Assembly: GCF_963921235.1 (NCBI RefSeq)
Contig: NC_086097.1
Span: 94,242,001-94,306,000 of the forward strand
DNA from: Mobula hypostoma
Taxonomy: Eukaryota
Direction: 5' to 3'
Length of the DNA: 64,000 nt
In this document: positions 1 through 64,000 of the stretch, in pieces
How positions within the stretch are numbered: the stretch's first letter is position 1
Layout: the number at the start of each line of letters is the position of its first letter
The notes under the pieces: model-generated
What the model was told of the DNA's origin: nothing
What the model saw: the letters and a program-made list of their open reading frames with translations, nothing else
Databases searched by the model: none
Made by a program: the position numbers and the translations under genes

Positions 1-1020
1 CTGCATCTCCTCCACTTCCCAGACATCCACCCTCATCCCATCTTTCCGCCACCTTAACAGGGATAGAGTTCCTCTTGTTCTTACCTACCACCCCATGAGC
101 CTCTACATCCAACACTTCATTCTATCATTCTCTGCGACGTGCCATCTTCAATGGGATCCTACCATCAAACTTTTTTTTACCCTATCCCCCCCCCCCTCTA
201 CTTTCCACAGGGATTGGTCTCTCCATGATTCCCTGTGCATTTGTCCCACCCTACTGAATTCCCTCCTGGCTCTTATCCCTGGAAGTGGAGGAAGTGCTAC
301 ACCTGCCCGTTCACCTCCTCCCTCACCTCCATTCGGGGTCCCAAACAGTCCTTCCAGGTGGGGTCTATCTGTAGCCAGCGCTCCCGGTTTGGCCTCCTCT
401 ACATCGGTGAGACCCACATAGATGCGGGGGGGAGGCCGCTTTGTTAAGCACCTTCACAGTCCACAACAAGCAGGGTTTCCCGTTAGCCGACTGCTTTAAT
501 TCCAATTCCCATTCTGACATGTGGATCCATAGCTGCCTCTACTGCCATGATGAGCCACTCTCAGGCTGGACGAGGAACACCTCATATTCCACTTGGGTAA
601 TCTTGAACCTGAAGGCATGGTCATCGATTTGTCTAACTTCCAGAAATTTTTCTCCACTTCTCTTTTTTCTATTTTTCATTCTGGCTCCCCTCTCACCCCC
701 TCTCTCTCCTCACCTGCCTATCCCCTCCCTCTGGTGCTCCTCCTTCTTCACCTGCTCCCTTTGTCAACTCTCCTCTCCTATAAGATTCCCTCTTCTTCAG
801 ATCTTCACATTTCCCCACCTATCACCTCCCAATTTCTCACTTCATCCCCCTTCCCCTACCCACCTACCTTCCCCCTCACCTGGTTTTACCTATCACCCTC
901 TAACTTGTATCCTTCCCCTCCCTCCCTCCTTCTTATTCTCGTTTCTTCTTCCTTCCTTTTCTGTCCTGATGATGGTTCTCGGCCCAAAAGGTTGACTGTA
1001 GATTCCTTTTCATAGATGCT
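1..1020 (+). mobile_element. Penelope-like element 3' fragment (decayed RT C-terminus, GIY-YIG region, pyrimidine-rich tract, degenerate hammerhead)
   Basis: Homologous to the better-preserved copies at 5592-6282 and 39484-41731 (RVPLVLTYHP, LLYIGET, LYCHDE motifs). Degenerate core CTGATGA...AAAA-GTT-GAC near 963-997. Confidence 0.8.
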
Positions 1021-2489
1021 GTAGACTCAGGTTAAAACCATCTAGCCGATTCGTTAAAACCCTCCAGCCGATTCATATCTAGATAACCCACTGCTGTCAG
1101 ATCTGTACTACAAATTCATACTTAATTTCAACCCATCTGAATGTGTGCTGCTGCTGCTGCTGTATTCTGTCCACCAGAGTCATGATTCAGGGATCCTCCA
1201 CTGGGCCAACATCACACATTGAGCGGACATAGTAAAGAGACGTCGTAGGGACTCAAGTACCAACGCAAATGTTTTGTAGCAGATCAGCTACGCTAATCAT
1301 TCATCAAATATTAAATATTAAAATGACATAAGTTTATGAACAGCATAGGCGAGAGTCAATTCACTTCTTAGAATGCTACTTGTGTGCTTTTGGTCTGTCA
1401 TTATATAAAAAAAGCACAAGCTTGCTCCTTTGGGTAGGAGGATCTTTTCGTTTAGTCTTTTTTTTTCATGTCTCTACGATGCTCAAGGGTGTTGGTATGC
1501 CTGGTGCTGCTTATCAGATGCAAACTCTGACCCAAAGTTTCTAATCTAAAAGATTGTTCAATAGAGTCAGCATTCTCTGATGGTTTGGAACAAAACAATT
1601 TTAGGTAAATAAGAATCACAAGAAACTACAGTGTGCCAAACTCAAAGTGGCTGAACTGTAAACCAGAAATGAGAAGTTGAATCCCACGAGAGCAGCAAGG
1701 GTAACAAAATAAATCTGTAATTAGAAAGCTTGTATCAATGATAGCAACCATTAAACCATTGCATTGTTGTAAAAACCCATCTCATTCACTCCTTTAGCTA
1801 AGGGAATCTGCTATCGCCATTGGCCTATTTGTGACGCTAGAATCTCTCAACTACCTCCACATGGGGCTGGATAACATATTTTGGAATTACCAGTGATATC
1901 CAATGGAATTTAAAATGGTCTATCTTTAAAGCTATGTGATTTCTCACTTTACTCTCCCATTTAACAGTGCATCAGTAATTCACTGCTAGCTTAGCTTGTT
2001 GGCTTTTAATCTTGCTTTTTTTTTCCTTTTCTCTCTGGGAGTGGAGGCCATTCTGAGCCTGACCTGCTGGTCGTGTCTTCCTGCTCCATTTAACCCCACA
2101 ATCCACCACACATACTATCGACTATGTTGCCAGGTCTCAACTTGAAACGCCAACCATCTCTCTACCCATACTGAAGCTGTTTCACCTGCTTTACAGTTTT
2201 GCTAGATTCCAGCACCTACGTTCTCTTGTGCTTCCATTCTTTTGTATAATTGACTCATTGATCCAACTGACTTACATTCACTCATGGAAAAGACAAGCTT
2301 GTCACAGCTTGTCCCCATGGTCACCCTGGTTTTACATATCAGAGGCATCTCTACTTCCCTACCCTCCTTAACAAGCTTCTTCACTCTTCTTCCCAGATCT
2401 GAAGAAGGGTCTTTGACTGGAGACATTAAATCTATTTCTCTACCAACAGATGTGTCCTGACCTGCTGGATACTTTCAGCACCTTAATAC

Positions 2490-4545
2490 TCCGGGATTCT
2501 GTTGTTTTAGACGTGACAGAGTGAGAGGAGGGGTGGTGTATCTAGTCAGGAAAAATGTCACAGCAGTGCTCCGTCAGGACAGACTGGAGAACTTGTCTAG
2601 TGAGGTTTTACGGGTGGAACTGAGGAATAAGAAAGTTATGACCACATTAACCGGACTATATTACAGACCACCCAACAATCTGTGGAATTTAGAGGAACAA
2701 CTTTGTAGACAGGTCGCAGGGAATGCAATACTTGATCTGCTATTAGGGAATGAGACTAGGCAGGTGATAGAAGTTTGCATAGGGGAACATTTTGGATCTA
2801 GTGATCACAATGCCATTTGTTTCAAGATGATTGTGGAAAAGGATAGGTCTGGTCCACGGGTTGAGATTCTAAATTGGAGAAAGGCCAAATTTGATGGTAC
2901 CAGAAAGGATCTGGCAAGTGTAAATTGAGACGGGCTACTTTCTGTCAAAGCTGAACTTGGTAAGTGGGAGGCCTTCAAAAGATAAATTTTGAGAATACAA
3001 AGCTTCTATGTGTCTATCAGAATAAAAGGAAAGGATAATGATAGCTATATGGACAGGAGAGTGCAGGTCAGTGGGACTAGGTGAGAGTAAACGTTCGGCA
3101 CGGACTAGAAGGGCCGAGATGGCCTGTTTCCGTGCTGTAATTGTTATATGGTTGTAACAGGTGTAGGGAACCTTGGTTTTCAAGAGATTTGATGCCCTGG
3201 TAAAGAAAAAAAGAGGTGCATAGCAGGTATAGGCAGGTCGGAACAAATGAGATGCTTATGGAGTATAAGAAATACAAGAAAACACAGAAGAAAGAAATCA
3301 AGAAGGGCAAAAAGGAGGCATGAGGTTGCTCTAGGAGACAAGGTAAGAAAGAATCCTAAGGGTTTCTACAGATAGGTTAAGAGGTAAAGGATTGCAAGGG
3401 ATAAAATTGGTCTTCTAGAAGATCAGAGTGGTAATCCATGCATGATGGTTGGCATCCGTCTGTCTGGAAATTATAGGCTGGTAAGCCTGACTTCAGTAGT
3501 GGTTAAGTTATTGGAAGGTATTCTAAGTGACTGGATACATTAGCATTTGGATAGGCAGGAAATGGCGAGGGATAATCAACATGGCTTTGTGCATGGTAAG
3601 TCGTGTTTGCCCAATCTTATAGAGTTTTTTCAAAGAAGTTACCAGAAATGTGGATGCTGTCTACATGAACTTTAGCAAAGCCTTTGGCAAGGTCTGCATG
3701 GGAAGTTGGTCAAGAAGGTTCAGTCACTCAGCATTCAAGATGAGGTAGTAAATTGGATTAGACATTGGCTTTGTGGGAGAAGCCAGAGAGTGGTAGTAGA
3801 TGGTTGCCTCTCTGACTGTATACCCGTGACTAGTGGAGTGGCTAGTGGAATGGTTTTGGGTCCATTGTTGTTTGTCATCTATATCAACGAACTGGATAAT
3901 AATATGGTTAACTGGATCAGCAAATTTGCAAATGGCACCAAGTTTGGGGATGTAGTGGAATGCGAGGAAGACTCTCAAAGCCAGCAGCAGGATCAGGACC
4001 AGCTGGTATGGAATTTAATGCAGAGAAGTGTGAGATGTTGCACTTTGGGAGGACCAACCAGGGTAGGCCTTACACAGTGAGAGGTAGGACACTGAGAAAT
4101 GCGATAGAACAAGGTGTTCTGAGAATACCGGTCCATAATTCATTGGAAGTTGTGTCACGGGTATATAGAGTCATAAAGAAAGATTTTGGCCAATAGACTT
4201 CATAGATCAAAGTATTGAGTACAGGAGATGGGATGTTATATTGAGGTGTATAAAACACTGGTGAGGCCTAATTGGAGTATTATGTGCAGATTTGGTCACC
4301 CACCTACAGGAACGATGTTAATAAGGTTGAAAGAGTACAGAGAAAATTTACGTGGATGTTGCCGGGATTGGAGGACCTGAATTACAAGGAAAGATTGAAT
4401 AGGTTAGAACTTTATTCCCTAAAATGCAGAAGATTGTGGGGAGATGCAGGTTGATGGGAATAGGCAGATTAAATGGGTTGGCACAGACTAGATGAGCTGA
4501 ATGGCCTGTTTCTGTGCTGTAGTTTTCGATGTCTCTATGACTCTT
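2490..4545 (+). mobile_element. CR1-type LINE, decayed ORF2 (APE C-terminal part, RT, 3' tail), with a nested short 3' end of another CR1 at about 3045-3155
   Basis: ORF fragments GLYYRPPN, LDLLLGN, GSSDHNAI, VLGPLLFVIYINELD, KFA(D/N), EYYVQIWSP, typical of CR1 ORF2. Many stops and frameshifts. Confidence 0.85.
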
Positions 4546-5591
4546 GTGCTTTTCTTTGAGTTTTCTAGCACCTGCAATTTTGTTTTTGATTTACCACTGC
4601 ACTGGGAGTGTCAGCCTGCGTGTTTGCTCAAGCTTCTGACTCAAGGAGGAAAGCAGGAGCCCGGGCTTGGTAAAGATTGCCCTAGAAAATTTAGGAACTG
4701 AAGATTAGCATGCAGGCTTCACTAAGGATATATTGTGTGTGTCAGAAAGGGTTTAACCATTCATTTGCTTTTATTTTTGCAATATTTTCATTTACTGGTT
4801 GAATGTGTGTGTAGAAAGTGACTTGATTGACATTCAGGGTTCATCCTGTGGAAAGGTGGTACACCAGCACCATGGAGCCGTAGTTGGGCTGGGGCAGTAT
4901 GAGGCACCAAAGAACCTCCAGGAATCTGCCCACCCCAAGGACAACTGCTCAGATGAGATTTGATCATCAACACTTCCAACAGGAAGCTGCATATGTTGTC
5001 ATGTCTCTGATTCAAACGACCTCGTTGCCTCGGAAACTGGTATAAGATAAACAGGGTCAATGAGCAACAAACTCTTACTTTGATGATGGGCCCAGAGACG
5101 CTGGTGACATCTCCTTATGGCCATTCCCAAACTGTTGCCCAGGTTCCAGCTTTGTTACTCTCATGTGTGTTTATCTGTGGATGCACCAAGGTTACACATT
5201 AGCAGCATGCTAGTGGTTGAATTTCACTGGAGTTGTACTGCATTATAATTAACAACACATTTCACCATGATTACTAGCACAATGCCACTTTAATTGGTAG
5301 AGTGTTCCATTACAACTTTATAATTCCACTACAGTTTTAAATTCCAATTATAGCTCGGATTGTATTCCGCTATAAATAACTGTTAGTATAATATATTTAA
5401 CAGTGCAAAACTACAATTTACATTAGCTGCGATGAGTCTTACATTCCAATAATTCAGTAGTGATTATACTTCACATGTATTTCAATGGTAATGCTTCATT
5501 AGGGGACCAGGAGCTTGCAAAAGCTTTCTTTGCCCTCTCCAAAGCTTTTGGACATATTTTCACCGCTGGTTTCCACAATATTCTATTTAAA

Positions 5592-6282
5592 GGTGAGGCA
5601 ACACTTCACTTGTGAGTCTGTTGGGGTCATCTATTGCATCCGGTGCTCCCGGTGCGGCCTCCTCTACATCGGTGAAACCCGACACAGATTGGGGGACCGC
5701 TTCGTCGAGCACCTCCACTCCGTCCGCCAAAACAGACAGGATCTCCCAGTAGCCACCCACTTCAACTCTGCTCCCCTCTCCCATTCAGACATGTCCATAC
5801 ATGGCCCCCTCTACTGCCATGATGAGGCTAAACTCAGGTTGGAGGAGCAACACCTCATATACCATCTAGGTAGTCTCCAGCCCCTTGGTATGAACATAGA
5901 ATTTTCCAACTTCCGGTAATTCCCTCCCCCTCCCTTCCTCTATCCCTATTTCACTCTGCCCCCTCCCCCAGCTGCCCATCACCTCCTTCATGGTTCTGCC
6001 TCCTTCTACTACCCATTGTGTTTTCCCCAATTCTTTCTTCACCTATCCTGCCTATCACCTCCCTGTCTCTCTTCCCCCACCCCTTTATATCTTTCCCCTT
6101 ACGGGTTTTTCACCTGGAACCTACCAGCCTTCTCCTTCCCATCCTCCCCCCACCTTCTTTATAGGGCCTCTGCCCCTTCCCTCTTCAGTCCCGATGAAGG
6201 GTTCCAGCCCGAAACGTCGACTGATCTTTTCCATGGATGCTGTCCGACCTGCTGAGTTCCTCCAGCGTGTTGTGAGTGTTGT
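5592..6282 (+). mobile_element. 5'-truncated Penelope-like element (GIY-YIG endonuclease end, 3' region with hammerhead motif)
   Basis: ORF GVIYCIRCSRCGLLYIGETRHRLGDRFVEH...GMNIEFSNFR. Flanked by direct repeat TTCTATTTAAA (5581-5591 and 6283-6293). Confidence 0.9.
6186..6223 (+). ncRNA. Minimal type I hammerhead ribozyme motif with variant core CCGAUGA
   Basis: CAGTC-CCGATGA-AGGG-TTCCAG-CCC-GAAA-C-GTC-GACTG. Stem I CAGTC/GACTG, stem II GGG/CCC, GUC triplet. Confidence 0.7.
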
Positions 6283-6494
6283 TTCTATTTAAATCCTTCC
6301 TATCACTGCACTTAAAGTGATTCTGAATGAATCATAAATAATATCCACTACATGACTGAGGTGAACCATTCTTGCTCAGCTTCTTCAGTGACATGTTCTT
6401 CTTCACCACCCTCTCTCAGTATCTTCGTCCACACCTCCCTTCCTGCAAGACATGTGCTGCCACCTCATGGTAACGCAACAGTTATAACTCCTAT

Positions 6495-7112
6495 AGATGT
6501 GTGATGGAGAGTATATTGACTGGCCACATGACAGCCTGCTATGGAAACACCAATGCCCTCGAACGGAAAGTCCTGCAAAGAGCAGTGCACTCGGCCCAGT
6601 CCATTTTGGGTAAAACCCTCCCCACCATTGAGCACAACTACATGGTGTTATCACAGGAAAGCAGTATCCATCACCAGGGAGCTCTCCCCTCCCCCCCCCC
6701 CACCTAGGCCACGCCCTCTTCACTGCTGCCATCAGAAAGAAGGTACAGCAGCCTCAGGTCTCACACCACCAGGTTCAGGAACAATTATTACCCCTCAACC
6801 ATCAGGCTCATGAACCAGAGGGGATAACTTCACTTGCCCCATCACTAGACTGTTCCCACAACCAATAGACTCACAAAGACTCTTCATCTCCTGTTCTCAA
6901 TATTTATATCTTATTATTATTTCTTGCTTTTTGTATTTTCAGTTTGTTCTTTTCTGCAGACTGGTTGAACACCCAAGTTGATACAGTCTTTCATTGATTG
7001 TTATGGTTATAGGTCCATCATGGATTTATTGAGTATGCCCACAAGAAAATGAATCTCAGGGTTGTATATAGTGACATATATGTACTCTAATAAAAAATTT
7101 ACTTTGAACTTT
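6495..7112 (+). mobile_element. Rex1/Babar-type LINE 3' fragment
   Basis: ESILTGHMTACYGN...RKVLQRAVHSAQSI motif and AATAAA...TTTGAACTTTG tail. Same family as 22190-23002 and 30210-30710. Confidence 0.75.
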
Positions 7113-8282
7113 GGGTATTTGCAGTTCAGCTGATGCTGTCAAGATGGAAGGTGGTTGTGACTAGCTTAGAAATAGCACATAATTCAACTTGCTAACATGA
7201 TAAAAAGTATTTTATTTAAGGCAAGGACACCTACTGGGTACTGCATAACAACATAGTGTCAGAACAATGTTTAGGGATGCTATATAAAGTAGTATGGATT
7301 TGCTGTTGGACAACAGGATGCATGGCAAGATTCAGAAAGTTTTGGATTCATTTCCTACAGAGACCCCATCTGTTTTGACTGGATCTACAGAGAAATAACT
7401 CTAGTCAGGTAGCTGATGGTAAATGTCCAGCCATTAACTGGGAATGGCAGAAATGAAAGAAAACCTGGGAATTCAAGGACGGAGCAGATAAAGCTGAAGC
7501 AAGCAACTTCTTCAATGGAAGAAGTTTCTCCTTATTGTTTTAACACCATGGAAACAAAAAATGCAGTTGCAGCTGTTTGGTCTACCAAGCAACCAGGCAA
7601 TATGAGATGCTGCTTGCTTTGTAGACCAAACAGCTGCAGGCTCTAAAAGCTTTTCAGGACGACTTCAGCTCTACAAGAATTGAAACAGGGCAAACTTAAG
7701 CATTTCAAGGAGAAATCATCGCGAGTGGGAAACATTTGACATATAATTGGCAGAACTAGTGCTGGTAGTGCAGATTGTAACCTTGCAACAGAGACCAGAG
7801 GGCTCACTGCTCTGCGACAAAGTTTGAGATGTAGGATTGAGGGAACATTTGTGAGGGAAACAGACTCCAGATTGAGAAGCAACTCAGATCCGCTCTAACT
7901 TGTTTACGAGAGCAAGAGGTTTGGAGAAGATGCCATCTCGCTGACTCTTCACTCAACCCTGGAACATCTGGACAGTAACGATGCATACATCAGGATGCTC
8001 TTTATCGACTACAGCTCAGCATTCAGTACTATCATCCCCTCAAAACTAACCAATAAGTTTCAAGACCTTGGCCTCTCTGTGCAACTGAATCCTCAATTTC
8101 CTCACTTGCAGACTCTAGACAGTTTGAATTGGCAACAACATCTCTTCTAGAATCTCCATCAGCACAGGTGATGCTGGATCCCAACCTTCGATTGACCCTC
8201 AGGCCTTGCTCTGGACCTCCGATTGGGCCATATCCACTACTTTTTCAAGGATTTTCCATTCAAGGGCATTGAAAAGGAGTTT

Positions 8283-8410
8283 CAAATCCCTTACTCACTC
8301 TTCCTTCAGTTAGTCCTGACGAAGGGTCTCGGCCTGAAACGTCGACTGCGCCTCTTCCTATAGATGCTGCCTGGCCTGCTGCGTTCACCAGCAACTTTGA
8401 TGTATGTTGC
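8283..8410 (+). mobile_element. Short Penelope-derived insertion carrying a hammerhead ribozyme
   Basis: 128 bp between 14-bp direct repeats TTGAAAAGGAGTTT (8269-8282 and 8411-8424). Nearly identical to one arm of the palindrome at 52595-52786. Confidence 0.85.
8311..8348 (+). ncRNA. Minimal type I hammerhead ribozyme, canonical core
   Basis: TAGTC-CTGACGA-AGG-GTCTCGG-CCT-GAAA-C-GTC-GACTG. Stem III is reduced to palindromic ACGT, as described for dimer-forming PLE hammerheads. Confidence 0.8.
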
Positions 8411-8561
8411 TTGAAAAGGAGTTTGTCTAAGTTTTAGGTGTCATGTTGAATCTTCACAAACTCCTAAAGAAGTATAGGCATTGCTGTACTTTCTTCATAA
8501 CTGCACTTATGTGCTGGGCCCAGGACAAGTCCTCTGATACGATAACACCAAGAAATTTAAA

Positions 8562-9087
8562 CCTGGAGGTCTGGATCGAGGCCTGGGGGTCAATCAAAGG
8601 TTCGGATTGAGGCCCAGGGTTCGATCACAAGTCCGCATTTAGGCTCGAACGCCGATCGGAGGTTGGGTTTGAGGCATGAGAGTCGATCAGAGGTCTTGTA
8701 GAGGCCTGAATGCCGATCGGAGGTTGGTTTTGAGGCATGAGAGTCGATCAGAGGTCTTGTAGAGAGGCCTGAATGCCAATCGGAGGTTGAGTTCAAGGCC
8801 TGAGGATCGATCGGAGGTCCATATCAAAGGCCAGTTGGAGGTCCGGATTGAAGCCCTTCGGCCAAGTGGGGGGTTGGGATTGAGACCCAAGGGTCAACTG
8901 GAGGTCTGGATCGAGGCCCAAAGGCCAATCAGAGGTTTGGATCACAATCTGAAGGCCAATTGGAGTCTGGATCAAGACCTGAATGTGGATCGGAAGTCTG
9001 GATTGAGGCCTGAGAGTCATTCAGAGGTCGAGATTGAAGCTCGAAGGAGTTCTGGATCGAAGTCCGACGGCGGATCTGTGGTCAGGA
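8562..9087 (+). repeat. 31-bp tandem satellite, left block
   Basis: Degenerate units of the type GAGGTCCGGATCGAGGCCCGAAGGTGGATCG. Same unit as 14712-20420. Confidence 0.9.
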
Positions 9088-9101
9088 TTATTGGAATCCA
9101 A

Positions 9102-9770
9102 TGTTTTTTTAAATTATTTTTATAAGATACTAGGTGAATTAATGCAAGATTAAAATCATAGTTTAATCATTTGTACTTTTTTTTAAAACAAACTCAAGTA
9201 TTTTTCACAATAAGTGACAGCTTGTCCCCACTTATTGGCAGAAAGTGGTAGAGCAGTTACATAATGGTTTATCAGCTTTCTTGGTTTTTGTTGGCTAAAT
9301 GTTAGCACTTTACCCACGTGATGTAATTGTGCGACCATTGATTGGTTTACTCTTGTTGAAGGGATTTCTCTATCTCAATTATAAAGGTGAGGCAGTTTTC
9401 AGAGACGCCACCTTTTTGCCTTTTCCATCTTTGCTTTTCATTGAATTCCCGCGTTGCTTCTCTGCTTTCACTTTGCTTGCTTCGTATTTGTATGTTTGTT
9501 TATACTTTAAAATAAACGATTGTTAAGAATTAAAACTCCTCACCATCCTTGTTACTGGAAGAATGAGAATGAGAACTAGATTTAATATCACTGGCATTAT
9601 GCTGTGAAATTTGTTAACTTTATGGCAGCAGTACATTGCAATACATGGGAATAGAGAGAAAAGGAAAACAGTGAGTTACAGTGAGTATATATTTATTAAC
9701 CAGGGCACTACGGCAGCAATGAGAAGAGGTCATGTCCCAAGGATTAGAAAAATAACAGAGATCCAGAAAG
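9102..9770 (+). promoter_or_regulatory. Putative 5' LTR of the ERV (approximate ends, interrupted by a small LINE tail at about 9560-9700)
   Basis: ATTGG box near 9341, TATAAA near 9380 and AATAAA near 9511 occur in U3-R order directly upstream of the PBS. No clean terminal CA found. Confidence 0.55.
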
Positions 9771-9771
9771 T

Positions 9772-9789
9772 TGGTGCCTGAACAGGGAC
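9772..9789 (+). promoter_or_regulatory. Primer-binding site complementary to tRNA-Lys(UUU) (Lys3 type)
   Basis: TGGTGCCTGAACAGGGAC versus the Lys3 PBS TGGCGCCCGAACAGGGAC: 16/18, both differences CpG>TpG. Confidence 0.85.
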
Positions 9790-10184
9790 GATTACTTGAA
9801 GAAAACCGAACAAAGTAAGGAAGTTTTAGGCTTACATCTGGGAGGTAGGACATCTCCCTCCTTTCCTTAATTGTCCGAGAATAAATATCTTTAGTACATC
9901 ATTTACAGGGAGTTTAAGTGTGAGGGCAGGCTGTATTTTATTTGTGGCGGATCCTAGTAAAATTTTCATGGTTGTGAAACCTAGGGGCTGGTATAAATTA
10001 TTGGACAAACCCAGAGAGTGATATAAGTGGTTGGACAAGAGGCCGATGTAAGTTCTAAAATATCGGACAAATAAGTTTGCTTCGTGGTTATAAATTAATA
10101 TTACAGTTGCAACGTGGTTATGAAATTTTTGATAATGGTGATGCCTAAAAGTGAAGATTAATCCTTAAGGTCAAATCTAGTACA

Positions 10185-11795
10185 ATGGTTAAAGATTTGA
10201 AGCAAACTGGCTTTCCAGCTGGGAGGGAACAATTAACTGAAATCTTCAGCACTTACTTAAGTGATGCATATAAACTTGATACCATTAATAAGGAGATATG
10301 GAAGAAATGTGCTACTGATGCTAAGTCTAGTGAGGATTGGCTTATAAGTGAATTTGAAATGATATATAATAAGATCAAAAAGATGTGTTTGGGAAGACAG
10401 CTTGGATGCTAGCGACTTTAACAGAGCTACACAAGCGTGAGTGTAATGAGCTGCGAGACCTGATAGATGCTTTAAAACATGAACGCGACGAATTAGAGAA
10501 TCAAACTTGTGGACCGCATCAGCAGGTCAATGACTTAACTAACCAACTGAGAGAAAAGGAAACAACATAGAGCATGCTAAAAGAGCAGTATAAAAAAGTC
10601 AAGAAGAAATCTAAGGAACAAATCTCCACGTTAACTAGTGGATGAAAGAACAGCAAGCAAAGTATGTCCTCTTTGCTCTGAGTTGCAAAGTGAAATGAGG
10701 CAAATATGCACTGCAGTGGTGGACAGTGCAGCCAACCCAGTGGGCCATGTTAATGGTGATGAAGCCAACACTGACTAGTCCCCAGAAACAGTAACACCAT
10801 GGGAATTCCAAGAATTGCAAAGGGATACTGACTCAACAGAGACCCCTAGTGGCTTTAGTGATGAAGACAGTAATGAGGCAACTGGTCTGGCAGCCATGGC
10901 AAATCTTGCCCCAGTATAAACCAAGTGAGTGAAAACCTGCAAGACTGATGATGGAGGTTATGAAAGAAGACAGGAGATTTATCATTAACCACCAGATCCA
11001 GAAAAACTGACAAATGTTCCAGGGAAGTTCCACATCCTAATAAAAGAAGCTTAAAGACTTGGGCCGAACTTCAATGAATTAAGAACGTACTGTATACAAA
11101 TTGCATCCATGTGATGGCATTCAGATTTTAGCTACCATGTTAATACCTCAGCAAATAAACCAGTTGACACAGCGAGTTGAGGATAATATGGGAGAGGACA
11201 AACAGAATTTACCATTTAGAAATTAAGAAATGGTTGGAATGATAATCCCCAACAGAGACTGATGCAAACAAAAAGGCTTCAGATGATGTTTCTGAATATG
11301 AAGACCATTATAAGATAGTTTGGATCCGCTACTCATGAGATCAAGCAATATCTGAAGATAATATAGAAGAATCCACAAATGGCTCTCTCAAGTCAACCTT
11401 AATGGATGGTTTGAAACCAGACGCTGGCACAACAGTGAAGTTAACAAAAGCAAATTGGAGTGAAACTACCATTTCCTCCAGTGACCTGGTACAAGCTACC
11501 AAACAAGTAGAGCAAGATATCGAAGTCTGAATAAGATCAGTACAGATGAGTTAACGGTAACTCACAGCAATCTCGGTCTGGGATGCAACCTCAAGGTGAT
11601 AAAATAATATGCACATTCTGTGGCAGAAGAGGACTTCAGGCTAGATCTTGTTGACATAAGAAGTCAACTTCACCACAAGCTCACCAGCAACCTCAACACC
11701 CTTCCTCACAGGGGACGGAGAATGTTGATCAAATGGTACAATTTGAAGCTACAATTACAGATGTAGTAGACTTGTTGTCAAAGTTGTAAAGATGA
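10185..11795 (+). pseudogene. ERV gag pseudogene (N-terminal coiled-coil-like region, C-terminal degenerate CCHC knuckle)
   Basis: Fragments such as ELHKRECNELRDLIDALKHERDELENQ. Knuckle CTFCGRRG(L)QARSC at 11610-11651, with His replaced by Leu. Ends at TGA 11793-11795. Confidence 0.65.
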
Positions 11796-14710
11796 CTAAG
11801 CCTGGCCCTGCAGCCTTTGTCTGCAGTGGTAGAGCAAAACTCGGACAGCTTATACGCTAACTTATTAATTGAAGATGAGCGTGTTGAATCCTTACTGGAT
11901 ACAGGAGCAGAACTAACTTACATAAAGGAAGCTCTTGCCCCAAAATGCAATGTGCCGTTTACTAGCACCCGAACATATGCACATGGGTGCTGGAGGAAAG
12001 ACAATTGAGCTAACCTAAAACAGACCAGTTGAAGCACAATTTGGTCCTTACCTAGAAGAAATACAATTCTGGGTGGGAGATATCTCACAACTCTTCTCGG
12101 AAAGGACGTCCTATTGTCTTTAAACTCCACTCTTGAATTCATGGAAGGTAAAATTATCTGGAATCTTATGCAGTTGGAAAAATCTACATTAACCAGACAT
12201 CCTATATGGTCACAAGACAAAACAACTGTAGCCTGTCAGAAATGGATCCTGTCAAGATTTACGGGGAAGATGTCACCCAGTACCAAGCAATATCCTCTAA
12301 ACAAAACTTCTATCGAAGACATCATACCTATTGTCAATCGGCTGGAGGAGCGAGGAATTCTTGTCAAGGGCACACAGTCCATCAAACAGTCCAATCTGGC
12401 CTGGCAAGATAGTGAATGGCACTTGGAGACTGACAGTGGATCACAGGATCGCCAATGTATTGACAAGTTCCTGGAACAAGCAAGTCCTGCAGCTCCAGCC
12501 ACAATGTTGACAGTGGACATGGAAGACCGATGATCATCATGACTGCAAGAACCGTAACATGCCAAGAAGATGCAAATTACCATTGTAACGTAACCGGCAA
12601 CAACGAATATCAACAGGTTATATAAAAGACAGATTATATAAAAAGGTTATATAAAAACAGGTTATATAACAGACAGGTTATATAAAAACCACCAAACATT
12701 TATTAAGCACGGATAAACAATAAAAAACAAATGAAAACCTTAACTGGAAGTTAACCGCTATGTGGCCGTTCAACAACTGGTTCTTAAAGCGTTAAATGCG
12801 AAAACAGTTCTTAAAGCAGTAAGGTCAGATACAGTTCTTAAAATGGTAAATTCGAAAGTCCAACAGATTTATACATTCAATTGGGAGAGACTTCTCTGGA
12901 GAAGGATTTTTGGTTCTGTCCAAAGGATTCACGATGCAGGAAATAAATGGCTTAAAACAACTGACCTTAATTTCTAGAGAGCAAATCTTGCATGAACTTC
13001 CTAGCTCTTTTGGCAAGAGTTATCTTCGATGCAGGTTGCTACTTCTTCAACGAAGACTCAATAAGGTCAATCCTTTGTTAAACTGCCGAACGATACCAAC
13101 TTCTCTTAATCCTTCGGGTCCTGTACTTCAAAGTCTTCACTCTCCAGTACTGCTGGAAAAAGGTACATCAACACATCTAGCAAAAATAGCCAATCTAGCA
13201 CTATTGTACCTTGCAATAGAACGTAACACTCTGTTTTAAAAATGAAACTGCGTCATAAAATAAATACACAACAGAAACGGAGACACACTAATGTTCGAGC
13301 TGGAAAACTAAAAACTAAAAATCAACTGCGTCATCTGAGGTCTTCCCTTATATACCCGTGGTGAACATGTCATCACGTGACCTCACATCAGCGGGAAAAT
13401 TACATCAGGTGACCTCCAAAAGACCATTACATCATTCTCACAAGATCTCCTTGAGGTATGTAACACCATAAAGAAGTGCCTTTGTTGAACCCAGATCTGG
13501 TTCTGTATATTAATCTCTCCTCAACCATTGTGGGAGGAATTTGAGTGGCTGATTGGGCTGTTGTCACAGGAAATAAAGTGATGGCCTCAGGACCCATAGC
13601 TCCTGGTACCTATGCACCACAGGCAGAACTGAAAACTGCCTGTAAGTCAGTAAAAGGGAGATCAGCTGACATCTACAGTTATTCTTGATATGGTTTAGGA
13701 GTTGTTCATGACTTCGGAAATTTCTTACAGCCGTGGGAACTCCAGTCAAAGATGGTGCACTGGTACAAGAACTCATGGAAGTCATGCAACTACCATCAGA
13801 AGTTGCAATATTAAAATGTAAAGGTCACTCTAAAATAACCACAGTGGAAAACCGTGGAAAAACAGTCGCAGACAAAACTGTAAAAAGGGCAGGAAAAGAA
13901 AGAATAAAGGAAATTGAAGAAATGGAAGAAAACCTGATAAATGAAACCACGGAAACCAAGTTAAACGCTGTGTCAGATGAATGTGTAAGATATTCAAGAA
14001 ATGCAAGATCAGTGCTCAAATGAAGAAAGTGGCAGGGATGGAAAACGATGGGCTAATGAATGACCATGGAGTATGGAGATATGGCACTTGTCACAGACTG
14101 GTGGCCCTAGTTGAGCTGCTTCCTTACCTGGCACAGCAGATACACCCCTTAACACACATTCTCCCAGTGGTGGTGGAATCCAAAGATAAGGATACAAATT
14201 CAACAAACAGTTCAGAGATGTATGACATGCCGGAAAACAAACCTGGAACAACAGAGAAGCTAACTCAGCTAAGTACTCCTGCCCCACCTGGTCCAGTTTT
14301 ACATCTACAAGTGGATTACATTACTGAAGTGCCTCAGATATTCAAACGTCTTAATAATAGTGCGTAAATTTTCAGGATGGGTGGAAGCCATCCCAGTAAA
14401 AGATACTGCCACACATACAGTCAGAACTCTGATTAAGGACTATACTCCTAGATGGGGATGGCGATGCCTCATTGACTCTGACCAGGGAACGCATTTCACT
14501 GGAAATGTTTGTCATGAATTATGTCAACTGATGAACATGGAATGTTCTTTCATTGCCGACATTATCCAGTCATCAGGACAAGTTGAAAGAATGAACGGCA
14601 TCATCAAACAACGGCTGACTAAATCACGAAGAAGGGGTACCATGGTCTACAGCTCTTCCTTTGGTTTAATGCAACATCAGGGCAACCTCAAACAGGTTTC
14701 TGCTGCTTGG
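11796..14710 (+). pseudogene. ERV pro-pol pseudogene
   Basis: Protease, RT N-terminus, tether end (PATML...HDC), RNase H and integrase motifs in retroviral order. Frameshifted, RT core missing, split by a solo LTR. Confidence 0.85.
12584..13465 (-). mobile_element. Solo LTR (882 bp) inserted antisense into ERV pol
   Basis: TG...CA ends (TGTAAC...GTAACA) and 4-bp TSD CCAT (12580-12583, 13466-13469). On the - strand, TATATAA at 13348-13354 and AATAAA at 12699-12704. Confidence 0.85.
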
Positions 14711-14711
14711 A

Positions 14712-17700
14712 GTGGTCTATCGGAAGGAGGCCAGAGGGTCAATCAGAGTTTTGGTTCGAGGCGCAACCGACGATCAGAGGTCCGGATTGAAGAATGAAGA
14801 CCAGTTGGAGCTCCGTATCGAGATCTGAAGGTGGATCAAGGCTCGAGGGTTGATCAAAGCCTGAAGGCTGCTCAGAGGTCCAGATCAAGGCCTGATTAAG
14901 CCTCAAAAGTCGATTGAAGGTCCCTATCGAGGCAGAAAGTCCAATCAGAGGTCTGGATTGAGGCCCGAATGTGGATTGGAGGCCTGAAGGCCAATCAGAT
15001 GTCTGGATCGAAGCCTGAAGGCCAATTGGATGTCCTGATCAAGACCCAAAGTTGGATCAAAGATGATCAAGGCTCCAGGGTATATTGGAGGTCAAGATCA
15101 ATGTCTGAGGGTCAATTGGTCTGTTTTGGAGCCCGAATGTGAATTGCAAGTCTGGATTGAGGCCCTAGAGTTGATCAGAGGTCTGGATCGTGGCCTGAAG
15201 GTCAATCAGAGGTCCGGATCTAGGCCCGAACAGATGGAGACTCAGGTCAATCGAACCCTGAGGATCAATCAGAGCTCTGGATTGAAATCCAAAGGTCAAC
15301 TCGGGCTGAGCGGAACTCCGGATTGAGGCCCGAAGGCTGATCAGAGATCGGGATCAAAGCCTGAAGTTTGATCCGAGGCCTGAGGGGTCAATCGGGAGTC
15401 CAGATTGAGGCCCGGCTGATGATCAGAGGTCTGGATCAAAGCCCAAAGGTCGGTCAGATGTCTGGATTGAAGCCTGAATGTGCCTTGGAGGTTCGGATTG
15501 ATACCTGATGGTCAACCGGTGATCCGGATCGAGGCCCAGATTAAAGCCCGAGGACTAATTGTAAATTCTGATTAAGGTCCAAACACAGATCAGAGCTCCG
15601 GATCAAAAGTCGATGGTTGATCAGAGGCTGGGAGCAAAACCTGAAGGTCGAAGGTCCAATTGGAGGTACAGATCAAGGTTCAAGCGCTAATCAAAGGTCC
15701 AGATTGAGGCCTGAAGGTGGATTGGAGATCCTGATTATGCTCGATGTTTGATCGGAGGTCTGGATCGAAGTCCAATGATTGATCGGAGATCCAGATCAAA
15801 GCCTGAAGGTGGATCAGAGGTCAAGATCAAGATCCAAATGTGGATCAGTGGGCTGGATTTAGGCCCGAGGGTCGATTAGAGGGTCGGATTGAGGTCTGAA
15901 TGTGGACTAGAGCACAAGATTGAGACTTGATGGTCAATGGGAGATCCAGATTGAGTTCGGAAGGTCAAATGGAGGTCCAATTCAAGGCTGGAAGGTCGAA
16001 TGGATTGAGGCATGAAGGTGGAAATGAAGTCAGGATTGAGTGCTGAATTTGGACTAGAACCTGGAATCGAGACTCAAGGGTTGATCAGTGATCTGGATCA
16101 AAGCTTGAAGGTCGACTCAGGTTAATCGGAGGCCTGGGTCGAGGCCCGCGGGCCAATCAGAGGCCCGGATCCATGCCCGCGGGCCAATCGGAGGTCCGGA
16201 TCGATGCCCATGGGTCAATCAGAGGTCCGGATCGAGGCTCGAAAGTCGATCAGAGGTTTGGAACATGGATCAGAACTTGGGATTGAGATTTGTGGGTCGA
16301 TCAGAGGTTGGAATTGAAGCCCAAGGATTGGAGCTCTGGATTTAAATCCAAAGGTCAACTCGGGCTGACCAGAACACTGGATCGAGGCCTGAGGGTTGAT
16401 AGGAGCTGAGAGATCTATTGGAGGTCCGCATTGAGGCCCGAATGCTGATCAGAGGTCGGGATTGAGCCCTGAAGTTCAATCCGAGGTTTGGGCATCGATT
16501 GGAGATCTAGTTTGAGGTCTAGGTGTTGATTGGGTCCGGATCAAAGCCTGAAGGTTGATCGGAGATCTGCATAAAGGCCCAAAGGTCCATCGGAGGTCTG
16601 GATCAAAGCCTGAATGCAGATCGGAGATCCAGATTGAGGGCCAAAGATTGAATGGAAGCTCTGATCAAGGCCCAAACGTGGATCAGAGCTGGGGATCAAA
16701 AATTGACGGTCGATCAGAGATCGGGAGCAAAACGCAAAAGTTCACAGTCCAATTGAGGCTGAAGAGTTCACTGGAGTTCTAGATTGAGGCCTGATGGTGG
16801 ATCGGAGATTTGGATTGAGGCCCAAAGATGGATTGCAGGTCAGGATCGATGTCCAAATGTGGATCGGTGGTCCGGATTTAGGCCTGAGGGTTGCTTGGAG
16901 GTTCAGATTGAGGTCTGAATATGGATTACAGCTCGGAATCGAGACCTGAAGGTTGATCGGAGGTCTGGGTTGAAACTCAAACGTTGACTTGGTCTGATCG
17001 GAGGTCTGGATTGAGGCCCAAAGGTCGCATGGAGGTTCACTTCGAGGCCAGAAGGTCAAATGGAAGTCTAGATCAAGGCCCAAGGGCAGATCAGAGGTCA
17101 GGAATGAGGTCTGAATTTGGATTAGCGTTTAAGATTGAGACTCAAGGGTTGATTGGAGGTCTGGATCAAAACCTGAAGGTTGACTCCGGCTGATCGAAGG
17201 CTCCGGATCAAGGCCTGGGGGCTGATCAGAGGTCCAGATCGGGGCCCGATGGTCAAATGGAGGTCCAGATTGAGGCCTGATGGTCAGGCAGTGCTCTGGA
17301 TCGAAGTTCAAGGTCGATTGAAACCCAATGATCAATCCAAGGTCCAGATTGAGGCCGGAGTGTGGATTAAGTTCCAACAGTCAATCGGAGGTCCAGATCG
17401 ATGCCCATGGGTCAATCAGAGGTCCGGATCGAGGCTCAAAAGTCGATCAGAGGTTTGGAACATGGATCAGAACTTGGGATCGAGATTCGTGGGTCGATCA
17501 GAGGTTGGAATTGAAGCCCGAGGATTGGAGCTCTGGATTTAAATCAGTCCAGCCCTGTGATCGACCATCGGGCCTCAAACTAGACTCCAATCAGCCTCGG
17601 GGCCTTGTTCCAGTCTCCACTCGATCCTCAAGCCTCAATCCGGACCTCTGATCAGCCTCATGCCTCGATCTGGTCCTCCGATTGGCCCGAGTCAATCTTC

Positions 17701-20420
17701 AGGTTTTTAACCTGACCTCCAATCAGCCCTCAACTCTCGATCTGGCCTCCAATCAATCCTTGGGCCTCAATTCTGACCTCCTATACACATTCGGGCCTCG
17801 ATTCAGACCATTATTCGCCCAACAGGCCTCAATCCAGAACTCCATTCGATGATCAGGTCTCTATCTGGACCTCCAACTGACCATCAGCCTTCAATCTGGT
17901 GTTCTGATTGATCCTCAAGCTCAGATCTGGACCACCTATTGACCTTCAAGCCTCGATCCAGACCTCCGATCAACATTTGGGCCTTCATCTGGTCTCTGAG
18001 CAACCTTCATGTGGATTGGAGGTTTGGATCGGAGCCTGGAGCTCGATCCATGTCTGGGGGTCGAATGGATAGCCACAGCAAGGTTGATCAGAAGTCTGGA
18101 TCGAGGACAAATGTGGATTGAGTACAAAGGGTTGATTAGAGGTCCAGATGAAAGCCTGAATGTGGATCGGAGATCCTGATCGATAATCGAGAGTCTATTG
18201 GAGGTTAAGTTCAAAACCAGAAGGTCAACTTGGGCTGATCAGATGTCCAGATCGAGGCCTGAATGTGGATGAGAGCTTGGGATCTTGACTCGAGGGTTGA
18301 TTGGAGGTCCAGGCTGAAGCCCAAAGGCCCATCAGTGTTCTAGATCGAGACCCTTGGGCCTATCAGAGATCTAAATCAAAGCCTGGAGCTCAATCTGAGG
18401 TCTGGGGGTTGAAAGGATGACCACAGAAGTCTGAATGTCATTTGAAGTTCTGGATCAAGGATTGGGTGTCGATCAAAGCCCGAAACTTGATCGGAGATCC
18501 ACATCAAGGCCCGAATGTTCAGATCGGAGACCCAGGTGCCGATCAGAGGTCCGCATTGAGGCCTGGGGGCAGGTTGGAGGTCTGCATCAAGCCCTGAAGC
18601 TCAATTGGAGGTCTGCATTAAGTCGATCAGGGGTCTGGATTGAAGTCTGAAGGTGGACTGGAGGTCCGGATCAAGGCCCAGATGCCGATCAGAGGTCCAC
18701 ATTGAGGCCTGGGGGCAGATCAGAAGTCTATATCAAGGCCTGATGGACGACAAGAGGTTCGATGGTCAATCAAAGCTTGGCACGAGGCTCAATGGTCCTT
18801 ATGGAGGCCTGAAGGTTAATTAGATGTCTGGACTGAAGCCTGAAGGTCAATCAGAGGCGGTATTGAGACCCAAAGGCCTATCAGAGGTTTTGCACTGAGG
18901 CCCGGGGGCCCACTGGAAGTTTTGGATCAAGGCCCGGGGGCCGATAGGAGGACCGGATTGAGGCATGAAAGTTGATCAGTGGTCGGGATTGAGGCCCTGG
19001 GTTGTTCGGAGATTAGAATTAAAGCCCCAAGGCCAATCGTTGGTGTCCCAAACATGGATCGGAGGTGCAGACCGAGGCCTGAGAATTGATTGAAGACTGA
19101 GAGTAGATTGGAGTTCTGGCTTGAGGCCGAAGGGTCTGGCTCATGGTCCAAAGGCTGACTGAAGGTCTGCATTGAAGTCCAAAGGCTGATTGGAGGTCTG
19201 GATGAAAGGATGAGGACCAATCGAATTAAATGGGTCACTCGGCGATCTGGAACACAGCCTAAGGGCTGATTGGGAATCCAGATTGAAGCCGGAAGGTGGA
19301 TCGGAGGTCCAGATTGAACCCCGAGGTCCAGGTCAAGGACCAAAGATGAATCAGAGGTTTTCATCAGGGCCTGAACGTGGATTGGACGTCCAGATCGGGG
19401 CCCGAAGGTGGATCATACATCCGGATCAGGGCCCGAAGATGGATTAGACGTCTGGAGTGGGGCCCGAAGGTGGATCAGAGGTTTGGATCAAGGCCTGAAG
19501 GTGGATTGGAGGTTCAGTTCGGGGCCCAAAGGTGGATCAGAGGTCCGGATTGGGGCCCAAAGGTGGATCAGACGTCCGGATCGGGGCCCGAAGGTGGATC
19601 GGAGGCTCGGATGGGGGCTTGAAGGTGGGTCGGATGTCTGGATCTGGGCCTGAAGGTGGATCATACATCTAGATCAGGGCTCAAAGGTGGATTGGAGGTT
19701 CCGATTGGGGCCCGAAGGTGGATTGGAGGTTCAGATTTGGGCCCGAAGGTGGATTGTATGTCTGGACGGAGCACGAAAGTGAATCGGAGCCTGAAAGTGA
19801 ATCGGAGGTTTAGATTGGGGCCCAAAGTTGGATTGGAGGTTCGGATTGGAGCCCGAAGGTGAATCGTACATCCGGATTGAGGCCAGATGGTGGATCAGAA
19901 GTTGGGATCGAGGCCCGAAGGTGCATCCTACATCAGGATCAGGGCCCGAAGGTGGATCGTACATCCGGATTGAGGCCAGAAGGTGGATCAGAAGTTGGGA
20001 TGCATCCTACATCGGGATCAGGGCCCGAAGGTGGATCGGACATCCGGATTGGGGCCCAAAGATGGATTGTACGTCTGGATCGAGGCCCGAAGGTGGATCA
20101 GATGTTCAGATCGGGGCCCGAAGGTGGATCAGAAGTCGGGATCAAGGCTTTAAGGTGGATGGGAGGTTCAGATCGAGGCCCAAGCGTTGATCATAGGTTT
20201 GGTTTGAGGCCTGATGTCTGATCAGAGATCCAGAACGATGACCGGTGGTTGATTAGGAATCCGGATTGATGAATGAAGACTGATTGATCCCAACTCGAGG
20301 GTCAAGGGTCCAGATCGAAGCACGAAGGTTGGTCAGGGATCCAGATGAAGGCGCAAGGGTCAATCGATGGTCTGGATTGAGGCCCAAATGTTGATCATAA
20401 GATCAGAAGTCAAGGACCAG
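14712..20420 (+). repeat. 31-bp tandem satellite, main block, with an inverted segment at about 17546-18008
   Basis: Unit e.g. GGTGGATCAGAGGTCCGGATTGGGGCCCAAA (31 nt). Most homogeneous at about 19370-20220. Confidence 0.95.
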
Positions 20421-20727
20421 TGGCCAGAGCCTGGGTCTGCGAGACTGCTGCGAATCCACTGGAGACCGAAGGAGATGACTTATCCTGGGTTTAGAGGACT
20501 GTGTATGGGCGTTGGGAGGGAGAAAGGAACAGGGCTTGGTTACTTGTTATGTTCTGTTTTGTTGTCTTCTGTCGAGTAATGTGAGTGTTCTATGTTGGTG
20601 ACACTTGCGAGCGGCCCCTAGTGCATCCTTGGATGTGTTGGTTGTTAACACAAATAACACATTTCACTGTATGTTTCGACATACACGTGATAAATAAATA
20701 CATCTAAATGTAAATCTGAACCTGACA
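20420..20727 (+). mobile_element. Non-autonomous retroposon 3' part with AATAAA and (AATCTG)-like tail
   Basis: Ends ...CATTTCACTGTATGTTTCGACATACACGTGATAAATAAAT...AATCTGAACCTGA. A related copy lies on the - strand at about 28965-29095. Confidence 0.6.
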
Positions 20728-21424
20728 GGGAATCTGAGGACAGCACAGGCTGCTGTCGATGCAAATTTAAAATTCAATACTCCTGTCTGCAAGTGTGAAA
20801 AATTGCTCAGGTGTTCTGTTCTCAAGAAGCTCTTCATATCCAATCCTGCTAATTTTAGCCTAATCAGTCTATTCTGAATTAGCAAAGTGATGGAAATGCT
20901 ATTGACAGTTATCAAACAACACTTCTTCTCCAATAACCTGCTTCACCAATACAAAAACTGAAAATGTCAGAAGCCTTCAAATACACTGAGCAGTATTACT
21001 GGGGTTGGTAACAGATTTGATCTTTCAGTCAAAGGACCACACATAGACTAAAGAGCTACAGTACAGAGGTGAGTTGAGAGAGAATGCCCTTGACATCCAA
21101 CTTAGCATGGCAACAAGAAGCCCTAGTAGTACTGAGGTTAAGGGGAAAGCATTGAAGTGGTTGCACTACTGAAGATGGTTTTTAAGAGGTAACATATTGC
21201 AGCCCGAGTTCCTCAGGGCAGAGTCCTCGTTCCAAAGATTTGCTGTTGTTTGATCAGAAATGGGATTAGCTTAGATGGGCATTTTTGTCGGCGCAGACCA
21301 ATTGAACTGAAGGGCCTGTTTCCATTACATATGACGTTCCTTCCATTATAAAGCCTGAAGTGAGTTTGATGATCAGCTTCACTCTGAGAATGAAGCAGAC
21401 TGTGCCTGCATGCTGCCAGACCCA

Positions 21425-21705
21425 GAAACAGAAATGTAGAAAAACAAGCAGGAATTGGCTATTCAGCCCCTCAGGCCTGCTCCACCATTTAATATGATCA
21501 CGGCTGATCTTGACCTCTATATCATAGTCCCACTCTCTCTCCATACTTGCGTGCAGATGTCTATCTGTCTCCTCCTCAATATATTCAGTGACTTCACCTC
21601 CACAGCCCTCTGTGGTATAGAGTTCCACAGGCTCATCCCCCTCTGAGTGGAGCAATTTCTCTTCTTTAGGTAAGCGACCAAAACTGCATATAATACTCCA
21701 GCGTA
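21425..21705 (-). mobile_element. CR1-type LINE 3' fragment
   Basis: CR1 3' end sequence (RVMNLWNS-like motif and tail), homologous to 50721-51268. Confidence 0.65.
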
Positions 21706-22189
21706 TAACCGTAACTAAAACTCCTTGCTCCTGTGATAAAACTTCAGACATGGATGTCCCTTTGTATATCAACAATTCCCAATTTATCACCACTTAAACA
21801 ATATTTTTGTTGAAGGTAACAACACATTGACCCATTTTGTACTGCATCTGTCATGTAGTTTTCCATTCACATGTCTAAAATGGCATGAAGCCCTGTTGCA
21901 TCTTTCCCACAAATGCATCTGGGTCTGTGTGTCAGCCATCTTATAGTATCAACTTCTGCTCCTGTTCCACGTTGTTGAATTCAAGTTCGGATCCAAGCAC
22001 CCCACCACTTTGACAGCATTCAGGCACAGTAAGGCAAGTGGAAAGTAATGTTCATACCAGACTCTGTCTCTCCAGGAGAGAGCCTAACCCCCTACCGTTG
22101 ATATTCCATTATATTATTGGTGCAAATGCTGCAGCATTGTGAAGGAGTAGCAATGCAGAGAAACCCAGCAGGGATACAGGTCCTTTAAC

Positions 22190-23002
22190 CCACTTCAGCA
22201 GGAGGAAACCAGAGGTCCAGGAGCCAGTCCTCATTGGAGGATCAGAGGTGGAGAGGGTCAGCAACTTTAAATTCCTCAGTGTTACTATTTCAGAGAACTT
22301 GTCCTGGACCCAGCACATAAGTGCCATTACACAGAAAGTATGGCAGCACCTCTACTTCCTCAGGAGTTTGTGTAGATTTGGCACAACATCCAAAACTTTG
22401 ACAAACTTCTATAGATATGTAGTGGAGAGTATATTGACTGGCTGGACCACAGCTTGCTATGGAAACACCAATGCCATTGAACAGAAAATCCTACAGAAAG
22501 TAACGGATACAGCCCAGTCCATCATGAGTAAAGCCCTCTCCTCCATTGAGCACATCTGAATGAAGTTTTGCCATCCATCAACAGGGATCCCACCAACCAG
22601 GATATGCTCTCTTCTTGCTACTTCCACTAGGAAGAAGGTACCAGGAGCCCCAGGACTCATACCAGCAGGTTCAGAAATAGTTATTACCCCTCAGCCATCA
22701 GGTTCTTGAACCAAAGGGGATAACTTCACTTTCCCCATCACTGAACTGTTTCCATAGCCTACAGATTCATTTTCAAGGACTCCATCTCATGTTCTCAATA
22801 TTTATTGGTTATTTATTTATTTTTACTTTCTTTTTGTGTTTGCACACAAGTTGAACATCCAGATTGGTGTGGTCTATCATTGATTCTGTTCTGGTTATTA
22901 TTCTATTGTGGATTTACTGAGTATGCCCATGAGAAAATGAATCTCAGGGTTCGATATGGTGACAAACACGTACTTTGATAATAAACTTACGTTGAACTTT
23001 GA
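22190..23002 (+). mobile_element. Rex1/Babar-type LINE 3' fragment
   Basis: ORF ERVSNFKFLSVTISENLSWTQHI...FYRYVVESILTGWTTACYGN, followed by the tail. Confidence 0.8.
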
Positions 23003-23159
23003 GTAGTCATAGCCGAAGTAGATTTGGCAATTAATCCTCAAAATATCATTAGCTACATACCAGTTTTCGATCTTTTTTTTTCTTTTTTTACAGCTGAGTG
23101 GACCAAGAAATTGAGCAAGTAATTTTTACACTGCCTGAAAACAGCCCGGCACTTTAATT

Positions 23160-23640
23160 TCTTTAGCCAGAGAGTGGTGAATCTATGGAATTCATTGCCA
23201 CAGGCAGCTGTGGAGGCTGAGTCATTAGGTACATTTAAGGCAGAGGTTGATAAATTGTAAATTACTCAGGGCGAGAAAGGATACGGGGAGACGGCAGGAG
23301 ATTGGGGCTGAGAGGGAAAATGGATCAGACTTAATGGGCCAAATGGCCTAATTCTGCTCCTACATCTAATGGTCTTATAAATAGAACATTAGAGCACAGT
23401 ACAGGCCTTTTGCCCCACAATGTTGTGCCAATCCTTTAACCTAATTTAAGATCAGTCTAACCCTTTCCTCCTACATCGCCCTGCATTTTTCTATCATCTA
23501 TGTGCCTAAGAGTTTCTTGAATGTCCCAACGTATCTGCCTCTACCAAGGCACCCTAGCAAGACGTTCCATAAAAAAAACTTTCCTCTGACATACCCCCAT
23601 ACTTTCCTTAAAATTATGCCACTGATACTAGACATTTCTG
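23160..23640. mobile_element. Two tail-to-tail CR1 3' fragments
   Basis: + strand CAGAGAGTGGTGAATCTATGGAATTCATTGCC... to about 23378, then a - strand tail beginning ATAGAACATTAGAGCACAGTACAGGCC. Confidence 0.6.
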
Positions 23641-24299
23641 CCTTAAGTGCTTAATGATTGCCATGGCCTCAGATGGTTGAAGAGCCTGTCCCCATGTTCT
23701 ATAACTCTAAACATCATGGTTACAAGAACAGGTTAGAGGCAGTAGGTAACCTCCTGTCATTTCAAACCTATGCAGCCATTACAATGCAGAAGTCAGGAAC
23801 ATGAATAGTAGAATTCCCCATTCAGCTGTTGAGTGCCCCGCCAACAAAACTCAGGCTCACCTTCATTCAGGAAAACAGAAGCCTGTTCATATACCCTAGA
23901 CATACAAACCATTCAATACCAACACACCGTGGCTGGAATATGCACCATCAACAAAACGTTACGTAATTTATTGCCTCAGCGGCACCAATAGCCTTTTCCT
24001 AAAAACCCTCGACCTCTAACACCAAGTGGGGTGAATGCGACTTGCTGCAGACTCCCCTCCAGGCAAGACACCATCTTTAATTATCTAGCGCCAATCCTTC
24101 ACCGTCGGTGTGTCAAAATCCTGGAATTACACTAGGAGCATCTTCACCAACACTTTCACAGAGGCAGTAAGAGTCCACCTCATGGGGGATGCTCAGAAAA
24201 GTGAATAAGTATCAACAGTGCGGTAAAATGACCCTTGCAGCACACACAAAATGCTGGCGGAACTCAACATCTTGTATAAAAATGAATAAACTTGCAGGT

Positions 24300-24413
24300 G
24301 ATAAAGTTTGCAAAGATGCCACGACAGGTGCAGGTTGCGACCACGTGACCTTCCACTGAGCCACGCGACAACTTGACGTCACGCGGCAACGGGAGCGCTG
24401 GTGGGTGAGAGGA
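24300..24413 (+). promoter_or_regulatory. PIGH proximal promoter / 5' region in a small CpG-rich island
   Basis: Local CpG enrichment from about 24300 to 24750. E-box CACGTG at 24342-24347 and full CRE TGACGTCA at 24374-24381. No TATA box seen. Confidence 0.65.
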
Positions 24414-24587
24414 ATGGCGGCGCCATTCAGGAACATTAACGGCCGCGACATCGTCTTCAGTCAAGAGGATCACTCTCCGCTCTGCCGCGAATTCACCGTC
24501 ATCTCTCCGAAGTTATCGCTGCGGTCTGTTCTCGGGTACACCGCCTTCATCTGGCTCATCGCCTACTCCATCTTCTACCGCACGCAG
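24414..24587 (+). CDS. PIGH: PIGH exon 1 (GPI-GlcNAc transferase subunit H), 58 codons
   Basis: MAAPFRNINGRDIVFSQEDHSPLCREFTVISPKLSLRSVLGYTAFIWLIAYSIFYRTQ resembles the PIGH N-terminus (SP.CREF...P.LSLRS). Donor CAG/GTGAGC, phase 0. Confidence 0.93.
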
Positions 24588-24849
24588 GTGAGCGGAGAGA
24601 GGGGCGCGGCGATTGGTTGAACAGAGCCGAAACGGATGATGTTGTGCTAGTCCTCTAATGTTTGGTCCGGGGCCGTGTCAGTCAGCGCCTTGCCCCGCCC
24701 ACTGACTATAAAATGGCTTTCGCAACTTCAACTGCGCGCAGTCGTGATTTCCGAGTAGTTGGAAGTGGATACCTTCACCTTGCCAGTGGACATTAACAGA
24801 TTGATGAAAGCACATTGTCACTCTCGAAAAAATTGATCTCTTGTATGAT

Positions 24850-26250
24850 AATGATCAGAATCAGGTTTAATATCACCGGCTTATATCGTGAATTATGTTG
24901 CTTTGCGGCAACAGTGCATTGCAATATATTAAACAACTATAAATTACAGTATGAAATATATTTAGATGGAGCAAAAAGAAGAAAAAATAGTAAGGTAGTG
25001 TGTATGTGTTTATTCAGAAGTCTGATAGTGGTGGGGAAGAAGTACAATATGTAAAAAAAGATATAAATTATAACAAAAAAAGTTAAAAAAAAGATAAATA
25101 AGTGACATAAAAATAGTGAGGGAGTGTTCATGGGTTGTTTCATTGTCTGTTCAGAAATCTGATGGTGGAGGGGAAGAAGCTTTTCCTAAAAATGTTGAGC
25201 GTGTGTCTTCAGGCTCCTGTACCTCCTCCTTGATGTAGCAATGAGAAGAGGGCAAGCCCTGGGTGATGGGGGTCCTTAATGATGGATGCCAATTTCCGAG
25301 GCGTCACCTTTTGGAGATGTCCTTGTTGCTGGGGAGGCTAGTGCCCACGATGGAGCTGGCTGAGTTTGCAACTGTCTGCAGCTTTTTCTGATTTTGTGCC
25401 AGAGGCCCTTCCATACCAGAAGGTGATGCAACTCGTTAGATTGCTGTCCTTGATACATTTGTGGAAATTTGCTAGCTTCTTTGGTGATTACCAAGTGTCC
25501 CTCAAACTAATGAAATATAGCCACTGTTGTGCCTTCTTTGTAATTGCATCAATATTTTGGGCCCAAGATAGATCTTCAGGGATGTTGACGCTCAAGAACT
25601 TGAAACTGCTCATCCTTTCCACTTCTGATCCCTCAACTTCCCTTTCCTGAAGCCCACAATCAGTTCCTTGGTCTTACTGATGTTGAATGCAAGGCTGTCG
25701 TTGCGACACCACTCAACCAGCTGTTGTATCTCACTCCTGTACACCTCCTTGTCACCATCTGAAATTCCGCCAACAATAGTTAGTAAATTCATAGATAGTT
25801 TGAGCTGCCCCTATGCACAGGGTAGTTGTGTTTGTAGAGAGAGGAGAGCATTGGGCTAAGTACGCTGCCTTGAGTTACACCAGTGTTGATTGTCAGCAAA
25901 GAGAAGGTGTTATTTCTGATCTGTGTTGCCCATGGTCTTCCGATGAGGAAGTCAAGGATCCAGTTGCAGAGGGAGGTACAGAGGCCCAGGTTTTACTGCT
26001 TGTCGATTAATACTGAGGGTGTTGAACACTGAGCTGTAATCAATAAACAGAAGCCTGACGTAAGTATTGCTATTGTGTAGGTGATCCAAGACCGCGTGGA
26101 GAGCCAGTGAGATTGCATCTGCTGTAACCTTTATTGTGATAGGCAAATTGCAGCGGGTCCAGGTCCTTGCTTAGGCAGAAGTTGATTCTGGCCATGATCA
26201 ACCTCTCAAAGCACTTCATCACAGTCGATGTGAGTGCAATTGGATGAGAG
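24850..26250 (-). mobile_element. Rex1/Babar-type LINE fragment
   Basis: - strand [36 protein letters not shown] and IVGGISDGDKEVYRSEIQQLVEWC, with tail AATAAA/ATTAAACCTGATTCTGA. Confidence 0.85.
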
Positions 26251-26572
26251 GCACTGAGGCAGCTCAGTGGTGGTCTTGGGTACTGGTGTGATTGTATTAT
26301 GCAGCTATCTCACTCACTGGGTACAGTTTGTAATCTTCATTAGTTCCTCTAAACCAGATGTTCTATTGACTTCGCAGTTATGAACTCTTCACACAGCCGA
26401 CTTGATAATGACATTGGCCCTTCATTGTCTGTCCACACCCCACTTTCTCTGTAACTTTAACATTATATTCTGCATTTTGTTAATGCTTTCCCTTTTGTTA
26501 TCCAGAAGTACTGATATTGTGAGAAGATCTTTTTCACTGTACCTTGATACATGTGGCAATAATATACCAGTA

Positions 26573-27336
26573 CACTTGATTCTAGTTCATTGGGACTAGT
26601 ATATTTTGGCCCAAATAAGCAGCTGCCCCAATTAGCCAAAGTTTCATGGAAATTGTGAAAAAGGTATAAAAAAAGACAAACTACCATTTACCCGAGTAAC
26701 AAGTTAGCTATTTAAATGAAACACGGAACAAATTAGAACACTCACCAATACCACTACAGTGCTATAAAACTATGTATTAATTTGATGGAGGATTTCATCT
26801 AGTGCACTCTGCTATGTTCTTTTGATTGACTGTAAATGAACAAAATCAGTGTAAACACCCAATAGACTGCCTTCGTACAATACTTTCAGTGGTTACATCC
26901 ACCACATATTGATTTCCACTGAATATTCAAGATGATTGTCCGCACCTTGAAATTCTTTGTAGTTCCTAACTAGTTGAATTAGTGAAATTCTTTCATTTTC
27001 ATTCCCGGCCGTTTTTGGTATCTTCAAGCCTGAATGCTTGAAACTTCAGTGAGCAAAACGGTTCCGAATTGTCTTAGTGCTTATTTCTCGCCAATTATCA
27101 GTGACAAGAATCACTGTTTTTTGAATACAAACACACACAACTGATGCTATTTAAACACTGTTTGCTCTAAGTATAGCGTGGTGTCTCATGGACACACGTG
27201 CACACAACTGATGCTAGAAACTGTTGGGCAGTTGTCCCAATTAAGAAGCATCATGTCCCAAATAGGCTGTTTAAGAGTTGTCCCAAATAAGCGGCTGCCT
27301 TGATTAACCAATAGCCCAGTTAACCAGAATCCACTG
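26573..27336. mobile_element. Non-autonomous Tc1/mariner-superfamily (pogo/Tigger-like) DNA transposon
   Basis: TA-flanked imperfect TIRs CACTTGATTCTAGTTCATTGGG / CCCAGTTAACCAGAATCCACTG. A second copy of the body lies at about 31900-32905. Confidence 0.7.
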
Positions 27337-27438
27337 TACTAGAGAAGTGATAGGATGATTTGCAGTGGGCGGTAATTGCTGAGAGTGGAGAAAGTTGGGA
27401 AAGAGGGCACTGCCTGGAGAATTGTGCTTAACTGATAG

Positions 27439-28006
27439 TTGTTGTTGTTCGTCCATCGTTGACGTCGATGAGGACCTCAACACCATTATGATGGTGTCGA
27501 GACTAGGGCGTGATTTGGATTTAAGTGAGGGAGAGTTGCGCAGCGTCAGCCTCACTCTCTCTTCCCAATTCCCATCTGGATCCAGTGGCAAGACAAGGGT
27601 TGAGACGGCTGGAAATGGGACTAGGCGCAGTGGATGACCAGGACGTCTTCTGTGTCTTGTCGTGCTCGACACGTTCCACGACGCTTGCAGAGACCGCCTT
27701 CTTGACCATTGGACCTTCCATAGGTCTCGTCCGCTGAATCTGCCGGAGTCTGTCTTCACATGCTGGGATAGACAACTCCCTATCACACTGAGGGTTTGAA
27801 ACCCATCGGCTACCCTCACCTGGTTTAGCCGGCTTGTCGAAGCCGTTGCCCGGGGTGTGGCCGCTGTCGCATGCAAACAGCTTCGGGGAGCCACAAGTGA
27901 GAGCTGAGTGCCAGGTGGGGACCAAAGGTGGACTAACCGCCCTGAAAAGGACGCGACATGTTCCCCCACCAGAGGTGCTACCCCTCCCTGACACCCCATA
28001 CACCCC
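27439..28006 (-). mobile_element. Non-coding retroposon with a 5' HDV-like ribozyme and (CAA)n tail
   Basis: CpG-rich 568-bp insert. Tail GACGAACAACAACAA preceded by a stem-loop. Flanking direct repeat TTAACTGATAG / TTATCTGATAG (27428-27438, 28007-28017). Confidence 0.8.
27815..27997 (-). ncRNA. HDV-like (nested double pseudoknot) self-cleaving ribozyme
   Basis: P1 GGGGTGT/ACACCCC; P2 CTCACTTGT/ACCAGGTGAG; P3 GGC/GCC; L3 starts TCCCCG; P1.1 CC/GG; then GCAAC, P4 CGGCTT-CGAC-AAGCCG, and J4/2 GCTAA with candidate catalytic C at 27828. Confidence 0.8.
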
Positions 28007-29583
28007 TTATCTGATAGAATAAGGAAATGAAGGAAAAGCACAGCACACTTGGTTTATCCTAGCAGAATAACATCCATCCCATTTCTACTTCTTCCATGAA
28101 ACCCCATTCTCTTTACACATGCCTATCAATACCCCTTGGATTTGTTTGCAACTTCCCTATACTGTATTACAGTAGCCAATTAATCTACCAACTTGTCATT
28201 GCAATATGGAAGCACTGCTGAAAGCCTACATAGTCGCAGCATGCACGGACAGCACCGGCTGTGAGGATTGAGCCAAGCTCTTAGGGGCTGTGAGGCAGCA
28301 GAGTATTGCACTTAGTTTTTGTGAAATTGTAGTTGCTGAGTAATGTCCTGGTTTAGAGCAACCAGTGAAGGGTTACATGTGACTGAGATCACTGTGTAAG
28401 GCAGACCTGGGACTATCATTGAAAGGCTAGCTGGTGAGCACTAACTAACCATGGGACACAAGATGATTTAGACAAATGGAAAGTTAATGGTCCAGGAGAC
28501 AGAATTAAACTGATAACGTGGGAACACTTCCTGGTATAAAATATATTCTCATGTCAAAACAGAAACCAGACTGAGCACATCTTTTTAATCTCTAATTAGC
28601 TTTTATTGGTATTCCTTTACTGACTAAAACAGAAACATGCAATATAGGAGTTGGAGGAGGTAATTCAGTTCCTCAAGCCTGCTCTTCCGTTTAATATGAT
28701 CTTCCATCTACAATGGTAGTGAATTCCACACATTCAGTATCCTCTGAGTGAAGAAATCCAGTTGCAAGTCATTTTAACTCTCCTTCACATTCCCTCACCA
28801 AGCTGCCTACCCCTCAGCTTTCTCCATTTCTACGAAGAAGGCAAGTGCAAACTGGAACAACAAAAATTAGTATTCCACCTTGATAAATTACAACCCAATG
28901 GAATGAATCAATTGCAGGTAACCCACAGCCTGTGTAGTTCCTCCAAGCATGCACCCACATGTCTCAGGATTCAGATTCATTTATTTATCACACATACATG
29001 TACATTAGAACATCAAGTGAAATGTGTTGTTTGCGGTAACAACCAACAAAACCTAAGGATGTGCTTGGGACAGCCGGCAAGTGTCTCCACATACTCACAC
29101 GTTCTGTGTTAAATCAGTCTGATGAACCTTTACTGTAATCCTCTTACCTTTACTGTAATCCCCGCCCCTCCCATAGCCTGCTTATTCTGTCTTAGCAACG
29201 AGACCAAAACTGCACACAACACTTTTAACTGTGGTCTCAACAAAGTTAGTCAGAAGGCCGTGTCTGCTTTGTTCTCAAAACTGGTTTCGCACTTTACACT
29301 TATTGATGCATTGTAATTTTTTTTTTTGTTTTTTATAAATTTAACAAGAACATCATTCAGGATGGCCCAAAATTTGAGCAAGAGAAACATGTTAAATTGT
29401 TGCATGGAAATGACAGAATAGTAAGGTATAAACCCTTGCTTATGATGTGTGGGGTAGAAAATGGTACTGCTCAGGCATAGGAATGTGGACGCACAGTGCT
29501 GGTTGGAGTAGAATTTACAATGCGTCTGTCAGCATGTTATAAAGACAAACTTGATACTTCATATGTGGAATTGATTTTTGCAG

Positions 29584-29793
29584 AACACTTCAGTGCTCTC
29601 AGCTACCATTATCATCACTCTCCTTGGAATGATTCTGCACCTTCATTTTTGTAAAGTCGATCAGGAATCCATGCTGATTATTGGATCGATTGGAGTCCAA
29701 ATGAACACCTTGTATGCCTCGGGCAGAGAGCACGTGAATTTCATTGAGATGAAGAAAGTGAAGGATATTGTGATCAATGAAGGCTTTTATATG
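29584..29793 (+). CDS. PIGH: PIGH exon 2, 70 codons
   Basis: NTSVLSATIIITLLGMILHLHFCKVDQESMLIIGSIGVQMNTLYASGREHVNFIEMKKVKDIVINEGFYM. Acceptor TTTTTGCAG, donor ATG/GTAAGT. Confidence 0.95.
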
Positions 29794-30209
29794 GTAAGTG
29801 AAGCAGAGACTGATTACCATTAATTTTCAGCAGCAAAGGAGCTATGAATACAGCAACTGAAAGTCAGAATTTAGAATTTGATGCTTGAGCAAATCCTTCA
29901 TCAGGGATGTTACTATGGGTGTGGAGTTTTAACTGGATCTTTAATGTTTTCCTAATTCCATCTTTACAGATTGCAAATGTTCAAAAATAAGAACAAAATA
30001 TCTGGCAGAACCGAAGTTCTCCTTTGGACTAAAGGCAATCCTATGAAATTTTAGATGCAATAATTCAGGAGAAATTTAAATGGGATCAGTGTGGATTGAT
30101 AAGGGAGAAATGTTCTAAATTTGTAAGGGATAGTAAACTATGTCATATTGTTGACCGAGTTTCGTTTTAACAATGTAATAGAGTGGAGTGCAGTTGTTCA
30201 AAGTTGGAA

Positions 30210-30710
30210 GTAAATTTATTATCAAAGTGCATATATGTCTCCGTTTACAACACAGATCCATTTTCTTTTGGGTATATACTCAATAAATTCATAATAGAAT
30301 AAATAACCATAATAGAATCAATGAAAGACCGCACCAACTTGGGCGTTCAACCCATGTGCAAATACGAAAAGAAAGAAATAATAATAAATGACAAATAAAT
30401 ATTGAGAACATGAGATGAAGAGTCTTTAAAAGTGAGCTCATTAGTTGTGGGAACATTTCAATGATAGGACGTGAAGTTATCCCCTTTGGTTCAAGAGCCT
30501 GCTGGATGAGGAGTAATAACTGCTCCTGAGCCTGGTGGTGTGTGTCCTAATGCTCCAGCACCATCTTCCTGATGGCTGCAGCAAGAAGAGAGCATGTGGT
30601 GGGGGTCCCTGACGATGGATGCTGCTTTCCTGCAACAACACTCCATGTAGATGTACTCAATGGTGGGAAAGGTTTTACCCGTGATTGACTAGGCCAAATC
30701 TTTTACTTTA
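30210..30710 (-). mobile_element. Rex1/Babar-type LINE 3' fragment
   Basis: Reverse complement of the family seen at 6495-7112. Confidence 0.7.
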
Positions 30711-30789
30711 TGTAGAGTTACTAAAATAAGACTTCTGAAAGTTAGAAATTAAGGTGGTGTTAAAATGTTCATTTAAAATTTTTAAAATC

Positions 30790-31550
30790 ATTGAAGGACT
30801 TGAGTTCTAGAGAGAGATTGGGCAGGCTCGGACTTTATTCTTTGAAATGTTAGAGACTGAGAGTTGACTTTGTAAATGATTTTATACATGAGGGGTATAG
30901 TTACATAGAAAACCTACAGCACAATACAGGCCATTCGGCTCAAAAAGCTGTGCCGAACATGTCCCTACCTTAGAAATTACCTAAGGTTACCCATAGTCCT
31001 CTATTTTTCTGAGCTCCGTGTACCTATCCAAGAGTCTCTTAAAAGAGCCTATCGTATCCGCCTCCACCACCGTCGCCGGCAGCCCATTCCACGCACTCAC
31101 CACTCTGCGTAAAAAAAACTTACCCCTGATACTGTATCTCCTCTATACTTACTTCCAAGCACCTTAAAACTGCGCCCTTTCGTGTTAGCCATTTCAGCCC
31201 TGGGAAAAAGCCTCTGAAGTTATGGTGGATGCACACTGTTTTTCTCAGGGAAAGGGAATTAGGAATTAGGGGGCATAGGTTTAAGAGGGGAAAGGTTTAA
31301 ATAGAACCTGAAGGGCAACTTCTTTATTCCGAGGTGATGTGCGTATGGAATAAGCTACCAAAGCATGTAGTTGAAGCGGGTACAATAACAACATTTAAAA
31401 GTGTTTTGTATAAGTACCTATATAGATTGGAATGGTTCAGAGAGATGTGGACAAAACACAGGCAAATGGGACTATCTCCAGTGGGTACATTGGTTGGAAT
31501 GGACAAGTTGGGCCGAAGGGCCCGTTTCCTGCTGTATTACTCTATGACTA
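30790..31550. mobile_element. CR1 3' fragment (+) interrupted by a younger CR1 3' fragment (-, about 30903-31217)
   Basis: The inner copy is the reverse complement of the CR1 tail at about 48500-48815. Confidence 0.7.
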
Positions 31551-31738
31551 AATTAACATTAGTAAGGGTTCTGAAGTGTGGAAATATAACAAAATCAACA
31601 ACAATCTGTATTACTGTATGACTAAATCAACATTAGTAAGGGTTCTGAAGTGTGGAAATATAACAAAATCAACATTACTCTGTATTACTTTATGACTAAA
31701 TCAACATTAGTAAGGGTTCTGAAATGTGGAAATATAAT
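31532..31738. repeat. Tandem repeat, 74-bp period, about 2.8 copies
   Basis: ATGACTAAA recurs at 31544, 31618 and 31692 with near-identical intervening sequence. Confidence 0.9.
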
Positions 31739-31899
31739 GTAGAAGGTGACAGATGGTACTGGGAGAATCGGAATCAGATTTAATATCACTGGTATATATG
31801 GTGAGATATGTTGTTCTGCTGTAGCAGTACAGTGCAATACATAATAATAAAAAACTATAAATTACAAATATATAGATAGGTAGAGAGAGATAGATTACA

Positions 31900-32905
31900 A
31901 TCAATTGGAACACATTTGGACTGGTACATTTTGGTGGCTGCCCTAATTAGCCATAGTTTCATGGAAATAGGTAAAGAGGTATAAAAATACAAATCACTGT
32001 TTAACAGAATAACTAATTATGTATTTAAATGAAATATATGAACAATTCAACAATTATGTTGGCGCGTGGCCAAGTGGTTAAGGCGTTGGTCTAGTGACCT
32101 GAAGGTCGCTAGTTCGAGCCTCAGCTGAGGCAGCTTGTTGTGTCCTTGAGCAAGGCACTTAACCACACATTGCTCTGTGACAACACCGGTGCCAAGCTGT
32201 ATTGGCCCTAGTGCCCTTCCCTTGGACAACATCGGTGGTGTGGAGAGGGGAGACTTGCAGCATGGGCAACCTCCTGCGCCCTTGAAACCTTCCAAGGCGC
32301 AAATCCATGGTCTCACGAAACTAACGGATGCCTATAAATGAACAATTCAAAACAAGTTAGAACACTACCAATACTGCTACAGTACTATAGAACTGTATTA
32401 GTACCGAATAGCTATCGATGGAGGAACTCATTCAGTGTAATTTTGGTTGTGCTGCTATGTTCTTTTGACTGTAAATGACCAAATTCAGCACAGATATCTA
32501 GTACAGATACTAGACTGCCTTTGTACAATGTTTTGAATGATTGCATCCTCCAAATCTTAAACTTAATTGTAACTTTCAAGATGATTGTCAATGTCTTCAA
32601 ATTCTTCGTATTTCCTAACTTGTTGAAGTAGTGAAATTGTTTCATTTTCTCTCTCGGCCGTTTCTGGCATCTCCAAGCCTAATGCTTGAAACCGTGCTGA
32701 GAAAAACAGTGCAGAATGGCTTATTTATCTGCAACTATCAGTGACAACAACCACTGCTTTGTGAACACAAACACATACAACTAACACTATTTTAAAAACT
32801 GATTGCTTTAAGTACGGTGTAGTATCTAATGACCACACAAGTGCATGCAACTGACATTAGTTAAAAACTGTTTAGCAACAGGCTCCTGTCCCAATTAAGT
32901 GGGAG
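31900..32905. mobile_element. Second copy of the Tigger-like non-autonomous element, interrupted by a SINE
   Basis: Collinear similarity to 26573-27250. Confidence 0.7.
32057..32337 (+). mobile_element. tRNA-derived SINE with CORE-like centre and RTE-like 3' tail
   Basis: A box TGGCCAAGTGG (32067-32077), B box GTTCGAGCC (32112-32120), CORE-like TGTGTCCTTGAGCAAGGCACTTAACC, and 13-bp TSD ATGAACAATTCAA (32038-32050, 32338-32350). Confidence 0.85.
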
Positions 32906-34693
32906 AGAATATGTAAATTAAATAAGCAGTGATAAAAAAAAGGTAGTGAAATCTGTTGAGAGGTGGCAAGGAATGTTCAAAAGGAAACAGAGTGAAATGT
33001 AGGAGGTGTCACTTAGCTTTTTTGTTCAGAAACTCACAGACATAAAAGGGAAAGTTTTGCAGATCCAAGTCTTAGAACTTGATAGATTAATTAAAAAGTG
33101 GTACAAGAGAACAAGAAAAAATGCATAAGGTTGGAAAATAATAATTATTCTGGAGTGTAAAAAGCTAAAAAGGATTGCATGTATATCTGAGAAATTAGTC
33201 AAGAGATAGGGAGAAGAATAGAACTAATTGGACCACTCTTTCAAGGGGCTAGCACAGTTTTAATCAACTGAATTGCTTTCACCTGTACTTTCCCATTTCA
33301 AAATACGATTGCTGCTGAAAATCTGAATTAAAAACAAGCTGAAAAAGGATCTAGTGCTTTTCTGGCGTGTATGACGAATAAACTCCTCTCGGGCTTTTAG
33401 CTTGTTGTCAACAGACAAGCTGTTGACAGTTTGCAGCAGCATTTGCGGAAGGAAGCTTGGATTATGTTTCAGTTCATAACCTTTTGCAACAACTGGTTGT
33501 GAATAATTTTCCTCGTTGTGCTGTTTTCTGGACAGTAAGTAGAATGTTAGCTTTCTGAGCATGAAACTGGCATTTAGAAGCTCGTTCCAGTCAAAGGTAA
33601 TGAAGTGGGAGGATCACAATTAAATAATGGACGCAGTTTTGGTGTAAATGTTGGAATTCCTCTTGTAAGGCTCAGATCTTTTTCACATCAAGGACATTTT
33701 TGACTGAGTGAGGCATCAAAGGGTCCCAGTTAAGCAAGTTAATTATAATCTGGATAACTACCCAGGGGTGGTTGTAATATTTAGCAAGGAATACTGCTGA
33801 AACAGGTTAATGATAATCAGGCGGTAGCTCCTCAGTGGTGGTTTTCATACTAGCAGAAAGGAAAATGGTTGTGGATATTGGAAGCCGAGCAGAATCAGGT
33901 TTATCATTAGTAACTTATTTGATGTGAAGTTTGTTGTTTTGTGGCAGCAGATGTAAAAACTACGATAAATTACAAAATAAATAGTGGAAATAAAAGGTAG
34001 TATTCCTGGAGAGACCACCGAGGAAATTTCTCAGCGGTGGCCTGCATAGTCATCTTTAGCTGCCTCACCACTGATTTCTCGACCATAAGGTCAGAAATGT
34101 TTGATGGCATTTTCAGAGTTAGCTCAGTTCAAGTAACAATCTGTCAGATAGTGAAGCAGTTTATGACCAAGTGCACCAATGGACCACATCCAGATTTAAG
34201 CTACTCAAGAGCTATGGGCATTTCCAACAAGACTGAATCCATGCACCTTCACTATCATTAGCAGTGCTGAACCTCCCACTGTAAACCTGACTGGGAAGCT
34301 GGGAAGTGTGAGTTTGGGAGCAGTAATCAGAATCCCAACTGGTTCAGCTACATGAATACCTTGGGTTTTAGAGCATATCAGAGGCAGAGTATTCTGTAGT
34401 GAGTGGTCTCCTCTTCATTTTCCAGATCTCCTCTGTCTCACAAATAAGCAGTACTCGTCCCTTGCTTGGATGTGTGCAGTTTCATTAACACCATGGAAGT
34501 ATCTTAACAAGGTAGACTCATTAATGTAGTGTTTCACCATGCTCAGGGATATGGGCAAAAATTGCTAACCATTCCAATGTTGTCCATATCTCAAGGATAA
34601 ATTGAAATCAATCACGTAGTCCAGCATTTTGAGAAACATGGGAGGGGGGAGTTAACAAGGGACCTATTGTGTAAGTTATTTTTCTTTTTGCAG

Positions 34694-34777
34694 CAGAAGG
34701 TCATCTACTACTTGTGTATACTACTGATTGAACCAGAGAGCCCTAGAGGAGTGTCTGAAGTGGTGCCAGTGTTCCAG
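34694..34777 (+). CDS. PIGH: PIGH exon 3, 28 codons
   Basis: QKVIYYLCILLIEPESPRGVSEVVPVFQ (read manually, not in the ORF track). Acceptor TTTTTGCAG, donor CAG/GTAAAT. Confidence 0.95.
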
Positions 34778-35367
34778 GTAAATTGCAGGAAAGTCAAATG
34801 GTTGTGTGTAATATTGCCCTCCTCTGTGTGGAAGTCTTAAGTGCCACTTGCACAGCTACTGTACTGGGAATAGACTCGGGAGTAAGTTGGACACAGACTT
34901 CTACCCTGATGATTTCTGCATCCTGGTGCACAAACACCACATTCAACTCAGCTGTGTCTGTTGTACTGCCCAAGTATTCAACGGTAGGCCTTCCAGATGC
35001 AACAGTCTATTCACTAATGAAAGGAAAAAGGCATGTACAACATCTTCCTCTGTGCCATTGTATGTCTGACTTGCTAGTTCCCTGGATCTCTTGTCTGTTC
35101 CACCTTGTTGGTGATTTTTTATTATTCCTATAGAAATTATTATTACTACGTAAATCATGGAGGCCAAGTCTCTGAATATGTTGAAGAAAGAGATGGTTTT
35201 CTCGATTCAAGAAGCTTCAATGTGTATGGGGAGAAAGTAGGGATATGGTATTGAGACAAAGGATGTGCCAGGATTTTGTTGAGTGACAGAGCAGGTGTGA
35301 ACAGTTGAATGGCCAACCAAAAAAAAAATCCATGGTTCCTTAATGGATTCATCTTTTTTGTTTCAAG

Positions 35368-35451
35368 AATGCAAAACCACGCCTAGATTGTCTGTCCCAA
35401 GTGTACAGAAGCTGTCAAGAAATCTTACAAAAGGCACAGGTTGATCAGTGA
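35368..35451 (+). CDS. PIGH: PIGH exon 4 (terminal), 27 codons plus stop
   Basis: NAKPRLDCLSQVYRSCQEILQKAQVDQ* matches the PIGH C-terminal AKPRLDCL..VYRSCQEIL motif. Acceptor TTTTTTGTTTCAAG. Confidence 0.93.
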   Translation, partial: NAKPRLDCLSQVYRSCQEILQKAQVDQ

Positions 35452-36498
35452 ACTTATCACAGTTGAAGGGCAATCTGTTTCAAGGTAATGTTCTTTTTAA
35501 TACTGTTTTGGTTGGTGTTTTGTGCAGAGTTGTGTGCAAACAATAACGTAGACTAACTGGTGTATCTTGATCAAGTTCCTTACACTTCCCTGTGTAGCCT
35601 TCACTAATCTGCATGAAGTAACAATATGTGACCAGTTCAAGTAGCACAGTCTGAGTTCACTAAAACATGGTACTGGCTGAATTCTTAGAGCTTCATTTTA
35701 GAAGAAGAGAATGCTAGAGGAGATAATGAATTTGACATAAAGGGAATGTCTTCTTGGCTGACTGTGGCTTGTCCTTACAAGCATGTCACTTTCAGTACTA
35801 TTGTCATCTCCCTTGGTCCAATCCCTCTCTTACCTTGACCTCCAAGAGATGGGAGAAAAAGAAATAGGACCTGACTTGAGCCCAAGGAAATAATGACCTG
35901 AACCCAGTAGACATGGTTGAATCCCCTCTAGCACAGGTCAGTTAGTGGACTCTCTTCCAACCTGCTTTTCTTCCCAAGCATTGTTTCACCCAAATACACG
36001 TTGTCTGCTCTCTCATCCCTTCCTGTGCAAGTTTTAAAAGACCATTTCTCACCAGATCCTCCACCTATTGAATGTCCCTAACAATGTCCTGTACAGCCAT
36101 TAGTTCTTGTCATGTTTTCATGACTTCTCTACTACTTCTGAAGTGTAGACCTCTCTAATTTCCCTTGCTGGCCTCAGAGCTGCACTTTATAACACTATAC
36201 TCTTTCACCTTTACTCTTGTCTGCCACATCCTCCACCCTATTCCCAACCCTCCCCCTGTATCACCCCCATATTACGCGTGCTGCTCCTTGGAAAGGACAT
36301 GAACTGGTCTTCCACCTGCATGTTCACTAACCCATTCTCTCTTTCACTAAAGCTATTGCTACTCTCTGCTGCTGAGCTTCTAATTGGAGATTTAAGCACG
36401 TCAGTGATTTGAAGCATCCATTCTACACCAATCACATGTGCACGGCATGGGTCTGAAGTGGTTTGCAGTGTCTCTACCGGCTTAGCTCACTAAACAGC

Positions 36499-36504
36499 AA
36501 TAAA
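36499..36504 (+). terminator. Candidate PIGH polyadenylation signal
   Basis: AATAAA about 1.05 kb after the stop, followed by T/GT-rich sequence. Alternative AATAAA at 36915-36920. Confidence 0.5.
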
Positions 36505-36594
36505 GTACAAGAATTGCTGCCCTTTTTGCTGTGCTTCACCTAATTGTTTTTCTTTGAACTTTGTATTCTGTTAGTGCTTACACAGCTTATTCTT

Positions 36595-36618
36595 TATATA
36601 TATATATATATATATATA
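36595..36618. repeat. (TA)n microsatellite
   Basis: Run of about 12 TA units. Confidence 0.9.
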
Positions 36619-38689
36619 TGCAAGAATTCTAAAAACCTAAGTTGATTGGTATTGATAGTTAATGTTAAGTAACCAGTTCCAGTGGATCACCTAATTTTAC
36701 AACTGCCAACACCAAGCAGCTGTTCAGCACTGACTGACACTGTGAAAGTACAAGTTAAGTAAGATCTTTAATCGCAAAACCTAATTATGTTATTGAAGCT
36801 GCTAAATTCGTCCATTTGCCAGAATCCAGAGTGTTATCATGTAGAAGAGCATTCTGTGGAACTGGGCTCAATGTATGTCAATAGATACTAGTATTTCAAT
36901 TGAGCGTAATGCCCAATAAAGTCAGTTAGTTGGCCATCCTTAGGGTCTAGTTTTGCCCACTGAACTCTATTCCAGCCAGAGGAACATTAAAGGAGTTAAA
37001 ATTGGTAATGGAGGATACAGATAAATACAAGTGTGTGCTTGAGAAACTTCTCTGCCAGAGAATAATGTGGAATTTTTCTCTTTCAGGTAGAGATCCAGAT
37101 CAGGGAAGATATTTTAAAAATATCCTTTTAAAATATTTGCATCAAAGGACACTTGCAACCAATTAGCAGAAAAGCTTTGAAAACTTGCCACAGCTTGCAA
37201 GAGGTGGGCCTAGCAGCTACAAAGCACCAAGCCACTGTCCATTGGCGCTACTGATGACTGCAGTGTTGATGGGATATATCGTGAAGAACGTTTTTTCCTT
37301 ACTTTGAGAATACAGCAAAACATTGGATATAGAATTGGTGAGAGAGTTACAGCAGAAAGAATTTTTTTTCCCCAAGTTGTAGTAATAAAGAAAAGTTTTC
37401 ATTCGTGATCTAAGGATGTGCCAGAACACTTTGCAGCCAAAGAAGTGCTTTTGGAATGTATCCACTGTTGAGTTTTACAGTGGATCTCACACAGTGATCT
37501 CCCTCAAGGTGATGTGTTATGTTGGTTGAGAGTCAAAACATTGACCGTACCAGAGAGAAGCTTCTTCTGGTCCTTGTTGAAATACTAGCACATGATCAAC
37601 TTAAGTGATTAAATAGGGTTTTAATAGTTCATCTGAAAAGCTGTGCATTTGATACTGTAGCAACCCCTTCCATACTGAAGCAGAGGTCAGCAAACATTAT
37701 GTGCTCCGAAGTAAAGCTGCTAAAGAATTTCTTTATGGAAACCTGTACCTAATATTGCATCTACTGATACCTTATTGTTTGGTGTGTATCAAACTATTGT
37801 TTTAATTATTTGTTTGGTAATGGAGGAGCTTCATTTTAAAACATTTTTTGGGGTGGCAGTGGTGCAGTAGATATGCAGCCCTGCATCACTAACCATCCTG
37901 GTTCAATTCTCACCTCTGATGTTGTCTTCCTCAGCTGCATTGGTTTCTCTCGAGTCCTTGTGTTCCCTCACACATTGCAAAGGTGGGTTAATTGGTCTCT
38001 GTAAATTGCTCCTTATTCCTGGTGGTGGCAGGAGGATCAGAGCTGATGGGAATTTGAGAGACAGTAGGTCACATGGAATATGACGAATGGAATCACTCTG
38101 AAAGACAACATAGACTGTGGGCTGAATGATTTATATTGTGAAGAAATATGGAAAATGAATTTAAGGCTGATTCTACATGTAATGGAATATTAGCTTGAGC
38201 GGGCCCTTGAGTGATGATTAAAGGCTAATTATGTTTAACAAGTATGGCAGTGCCACATGTTGTAATTAAAGAAATCACAGCAGTCAACTTGTACTGAGAC
38301 CTTCAACAGAAACTGAGTATATCTTGCTGTTGATGATGTAGTGCCCACCAAACTAGCTTCCCTACTGGGCTTGAAGATACAACATTGGCAGTGACTACCT
38401 AATTCTGTGTGCAAACAAGAAAGCAAAACCCCTTTTTATTCTGATCCTGTTCTCTGAAGCCAAAGTACTCCAGAATTTCCAGATAGCAGTGAACTCAGCT
38501 TTACTCGTGAAGTGAAACTGAGAACCTGGCTCTCTTAAACAGCCTGTGTAAAACAGCCAGACTGGAGGTTAGAATAAACACTGAAAGTGTCTGTGCTTTC
38601 TGATGGGAAGCGCTGAAATGAAGTTACAGTCAATGTCTAGATGAGTATGGAAGTGATAGTATGTAAGTGCTGAGGTAAGCAGGTCGGAG

Positions 38690-39007
38690 ATACAGAAGCC
38701 TGAAGGCACACACTCAGTGATTCAAGAACAGCTTCTTCCCCTCTGCCATCCCATTCCTGAATGGACTTTGAAGCTTTGGACACTACTCACTTTTTTTAAT
38801 ATATGGTATTTCTGTTTTTGCATATCTTTTTAATAATCTATTCAATATATGTAATTGATTTACCTGTTTATTTATTATTAGTTTTTATTTTATTTCTTTT
38901 TTTTTCTCTCTCTCTCTGCTAGATGATGTATTGCATTGAACTGCTGCTGCTAAGTTAAGAAATTTCGCATCACATGCCGGTGATAATAAACCTGATTCTG
39001 ATTCTGA
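38690..39007 (+). mobile_element. Rex1/Babar-type LINE 3' end
   Basis: GRRYRSL...FKNSFFPSAI motif and tail AATAAACCTGATTCTGATTCTGA. Confidence 0.75.
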
Positions 39008-39483
39008 AAAGCATTTAAAGAAATGGTATGACTTCCCCAGATGTGTGAATATGGGCTGTATGTTGCTTAAAATTACTGCTCCTTCATTTTGACACAAGTA
39101 GAGGGAGAATAGGTGGAGAAATGGGACTGATGGAAGTTCTCTGCAAAGCCACCATAGACCCACTGGGCTGAAAAGCCCATGTTGAAGGAAAGTATGGATT
39201 TTGAGACAGACATAAACACACCCTTTCTCTTTCTATCCCCATCCCATGCCCTCAGCATAGACAATTTATCCTCATGCTTGCCTCAAGCTTCACAAGCCTC
39301 GGATAACAATGAGGTCATTCATTGTCCTCTAAGCTAAACCATGAATGAGAGTATGGAGGGCAAGTAAAGGATGGGCTATTGTTTTGTGGTTCTGAGTGCA
39401 GCATCTCACTATGCTGGTGAGGAGAGTCCACCTCCTGCACAGGGTGGTACAGAGGTCATGTGTGCTCACTGACACCGAGTCAA

Positions 39484-41731
39484 AGCAACACTCACAACAC
39501 GCTGGAGGAACTCAGCAGGTCGGGCAGCATCCGTGGAAAAGATCGGTCGACATTTCGGGCCAGAACCCTTCATCGGGACTGAAGAGGGAAGGGGCAGAGG
39601 CCCTATAAAGAAGGTGGGGGGAGGGTGGGAAGGAGAAGGCTGGTAGGTTCCAGGTGAAGAACCAGTAAGGGGAAAGATAAAGGGGTGGGGAAGGGGAGGC
39701 AGGGAGCTGATAGGCAGGAAAGGTGAAGAAGGAATAGGGGAAAACACAATGGGTAGTAGAAGGAGGTGGAACCATGAGGGAGGTGATAGGCAGCTGGGGG
39801 AGGGGGGCAGAGTGACATAGGGATAGGAGAAGGGAGGGGGAGGGAATTACCGGAAGTTGGAGAATTCTATGTTCATACCAAGGGGCTGGAGACTACCTAG
39901 ACCGTATATGAGGTGTTGCTCCTCCAACCTGAGTTTAGCCTCATCATGGCAGTAGAGGAGGCCATGTATGGACATATCCGAATGGGAATGTGAAGCAGAG
40001 TTGAAGTGGGTGGCAGCTGGGAGATCCTGTCTATTGTGGTGGAGGGAGCGGAGGTGCTCGACAAAGCGGTCCCTCAATCTGTGTCGGGTTTCACCTATGT
40101 AGAGGAGGCTGCACCGGGAGCACCGGATGCAATAGATGACCCCAACAGACTCACAAGTGACGTGTTGCCTCACTTGGAAGTACTGTTTGGGGCCCTGAAT
40201 GGTGGTAAGAGAGGAGGTGTAGGGATAGGTGTAGCACTTGCGCTTACAGGGACAAGTGCCAGGTGGGAGATCCGTGGAGAGGGACGTGTGGATCAGGGAG
40301 TCGTGGAGGGACTGATCCCTGCGGAAGGTGGAGAGGGAAAGATGTGCTTAGTGGTGGGGTCCTGTTGAAGGTGGCAGAAGTTGCGGAGGATAATGTGCTG
40401 GATCCGGAGGCTGGTGGGGCGGTAGGTGAGGACAAGGGGAACTCTGTCCCTGTTGTGGCGGGAGGATGGGGTGAGAGCCGAAGTGCGGGAAATGGAGGAG
40501 ATGCGGGTGAGGGCATCATTGATGATAGCAGAAGGGAAACCACGATCCTTAAAGAAAGAGGACATTTGAGATGTCCTGGAACGGAAAACCTCATCCTCGG
40601 AGCAGGTGCGGCGGAGACGGAGGAACTGGGAATAGGGAATGGCATTTTTGCATGTGGCGGGGTGGGAAGAGGTATAGTTGAGGTAGTTATGAGAGTCAGT
40701 GGGCTTGTAGAAGATGTCAGTCTGTCTCCAGAGATGGAGACCGAGAGATTGAGAAGGGGAGAGAAGTGTCCGAGATAGACCAAGTGAATTTGAGGGCTGG
40801 GTGGAAGTTAGAAGTAAAGTCGATAAAATTGACGAGCTCAGCATGGGTGCAGGAAGCAGCACCAATGTAGTCGTCAATGTAGCGAAGGAAAAGTTGGGGA
40901 GCAGTACCAGAATAGGTTTGGAGCACAGACTGTTCCACATAACCAACAAAGAGGCAGGCATAGCTACAGCCTTGGCCTGAAGAAAGTGGGAAGAGCCAAA
41001 AGAGAAGTTATTGAGTGTGAAAACCAGTTCTGCCAACCGGAGGAGGGTAGTGGTGGTGGGGAACTGGTAAGGTCTATTATCCAGAAAGTAGTGGAGGGCT
41101 TTGAGGCCGCCTTCATGGGGAATAGAGGTGTATAGGGATTGGACATCCATAGTGAAAATGAAGCGGTTCGGACCGGGGAACTAGAAGTTATTGAAGAGGT
41201 GGAGGGCAAGGGATGTATCCTGGATGTAGGTGGGGACGGACTGAACTATGGGTGACAAAATGGAGTCCAGGTAGGCAGATACAAGTTCGGTGGGACAGGA
41301 GCAGGCAGAAACTATGGGTCTGCCGGGACAGTCAGGCTTGTAGATCTTGGGGAGGAGGTAAAACCGAGTGGTACTGGGTGTGGGAATTCTGAGTTTAGCG
41401 GCTGAGGATGGAAGGTCTCCAGAGTTGATAAGGGCAGTAATGGTACGAGAGACAATGGTTTGATGTTTTTGGTGGGGTCCTGTTCCAGGGGTAAGTAAGA
41501 GGAGGTGTCAGCTGCCGTTTGGCCTCAGTGAGGTAGAGGTCCGTCCACCAGACTACTACAGCACCACCTTTGTCTGAGGGTTTGATGGTGAGGTTGGGAT
41601 TAGTGCGGAGAGAGTGGAGGGCAGTGCGTTCAGAGGGAGTGAGGTTGGAACAGGAGAGAGGAGTGGTGAAGTTGAGACGGTTGATGTCTCGGCGACAGTT
41701 GGAGATAAAAAGATCAAGTGCAGGTAGAAGG
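39484..41731 (-). mobile_element. 5'-truncated Penelope-like element with RT and GIY-YIG endonuclease (frameshifted) and 3' hammerhead motif
   Basis: IKPSDKGGAVVV, MDVQSLYTSIPH, FLRYIDDYIG and GVIYCIRCSRCSLLYIGET motifs. Near-direct repeat TGACACCGAGTCAA / TGACATCGAGTCAA at 39470-39483 and 41747-41760. Confidence 0.92.
39544..39581 (-). ncRNA. Minimal hammerhead motif with variant core CCGAUGA
   Basis: - strand CAGTC-CCGATGA-AGGG-TTCTGG-CCC-GAAA-T-GTC-GACCG. Confidence 0.6.
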
Positions 41732-42329
41732 ATTATTTTGTGTTTATGACATCGAGTCAATGTGGTCGTGCATCTGCTTTGTACATATTTATTACCATAT
41801 GTGCTGTTGTGTCACCGTAAAGGTGACGGGGGGGGGGTCCCTTACTTTGTGACCAGACAATATATCCCTTTCAGAACCCTATATTGTTGAGGAGGAACAT
41901 CCTCCTTCTGTTGGCCCACTGATTATGTCTGCTTCCAGATCATTTGGCTCTGGGTTTCCTGGTTAATGTCTCTTGGACAGGACGCGGAACTACAAATCAA
42001 ACCTCCACACCAGTTGGGCATGTACCCTGTAGTGTTTGTATCACTGCTCAGCTGCAGTAGCAGCAGTGCACAGTCAGAAGCCAACTCCACTCTCAGACCC
42101 AGTAAAGATGACTAGCAGCATGGACTTCTCCTGGATGAAAGAGTGGGATCCTGAGGATGACACCAAGAGTCTATGAAGCAGGAGCTGAGACGCAGTGAGA
42201 GCTGGGAGATTTTAAAAGAGATGAGTCTTGGGACTTTCTGTTCAGTTTCATGTAGCAAGATCCTAAATTAGGTATATTTTCAAATTGTTAGTTGATATTT
42301 GATTGGGTAATTAGCTAATTGGTAGCGGT

Positions 42330-45300
42330 CATGCAGGCCGGCATTGGAGTGCAGAGATGAGGCTTTGGTTCAAGAGGTGGAGTAAATTGCCCAAGTGTAG
42401 GAAGTGAGATCGGCTCCCTAGAAAAAAAAAATTTCAGTAGGTAAGCATAAGTAAGAACAAGTAAGGTTTTATTTTATTCTAATCATTGATTCAGCTTTAG
42501 TTCAGGAGGTTTTGGTGAATGGATACTATGGTGTGGTTTCCTTTTTATTGCATATTTAGAGCCGTGGAATGGCAGTCAGGGCAGTGGTGTACTCTTCTTG
42601 TAGGATGTGGGAAGTCAGGGAAACTGCGGTATCATTGATGACAATACCTGAGAAAAGAACATGCTGCTGCAGCTCCTTACAGACCACGTGGGGAGCTGAA
42701 GCTGGATGAACTCAGGGTCAATCAGGAGGCTAAGCAGTATATAGACAAGAATTACAAGTTACTAGGTAGTTACACCTAAATTGCAGGTAGCTGAGTGACT
42801 AAGAGAAAGAGAATAGGCAGTCAGTGCATGGTATCCTAGTGATAGTACCCCTCAATAACAAGTACATCATTTTGGATAGTGTTGTGGGGGAGATGACCTA
42901 CCAGAGGAAATCTCTGGCATGGAGTTTGACTCTGTGGCTCTTCAGGGAAGCGGGAAGAAGAAGAGAGCAGTAGTGATAAGGCATTCATTAGTTGGGGAAA
43001 CAGGCAATTGAGGATGAAAGGAAGGCTCCAGGATGATATGTTGCCTCCCAGGTGCCAGGGTCAGAGTCCACAACATTCTTAAGGGTTGGGTGAGCAGCAG
43101 AAGCTATGATGTACATTGCTACCAATGACATTGATAGGACGAAGTCCTGACGAGGGAACACAGGGAGCTAGGAAGGCTGCCAAGCAGTGGGACTTCAAGG
43201 GTAAGAATAAGATGATTTGGCAGATGAATGCATGGATGAGGAGCTGGTGCACTGGCAGCACTTCAGATTTGTGGAACATTGGGATTCTGTGGAAGGTTTG
43301 ATTTGTACAAAAGGACAGGTTTCATCTGAACTTGAGAGAGACAAACGTCATTGGGCAGGTTTGCTAGAGCTGTTGGGGAAGGTTTAAACTAGGTTGGCAG
43401 GGGATGGGAACCAGAGTGGTAGGTCAGATAATGAAGCAGTAGGTGTAAAGGTAGATGCAATGTATAGAGTGACTTTGAGAATAAGGTATAAATACAGTCG
43501 GTTGAAATGGGTTGAAATGCGTTTAATTTAAATGAACAAGTATTACAGGATGATAAACTTAGATCGTGAATCAATACAAGGAGTTATGATGCTGTAGCCA
43601 TTATGGAGATTTGGCTGTGACAAGATCAGGGTTGGATGCTCGATGTTCTGGGGTTTAGATGTTTCTAAAGGGATGGAGGGAGATGAGAGTGGGGTGAGTG
43701 GCATTGCTAATCAGGGATTGTGTCACAGCTACAGAAGGGGAGGATGTTGTGGAGGGATTGTCTACTGAGTCAATATAGGTGGGAGTCAGAAATGGGAAGG
43801 GAGTAATCACTCTATAGGGAGTACAGTTTTCTGTAGGTCCTGTAGTACCCACCGGGACACTGAGGAGCACATAAGATATCACGGTAGCAGTTAGCGCAAT
43901 GCTATTATAACTCAGCGTGTCGGAGTTCAAACCTGGTGTCCTCTGCATACAGTTCTGGTCACCCCACTATAGGGAGGATGTTGAGGCTTTGGAGAGGGTG
44001 CCAAAGAGTTTACCAGGATGTTGCCTTGGCATGTGTTATGAAAGGCTGGATAAACTTGGGTTGTTTTCTCTGGAGGCTGAGAGAAGATCTGATAGAGATT
44101 TACAAGATAATGAGAGGCATGGATAGAGTGGACAGAGTACCTGCTTCCCGGGGTTGAAATGTCTAATACCAGAGGGCATGCATTTAAGGTGAGAGGGGGT
44201 AGGTTCAAGGGGGCTGTGAGGGGTAAGTTTTTTTACTCAGAGTGGTGGATGCCTGAAATGTGCTGCCTGGTATGGTGGTAGAGACAAATACATTAGAGAA
44301 TTTTAAGAGAAGTTTGGATAGGCACATGGATGTAAGGAAGATGGAGGGATAAGGACATTGTGTAGGTAGGAGGGATTAGTGTTTGGGTGTTTTTGATTTG
44401 CTGTATAGCTGGTTAGACACACCATTGTGGGCTGAATGACCTGTTCCTGTGCTGAACTGTTCTATGCACTGAGTCTCTGTACATCCTTCCCGTGGAATGC
44501 ATGGGTTTTCTCCAAGGGCTCAGTTTCCTCCCTCAGTCCAAACATGTTAATTGGTCATTGTAACTTGTCCTGTGATTAGGTTAGTGTTAATTGGGGTTGA
44601 GTGATGTGGTTTGAAGGGCTGGAAGGGCCTATTTCATGCTGTACCTCTACAAACAAAACAAATAAAAATAGATAAAATTAAATAAGTAGGCAGATTTTGG
44701 AAAGGTGCAAAGATAACAGGATTGTTGTCACGGGTGACTTCAATTTCCCTAATGCAGATTGGCACCTCCTTAGTGCAAGAGGTTTAGATGGGGTCACAGA
44801 GGATTTTATACTAGATAAAAAAAACCTGGACAGGTGACAGACCTCACCATGGGCAAGCATTTCAGAGATGGTGGCCACAACTCTCTGACCTTAGCTATGG
44901 CCATGGACAAGGATAGGAGTGGACCATATAGGAAAGTCTCGAGGGAGGATTAATTATGGTGGTATTAAGCAGAAACCTGGGAGCATAAATTGGGAAAAGA
45001 TGTTCTTGGGGAAATGCACATCAGAAATGTAGAGGTTGTTAGGTTGCCCTGCTGTGATAGAAAGGGTAATAGGGTGAAGGAACTATGGTGGCCAAGAAGA
45101 GTGGAACATTTAATGAAGAGGAAGAAGGAAGTGCACTTAAGGTTTAGGATGCAAAAATCAGACAGGATTGTTGATAGTTATAGGGTGGCCAGGAAGGAGA
45201 TTATCAAGTGACTTAGGAGAGTGAGAAGGGCATGAGAACACCTTGGCAAGAAGAATTAAGGAAACCCCAATGGCAATCTACACAAGTGAAGAACAGGAGG

Positions 45301-48300
45301 ATAACTAGAGTGATGGATGGACTGCTCAGGAAATGTGCCTGGAAGTGGAGGAGGCATTGTAGGTCCTTAATTAATACTTTGCTTCAGTGATCACCAAGAA
45401 GAGAGACCTTGAGGATTGTGAGACAAATTTTCCCCAGGATACATCTCCATTGTTCTAGGAAGGTAATAGATATAATCCTGGGAATTATAGATCATTGGTG
45501 GGCAAACTATTGGAAAGGATTCCTAGGCACAGGATTTATGAGCATTTGGAGAAGCATAGTCTTATTGGGGATAGTACACATGGCGTTGTGAGGGGTAGGT
45601 TATGCCTCATCAGCCTACATGAGTTTTTGAAGGGATGACAAGACTAATTGAAATTAGAACAGTGGAAGTGGTGAATATGGATTGTAGTAAGGCATTTGAC
45701 AATGCTCCCCATGATAAGCTTGTCCAGAAAGTCATGAGGCATGGGATCCTTGTGGATTTGGAATTGGCTTGCCCACAGAAGGCAGAGGATGGAAGTAGAT
45801 GGAGTGTACTCTACCTGGAGGTTGGTGACTGGTACTGTTCAGCAGGGATTTGTTCTGGGACATCTGTTCTTTGTGATATTTATAAATGACTTGGATGAGG
45901 AAGTGGAAGTGTGGGTTATAAGTCTGCAGAGGACACAAAGGTTGATGAAGTTTTGGAAGCATAGAAGGTTGTTGTAGGTTACAATGGGATATTGATAGAA
46001 TGCAGAGCTGTGCTGAGAAGTGGGAGATAGATTTCATCCTAGACAAATGTGAAGTAATTCACTTTGGAAGGTTAAATTTGAAGGTAGAATACAGGGTTAA
46101 TTGCAGGATTTTTAGCAGTGGGGAGGAACAGAGTGACCTTAGGGTCCAATCCATAAATCCCTCAAAGTTGCTACATAAGTTGATAGGGTGGTTAGGAAAG
46201 CATATGGTGTGTAGGCCTTCATTAGTCAGGGAACTGAGTTCAAGAGCTGCAAGGTAAAGCTGATGAGCAAGATCTCCAGGGTAGTAATCTTTGGATTGCT
46301 GCCTCTGCCATGCTCCAGTGAGGGTAAGAATAGAATGATTTGGCAGATTAATGTGTGGCTGAAGAATTGGTGCAGGGGGCAGGGGTTTGGAATTCTGTAT
46401 TATTGGGATCTCTTCTGGGGAAGGTGTAACCTGTACAAAAAGGCCGGGTTGCACCTAAACCCAAGGGGGACCAATATTCTTGCAGGCAGGTTTGCTAGAG
46501 CTGTTAGGGAGGGTTTAAATTAATTTGGCAGGGGGAGGGGAACTAGAGTGATAGGGCTGAGGGTGGGGAAGTTGGTTTGCAGCTAGATGTATTGTGTAGT
46601 GAGACTTTGAGGGACAGGCCAATGATAAGGCAAAAATACGGTCAGTGGGATGAGTTAAAGAGCAATAGGGAAAAATCAAAAAGGACGATGAATACAGGAT
46701 TGGAGGTGTTACATTTGAATGCATAAATAAGGTAGGTGATCTTGTACTGCAGTTAAAGATTGGCAGATATGATGTGGTAAAGGAACCCATAGGAGGCAGT
46801 GATCATAATATGATCGAATTCACCTTGCAGTTTCTGAAGAGAAAGTAAAATTGGATGTATTAGTATTACAGTTAAGTAAATGGAATTCCAGAGACATGAG
46901 AGAGGAGCTGGCCAAAGTTGATTGGAAGGGGTCACTAATAGGGATCACGGTGGAACAGTGATGGCTGGAGTTTCTGGGAGTAATTCAGAAGGTACAGGAT
47001 AGATACATCCCAAAGATGAAGTAGTATTCTAATAGGAGGATAAGGCAACTGTGGCTGAAAATGGAAGCCAAAGACAGCATAGAATCAAAAGAGAGGCATA
47101 TAATAGAACAAAAATTGCCTGGAAGTTAGACGATTGGGAAGCCTTTCAAAGCCAAAAGGCAACTAAGAAGCCATAAAGGGGGAAAAGATGAAATATTAGG
47201 GTAAGCTAGCCAATTAGACAAAAGAGGATACAAAAAGTCTTTTCATATATCTGAAAAGAGAGATTAGAGTTGGTATTGAACTGCTGGAAAATTGTCACTG
47301 GAGAAGTATTAATGGGGGGGGGGGGAGACACAAAGAAATGATGGACAAACTTAAGTATTTTATGTCAAGCAGAAGACACTAACAGAATGCCAGAAATGTA
47401 AGACTTCAGAGGGCAGAAGTGAGTGTTATTGTTATTAATAAGGAGAAGGTGCTTGGGAAGCTGAGAGGTCTGAAGCTAGATGTCACCTGGATCAGATGAA
47501 CTACATCCCAGAGTTCAGAAAGAGGTAGCCGAAGAGATTATGGAGGCATTAGTAATGGTCTTTCAAGAATTATTAGATTCTGGAATAGTTCAGAGGACTG
47601 GAAAATTGGAAATGTTACTCCACTCTTTAAGAAGGGAGGGAGGCAGAAGAAAGAAAATTGTAGGACAGTTAGCCTGACTTCAGTGGTTGGAGTCTATTAT
47701 TAAGGATGAGGTTTCATGGTACTTGGAGGTGCATGACATAATAGGCCAAAGTCAGCATGGTTTCCTTGGATATCTTGCTTGACAAATCTACTGGAATTCT
47801 TTGAGGGAATAAAAATAATCCCTTTTAGGGATCTGTTCTGGGACCCCTACTCTTCGTGATTTTTATAAATGATCTGGATGAGGAAGTGGAGGGATGGGTT
47901 AGTAAATTTGCTGATGACACAAAGGTTGGGGGTGTTGTGGATAGTGTGGAGGGCTGTCAGAGGTTACAGCAGGACAGTGATAGGATGCAAAACTGGGCTG
48001 AGAAGTGGCAGGTGGAGTTCAACCCAGATAGGTGTGAGGTGGTTCATTTTGGAAGGTCATATATGATGACAAGAATATAGTATTAATGGTAAGACTCTTG
48101 GCAGTGTGGAGGATCAAAGGGATCTTGGGGTCTGAGTCCATAGGACACTCAAAGCTGCTGTGCAGGTTGACTCTGTGGTTAAGAAGGCATACGGTGTATT
48201 GGCCTTCGGCAATCGTGGGATTGAGTTTAGGAGCTAAGAGGTAATGTTGCAGCTATATAGGACCCTGGTCAGACCCCACTTGGGAGTACTGTGCTCATTT

Positions 48301-49690
48301 CTGGTCACTTCACTTCAGGAAGGATGTGAAAATCATAGAAAGGGTGCAGAGGAGATTTACAAGGATGTTGCCTGGATTTGGGAGCATGCCTTAAGAGAAT
48401 AGGATGAGTGAACTCGGCCTTTTTTCCTTAGAAAACGGAGGATGAGAGGTGACCTGATAGAGGTGTATAAGATGATGAGAGGCATTGATCATGTGGATAG
48501 TCAGAGGCTTTTCTCCAGGGCTGAAATGGCTAGCACGAGAAGGCACAGTTTTAAGGTGCTTGGAAGTACCAAGAGAAGATGTCAGTGGTAAGTTTTTTTT
48601 TTACACAGAGTGGTGAGTGCGTGGAATGGGCTGCCGGTGACGGTGGTAGAGGCGGTTATGATAGGGTCTTTTAAGAGGTTCCTGGACAGGTATATGGAGC
48701 TCAGAAAAATAGAGGGCTATGGGTAACCATTGGTAATTTCTAAGATAAGGACATGTCTGGCACAGCTTTGTGGGCTGAAGAGCCTGTATTGTGCTGTAGG
48801 TTTTCTGTGTTTCTATAATGGGTAGGGTAGACAAAGGAAAGTCAGTGGATGTTGTGTATTTGGATTTTCAGAAGGCCTTTGACAAGGTACCACACATGAG
48901 GCTAAGATACTAGCATGGATAGAAGATTGGCTGTCTGGCAGGAGGCAGAGTGGGAATAAAGGGGCCCCAGAGGAGGTTCATGAGAATGATCCCAGGAATG
49001 AGGACGAAATCTTTTTGAAATCTATTGGATATTGAAAGACCGATATAAAGTGGATGTGGAGAGGGTGTTTTCTATAATGGGAGAGTCTAGTCCAGAGGAT
49101 GGTGAATCTGTGGAATTCATTGCCAATGATAGCTGTGCAGGCCACGTGATTGTGTATATTTAAGGTGGGGGTTGATAGGTGCCTGATTAATCAGGGTGTC
49201 AAAGGTTATGGGGAGAAGGCAGAAGAATGGGGTTGAGAGGGATAATATATCAGCCATGATGGAATGGCCTAATTTTGCTTGTATGTCTTATGGTCTCATC
49301 ATAGTAAGGACGTAGAAGCTTTAGAAAGGGTGCAGATGATATGAGAATGTGCCTTATGAGGAAAGATTGAGCGAGCTAGGGCTTTTATCTTCAGAGTGAC
49401 AGAGGATGAGAAGTATCTTGATAGAGGTCTATGAGATGACGAGAGGCATTGACAGAGGGGAACACCATGCCTTTTCTCTGGGATGGCAATAGCCAGTACC
49501 AGCAGACATCTGTTTAAGGAGAGTGGGGAGACAGCAGAGGTTTTTTTTCTACACAGAGTGGTAGATGCCTGGAATACACTGGCAGGGGTGTTAGTAGAAA
49601 AAAGTACAAGGAAACAGTTGGATTTATGGTGGAGTATGTTTTGAAAGGTCAGTGCACCATGGTGGGCTGATTAGTTCCATGTTCTATTAA
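42330..49690 (+). mobile_element. Nested cluster of several CR1-type LINEs and one SINE
   Basis: ORF1 remnants (zinc-finger-like start, esterase-like RAVVI...CCLPGARV) at 42560-43400 and again at 46255-46520. Several ORF2 segments (IFINDLDEEVEGWVSKFADDTK) and 3' tails at about 44465, 48815, 49280 and 49690. SINE split at about 43880-43935 and 44470-44680. Confidence 0.85.
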
Positions 49691-50720
49691 GATTCTTCAG
49701 TCAATTACCACCTGCATATTATGGCATCTTTTAAGAGGATCTCCAGTTTTCTTGGGGAAACCTCTAAGGGCATATTTGCAGTCAAAACCAGCTGCATGCA
49801 GCTCATGCCTGAGATACCATCTGCTCCTCGACAATCACTTGGCTTTTAAGCACAGGATAAGTACATCCTCTGCATTCTCCCTGCAGAGAATGGAGGGATA
49901 TGGCCTGCGGCCTGGCAGAAGGGATTAGATATCATTAATTTAATTATTTCAGCACAACATAGTGGGCCAAAGGGCCTGTTCTTGTGTTATATAGTTCTAA
50001 GTTCTTTTGAACAGTCAGATCTACAGCAACGTTAACTGGCTCAGAAAATGTAAAGTACTGCTTGGTAACTGCAGAGCACATGAACTTTGAACAGTGATGC
50101 AAGCATTCACTGCAGATGCTAATAATACTGAAGAATGCTTTTGGCATTACTTTATTTTGTCTACCAGTCATGGAGGGAAAGGAGTATGAGAATATTCCAG
50201 TACAATCCTCTTTCACATTATGAATGTCAAACTATAGACAACTCAAGTTAAAGTGAAAAAAACCTTCACTGTTCACTTCAACAGCTGGAATAAATAAAAG
50301 CTACAGTACATCAGGTATAACCACTCAGAGATGGGTCTTGCCCCATTAGGATCAAGTATTCAATTTATAGCACAAAGTGTGTAGTGTTTATAACCAGGGC
50401 GAAGGGACACACTGTGTGTTGTGAGAATTCTGTTTAATCACCAGATCCCATTATCAGCCTTCTCTGCTGAATAGTCAGACTTGACTGTGTGTGCAAGTTT
50501 GAAGTGGTTGAGGAGTGACGCAAATTGACTATGGCTGCAGTGCAGGATTTTACTTGTCAGATCCAACACTAGACAGGGGAACAGCGGGAAAAAAAAGGTT
50601 ATTGGAACAGCTAGTGGCTACTCAAATGGCTAGCAGTGGTCCAGTACAAGGTACTGACAACTCAACCACATGCATTTGTGGACAGGTGTATTTAAAGCAG
50701 AGGTTGATAGGTTCTTGATT

Positions 50721-51268
50721 AGAAACATAGAAACATAGAAAATAGGTGCAGGAGTAACCATTCGGCCCTTCGAGCCTGCACCGCCATTTATTATGATCAT
50801 GGCTGATCATCCAACTCAGAACCCAGCCTTCCCTCCATACCCCCTGACCCCTGTAGCCACAAGGGCCATATCTAACTTCCTTTTAAACATAGCTAATGAA
50901 CTGGCCTCAACAGTTTGCTGTGGCAGAGAATTCCACAGATTCACCACTCTCTGTGTGAAGAAGTTTTTCCTAACCTCGGTCCTAAAAGGCTTCCCCTCTA
51001 TCCTCAAACTGTGACCCCTCGTTCTAGACCTCCCCAACATCGGGAACAATCTTCCCGCATCTAGCCTGTCCAATCCCTTTAGGATCTTATACGTTTCAAT
51101 CAGATCCCCCCTCAATCTTCTAAATTCCAACGAGTACAAGCCCAGTTCATCCAGTCTTTCTTCATATGAAAGACCTGCCATCCCAGGAATCAATCTGGTG
51201 AACCTTCTTTGTACTCCCTCTATGGCAAAGATGTCTTTCCTCAGATTAGGGGACCAAAACTGCACACA
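50721..51268 (-). mobile_element. Young 5'-truncated CR1-type LINE
   Basis: Uninterrupted 149-aa ORF2 C-terminus (QFWSPNLRKDIFAIEGVQRRFTRLIPGM...FFTQRVVNLWNSLP) and a (TTTCTATG)n tail. Inserted in an older + strand CR1 tail. Confidence 0.9.
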
Positions 51269-52594
51269 AGTAAGGGTATCAAAGGTTACAGGGAGAAGGC
51301 AGGAGAAAGGGGTAATAAATCAGCTATGATGGGAGGGCAGAGCAGACTCTATGGGCCCAATGGCTTAATTCTGCTCCTATGTCTTATGCTGAACAGCAGG
51401 AGACAACTTGGTAAGATCGGCTACAGTACACAAAGTGAGCCAAAACCATCAATTGCAACATACACCAGGTGGACTTTCACCTGCTGTAGTGTAGCAAATG
51501 GTTGCTGATTTCATCCATGTTAATAGTAATTTCCAAATCATCTGAATTTCTTCTGATTTTCTTTATATTTTAACAGCAAGTCCTCCTAAACCCAATTCAT
51601 CCCCAAAGATCAAAAGCTTTGGGTTGGAACATCGTTGACGATCTTTGGGAAATGGGAGAGGGTTTGGGTGATTATCCTGGTATCTTTTATATCATACTCA
51701 CATAAATGTAGTTGTAGTTGGCTCCCAACAGATAAACACACATTTAGGAGAGTCTAATTGACCAGTAAATTGCCAAATTCTTTCAGCAGTTTGTGTTTTT
51801 AATCCAGATCTCAGCACTTATAGTCCCTAGTCTCTCCAGGTAAAGTTATTAATGTCCCTATTTGGCATTACATGTGTTGGCAGCTCTGTATTCAGGCTTT
51901 GAAGAGGGCAGAAAAGCAATGCCCAAATTTAAACCTATTGCTTTGAAATTGCTCATCTCCCTATTCACACAAGGATATTACTCATTCTGTTCAGAACAAA
52001 CTAAAAATATTACTGATGCTAGTTTTAAACCTGCTCCACAATGAGGCAGGTCAGGTCAGAATGGTGAATTCTTTACAGAGTGGGGCAGGGCTGTTGGGAC
52101 ATTCCAACTCAACGAGATCATAAAGACCAAATGTCCCTTTACCAGACAGCAGCTTTACTGGTCTTGCTGTGACATTTACACCACCTGTCCACCCTTTGCC
52201 CCGACCCCCTCCTCCACAATTCCCTCCTGCCTTCCATCACAGACCATCTCCAAGGTCTTGTACAAGACCACAAGCACCTCCCAGCTACCAGCAACCCCCA
52301 CAGCACTTTCACCTGGCTTGGTAATATTCAAAATATGGGGCATTTCTCAGTTCAGATTACAGATCATTGGTCTGAAATGTTAACTGCCCTCTCAGTGTGT
52401 ACTGCCTTATTTGCTGAGGATTTTCACTAACAATGTATTTCACTCAACTTTAGTCTCACTTGGAGTATAGGAAAATAGTCTGAAATGTCTCAGTACAGCC
52501 ACTTCTGGAGTACTGCATACAGTTCTGGTCGCCCCTCTGGCGGAAGGATGTTGAGGCTTTGGAGAGGGTGCAGAAGAAGTTTACCAAGATACTG

Positions 52595-52817
52595 GCAACA
52601 TACATCAAAGTTGCTGGTGAACGCAGCAGGCCAAGCAGCATCTGTAGGAAGAGGTGCAGTCGACGTTTCAGGCCGAGACCCTTCGTCAGGACTGACGAAG
52701 GGTCTCGGCCTGAAACGTCGACTGCACCTCTTCCTACAGATGCTGCTTGGCCTGCTGCGTTCACCAGCAACTTTGATGTATGTTGCTTGAATTTCCAGCA
52801 TCTGCAGAATTCCTGTT
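52595..52817. mobile_element. Penelope-derived palindromic insertion (95-bp perfect inverted repeats, 2-nt spacer)
   Basis: Arms 52595-52689 and 52692-52786 are exact reverse complements. 16-bp TSD GTTTACCAAGATACTG at 52579-52594 and 52818-52833. Confidence 0.95.
52657..52694 (-). ncRNA. Minimal type I hammerhead ribozyme, canonical core
   Basis: - strand CAGTC-CTGACGA-AGG-GTCTCGG-CCT-GAAA-C-GTC-GACTG. Confidence 0.8.
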
Positions 52818-53444
52818 GTTTACCAAGATACTGTCTGGTTTAGAGGGCATGTGTTATCACTGGAGGCTGGATAAACTTAGGCTGTTTTCTCTGGAGCACT
52901 GGAGGCTGAGGGGAGATCTGATAGAGGTTTGTAAGATTATGAGAGACATAAATAGAGTGGACAGGGAGTATCCGTTTCCCAGGATTGAAGTGTCTAATAC
53001 CAGAGGGCATGCATTGAAGGTGAGAGGGGGTGGGTTTAAGACAGATATGAGGGCTAAGTTTTATACTCAGAGTGGTAGATACCAGGATGGCAGTAGAGGC
53101 AAATACATCAGAGGCTTTTAAGAAATGTTTGGATAGGCACATGGATGTGGGGAAGATGGAGGGGTATGGATATGGGGTAGGTAGGAGGGATTAGTATTTG
53201 TGTATTTTTGATTTGCTTTTTACCTGATTCAGCACAACATTGTGGGTCGATTGGTCTGTTCCTATGCGGTACCCTTCTATGTTCTGAATTATTACAATGC
53301 TGGCCAAATTGTTACTTCAGCGGCAAGAACTTGACTCAGATACATAGGGAAGTTATGGGAAGCAAGAAGATACATTGGTGTATTGGCAAATGCTGATGGT
53401 AGAAAGAGTATTGTGTCCTGAGAATGGACCCAAGGTGACTGTAA

Positions 53445-54072
53445 AGGCTGATTTATACTTGTGTGTCAAAGGTACGCCGTAAGTACGGTGTAGCACTGTA
53501 CCCTACACTGTACTCTACACCAACCCTACACCGTAGCCTGACGTGCATCTCTCCCAAAATGTAACTACGCGTTGTGGCGTCGCAGACCGCAACAACTGCG
53601 ATTGGTCTGCTTGGTAGCATCGCATTTCCTCCTACGCTGCAATAGCTTCCCATTGGGTTACTGAAGGGCAGGGAAGGAAATCTGGCTGCAATGCTTTCCA
53701 TAAAGCTTTACAGACCTCCGAAATTATGGAGGACCCTGTGCTTGACACTAGTTTGTAGCTAGCAGCTACAGCCTGTTGACTTCTACCTGAAGCTAAAACT
53801 TGAATGGTGATTGCCAGTCTCTGAGTATACTGTGCGTACACTGATGTGAAATAAATGGTTGGAGACGATGAACCAAATTGTCAAATCTACCTGCCGATAT
53901 CCGAAAATATTTGAAATGCATTTCCTCGTCTATGTCTCTCAGTGGCCAGACAAGCACAGAAAATACACCCTCCTTCAGTTTCAGTTGCCATTATTTGAAG
54001 TTTGAGTTTCTTCGTGTAGCCCACTTGTGTAGGCGATGGCGCAAGCTGGTACGCACAAGTATAAATCAGCCT
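53445..54072 (-). mobile_element. Non-autonomous PIF/Harbinger DNA transposon (internal deletion derivative)
   Basis: TIR AGGCTGATTTATACTTGTG, perfect over 19 bp, flanked by TAA / TTA. Internal - strand transposase remnant HFKYFRIS...[25 protein letters not shown]...[13 protein letters not shown]. Confidence 0.88.
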
Positions 54073-54812
54073 TTAGGCTGGTTGGAGGGGGTGGGTGTAA
54101 GACGATTTTCTAAGGTGCCCGTCTTTACTGGTTGTTGGAAGCATCTGGCTGACTGCATGTACCCATGTTCTTTACTGGGAGTCAATGACAGGTTAGTATT
54201 TTTCCCTACTTTACAAAGGCCTTGTTTTGGGACTGCCTGATGGTGTGAAAGGCAGTGAACTTGGAAAATTTTCTTTCTTGGCATTTTACACAGCCCTCAG
54301 ACCACTATTTTCTAATGATATGCAACTCTGTAGCGTCAATGCAGAAATACAACTAAATCACTGATGAAACTTAAGAATATTCGTCCAAACAGGACCTTTG
54401 ACATCAGGATGCCTCAGCGCACTTTACAGCCAAAACACTTTTGAAGTGAGAAGTGCAGTGACTAGGTTTAAGAAGAAACTCAGCAGTCAACTTGTGTACA
54501 ATGAAATTGCACAAACGACACTGTGATAAATGTCACTTAGAGATGCTGGGTCAGGATATTGACTAGTTCCACATTCATCTAAGAGTGAAGATTAACTTCT
54601 CACCTCTGAGAATGCAGCACTGCTTTTGTACTACACAGGAGAGTGACTCAAAATGCAAGATGTTAACAGTGTTAAAGAATGAGTCATGGTTACTAAGATA
54701 GCAACTCAGAAGTCAGAATTTAAAACTGCATCAGAGTAGTAAGATGTGAGAGCTGGGTCTGGTAATGAACGCTGTTCACTTGTACAGAGAAGAAATGGTT
54801 CAGTAATGGTGT

Positions 54813-54818
54813 TTTATT
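54813..54818 (-). terminator. Candidate PLEKHH1 polyadenylation signal
   Basis: AATAAA on the - strand about 1.5 kb past the stop, at the end of a repeat-poor stretch consistent with a 3' UTR. Confidence 0.45.
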
Positions 54819-56348
54819 AAGGACACTTGGCTCTCACTGTCCTTGAGGTAGTCACTCATATTATAAACAAACATCCTCCACAAGGGGGCATACCTCGCTC
54901 CCACTTTCTGAAGGCAAGGGTTAGGTGTGTGGTGCAGCTGTGCAAACGTGAAGAACCAGAATGTCTCTATAAACATCTCCCTTGCACTTGCATCAAGGGA
55001 CAATGACTGTCTGTGAACCAGTGGGTGCTTTGGGTGGGCAGGAAGGATGAACACTTGGAAGAAACAAAAGATCAGTCCAGTACCAGCCTCTTCCAGTTGG
55101 CAGTTGAATCAAGTGCACTGGAAAGGTGAAGCTTCAACTATAGTCATGATTTGTTTTGATAAACAATCCCTCCACAGTAATCTCACACAACTTCACTCAG
55201 CCACAAACATATCCACCTGCTTTACACTGTGTTCAGATAACTCACTGCTGGGCATTAGCAGCTGCTGTGTTCAGTGGTGACTTTGTCCCCCGCCCCCCCA
55301 GTGACAACGAGGACAAAATTGGGTCACTTAAAGCATTTCACAGTCCCTCCCAGAAACCCCTTCCAGTTATTAAATCGAATGGAGACATTGACTGAAGGAC
55401 TGGGTTGTTGATTACCCGCGGCTGGGCTGTGCAATGATGCTCGTGCTGTGCTGTTGGCACCCTCCTCACTTAGAGGGTCACTCCAGTGTCCTTTGTACCT
55501 CAGTGGCACACGTTCAAGAGGTATGTGCTCATTGTATCAGGCACTGCTGTGGGGGCGAGGGGCTTTGATGAGGGATCTGTTGGTTATTCCAGAGACCTTA
55601 CAAGGCAGCCTCTTCAGCAACGGCCTGAAATACCATGAGCTGCTGAACAGTCACTCTCTCCATGATTAGGAAGCAACCTATGGCATTGCCATCAATCCCA
55701 ATAGAAAAGGCTGAAGGGGAGGGGACGCTGAGCAGCTTCGCAGGTCTTGGGACCACTTTCAAGGACCATGCTGGTGCTTTGTTCATGCTACTGGGTTTCC
55801 TGGCGCAGCAGGGCCTTTTATCATACACAGGTATCCAGTTCCCGCTGGAACTTTCATAGTCTCTGACTCAGAAATAATTTAGCAGCAACATAATGTGCAT
55901 TGTACCCTTGCCCTTGGCATTCCAACCCATCTTAATTGGGGGATCTTTGGATGGGGTTTGGAATAAATGTAAGGGGTCAGAATGAGCCCTTGAGAAAGGT
56001 TCTTCCTGATAGAAAGCACCCTTCCCAAAAGGGGGGCACCTCCCCCCATGGACAGTCTCCATCTAAACAGCCACAAACATTCCAGTTTGTTGCATGTGGA
56101 CCAGCCTCAGCATTAATGTCCCCAAGGAGCCCAAAACTTGACACCAGTATGAACCCAACCGCTAACAACGGGCCGTGAGGTGGTATGTGAATCGTCAGTA
56201 GATAAACAAAGTCTAAGCACTAATCGAGCACATAAATACACACAACTGCAATAAAGTTCAGACACAAGTGTCAACTGTGCACCATTTGAATTGTCCAACT
56301 GGTTTGTCCTCTGACAGCTCCACGCCATTCAGCACCGGCAAAAGGGTC

Positions 56349-56522
56349 TCAGAGCAGGGTGGGACCTTGCGTAGTCCGTGTCATGCTCGGGAAGTGTTTG
56401 CTGTCTATCTCCCACAGTTTCTTGCTGGAGAGGGTTGTGGGTGGCGAGCTGGACGAGATGGCCAGCGGATGACAGCTGCTGTGGTTGATGTAGCTGGCCA
56501 GGATCAGCGTCAACTCCAGGAT
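56349..56522 (-). CDS. PLEKHH1: PLEKHH1 terminal coding exon, 57 codons plus stop
   Basis: ILELTLILASYINHSSCHPLAISSSSPPTTLSSKKLWEIDSKHFPSMTRTTQGPTLL* (read manually). Matches the PLEKHH1-type C-terminus (ASY.NH...LWE.D...GPTLL). Acceptor TTTGCAG. Confidence 0.88.
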   Translation of the reverse strand: MLELTLILASYINHSSCHPLAISSSSPPTTLSSKKLWEIDSKHFPSMTRTTQGPTLL

Positions 56523-56879
56523 CTGCAAACATATTCAGAAGGTGAAAGTTAATAAAGAGCTTCTTGTGAAATGAGACTTTAATTTCCTACCTGTCATGTT
56601 GGTGTCTCTTGAGTGATTGCCAACGTATGATGGCAATGCCATATTAATTTAATCCGGGTAACTACCAGGCCAATTCCACATCCCCATCTTTGCTCCTCGC
56701 CCCTTGACAGACATCACACAAAACTATTACATTTCAATCATTCTAGTAATTATAATTTGCACCCTGTGTGAGCATAAAATGTTTTTTTTCAGCTTTTGTG
56801 CAGTACAGCCCACTTCTAATTTTGACATTCAGCCTCTTTTTAAGCAATTTCCCTGTACAAGATAATTCCTTTACATGGT

Positions 56880-58550
56880 CCTCTGGTAGATCAGGATGCT
56901 AATCTATACATGGAGACAAAAAAGATGGGGGAGATCTTAAATGCATTTTTTGTATCTGTATTTACTCAGGAGACAGGGTCTGTAGAAGTGAAGTAAAACA
57001 GCAGTGAGGTCATGGACCCTATACAGACTACAGAGGAGGAGGTGTTTGCTGTCTTGAGGCAAATTAGGGTGGTTAAATCCCCAGGACCAGACGAGGTATT
57101 CCTTTGGACCCTGTGGGAGGCAAGTGCAGAAATTGCAGGGGCCCTAGCAGAAAAATTTAAATTATTGTTAGTGAGAGGTGAGGTACTGGAGGATTGGAGG
57201 ATAGCTAATATTGTTCCACTGTTTAATAAAGGCTCTAAAAATAAACCAGGAAATTATAGGCTGGTAAGCTCGACATCAGGAGTGGTAAAATTACTGGAAG
57301 GTACTCTAAGGGATCGGATATATGAGTATTTGGATAGACATGGACTGTTTAAGAATAGTCAGCATGGCTTCGTGTGTGGTAGGTTGCATTGAGTTTTTTT
57401 GAGGAAGTTACCAGGAAAGTTGATGAAGGCAAGGCAGTGGATGTTGTCTCTATGGACTTTGGCAAGGTATCTGACAAGGTCCGCATAGGAAGCTGGTCAA
57501 GGAGGTTCAGTCTCTCGGCATTAAGAATGAGGTAGAGAATTGGATTAGACAGTGGCTTCGTGGGAGAAACCAGAGAGTGGTAGTAGAGGGTTGTCTCTCT
57601 GACTAGGCCTGTGACTAGTGGAGTGCAGGTTCCATTACTGTTTTTCATCAGTATCAATGATCTGGATGATAATGTGGTAAACTGGATCAGCAAATTTGTG
57701 AATGACACCAAGACTGGGGGTGTAGCAGACAGTGAGCTAGACTATCAGAGTTTGCAGCGGAATCTGGATTAGGAAAATGGGCTGAAAAGTGGCAGATGGA
57801 ATTTAATACAGACAAGTGCGAAGTGTTGCACTTTGGTAGGACCAACCAGAGTAGATCTTACACAGTGAATGGTAAGGTACTGAGGAGTGTGGTAGAACAA
57901 AGGGATCTGGGAATAGAGGTACATAATTCATTGAAACTAGCATGACAAGTGGATAGGGTCTTAAGAAAGTTTATGGCACTTTGGCCTTCATAAAACAAAT
58001 TACTGAGTACAGGAGATGGGATGTTATGTTGAGGTTGTATAAGATGTAGGTGAGTCCTAATTTGGAGTATTGTGTGCAGTTTTGGTCCCCTACCTACAGG
58101 AAAGATGTAAATAAAATTGAAAGAGTACAGGGAAAATTTACAAGGATGTTGCTGGGACTGGAGGATCTGAGTTATAAGAAAAGATTGAAGAGGTTAGGAC
58201 TTTATTCCTTGAAATGTAGAAGACTGAGGGAGACTTGATAGAGGTATACAAAATTATGAGGGTATTGACAGGGTAAATGCAAGCAGGCTTTTTCCGCTGA
58301 GGTTGGGTGGGACTATAAGAGGTCATGGGTTAAGGGTGAAAGGTGAAACATTTAAGGGGAACATGCTGCCAGCACAAGTGGTGCATGCAAGCTCGATTTC
58401 AACGTTTAAGAGAAGTTTGGTTTGGTACATGGATGGTAGGGGTATGGAGGGCTATGGTCTGGGTGCAGATCTTTGGGACTAGGCTGTTTAAATGGTTCAG
58501 CACAGACTAGATGGGCCAAAGGGCCTGTTTCTGTGGTACTTTTCTATGAT
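56880..58550 (+). mobile_element. CR1-type LINE ORF2 3' half
   Basis: KSPGPD, EDWRIANIVPLFNKG...PGNYRLVS, QHGF and EYCVQFWSP motifs, then the 3' tail. Confidence 0.9.
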
Positions 58551-59494
58551 TATGAAATTCTTCAGACATTGTTCATGCTAACGAATAAAACTCAAAGTTA
58601 TCAGATTAAAAGTGGTATCTTTTTCCCATGGTCAAAATGCCTTATTCTAGAGGTGAGAGGGGTCAAGTGCAAAGGAGATGTGTGAGCATGGTTTTATTTT
58701 AATCACACAGAGTGGTGGGTAATGGATTTACGGAACATGGAACGTAAAACAGTATAGTGCAGGAACAGGCCATTAGATCTTGCTGCACAATTGACCACTG
58801 TTAACCTGTGCCATCTCTAACCCATTTGCTGATGTGGAGTTGAGAAGAAAATATCTCATTAAACAACATTGGCCAGGTTTATGTCTGAGTAAATTAGGCA
58901 CAGGAAGTAGTCAGTAACTAAAACATACTTGGGCTGAATTCTCCCACTCTGTCCTCTCCATCGGTTTGGAAACAGGAATAATAACTTCACAGCACTTGTT
59001 CCCCACCCTCTGGAGCTTGGGATCCCCGGCCTTACTCTGCAAGGACAACAATTGAGGAAAGGGAAGGAGTGGCCTAGAGTTGCCAAGATACTTGCAGACA
59101 ATCATGCTCAAAAATACTAGCCTAGATCTCCCCACTTATCACAATGACAGAGACGCAGTTTACTGAAATGCTTTCAGCATTGCAATTGGGAAACTTTAAC
59201 CATTATGCTTAACTGACTGACAACAGCAGAGTTTACCTGGCCAAACTAAAACTAGGATTAATTCCAAACAGGTCGAAAGGCTGCATGAATTCCAGTTCTG
59301 AGGCTGTCTGGTCTAAGGGGGGCCCAGGGGCTGTCTGTTCTAAGGGGGGCCCAGGGGCTGTCCAGCCTAACGGGTGACTCACATGCTGGGTTGTTAAGAT
59401 GCCCACCATTAGGGAGGTAAAGGGAACCTATAACAGTGTTTGTAATTAGTGATCAACACCTTTCTGAAAATTGTAATGTAACAGGTTTCAGATA

Positions 59495-59880
59495 GAATCA
59501 GAATTAGAATATTATTACCGTCTTATATGATGTGAACTTTGTTGTCTTCTGGCAGCAATAGATTTGCAAATTGACGAAATGACTATAAATTACAAAAAGC
59601 ACTGAAAAAAGCAATAATGAAGTGTTCATGGACCATTCAGAAATTTGATGGCAGAGGGGAAGAAGTTGTTTCTGAATCACTGAGTGTAGGTTTCAGGCTC
59701 CTGTACCTCCTCCATCTCCCCCTTCATAGTAGTGGTGAAAAGAGGGCACCTCCTGGATGGTGAGGGTCCTTAATGATGGACACTGCCTTTATGAGGCACC
59801 ATCGCTGGTGCCCACTGATGGTGCCCATCGCTGGGGAGGGTTATGCCCATGATGGAGCTGGCTGAGTCTATAATCTCTGG
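59495..59880 (-). mobile_element. Rex1/Babar-type LINE 3' fragment
   Basis: Same sequence family as 24850-25400. Confidence 0.65.
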
Positions 59881-60071
59881 AGCTAGCCAATGGTGTGATT
59901 AGTTTGGATTGGGATCTTGGTCGGCTATTCCTAAGTGCCTTTGGAAAGGTGGTGAAGAACTAGGTTCTTGAACTGCTGCTCTGATGGGGGAGTACCAGCA
60001 CAAAGTATTGCAAAGCTGTGCAAAAGGCCAGCACAGGGCACAATGGGCTGAATATCTCCTGTGCCAATCTA

Positions 60072-60293
<222 letters not shown>

Positions 60294-60384
60294 TCAGAAA
60301 TGACAAAACTCCTGCATACCAGTTATTCCTTGGCAATAAGTATTTAAAGTCACCCTCTTAACAATACATAGCCTCCCAATTCAT

Positions 60385-62010
60385 TAGACCATAAAGACAT
60401 TGGAGCAGAATTAGGCCACTAGGTCCTGTAACCTTTGACATCCTGAATAAACAAGACACTATCAACCACCACTTTAAATATATTTAGTGACTTGACCTCC
60501 ACAGCCACCTGTGACAATGAATTCCATCAATTTCTGACTAAAGAAATTCCTTCTCATCTATGTTCTAAATGGGCGTCCCTTTATTCTGAGGCTGTGGTGG
60601 TCTGAGACTCCCCAACTATAGGAAACATTCACTCTATCAAGGCATTTCAATATCTGATAAGAGTTCAATGAGATCCCTGCAACATCATTTCTGACAGGCA
60701 GGACAGACAAAGGAGAGTAAGCAACATCCACTGACTCTCCTTTGTCTATCCTGCCTGTTATTTCCTCAAAGAATTCCAACAGATTTGTCAGGCAAGATTT
60801 CCTGTCAAGGAAACCGTGCTGACTTTGGCCTACTTTATCATGTGCCTCTAACTACCCCAAAACCTCATCCTTACTAATGGACTCTAACACTTTCTCTCCC
60901 TTCTTAAAGAATGGAGTGATATCTTCAGCCACCACTTTCATAACCCTGGGGTGCAAGTCCATCTGGTCCGGTGACCTTTCAGCTTCCCAAGCACCCTCTC
61001 CTTAGTAATAGCAACTACACTCACTTCTGCTCTCTGACACTCTCGAATTTCTGGCATACTGCTAGTGTCTTCCACAGTGAAAACTGACACAAAATATTTA
61101 TTAGGTTTGTCTGCCATTTCTTTGTCCCCCATTACTACCTCTCCAGTGTCATTTTGCAGCAATCTGATATCCATTCTTGCCTCTCTTTTACTCTTTATAT
61201 ATCTGAAAAATCCTTTTGTATCCTCTGATATCATTGGCTAGCTTACATTAATATTTCAGTTTTCTTCTTATCGTTTTTTTTTTGTTGCCTTCTGTTGGTT
61301 TTTAAAAGCTTCCCAATCCTCAAACTTCGTACTAATTTTTGCTATAGTATATGTTCTCTATTTTGCCTCTATGCTGTCTTTGACTTCCCTTGTCAGCAAT
61401 GGTTGCCTCATCCTCCCTTTAGAATACTTCTTCATCTTTGGGATGCATCTAATCTGCGCCTTCAAAATTGCCCCCAGAAACTTCAGCCATTGCTGCTCTG
61501 CCATCATCCCTGCCAGTGTTCCCTTCCAATCAACTTCGGCTAGCTCCTCTCTCATCCCTCTGTAATTCCCTTTACTCCACTAGAATACTGATATATCTGA
61601 CTTTAGTTGCTCCCTCTCAAACAGCAAGGTGATTTTGATCATATTATGATAACTGCTTCCCAAGGGTTCCTTTACCTTGAGCTCCCTAATCAAATCTTGT
61701 GCATTACACAACACCCAATCCAGAATTGCCTTTTCCCCTAGTGGGCTCCACCACAAACTGCTCAAAAAAGCCTTCTTGTAGGCATTCTATGAATTCACTC
61801 TCTTGGGATCCAGCACCAACCTGAATTTCCCAATATTGAAATCCCCCTTGACTATCATAAAATTGTCCTTATTACATGCCTTTTCTATTTCCAATTGAAA
61901 TGCATGTACCACATCCTGGTTACTGTTCAGGGGTGGGGGGGGGTGGGATGTATATAATTTCCATCAGAGTCGTTTTAACCTTGCAGTTTCTCAACTCTAC
62001 CCACATGGAA
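60385..62010 (-). mobile_element. Internally deleted CR1-type LINE
   Basis: AILDWVLCN...EPLGSSYHNMI, FFRYIKSKR and EFFEEITGRIDKGESVDV motifs, then the 3' tail. Confidence 0.85.
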
Positions 62011-62726
62011 TTTACATTACCTTCTCCTTTCTGTGGATAGTGTGTGAACTCGGGAATGGGCTTTGGATGGAGGGAGGAAGTAATCAGAAGTCAATGTATC
62101 ATACCCTAATGCAGGTTGCTTTGCTAGAACACTTGCCTGATTTGATTTCAATGAGATGGACCAGACCTCGAGCAGATTTGAACAGGCCCTGTAGCAAATT
62201 ATAAGCCATAGACAGTTATTGTCTAGTGCAAGCTGTCTCCACATTAGTAATGAGTGTTCTGACAGAGAATCAACCACTGTACCTAGAAGGAACAGTTGTA
62301 ACTTCCAGCAATTGTTAAAGGAAATATCTGTCTAGGTCCCAGTTGGACCTCTTCGTCAAGGCTGCAGAGCACCAATGCAGAAAGTAGAGGAAATTTGGGA
62401 TGCAAAATTTGAATACCTGTGGGAGATCTGAGCAGATCTATTGTGGATACACACAAAAAAAGTGCTGGAGGAACTCAGCAAGTCAGGCAGCGTCTATGGA
62501 GACAAGTAAACAGTTGATGTTTTGGACTAAGACCCTTCATCAGGGCTGTTCAGGGCAAGCTGCCCCTGCATTAGTAATGGGAGTTCTGACAGAATCAATC
62601 CCTACTCCTGGAAGTAGCAGTCAGACCTATAGTATTTTTTTTAGAACAGAAATTATCTTTCTGGATTATATTTGGATCTCTTCACCACAGCTGCAAAGTA
62701 CCAAAGGGGAAAGAAAAGGAAGACTG

Positions 62727-62763
62727 GAGTCCTGACGAAGGGCTCAGCCTGAAATGTCGACTC
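62727..62763 (+). ncRNA. Minimal hammerhead motif in a short Penelope-derived fragment (about 62725-62850)
   Basis: GAGTC-CTGACGA-AGG-GCTCAG-CCT-GAAA-T-GTC-GACTC. Stem I GAGTC/GACTC. Confidence 0.7.
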
Positions 62764-62864
62764 TCCACAGATGCTGCCTGACCTGCCCGCTGAGCTCCCC
62801 CAGCAGTCTGTGCATTGTTCAGGGTTTCCCGCATTTGCAGAAACTCCCTACGGTGGACACATAC

Positions 62865-62951
62865 CATTGTACTGCTTTCCAGTATGTTCATTCCATCTTC
62901 GTTAACAGCCAACCAAACAGGCTTCTCTTCAAGTGGTGAAGGTGCAATCGG
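62865..62951 (-). CDS. PLEKHH1: PLEKHH1 internal coding exon (FERM C-lobe), 29 codons; gene continues beyond the right edge
   Basis: PIAPSPLEEKPVWLAVNEDGMNILESSTM. Acceptor TTTTTTTCCCTCCAG, donor ATG/GTATGT, phase 0. Confidence 0.9.
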
Positions 62952-63599
62952 CTGGAGGGAAAAAAACACGAGAGTGATTGTCAAGAGTCTTATATTCACA
63001 AATGGTCAAACAGCCTTGATCGACAAGAGTGGAGAGTTATGGGGAGCAACCGTGAGAAGCACAATTTCCTTCTGTTGTTAGGATAGTACCACAAAACGTT
63101 TGGTACAGATTGTATCAGTAAGCTCGTTATACCACAGGAAATCAGTTTTTTGCTGGCACTTCTGAGCAAAAAGTGGCAGGGATTCATTTCAATTATTTCT
63201 TCTTTGTTCGTATCTGTTACCTCTGGAAAAGTGAGGCAATGGGAAACAACAGACAATAAAGTCAATAAGATTAGAATCAACATTACTCTGATAAAACTAT
63301 TGCCACTATTTTGGCAGAGTTATCACTGCAGCAGTCTGATATGGACGTTGTGGACAACCCTTCTATCACTGGCCAGGTCTCACAACTGGATGAGCTGTTG
63401 TTTCTGGCTATGATACTAAAGGGAGGGTGTCACAGTCTTGATGATGGTACAGAGACGCACTGTAACTATACCAGCAGTGGCAGACCACTTATACAGAGAA
63501 GGTAGAGAGCCTGAAATTGTTCGCTTGGAGGCAACTGGCAAAAGAAACCAGCTGCATTTATTTGGGGTTTTTGGCCTCACAGCCAAAGCAGCCAGAGTT

Positions 63600-64000
63600 C
63601 GACCCTGAAAACTGATGGTAGAGTGGACTCGATGACTAAGGCTCTAGATCAACAGAGAAAATGAGCAAGCGAAGAGCAGATGGAACTTAACTCAGATTAG
63701 TGTGAAGTGATAGACTTCGGGAAGTTAAATCAGGCCAAAACATTCACAGTGAATGACGAGACCTGAGGGAATGTTATCGAACAGCAAATTTTTGGGGTGC
63801 AAATACAGAATTCCCTGAAAATGGCCTCACAGGTAAACAGGATGGTGATATGCTGCTTGCATTGGCTTGGGAGGTGAGCACAGCAGTCTGGACATTCTGT
63901 GACAGTGGTTTGGCCATACATGGAACAGTGTGTGTAGTCCTGGTTCCCTTGCTTTTGGAAGGCTGTGATTAAATTGGAGAGGGGGAAAAAGATTGCCTGG
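63600..64000 (+). mobile_element. Old CR1-type LINE fragment
   Basis: Degenerate QMELN...CEVIDFG and EQCV.SWFP-like CR1 RT C-terminal sequence. Confidence 0.6.

Follow-up and report, generated by a model that had tools for sequence, protein, structure and literature searches.

A predicted HDV-like ribozyme with a hairpin inserted in L3 and a putative third pseudoknot at the head of a LINE-derived retroposon of Mobula hypostoma

The window analysed here is a stretch of 64,000 nucleotides of the Mobula hypostoma genome, and its minus strand carries an element of 568 bp which, judged from its sequence, is a bipartite non-autonomous derivative of a LINE, an element type that is already known. Nucleotides 1-522 of the retroposon correspond to the 5′ UTR of the LINE and are followed by about 45 nt of the LINE 3′ end and by a (CAA)n tail. 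The element has a TSD and a microsatellite tail and no coding capacity, and its open frame of 249 aa gave no match in Pfam. The features of the locus are collected in Table 1.

Table 1. Features of the element and of its predicted ribozyme head, in window positions.
Feature	Position	Strand	Remarks
TSD, 5′ copy	28007..28017	minus	11 bp, one mismatch with the 3′ copy
Non-autonomous bipartite RTE retroposon	27439..28006	minus	568 bp
P1, 5′ strand	28000..28006	minus	7 bp; predicted cut just before the G at 28006, the first base of the element
Second GGGGUGU copy, 5′ strand of the helix closing the J1/2 (P1.2) domain	27987..27997	minus	
J1/2 domain (P1.2), long irregular hairpin	27906..27996	minus	about -45 kcal/mol; compensatory changes between families
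P2, 5′ strand	27894..27904	minus	11 bp with 27822-27812; two-sided change in 6/11 pairs
P3, 5′ strand	27890..27892	minus	pairs with 27861-27859
Canonical L3 heptamer, U-C-C-N-N-G-Y	27883..27889	minus	U20, C21, C22, and G25 equivalents; position 26 is A here
L3 insertion, 21 nt	27862..27882	minus	A, 5-bp stem (27881-27877 with 27867-27863), 9-nt loop, G
Hexamer GCAUGC in the loop of the L3 hairpin; predicted third pseudoknot, 5′ strand	27869..27874	minus	
P1, 3′ strand, and GG of P1.1	27850..27858	minus	
P4 hairpin	27830..27845	minus	
J4/2	27825..27829	minus	C75 equivalent at 27828
P2, 3′ strand	27812..27822	minus	
Linker between P2 and the partner	27765..27810	minus	47-51 nt long across six lineages; two hairpins predicted
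GCAUGU, 3′ strand of the predicted third pseudoknot	27758..27763	minus	extendable to 27755 in lineages with a 9-nt loop
Joint hairpin, between the two LINE-derived parts	27476..27501	minus	11 bp
TSD, 3′ copy	27428..27438	minus	

The source LINE of both ends, 4.1 kb long, is present in the same genome. Identity of its loci to nt 1-522 of the retroposon was 90-94% in 8 of 10, and identity to the last 45 nt was 81-90% in 5 of 10. Endonuclease and reverse transcriptase domains were found in separate broken copies of the LINE, which we take, from its motifs and layout, to belong to the RTE clade. The parent was reached through a metagenome homolog (L154) that continues into an endonuclease reading frame and led to the 4.1-kb copies; a search with DUF6451 returned other RTE families with different ends, which were set aside. 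In full LINE copies the segments of the joint hairpin lie 3.5 kb apart and are able to pair: the pairing is clear in L190 and is made with different letters in L195, and in L189, L193, and L194 these segments are not the best duplex.

A 231-base query gave 2561 first-look candidate copies in the same genome. All of the 30 copies fetched, a set selected at the 5′ end, start at GGGGTGT, the equivalent of window position 28006, and nearly all reach the (CAA)n tail about 565 bases after this start. Contig loose ends in three runs, from three organisms, showed unrelated flanks joining the element at 28006, and a 3′ join at 27446 was listed in the runs of two of these organisms. The copy in the window is decayed, with 10 changes in 300 nt. 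Near-identical sequence was seen in the runs of five organisms (X1-X18), which together with metagenome contigs suggests a wide host range of the element heads. No read fell on the element in runs X21 and X22, and X19 and X20 had 1-2 low-depth contigs on it, which give no evidence of habitat or expression. It was also possible to see a tandem pair (L315 and L316, 576 bases apart on one strand) and a head-to-head junction with an inverted 5′ end (L372).

Three more families (B, E, and G) were gathered from the same genome, the family of the window copy being called A. A metagenome scan in which the L3 hairpin stem was required gave 36 pattern matches, of which 31 were dropped because they had no core and 5 were kept as homologs, representing 3 lineages. 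Head identities among the families and lineages compared went from 85% down to 58%. The metagenome heads (L142, L163, L153, L165, and L154) are 60-77% identical, and one of them adjoins a collagen-like coding sequence. Viral and prokaryote collections yielded 0, 0, 1, and 22 pattern matches, in none of which P2 and J4/2 were present; a protein relative was not found there either. The genome of M. hypostoma holds at least 1987 intact cores, the control with the reversed pattern giving 0; the census of start sites and L3 lengths was made on the first 100 of these exact core matches, all on one contig.

By sequence and covariation, the helices of the head follow the order P1, P1.1, P2, P3, and P4, which is the HDV order of a double pseudoknot. 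In the consensus of the three local families P1, P1.1, P2, P3, and the equivalents of U20, C21, C22, G25, C75, A77, and A78 are intact, and in 7 of 7 rows these seven bases do not vary, at identities that go down to about 60%; the exceptions among the rows are a copy without G1 (L142) and another with a broken P1.1 (L154). When the core and J1/2 were evaluated on 12 real copies, 91% of the cells were paired and 22 of 54 pairs had a two-sided change, a result reached by 0 of 500 shuffles (the shuffle ignores relatedness), with slid controls at 35-50%. A descriptor allowing L3 of up to 40 nt had a single match in the window, none in 200 shuffled windows, and one when the 200-nt head was shuffled 20,000 times. 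The predicted cut falls at the element's 5′ end, 59 of the 100 copies in the census starting at nt 1 and 76 at nt 1-5. The head is thus very probably an HDV-like ribozyme, as predicted from these sequence features.

That there is no ribozyme, and that the head folds into simple long hairpins while a promoter sets the 5′ end, would agree with the minimum-energy fold, which is nested and free of pseudoknots; in the 202-nt head this fold lacks both P3 and the L3 hairpin, with a z of -0.71, as computed by a program that cannot model pseudoknots. Against it, covariation is seen in each of the crossing helices P1, P2, and P4, the bases at the catalytic positions are invariant to about 60% identity, and P1 begins exactly at the first base of the element, so we consider it very unlikely.

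Some minor observations concern the same region. Among the copies that start at nt 1-4, 44 of 74 have T in the position before G1 and 20 have A. HDV cleavage is fastest with U at -1 (PMC1874588), and the target preference of RTE may explain the T instead. A point against the proposed fold is an alternative pairing of U20 with the last G of the insert, which would extend P3. In L153 and L165, four linked changes (element nt 6, 113, 150, and 185) preserve P1 and P2 and also an alternative extension of P3 made by 113 with 150, which in this one lineage hints at a conserved folding intermediate.

The ribozyme predicted here departs from the usual description of the family in the length of L3, which is 7-8 nt in the HDV type but reaches 28 nt in every family-A copy counted (59 of 59) and 26 nt both in family G and in L142, and it would be a variant working like an HDV-type ribozyme. 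L3 is composed of the canonical heptamer and the 21-nt insert. The first-pass annotation had proposed an HDV-like ribozyme with an extra hairpin inside L3, and the core residues, the covariation, and the census agree with it: 96 of the 100 copies have an insert of 21 nt, 4 have 14-19 nt, and none has 0-1 nt, so that the insertion is not private to the window copy. The motifs all lie on the minus strand and the insert is present as it had been written, except that its first A (27883) belongs to the heptamer and is private to this copy, the family having U, the base of HDV position 26. It had also been expected that descriptors with a short L3 would miss the ribozyme, and with L3 limited to 7-8 nt there were indeed 0 matches in the window, while Rfam gave no HDV-family match at E up to 10 and up to 5, in searches run without an ordinary RTE ribozyme as positive control. 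An earlier version of our own descriptor, which required a pyrimidine at position 26, misses the window copy, with its A at that place.

All five pairs of the hairpin stem are intact in 52 of 59 copies of A, 11 of 17 of B, and 11 of 20 of E. Between the consensuses the sole change is U-A to U-G in family G, with no two-sided change; the L3 stem is conserved rather than covarying. In prefix folds the probability of the hairpin drops to 0.02 at 195 nt, as computed by the program that cannot model pseudoknots. In the antigenomic HDV ribozyme the base after the G of L3 is described as bulged out, with weak conservation (PMC3386971), and a graft at this base is plausible for that reason.

GGGGUGU occurs twice in the head, first at nt 1 and again at nt 10, and both copies would pair equally well with the 3′ strand of P1 (-11.8 kcal/mol). 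The first-pass annotation had placed P1 at the second copy and had seen, in the pairing of CCTGGCAC with GTGTCAGG, a strand of J1/2 that competes with P1. This helix is real and has 10 bp, but P1 starts 9 nt upstream, at 28006, in the identical first copy. Considering that the element starts at this first copy, the helix is not a competitor but the base of the P1.2 domain, which hides the duplicate P1 strand. The second copy, which holds GTGTCAGG, binds CCUGGCACUC at -15.3 kcal/mol, the first copy binding it at -6.2, and in prefix folds the second copy is 96-99% paired from 101 nt on. The J1/2 hairpin itself has energies of -36 to -49 kcal/mol across six lineages. Among the J1/2 helices that had been proposed, CGTCCT/AGGGCG is supported, whereas AGGGGT/ACCTCT and GGTGGGG/CCCCACC can be written but have a probability of 0.01 or less in all prefix folds. 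In other lineages the latter does not hold up (0-6 of 7 pairs), and the former falls to 2 of 6 in L142; GGGG/CCCC and GGUGG/CCACC are the supported partners instead. On the 12 copies the two doubted helices were 82% and 77% paired, against 89-94% for four J1/2 helices, a difference which is not decisive alone.

It could still be argued that the J1/2 strand toggles cleavage or moves it to the second GGGGUGU (27997). Duplicated P1 strands shift the cut sites of R2 (PMC3774820). In the census, besides the 59 copies starting at nt 1, there were 17 with a start at nt 2-5, 7 with one at nt 7-10, and 2 with one at nt 12-14. The other 15 start later, and two of these are full heads that carry internal deletions. 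Three of those starting at nt 7-10 have a TSD ending directly before G10, which is above random truncation (about 0.15 per nt). Heads with three copies of GGGGUGU also exist (L017 and L377), as slips of the 9-bp repeat, and repeat slippage explains the starts at nt 7-10 equally well as a second cut site. Taking into account the sequestration of the second copy and the predominance of starts at nt 1-5, we judge a switch of this kind unlikely; the cut at the second GGGGUGU would be a minor path at most, and the folding switch that had been suggested was mostly not borne out, the competing helix being the ordinary closure of a P1.2 domain.

The loop of the L3 hairpin (27874-27869) is complementary to 27763-27758, element nt 244-249, which lie 48 nt past P2 and beyond the region of the first-pass annotation. 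Within nt 1-330 no stretch other than this partner can pair with the loop at 6 of 6 positions in every one of the six lineages. The centres of the two sites change together. In family E the AU at the centre of the loop becomes UA, and UA is mirrored in the partner. The copy L310 has AC in the loop centre and GU in the partner centre, from which a further family was predicted; a search based on L310 found 29 more copies, 90-93% identical, whose consensus is AC/GU with a non-palindromic loop of 7 nt, and this is family G. In 253 copies, after removal of duplicates and of copies gapped at either site, the loop and partner centres were AU/AU in 151 of 160 of A and 19 of 31 of B, UA/UA in 11 of 19 of E, and AC/GU in 34 of 43 of G, the family-G copies from that search having been chosen by likeness to L310 across both sites. 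Many of the exceptions to centre matching fit CpG decay, L154 carries a wobble intermediate, and the one-sided changes in the consensuses give G-U on the sense strand.

The third helix ranks first of the 29 helices of at least 5 bp that can pair in six lineages (nt 1-330), and ties with P2 on two-sided pairs; L142 and L163 are outside this comparison because both contigs end before the partner site. On 15 real copies it was 93% paired, with a covariation of 0.45 against 0.20 in shuffled data (0 of 500 as high), a support that comes from two lineages and three pair changes in a helix found after looking; its count of two-sided pairs was equalled by 32 of 500 shuffles. Matched loop and partner duplexes had energies of -7.6 to -10.4 kcal/mol and mismatched combinations involving family E of -2.8 to -4.7, while A or B loops with the family-G partner still reached -7.2 kcal/mol. 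The layout of the loop (1-2, 6, 0-1) presumably fits an H-type pseudoknot. From these comparisons we hold it highly probable that the loop and its partner form a third helix, and with it a predicted third pseudoknot. The hairpin of the linker that directly precedes the partner (27780-27765) has a loop which could pair over 4-7 bp with GGCR about 25 nt downstream (about 27745-27738, minus strand) in several families; by eye, no two-sided change was found in this pairing.

The loops of A, B, and E are palindromic in their 2+6+1 layout, and CPEB3 ribozymes dimerise through L3 in crystals (bioRxiv 2022.09.22.508989), so that the loop could also be a self-complementary kissing loop joining two element RNAs. 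The idea, first suggested by the A and B loops, was dropped once family G was found: the loops of family G and of L142 and L163, the latter lineage having the hexamer AACCUG, are non-palindromic and that of family G retains its downstream match, which makes dimerisation highly improbable.

The reading that we prefer overall, and regard as likely on these sequence comparisons, is that the head of the RTE-derived retroposon is an HDV-like ribozyme that would free the RNA at its first base, with the loop of the L3 hairpin engaged in a third pseudoknot. In the mechanism we propose, the J1/2 hairpin would form first and bury the second GGGGUGU, so that P1 could be made by the first copy only. P3, the L3 hairpin, P1, P4, and P2 would then complete the double pseudoknot, with the hairpin exiting after G25, at the base that is bulged in HDV, and the loop would dock on its partner after about 250 nt. 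The predicted cut at G1 would release the element RNA from read-through transcripts, a role that has been proposed for 5′ ribozymes of RTE and related elements (PMC6765202). The P1.2 domain would set the register and pinch P1 to P2; P1.2 domains activate HDV-like ribozymes (PMC4908430). The third helix would join the ribozyme to the downstream 5′ UTR as one compact domain. By a narrow balance of plausibility we see in it a brace, which would keep the hairpin off the active site, lock the 5′ domain, aid cleavage, and protect the uncapped RNA. R2 templates are improved when the ribozyme at their 5′ end folds stably, possibly because decay is blocked (PMC11331408).

The main rival to a brace is that the third helix acts as a timer or off-switch, by which cleavage would be permitted, or stopped, only when transcription has covered about 250 nt. 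The partner is the last part to be synthesised, 47-51 nt beyond P2, the helix can be extended to 9 bp with opening of the closing pair of the stem, and the L1Tc ribozyme is inhibited by downstream sequence (PMC3185411). However, family G, with its 7-nt loop, can form 6 bp only, so invasion of the stem is not conserved, and we consider a timer possible but rather doubtful. About as tentative is a wider proposal, by which these heads would belong to a widespread and unseen class of triple-pseudoknot HDV-like ribozymes in animal RTEs, where docking would tie cleavage to the progress of transcription and offer an allosteric handle.

Ribozyme-headed RTEs, P1.2 domains, and bipartite elements are already known. 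HDV-like ribozymes head RTE, R2, R4, Ingi/L1Tc, and baggins retrotransposons (PMC5786205, PMC6765202). The present head resembles those described in its position at the first base, its double-pseudoknot core, and the expected release from a read-through transcript, and differs from them in the 28-nt L3 with a hairpin and in the predicted third pseudoknot to the downstream 5′ UTR. With drz-Agam-2-1 it shares a stable J1/2 helix next to short linkers and also a long P2, of 11 bp in the present head and 12 bp in drz-Agam-2-1, but here the 5′ strand of P1.2 duplicates the P1 strand, and the cited account of drz-Agam-2-1 describes no L3 insert (PMC4908430). R2 ribozymes, as reported in PMC3774820, also have a 5′ duplication that gives two possible P1 strands and a large J1/2; here the duplicate is kept to about 60% identity and serves as a helix strand, and the P1.1/P3/L3 block of R2 is a conserved stretch of 15 nt, unlike the inserted L3. 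RTESINE, MAR4_MD, and Bov-A, as described in PMC5786205, are likewise made of a LINE 5′ UTR and 3′ end, with a microsatellite tail, TSDs, and no ORF, and at the level of element type there is no difference from them. The crystals of the CPEB3 ribozyme also have L3-borne bases pairing outside the core, but there the pairing is made in trans by a 4-nt palindrome within an L3 of 7 nt and disrupts P1.1 (bioRxiv 2022.09.22.508989), whereas here the bases stand on an inserted hairpin and the pairing is predicted in cis with a covarying partner.

What is new here is the covarying downstream partner of the L3 loop, which points to a third pseudoknot. No L3 insertion or third pseudoknot was found in the literature searched on HDV-like ribozymes, although the supplementary alignments of earlier surveys could already contain the variant. 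Natural HDV-like ribozymes, in the accounts available to us, vary in J1/2 and P4 and keep L3, which belongs to the active site, short. A conserved L3 hairpin with a covarying partner would extend the fold to three pseudoknots and mark a position of the core that tolerates grafts. Searches with short-L3 descriptors would miss the whole group, which in this one genome has at least 1987 intact cores. The natural variants of the families are ready pairs for swap and rescue, and with them the effect of downstream RNA on cleavage and stability becomes directly testable.

Conserved heads were also observed in other RTE families. In one with a GAA tail (L247-L263, 17 copies), which had no match to the HDV descriptor or in Rfam, the 5′ end is sharp and conserved over about 100 nt, where hairpins and a J4/2-like CUAA occur; this is possibly another type of ribozyme. 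A third RTE family (L113, L116, and L123), without descriptor match, is 3.25 kb long, ends in a GAC tail, and has another conserved head.

What the first reader, a model, noticed from the sequence alone, without database searches (positions are those of the whole stretch)
27815..27997. HDV-like self-cleaving ribozyme at the 5' end of a non-coding retroposon in PIGH intron 1
Seen: on the - strand every element of the HDV fold occurs in the correct order. P1 5' GGGGTGT (27997-27991), 89-nt J1/2, P2 5' CTCACTTGT (27901-27893), P3 GGC, L3 beginning TCCCCG (HDV genomic: UCCUCG), P3' GCC, P1' ACACCCC (27858-27852), GG for P1.1, GCAAC exactly as in HDV, P4 CGGCTT/AAGCCG, J4/2 GCTAA (candidate catalytic C at 27828), P2' ACCAGGTGAG. 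The predicted cleavage site (27998/27997) is 9 nt from the element's 5' boundary. Known: HDV-like ribozymes process the 5' ends of R2, RTE and L1Tc-type non-LTR elements. Inference: this is a ribozyme-headed SINE-like family in a vertebrate that excises itself from read-through transcripts. It lies antisense to PIGH, so it should not cut PIGH pre-mRNA.
Basis: partly seen in the sequence, partly recalled or inferred. Interest (0 to 1): 0.88.

Follow-up and report, generated by a model that had tools for sequence, protein, structure and literature searches.

The report
Delta-type ribozyme heading a retroposon
The first 190 bases of a short, non-coding jumping element look like a hepatitis-delta-type self-cutting RNA with an extra hairpin in its core loop, and the same head sits on a full-length LINE and thousands of short derivatives, which would widen the known build of this ribozyme if it cuts.

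Summary
The match to the HDV fold is far beyond chance. The element is a 569-bp non-LTR retroposon (window 28006 to 27438, minus strand) with target-site duplications, in thousands of copies.

If the ribozyme sets the 5' end, it cuts 9 nt upstream of the predicted site.

I found four or five diverged families with this head in the same genome. I also found a roughly 4.0-kb LINE (AP endonuclease plus reverse transcriptase) that carries it at its 5' end.

- P4 and the long J1/2 hairpin show compensatory changes.
- The catalytic core is nearly invariant. It varies only at L3 positions 4-5, J1/4, the J4/2 N position and P1 position 7.
- P1, P2 and P3 do not vary in the DNA seen, so the pseudoknot has no direct covariation test. 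One P2 compensation is inferred from codons in other organisms.

Points against: a 19-nt hairpin inside L3, no Rfam hit at threshold, and no cleavage or RNA-end data.

Verdict: probably an active HDV-like ribozyme of a new structural variant (about 0.65). The kind, a ribozyme-headed LINE with non-autonomous derivatives, is known. This scan found the same family before on other DNA (e1-7813318).

The parts
28007..28016 (-). 5' target-site duplication, TATCAGATAA
   Evidence: It matches TATCAGTTAA after the tail, with one mismatch.
27438..28006 (-). Whole retroposon copy, family A, 569 bp, non-coding
28000..28006 (-). GGGGTGT copy 1: favoured P1 5' strand. Predicted cut at 28007/28006, which is the element's first base.
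   Evidence: All families start here.
27991..27997 (-). In the minimum-energy fold it is the 5' side of the base of the J1/2 hairpin.
27906..27996 (-). Long J1/2 hairpin, a peripheral domain like P1.2. Alone it folds at -45.8 kcal/mol.
   Evidence: 10 pairs carry changes on both sides.
27893..27901 (-). P2 5' strand, CTCACTTGT. The family majority is CTCACCTGT; the window copy has C>T at 27896, giving a G-U pair.
27890..27892 (-). P3 5' strand, GGC
   Evidence: Does not differ among the family majorities.
27882..27889 (-). L3 core, TCCCCGAA (majority TCCCCGTA). C27888 and C27887 would pair with GG to form P1.1.
27863..27881 (-). Extra hairpin inside L3: GCTGT TTGCATGCG ACAGC
   Evidence: Family B lost both partners of the T-A pair together.
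27859..27861 (-). P3 3' strand, GCC
27852..27858 (-). P1 3' strand, ACACCCC
27850..27851 (-). GG of P1.1
27846..27849 (-). J1/4, GCAA (TAAA in family B)
27830..27845 (-). P4 hairpin: CGGCTT CGAC AAGCCG
   Evidence: 3 of 6 pairs are compensated in family B.
27825..27829 (-). J4/2, GCTAA. The candidate catalytic C is at 27828.
   Evidence: This C is invariant in 22 of 22 aligned heads.
27815..27824 (-). P2 3' strand, ACCAGGTGAG, with a bulged C at 27823
27792..27804 (-). Conserved hairpin just behind the ribozyme: GGGTTT CAA ACCC here, GGGTC TTC GACCC in family B
27438..27625 (-). Family-specific 3' module ending in ..GATGGACGAAC(AAC)n. Presumed recognition tail for a partner LINE.
   Evidence: The partner LINE of family A was not found.
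27428..27437 (-). 3' target-site duplication, TATCAGTTAA

Best explanation
The window holds one copy of a non-autonomous, non-coding derivative of an APE+RT LINE. Its first roughly 192 nt are an HDV-like self-cleaving ribozyme of an unusual build.

Proposed fold:
- P1 is the element's first 7 nt (28006-28000) paired with ACACCCC.
- J1/2 is a 98-nt insertion that folds into one long hairpin. Its base uses a second GGGGTGT copy.
- P2 has 8 bp, then a bulged C, then a closing U-A pair.
- P3 is GGC/GCC.
- L3 is UCCCCGUA followed by an inserted 5-bp hairpin.
- P1.1 pairs CC of L3 with GG after P1'.
- P4 has 6 bp.
- J4/2 is C-U-A-A, with the catalytic C at 27828.

Proposed mechanism. The element has no recognisable promoter of its own and is transcribed as part of longer host or neighbouring transcripts. 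The ribozyme cuts just 5' of G28006 and so creates the exact 5' end that is inherited. A related LINE's reverse transcriptase recognises the 3' module and tail and copies the RNA into a new site by target-primed reverse transcription.

Shown:
- the motif and its non-random match;
- its position at the TSD boundary in all families;
- the LINE that carries the same head;
- covariation in P4 and J1/2;
- conservation of the core.

Inferred: cleavage itself, the register, read-through transcription, and which LINE moves family A.
For: 1. All strands are present in HDV order. With the strict conditions added, 0 of 120 random 64-kb sequences match.
2. In a 206-nt scan of both strands against 4227 Rfam families, the only hit is an HDV family. 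It is RF02682, over GGGCAACGG..CCGGCUAA, at 13.2 bits and E = 3.4, so it is weak.
3. The element's first 7 nt are the P1 strand.
   - Of 29 other family A copies, 16 start with the exact GGGGTGTATGGGG at the flank. Three more do so with one substitution or a 1-nt offset. The other 10 differ only in the first 1-4 nt.
   - Families B and C also start there, next to their TSDs.
4. The head is shared by families A, B1, B2 and C and by single old copies D and E. These are only 67-79% alike overall and carry different 3' modules.
5. The head sits at the 5' end of a roughly 4.0-kb LINE with Exo_endo_phos and RVT_1 domains. Short family C elements are that LINE's first about 500 nt plus its last 42 nt.
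6. On a 22-sequence balanced MAFFT alignment, 16 of 69 pairs changed on both sides. Shuffles gave 8.8 +/- 1.7 (0 of 500 reached 16) and slid controls gave 3-8. Ten of the 16 are in the J1/2 hairpin and 3 are among the 6 pairs of P4.
7. Sites that differ among the A, B and C majorities number 6 of 59 in the core and 48 of 153 in the periphery (p = 0.0014). The 6 are L3 positions 4-5, two J1/4 positions, the J4/2 N position and P1 position 7.
8. A helix in J1/2 that brings P1 and P2 together is known to activate large HDV-like ribozymes (PMC4908430, abstract and passages).
9. In four antisense-ORF relatives from other assemblies, codons imply that P2 pair 111-187 changed from C-G to purine-U. 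I saw no DNA for these.
Against: 1. L3 is 28 nt (26 in family B) and holds a hairpin. I know of no characterised HDV-like ribozyme with an insertion there. That rests on recall plus library searches. The insertion might disturb the active site.
2. No Rfam family reaches its gathering score. There was nothing HDV-like at E <= 10 in 4 kb, and 13.2 bits against a cut-off of 44 in 206 nt.
3. P1 (0 of 7 pairs), P2 (0 of 9) and P3 (0 of 3) show no compensatory change in the DNA seen. The pseudoknot rests on conservation alone.
4. Between families A and B alone, the core is not significantly better kept than the periphery: 5 of 59 against 26 of 153 sites, p = 0.13. An MK-like test was also not significant (p = 0.81).
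5. Family C has GGGGTGC in both copies while P1' stays ACACCCC, so its last P1 pair is C.A.
6. The pair at the cut site is G-C, not the G.U of HDV and CPEB3 (the G.U is recalled).
7. In family C, 11 of 39 hits lack copy 1. The 10 I inspected start at positions 8-11, and 6 of them keep T or AT of the spacer. That fits ragged truncation better than a clean second cut.
8. There is no evidence on RNA 5' ends or on cleavage.
Confidence: 0.65

Rival explanations
1. The fold is an active HDV-like ribozyme, but it uses the reader's register. P1 is the second GGGGTGT (27997-27991) and the cut is at 27998/27997.
For: - The descriptor accepts both registers equally.
- In family C the two 9-mers are identical, and 11 of 39 hits lack the first copy.
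- The parallel T>C change in both copies of family C would follow if the first copy is regenerated from the second.
Against: - An RNA cut at 27997 would not carry the upstream 9 nt. Yet 29 of 29 inspected family A copies, and all 9 family B copies, extend to within 1-4 nt of position 1.
- 0 of 39 family A hits start near copy 2.
- Copy 2 is paired in the stable J1/2 hairpin.
- 6 of the 10 single-copy family C elements keep T or AT of the spacer, so they do not start at G10.
Confidence: 0.12
2. The head descends from an HDV-like ribozyme but no longer cuts, because the L3 insertion inactivated it. It is kept as a structured 5' UTR that serves another step, such as binding the LINE protein, stabilising an uncapped RNA, acting as an internal promoter, or helping translation of the LINE ORF. 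The 5' end would then come from transcription initiation at G28006.
For: - The L3 insertion is non-canonical.
- Covariation is found only in peripheral helices.
- L1Tc's first 77 nt are both a promoter and a ribozyme (PMC3185411, passages).
- HDV-like ribozymes have been proposed to aid translation initiation (PMC6765202, passages).
Against: - The positions needed for catalysis do not differ among the family majorities, while their neighbours do. These are the C in J4/2, CC/GG of P1.1, the first U and sixth G of L3, and AA of J4/2.
- The non-coding derivatives keep the head although they have nothing to translate.
- The first 7 nt of the element are exactly the P1 strand. A promoter does not explain that.
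Confidence: 0.2
3. The resemblance to HDV is a chance arrangement of short complementary runs in a GC-rich repeat.
For: - The loose descriptor gives 3 other hits in this same window and up to 4 per 64 kb in GC-rich random sequence.
- There is no Rfam hit at threshold.
Against: - 0 of 120 simulations in each composition reach the candidate's quality.
- The motif starts at the element's first base.
- It sits on a LINE 5' end, where such ribozymes are known.
- Helices are kept through compensatory changes.
Confidence: 0.02

Closest known systems
HDV-like ribozymes at the 5' ends of non-LTR retrotransposons (R2, RTE, baggins). The review PMC6765202 was read in passages. Ruminski et al. 2011 is not held and is cited from that review and from recall.
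   Same: - Double-pseudoknot head at the first base of a promoter-less LINE.
- The cut defines the inherited 5' end.
- The LINE here has one APE+RT coding region of about 1050 aa in about 4 kb, an RTE-like layout.
   Different: - L3 carries an inserted hairpin.
- The P1 strand is duplicated.
- The host is a cartilaginous fish, according to other notes of this scan.
- The LINE clade was not tested by a tree.
- Cleavage is not shown.
L1Tc / NARTc of Trypanosoma cruzi: Pr77 and the L1TcRz ribozyme (PMC3185411, passages)
   Same: - An autonomous LINE and a non-coding non-autonomous partner share the same ribozyme head.
- Cleavage there is at +1.
- The elements are dispersed and flanked by TSDs.
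   Different: - L1TcRz is a minimal 77-nt ribozyme that doubles as a promoter.
- Here the head is about 192 nt with large insertions, and promoter activity is unknown.
R2 SIDEs and R2/R1 hybrid SIDEs of Drosophila (PMC3414825, abstract)
   Same: - Short internally deleted elements made of a LINE's ribozyme end plus a 3' end.
- One ribozyme head is combined with different LINE tails, as in families A, B1, B2 and short C.
   Different: - SIDEs are rare and restricted to rDNA sites.
- These families are dispersed and run to thousands of copies (first-look counts are lower bounds).
Large HDV-like ribozymes with a structured J1/2 domain: drz-Agam-2 with its P1.2 'pinch' (PMC4908430), and R2 ribozymes with J1/2 loops of 216-498 nt (PMC3774820)
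   Same: A long J1/2 folds into a helix whose base lies 3-4 nt from the ends of P1 and P2.
   Different: Here the base of that helix is a copy of the P1 strand itself.
HDV and CPEB3 ribozymes, and Rfam RF02682 (the HDV-like ribozyme of F. prausnitzii)
   Same: - The core letters match the RF02682 consensus: GG then GCAAC, a P4 helix, then GGCUAA.
- L3 reads UCCNCG. The HDV sequence is recalled, not tested.
   Different: - They have a 7-8-nt L3 and a short J1/2.
- They have a G.U pair at the cut site (recalled).
- The window scores far below every Rfam cut-off.

Membership tests
HDV-like self-cleaving ribozymes | Strand order P1-P2-P3-L3-P3'-P1'-P1.1-P4-J4/2-P2', giving a nested double pseudoknot | tested here: met
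   Both registers pass the descriptor.
HDV-like self-cleaving ribozymes | 7-bp P1 whose first base is the base after the cut | tested here: met
   7 Watson-Crick pairs in the A and B majorities. Family C has 6 pairs plus C.A. The cut-site pair is G-C.
HDV-like self-cleaving ribozymes | P1.1: two pairs between L3 (CC) and the GG after P1' | tested here: met
   CC and GG do not differ among the family majorities. 93% of cells are paired. There is no informative covariation.
HDV-like self-cleaving ribozymes | Catalytic C in J4/2 in the context C-N-R-A, directly before P2' | tested here: met
   CUAA here, CCAA in family B. The C is invariant in 22 of 22 heads. P2' needs a bulged C.
HDV-like self-cleaving ribozymes | Short L3 (about 7-8 nt) closing a 3-bp P3 | tested here: not met
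   L3 is 28 nt (26 in family B) with an internal hairpin. Its first 8 nt look canonical.
HDV-like self-cleaving ribozymes | Reaches the gathering score of an Rfam HDV-family model | tested here: not met
   No such hit in 4 kb. RF02682 scores 13.2 bits against a cut-off of 44 in 206 nt. The models do not allow the insertions.
HDV-like self-cleaving ribozymes | Helices supported by compensatory changes | tested here: inconclusive
   P4 has 3 of 6 pairs compensated and the J1/2 hairpin has 10. P1, P2 and P3 have none, because they do not vary. One P2 event is inferred from codons only.
HDV-like self-cleaving ribozymes | Self-cleavage that leaves a 5'-OH and a 2',3'-cyclic phosphate | not testable with these tools
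   The runs laid were all contigs and cannot show RNA ends.
Non-autonomous internally deleted LINE derivative (SIDE-like, bipartite) | TSDs, no ORF, and a 5' end shared with an autonomous LINE | tested here: met
   TSDs. Stops in all sense frames of the majority. Element positions 1-505 are about 70% alike to the LINE L078/L079.
Non-autonomous internally deleted LINE derivative (SIDE-like, bipartite) | 3' end shared with the LINE that mobilises it | tested here: inconclusive
   Met for short family C elements, which carry the LINE's last 42 nt. Family A's last about 60 nt are not in that LINE, and its own partner was not found.
Classical pol III SINE (tRNA, 5S or 7SL head) | Head derived from a pol III gene with A and B boxes | tested here: not met
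   ARAGORN finds no tRNA. No tRNA, 5S or 7SL hit in Rfam at E <= 10.

The most novel reading that the evidence does not exclude
This is an active, structurally new subclass of HDV-like ribozymes that tolerates a helix inserted into L3. It would sit next to the active site, at the place of the two looped-out L3 nucleotides. It also carries a duplicated P1 strand, one copy of which is parked in the J1/2 helix. It heads an RTE-like LINE lineage and thousands of SINE-like derivatives in cartilaginous fishes. Because current descriptors and Rfam models cannot see it, HDV-like ribozymes in vertebrate genomes would be much commoner than counted.
Probability: 0.5. Interest if true: 0.75.

Novelty: new variant of a known kind. 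Interest (0 to 1): 0.62.

Why it matters
Few HDV-like ribozymes are described in vertebrates; the CPEB3 ribozyme and those of R2 elements are the ones I know of (largely recalled; the R2 cases also appear). This would be a high-copy vertebrate case.

It would show that L3, treated as a fixed short loop in search descriptors, can hold an extra helix. That would call for wider search models.

It also gives a natural series for testing what the peripheral parts do. The series comprises a LINE, its internally deleted derivatives, and families with different P4, J1/2 and L3 hairpins.

It gives a concrete model of how promoter-less short retroposons get a precise 5' end.

Tried and rejected
- **Sense ORF.** The window copy has one sense frame open along its whole length. 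This comes from a 1-nt length difference. The majority of 30 copies has 2, 5 and 11 stops in the three sense frames.
- **Antisense ORF.**
  - It is open over all 565 nt in the family A majority and in at least 15 of 29 copies.
  - It has no Pfam hit and is not open in the B1 majority built from 5 copies.
  - I take it as chance plus gene-predictor artefact. I used it only as a handle to find relatives.
- **Sequencing runs**.
  - The four runs I laid were Logan contigs. The only raw-read runs listed were three DNA runs.
  - So there is no information on RNA starts, strand or expression. The runs marked 'RNA?' are only guessed to be RNA.
  - They show only that four coded organisms hold the family, with the same ends at 28006 and about 27440. 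They also show that the window's private changes at 27896 and 27883 revert to the majority.
- **Search for family A's partner LINE.**
  - An IUPAC exclusion pattern at the start of the 3' module gave 1 hit.
  - No LINE fragment with the A or B1 tail turned up in the loci held at that point plus the window.
- **MK-like test** of core against periphery for A versus B: not significant.
- **Earlier-findings look-ups by sequence** gave nothing.
- **Cluster look-up** of 10 relatives gave no names.
- **Ruminski et al. 2011** is not held.
- **Literature.** Searches for HDV-like + ribozyme + chondrichthy or shark and for SINE + vertebrate list no report of such an element. I read only the listings, plus passages of PMC5035012.
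- **Not attempted:** a covariance model of my own, 3D modelling, and a phylogeny of the RT.

Full report
**What is at the coordinates**

These are GGGGTGT 27997-27991, CTCACTTGT 27901-27893, GGC, TCCCCG, GCC 27861-27859, ACACCCC 27858-27852, GG, GCAAC, CGGCTT/AAGCCG, GCTAA with C at 27828, and ACCAGGTGAG 27824-27815.

Three things were not flagged:
- L3 is 28 nt and holds a hairpin, GCTGT TTGCATGCG ACAGC.
- P2' needs one bulged C.
- A second identical GGGGTGT lies 9 nt upstream, at 28006-28000.

**The element**

A DNA search of the window's own 3.48-Gb genome gave 3904 first-look candidates. The 40 that were scored are 94-100% alike.

Similarity runs from window 28006 to about 27440. The copy ends in ..GATGGACGAACAACAACAAC at 27438. 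It is flanked by TATCAGATAA (28016-28007) and TATCAGTTAA (27437-27428).

Other copies have 8-12-bp target-site duplications. Their tails vary as (AAC)n or (CAAC)n.

ARAGORN finds no tRNA. Rfam finds no pol III-type head. The majority of 30 copies has stops in all three sense frames, so the open frame in the window copy is an accident of a 1-nt length difference.

The element lies 1.66 kb upstream of, and antisense to, a PIG-H domain exon at window 29668-29796. I did not check the intron number.

**More than chance?**

A descriptor loose enough to accept the candidate finds it in both registers, plus three weak hits elsewhere in the window.

In 120 random 64-kb sequences of window composition it gives 0.36 hits each. 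With the head's GC-rich composition it gives 4.0. Requiring TCCNCG, P2 of at least 8 bp and P4 of at least 6 bp together gives 0 of 120 in both sets.

The family majority has all 24 helix pairs of P1, P2, P3 and P4 as Watson-Crick pairs. The window's only G-U comes from a private C>T at 27896. Simple arithmetic on the simulated rates then puts the expected number of such matches at about 0.001-0.01 per genome. That is my inference.

Rfam gives nothing HDV-like in 4 kb. In a 206-nt scan the single hit among 4227 families is RF02682, an HDV-like ribozyme. It aligns GGGCAACGG..CCGGCUAA to its consensus, at 13.2 bits against a cut-off of 44.

**Where the 5' end is**

Of 29 other family A copies:
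- 16 begin with the exact GGGGTGTATGGGG at the flank;
- 3 more do so with one substitution or a 1-nt offset;
- 10 differ only in the first 1-4 nt.

None of the 39 other scored hits starts near the second copy. So if the ribozyme defines the inherited end, P1 is the first copy and the cut is at 28007/28006.

The second copy pairs with CCTGGCACTC (27915-27906) as the base of a single long hairpin formed by the 98-nt J1/2. That hairpin folds at -45.8 kcal/mol with z = -2.4. Its base sits 3-4 nt from P1 and from P2. This is the arrangement reported to activate large HDV-like ribozymes (PMC4908430).

**Relatives**

The antisense frame of family A happens to be open. Public gene predictions therefore hold translations of related copies. 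They include 'uncharacterized protein' entries from two Mobula species.

Several of these relatives share only the part that lies antisense to the head. Using them as probes in the own genome brought in:
- family B, about 78% alike to A, with subtypes B1 and B2;
- family C, 67-72% alike to A;
- two single old copies, D and E.

All share element positions 1-380 and then carry different 3' modules and tails. All begin at their TSD with GGGGTG(T/C)AT GGGGTG(T/C).

**The LINE**

Four family C loci continue for at least 1.9 kb. After fetching more sequence, two copies are 89.7% alike over about 4.03 kb that starts with the head.

They encode an Exo_endo_phos endonuclease and an RVT_1 reverse transcriptase. 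They end in ..GAGAGACAACCACCACCATC. Their relatives are ORFs of about 1050 aa on contigs of about 4 kb, with no informative names.

The layout is RTE-like, but I did not test the clade.

Short family C elements consist of the LINE's first about 500 nt, about 150 nt of other sequence, and the LINE's last 42 nt. Family A matches the LINE over positions 1-505 at about 70%. Its last about 60 nt are not in this LINE, and its own partner was not found.

This is the pattern of R2 SIDEs and of NARTc/L1Tc.

**Structure support**

I used MAFFT alignments that were not fitted to the structure.

On 54 heads, 8 of 69 pairs changed on both sides.

On a balanced set of 22 heads, 16 of 69 pairs did. Shuffles gave 8.8 +/- 1.7, with 0 of 500 reaching 16, and slid controls gave 3-8. 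The 16 pairs are:
- 10 in the J1/2 hairpin;
- 3 of the 6 pairs of P4 (CGGCTT/AAGCCG against CCGTCT/AGACGG);
- 1 in the hairpin behind the ribozyme;
- 2 singletons.

In family B the L3 hairpin lost both partners of one pair together.

P1, P2 and P3 show no double change because they do not vary.

Among the A, B and C majorities, 6 of 59 core sites differ against 48 of 153 peripheral sites (p = 0.0014). The six are L3 positions 4-5 (CC, AA, TC), two J1/4 positions (GCAA against TAAA), the N of C-N-A-A, and P1 position 7. For A against B alone the contrast is not significant.

A full HMMER scan with the 73-aa antisense head found 34 representatives. In four of them, codons imply that P2 pair 111-187 went from C-G to purine-U. 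I could not see their DNA.

**What speaks against**

- The L3 insertion has no precedent that I know of or could find.
- The cut-site pair is G-C.
- Family C has C.A as its last P1 pair, with the same T>C in both copies.
- In family C, 11 of 39 hits lack the first copy. The 10 I inspected start at positions 8, 9, 10 or 11, which looks like ragged truncation just behind P1.
- The sequencing runs I laid were all contigs and say nothing about RNA ends.

**Verdict**

Activity is unproven.

I put about 0.65 on an active HDV-like ribozyme that defines the 5' end at 28006.

The kind is known: an HDV-like ribozyme on a LINE and on its non-autonomous derivatives (PMC6765202). The build is a new variant. 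This scan noted the same family earlier on another piece of this genome (e1-7813318). My tests agree with that note. They add the LINE, the family series and the pair counts.

Noticed in passing
window 27441-28006, plus strand (antisense to the element); L002:1444-2004:+: The antisense frame is open over the whole element in the family A majority and in at least 15 of 29 copies. The other five frames have 2-11 stops. It has no Pfam hit and is not kept in family B1. Related copies are annotated as 'uncharacterized protein' in two Mobula species.
   Followed up: partly
L081-L090; places listed: In family C, 11 of 39 top hits lack the first GGGGTGCAT. The 10 fetched start at positions 8 (3 copies), 9 (3), 10 (1) and 11 (3), just behind the P1 strand. 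Family A shows 0 of 39 such copies. Reverse transcription stopping at the folded P1, or use of the second register, are both possible.
   Followed up: partly
L055-L057, L071-L077 (heads); Family C carries GGGGTGC in both 5' copies (GGGGTGCAT twice) while P1' stays ACACCCC. The parallel change suggests that the terminal 9-mer is re-copied from time to time, for example by slippage on the GGG that follows it.
   Followed up: no
L078:61-4103 and L079:105-4163: A roughly 4.0-kb LINE with the ribozyme head, AP endonuclease and RT domains and a (CCA/CAA)-type tail. Both copies have broken frames. L055 is a copy with an internal deletion (about 607 to 1055).
   Followed up: partly
L056 and L057 (oriented copies, positions about 568-728): Short family C elements carry about 150 nt of unidentified sequence between the LINE's 5' part and its last 42 nt.
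   Followed up: no
window 27792-27804, minus strand: A small hairpin directly behind the ribozyme is kept with a different stem in family B (GGGTC..GACCC, against GGGT..ACCC here).
   Followed up: partly
L068:1445-1909 and 2034-2551: Two head-bearing elements of different families (an old family D copy and a family A copy) lie about 125 bp apart in the same orientation.
   Followed up: no
window 27544-27623, plus strand: Weak mir-320-like Rfam match inside the element's antisense strand (16.4 bits against a cut-off of 55.5, E = 4.9). Taken as chance.
   Followed up: no
window 29668-29796, plus strand: Exon matching Pfam PIG-H positions 1-44 (47.7 bits). It is the only PIG-H match in the genome.
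   Followed up: partly

What the first reader, a model, noticed from the sequence alone, without database searches (positions are those of the whole stretch)
52579..52833. Perfect 192-bp palindrome made of two hammerhead-bearing arms, inserted as one unit with a 16-bp TSD
Seen: 95-bp arms with no mismatch and a 2-nt spacer (GA), plus a 31-nt unique 3' extension and an exact 16-bp TSD, interrupting a CR1 reading frame. The symmetry axis is directly 5' of the hammerhead core CTGACGA. The - strand copy keeps stem I (CAGTC/GACTG), while the + strand copy has it broken (CAGGA). Known: Penelope-like elements carry hammerheads in their terminal repeats and often insert with inverted 5'-truncated repeats. 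Inference: a very recent fold-back or template-switch insertion. Any transcript would form a 95-bp dsRNA hairpin that sequesters the ribozyme and could yield siRNAs against the whole family. The DNA could extrude a cruciform.
Basis: partly seen in the sequence, partly recalled or inferred. Interest (0 to 1): 0.7.

Follow-up and report, generated by a model that had tools for sequence, protein, structure and literature searches.

The report
Hairpin-shaped Penelope retroelement stump
This mirror-image DNA is a real but ordinary, very short insertion of a Penelope-type jumping gene, whose way of inserting often leaves two head-to-head copies; the one new hint is that such copies seem to break off repeatedly at the edge of the element's ribozyme.

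Summary
Observation confirmed: 95/95-bp arms (52595-52689, 52692-52786), GA spacer and an exact 16-bp flanking repeat inside a decayed LINE fragment. It is a stump-sized insertion of a very abundant Penelope-like element (PLE): an inverted 5'-truncated copy, a direct copy, a one-sided tail and a TSD. That layout is published (PMC3846280, PMC8557442), and this scan noted similar hairpins before, in this genome and another. Corrections: the last 4 bases of the tail are also the first 4 of the TSD (tail 31-35, TSD 12-16). The family's stem I is TAGTC, so the junction is a 2-nt (CT) microhomology. Best mechanism (0.65): two cDNAs, primed from the top and bottom nicks at the element's two RT start sites, joined beside the hammerhead. 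Simple snap-back of the tail-bearing cDNA predicts the opposite spacer. 'Very recent', siRNA and cruciform are not shown. Lead: among 16 top-ranked inversion joints of other copies in short-read contigs, 5 end at this same position and 13 within 15 nt of it. The sample is ranked and truncated, and library chimeras are not excluded.

The parts
52579..52594 (+). Left target-site duplication (16 bp; 12 bp, 52583-52594, if GTTT is counted as element)
   Evidence: family 3' end at 52821
52595..52693 (-). Inverted, 5'-truncated pLTR copy without tail; family positions +95 to -2..-4 (C of CTGA = +1); includes the GA spacer and the CT shared with the other arm
   Evidence: family upstream letters from window 8283-8315 and loose ends behind 52693
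52657..52693 (-). Minimal type I hammerhead motif of the inverted arm: stem I AGTC/GACT, core CTGACGA, 3-bp stem II, GAAACGTC with palindromic ACGT and no stem III; predicted cut between 52662 and 52661
   Evidence: architecture as in PMC4209133; no Rfam hammerhead hit up to E 5
52692..52693 (.). Inversion junction, 2-nt microhomology CT
52692..52786 (+). Direct, 5'-truncated pLTR copy (+1 to +95); hammerhead core present, 5' strand of stem I lost; predicted cut site between 52719 and 52720
52787..52821 (+). One-sided PLE tail (31 unique bases plus GTTT shared with the TSD)
   Evidence: many copies end at 52821; in X1, 4 contigs leave the reference before 52595 and 4 behind 52787
52818..52833 (+). 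Right target-site duplication
   Evidence: exact contig 52797-52928 in X1
52481..53058 (+). Host: decayed LINE ORF2 3' fragment (CR1-like by recalled motifs), split by the insertion
   Evidence: both flanks match the same window paralogs, e.g. 58050-58365 and 50969-51268
8269..8424 (+). Sibling insertion of the same subfamily (3 differences in 100 bases): single direct copy from -33 to +99, 14-bp TSD whose first 5 bases are also element sequence
39483..40475 (-). Longer copy of a sister subfamily (77% over 83 bases) in which the hammerhead-bearing end follows a GIY-YIG endonuclease frame; a second copy lies at about 5400-6285 (+)
   Evidence: PF01541, 23.1 bits against cut-off 22.6; 18.9 bits for the second copy

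Best explanation
One PLE integration event with two reverse-transcription starts. The endonuclease nicked both strands 12-16 bases apart. The bottom-strand end primed at the distal start of the RNA (52821), probably helped by 4 bases of primer-template pairing, and made the tail plus the direct arm. The top-strand end primed 35 bases further in (52786), without homology, and made the inverted arm. Both cDNAs ran through the uncleaved hammerhead and stopped at its 5' edge (-4 and about +1). Their 3' ends paired by CT/AG, and fill-in gave the palindrome and the TSD. The arms are identical because the same RNA, or identical repeats of one source, was copied twice. Shown: the anatomy, the two family ends, the microhomology, copying through the cut site. 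Inferred: two cDNAs, the order of events, one or two RNA molecules. The insert is a non-coding relic with no sign of function.
For: Anatomy. The two arm starts match two recurrent family ends, 52821 and 52786/52595 (table 7; the second rests on 4+4 contigs of X1). PMC11167929: a purified PLE protein nicks and extends both strands, starts at two adjacent internal sites that delimit the 30-40 bp tail, and uses mainly uncleaved RNA. The same layout with TSD and a 31-bp tail is in PMC3846280 and PMC8557442. Other copies show antisense-to-sense joints with unequal arms: 11 of 15 shown rows of table 5 and 5 of 12 of table 5c. In 4 of these 16 the direct arm holds tail sequence only. 9 of the 11 direct joints have 1-3 nt of microhomology (44% expected, P 0.012). 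The spacer orientation excludes snap-back of the tail-bearing cDNA. Folding the other arm back at the axis costs +3.2 kcal/mol for the one pair that can close.
Against: The centre has the polarity that self-priming of an antisense strand predicts (PMC3846280 Discussion), so sequence alone cannot separate the two models at this locus. PMC11167929 found no homology at the start site, whereas both window insertions have 4-5 shared bases at the bottom-strand start. The joints are the top-ranked 27 of 926 rows, come from contigs and may include library chimeras. No listed contig crosses the centre here. The RT of this subfamily was not found or tested; the endonuclease link is through a sister subfamily.
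Confidence: 0.65

Rival explanations
1. Self-priming or fold-back of an antisense strand (antisense RNA, or the top-strand cDNA) that ends in ...TCAGGACT, turns back and copies itself; the tail comes from a longer template or from a short second cDNA.
For: Gives the observed GA spacer on the plus strand and explains 95/95 identity. Proposed for head-to-head PLE palindromes in PMC3846280. Also fits unequal arms if the loop varies.
Against: The turn offers one A-T pair over a 4-nt loop (+3.2 kcal/mol). A self-copied top-strand cDNA would run into flank, not tail, so a second step is needed. Tail-only direct arms (4 of 16 joints) are simpler with two primers. Earlier notes of the scan report head-to-head pairs from different templates (e1-7808845; not checked by me).
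Confidence: 0.2
2. A longer head-to-head insertion whose centre was later deleted, for example by hairpin processing, with arms kept alike by conversion.
For: Long perfect palindromes are deletion-prone (general knowledge, no call); microhomology joins are typical of repair; PMC3846280 notes microhomology-mediated deletions in Penelope copies.
Against: A central deletion that makes a near-perfect palindrome raises instability; it does not explain why five different joints share one end to the base.
Confidence: 0.07
3. A palindromic non-autonomous element (MITE- or retrozyme-like) that is copied as a unit.
For: Similar hammerhead-centred hairpins recur in the scan's notes. Several joints have a depth of 2-8 times single copy in X9.
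Against: The joints differ from copy to copy (16 different pairs of ends). Retrozymes are defined by tandem direct repeats (bioRxiv 10.64898/2026.07.22.740005), not seen here. The other 7 hammerhead-bearing copies in the window are not palindromes.
Confidence: 0.05
4. Assembly or library fold-back artefact.
For: No listed contig crosses the centre or the left junction; no long reads seen.
Against: Exact TSD, restored LINE frame, both ends at family ends, and an exact right-junction contig at single-copy depth. A fold-back read would not return to the correct right flank.
Confidence: 0.03

Closest known systems
Inverted-pLTR insertions of endonuclease-bearing Penelope-like elements (Pen2a_Av and others, PMC3846280; general scheme in PMC8557442)
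   Same: Head-to-head inverted 5'-truncated copy, one-sided 30-40 bp tail (31 bp in Pen2a), TSD, palindrome at the inverted junction.
   Different: Here both copies are cut down to about 95 bases, so the whole insert is one palindrome; published junction palindromes are 18-38 bp inside longer elements; the TSD is longer (12-16 against 8-10 bp).
Poseidon element of Anolis (PAc), two-site internal RT initiation (PMC11167929)
   Same: Two start sites one tail apart, both strands extended, copying through an uncleaved hammerhead.
   Different: In-vitro work on another family; it does not describe how 5' ends are joined, and reports no primer-template homology, while 4-5 shared bases are seen at two of two window insertions examined.
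Minimal hammerheads (min-HHR) of metazoan PLEs (PMC4209133)
   Same: Type I motif, 4-5 bp helix I, no helix III, palindromic 15.2-16.2; pairs on opposite strands 100-700 bp apart were already reported.
   Different: The two motifs here abut at the axis, one lacks stem I, and both are buried in a 95-bp hairpin; helix II is only 3 bp.
L1 twin priming (recalled, not read; no PLE use of the term among the 3 listings)
   Same: Two primers from the two nicks, inverted 5' part, microhomology join, TSD.
   Different: In L1 the inverted part is mostly upstream sequence; here it duplicates the direct arm, and the second start is a fixed family site.
Non-LTR retrozymes (bioRxiv 10.64898/2026.07.22.740005)
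   Same: Non-coding, PLE-derived, type I hammerhead.
   Different: Retrozymes are tandem direct repeats with a complete hammerhead in each unit; this is an inverted pair.

Membership tests
Penelope-like element insertion (EN+) | Terminal repeat carrying a minimal type I hammerhead | tested here: met
   Core, stems I and II and palindromic ACGT in both arms and in other window copies; Rfam has no hit for it.
Penelope-like element insertion (EN+) | Repeat lies downstream of a C-terminal GIY-YIG endonuclease frame | tested here: inconclusive
   Met for a sister subfamily 77% alike over 83 bases (PF01541 23.1 bits, cut-off 22.6; second copy 18.9). No coding copy of this exact subfamily is in the window and no genome is held.
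Penelope-like element insertion (EN+) | Telomerase-related RT in the same frame | not tested
   The stretches scanned lay next to the repeat and gave no RT hit; no full-length copy was in hand.
Penelope-like element insertion (EN+) | Inverted 5'-truncated copy next to the direct copy | tested here: met
Penelope-like element insertion (EN+) | 30-40 bp tail at one end only | tested here: met
   31-35 bases; both of its ends recur in other copies (table 7)
Penelope-like element insertion (EN+) | Target-site duplication | tested here: met
   12-16 bp here, 14 bp at 8269-8424
Active hammerhead ribozyme | Folds and self-cleaves | not testable with these tools
   Predicted not to fold in this insert: the hairpin takes all arm bases. 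Single min-HHRs did not cleave in PMC4209133.
Non-LTR retrozyme | Tandem direct repeats, each with a complete hammerhead | tested here: not met
   Inverted pair; one stem I lost
microRNA or siRNA precursor | Transcribed, with small-RNA reads from the stem | not testable with these tools
   mir-3926 match 51.3 bits is below its gathering score of 82 and is symmetric, as any hairpin gives; no small-RNA data.
CR1 LINE (host) | ORF2 with RT and the CR1 C-terminal region | tested here: inconclusive
   Flanks join in frame and match window paralogs; Pfam found no RT in three frames of the frameshifted paralog 57000-58201. The CR1 label rests on recalled motifs.

The most novel reading that the evidence does not exclude
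The axis is not chance: in this family cDNA synthesis stops, or the template RNA begins, at one position, the outermost Watson-Crick pair of hammerhead stem I (-4), which is also the AG of a 3'-splice-site-like motif. The many thousands of genomic copies would then be an in-vivo record that the uncleaved hammerhead, or the splice site beside it, sets the 5' end of PLE insertions and the place where inverted arms join. That would give the ribozyme a role other than cutting and make the two-primer model of PLE integration countable from an assembly.
Probability: 0.3. Interest if true: 0.55.

Novelty: new member of a known kind. Interest (0 to 1): 0.27.

Why it matters
As a single locus it matters little: a clean, minimal example of a published PLE insertion pattern that this scan has met several times. 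Its use is as a specimen. How PLEs finish integration and why they leave inverted copies is still open (PMC8557442, PMC11167929), and a family this abundant lets the two-primer and self-priming models be told apart by counting junctions. If the shared endpoint at the 5' edge of the hammerhead holds genome-wide, it links the ribozyme motif to the integration step.

Tried and rejected
No whole genome is held, so no genome-wide count. Rfam: 8 matches up to E 5, none a hammerhead, none at gathering score; mir-3926 rejected. Expression: no RNA holder listed; X1 and X2 are only guessed to be RNA and have flat depth, so nothing follows about transcription, editing or siRNA. Presence or absence: the orthologous empty-site joint is not among the 15 rows shown of 579, which proves nothing; the listed X4 and X9 contigs at the right flank start inside the TSD and do not tell filled from empty. 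X1 may be the assembly's source. Summed depths were not used as copy numbers. Pattern scans: 0 hits in metagenome contigs, 1 hit with a shorter pattern (L001 does not continue as the element, a chance match), 0 in viral contigs. A scan for host exons near the site gave no Pfam table, so whether the insert lies in a gene is open. No TSD of 7 bp or more found around the copies at 62.4-62.8 kb. A splice-junction reading of the shared endpoint fails for 3 of 6 joints, whose G at -3 is not supplied by the other arm. A turn at the ribozyme cut site is rejected: the axis is 28 bases upstream of it. One search printed 6 and 14 of 16; the row 52693>52799 carries the family letters AA and ends at -6, so the counts used are 5 and 13. 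Paper searches for the shared endpoint showed no such report in what I read; subscription papers, figures and all supplements (for example Fig. S2 of PMC11167929 and the alignments of PMC4209133) were not seen and may hold it.

Full report
Observation. The window holds a perfect inverted repeat: arms 52595-52689 and 52692-52786, 95 of 95 complementary, spacer GA. Nothing else in the window with a spacer of at most 10 nt exceeds 12 bp, and 5 shuffles gave at most 12. A 16-base direct repeat lies at 52579-52594 and 52818-52833. Without the 239 inserted bases the flanks form one locally open LINE frame that aligns across the site with a paralog at 43943 onward (78%). The CR1 name is recalled from motifs; Pfam saw no RT in a frameshifted paralog. 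The host is a relic with a stop about 37 codons left of the site.

Family. Each arm carries a minimal type I hammerhead: core CTGACGA, a 3-bp stem II, GAAACGTC with palindromic ACGT and no stem III. This is the min-HHR of metazoan PLEs (PMC4209133, parts 1-2 of 4 read); single motifs did not cleave there and dimers cleaved weakly. The window has 7 further copies with the core region. Two long ones of a sister subfamily follow a GIY-YIG frame (PF01541, 23.1 and 18.9 bits, cut-off 22.6; 2 of 9 frames scanned). A sibling of the same subfamily at 8283-8415 differs at 3 of 100 bases and has its own 14-bp TSD. That the host is a ray-like cartilaginous fish comes from the scan's earlier notes and from recall, not from a test of mine.

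Runs. No genome is held. Of 24 runs listed I laid 4, all short-read contigs: X1, X2, X4 of organism A and X9 of organism B. The family is very abundant (62,276 records laid in X4). Copies end at 52821 (176, 135, 19 and 12 contigs in X4, X9, X1, X2), so the tail is 31-35 bases and the TSD 12-16. A second end shows at 52595/52787 (4 and 4 contigs in X1). The family sequence upstream of the core leaves the reference behind 52693 (86 and 42 contigs) and agrees with the window sibling. So the inverted arm follows the family to -4 (C of CTGA = +1), the direct arm starts at +1, and they share CT. At this locus, one exact X1 contig covers the right junction at single-copy depth, with fewer element letters than the tool's bridging rule asks; X1 may be the assembly source; no listed contig crosses the centre. 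An artefact is unlikely but not excluded by reads.

What is known. An inverted 5'-truncated copy at the 5' end and a 30-40 bp tail at one end are standard PLE features (PMC8557442, 12 passages read). PMC3846280 (passages and Discussion) shows them inside a TSD, with a 31-bp tail and palindromes at the inverted junction, and proposes self-priming on an antisense template. PMC11167929 (parts 1-2 of 4) shows that a PLE protein nicks and extends both strands, starts at two internal sites one tail apart and uses mostly uncleaved RNA. Retrozymes are tandem (bioRxiv 10.64898/2026.07.22.740005, part 1 of 5) and do not fit. The scan's own notes describe such hairpins in this genome and in another; they are AI notes and are not counted as support.

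Mechanism. The simplest reading uses both nicks. The bottom strand primed at the distal site, with 4 bases that can pair with the RNA end (5 at the sibling); the top strand primed at the inner site. Both cDNAs passed the predicted cut, which lies 28 bases from the axis, so the template was uncleaved. They stopped at the 5' edge of the hammerhead and were joined through CT/AG. Snap-back of the tail-bearing cDNA is excluded by polarity: it would read TCAG-GA-CTGA on the minus strand, and the minus strand reads TCAG-TC-CTGA. Self-priming of an antisense strand has the right polarity and stays the main rival, but the turn is unfavourable (+3.2 kcal/mol) and the tail needs another step. Joints of other copies lean the same way. 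Of 15 rows shown in table 5 (564 hidden), 11 join an antisense to a sense piece; I left out 4 that lie in the LINE flanks. Of 12 shown in table 5c (335 hidden), 5 do; I left out 4 LINE rows and 3 that go back on one strand. Arms are unequal, 9 of 11 direct joints have 1-3 nt of microhomology (P 0.012), and 4 of 16 have a tail-only direct arm.

The lead. Five of the 11 direct joints have one arm that ends where this palindrome's inverted arm ends; all five, and this one, are compatible with exactly -4, and all five occur in both X4 and X9. One more ends at -6. Under uniform ends, 5 or more of 16 in a 3-base window has P 0.001 (0.02 for 6 bases), and 13 of 16 within -4..+11 has P 1e-5. Two window copies of other subfamilies also lose the upstream pyrimidine tract near -4/-5 (shares 0.44 and 0.12 against 0.76-0.96 in five longer copies), judged by composition only. 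Position -4 is the outer Watson-Crick pair of stem I and the AG after a branch-point-like and pyrimidine-rich stretch (sibling copy); in Drosophila virilis the PLE intron ends at the 5' end of helix I. Against: the rows are the best supported of 926, not a sample; the reference cannot show arms that run far past -4; shared ancestral loci are not independent; and the joint depths (145-513 in X9) are about one ten-thousandth of the family's summed depth, a level that recurrent library chimeras could reach. I did not find this endpoint in the papers read; supplements were not seen.

A transcript of either strand would fold into the hairpin (-211 or -217 kcal/mol) and could not form the ribozyme; but a lone min-HHR is expected to be inactive anyway. 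No data on transcription, siRNA, editing or cruciforms were obtained. Age is loosely bounded: 0 of 95 allows up to 3.1% arm divergence, while organism B differs by 10 letters and one 8-base gap over 593 flank bases, so the insertion may or may not predate that split.

Verdict. Real, well described, and a new member of a known kind: a minimal head-to-head PLE insertion. Interest 0.27, carried mostly by the testable hint of a shared endpoint at the hammerhead's 5' edge (probability 0.3, interest 0.55 if true).

Noticed in passing
window 8269-8424: Sibling insertion with a 14-bp TSD; its 3' end lies 4 bases into the tail and shares 5 bases with the start of the TSD, like the 4 shared bases at 52818-52821. 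Two of two insertions examined suggest short primer-template pairing at the bottom-strand start.
   Followed up: partly
window 8283-8315: The family sequence just upstream of stem I looks like a 3' splice site: TACTCAC, a pyrimidine run, then CAG and TAG. It may be the end of a pLTR intron, as reported for D. virilis.
   Followed up: partly
window 62447-62556 (-) and 62724-62835 (+): Two head-to-head hammerhead-bearing stumps of different subfamilies about 180 bases apart, each apparently cut near -4/-5; no TSD of 7 bp or more found.
   Followed up: partly
window 5584-6284 (+) and 39483-40182 (-): Two 91-93% identical longer PLE copies with a GIY-YIG frame; both have C instead of U at the second core position (CCGATGA).
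   Followed up: partly
window 60688-60764: A second, imperfect hairpin (weak mir-641-like Rfam match, far below gathering score) inside what looks like a minus-strand LINE.
   Followed up: no
window about 8560-9060: A degenerate array of short repeats (units of roughly 20-40 bases, rich in GAGG and GATC).
   Followed up: no
window 53480-53540: A small imperfect inverted repeat around GTACGGTGTAG / CTACACCGTAG at the edge of another repeat.
   Followed up: no
joint 52691>52786: An inverted arm ending at -4 joined to almost exactly the tail alone, at about 8 times single-copy depth in X4 and 2 times in X9: what is expected if the distal cDNA stalls where the inner one began.
   Followed up: partly
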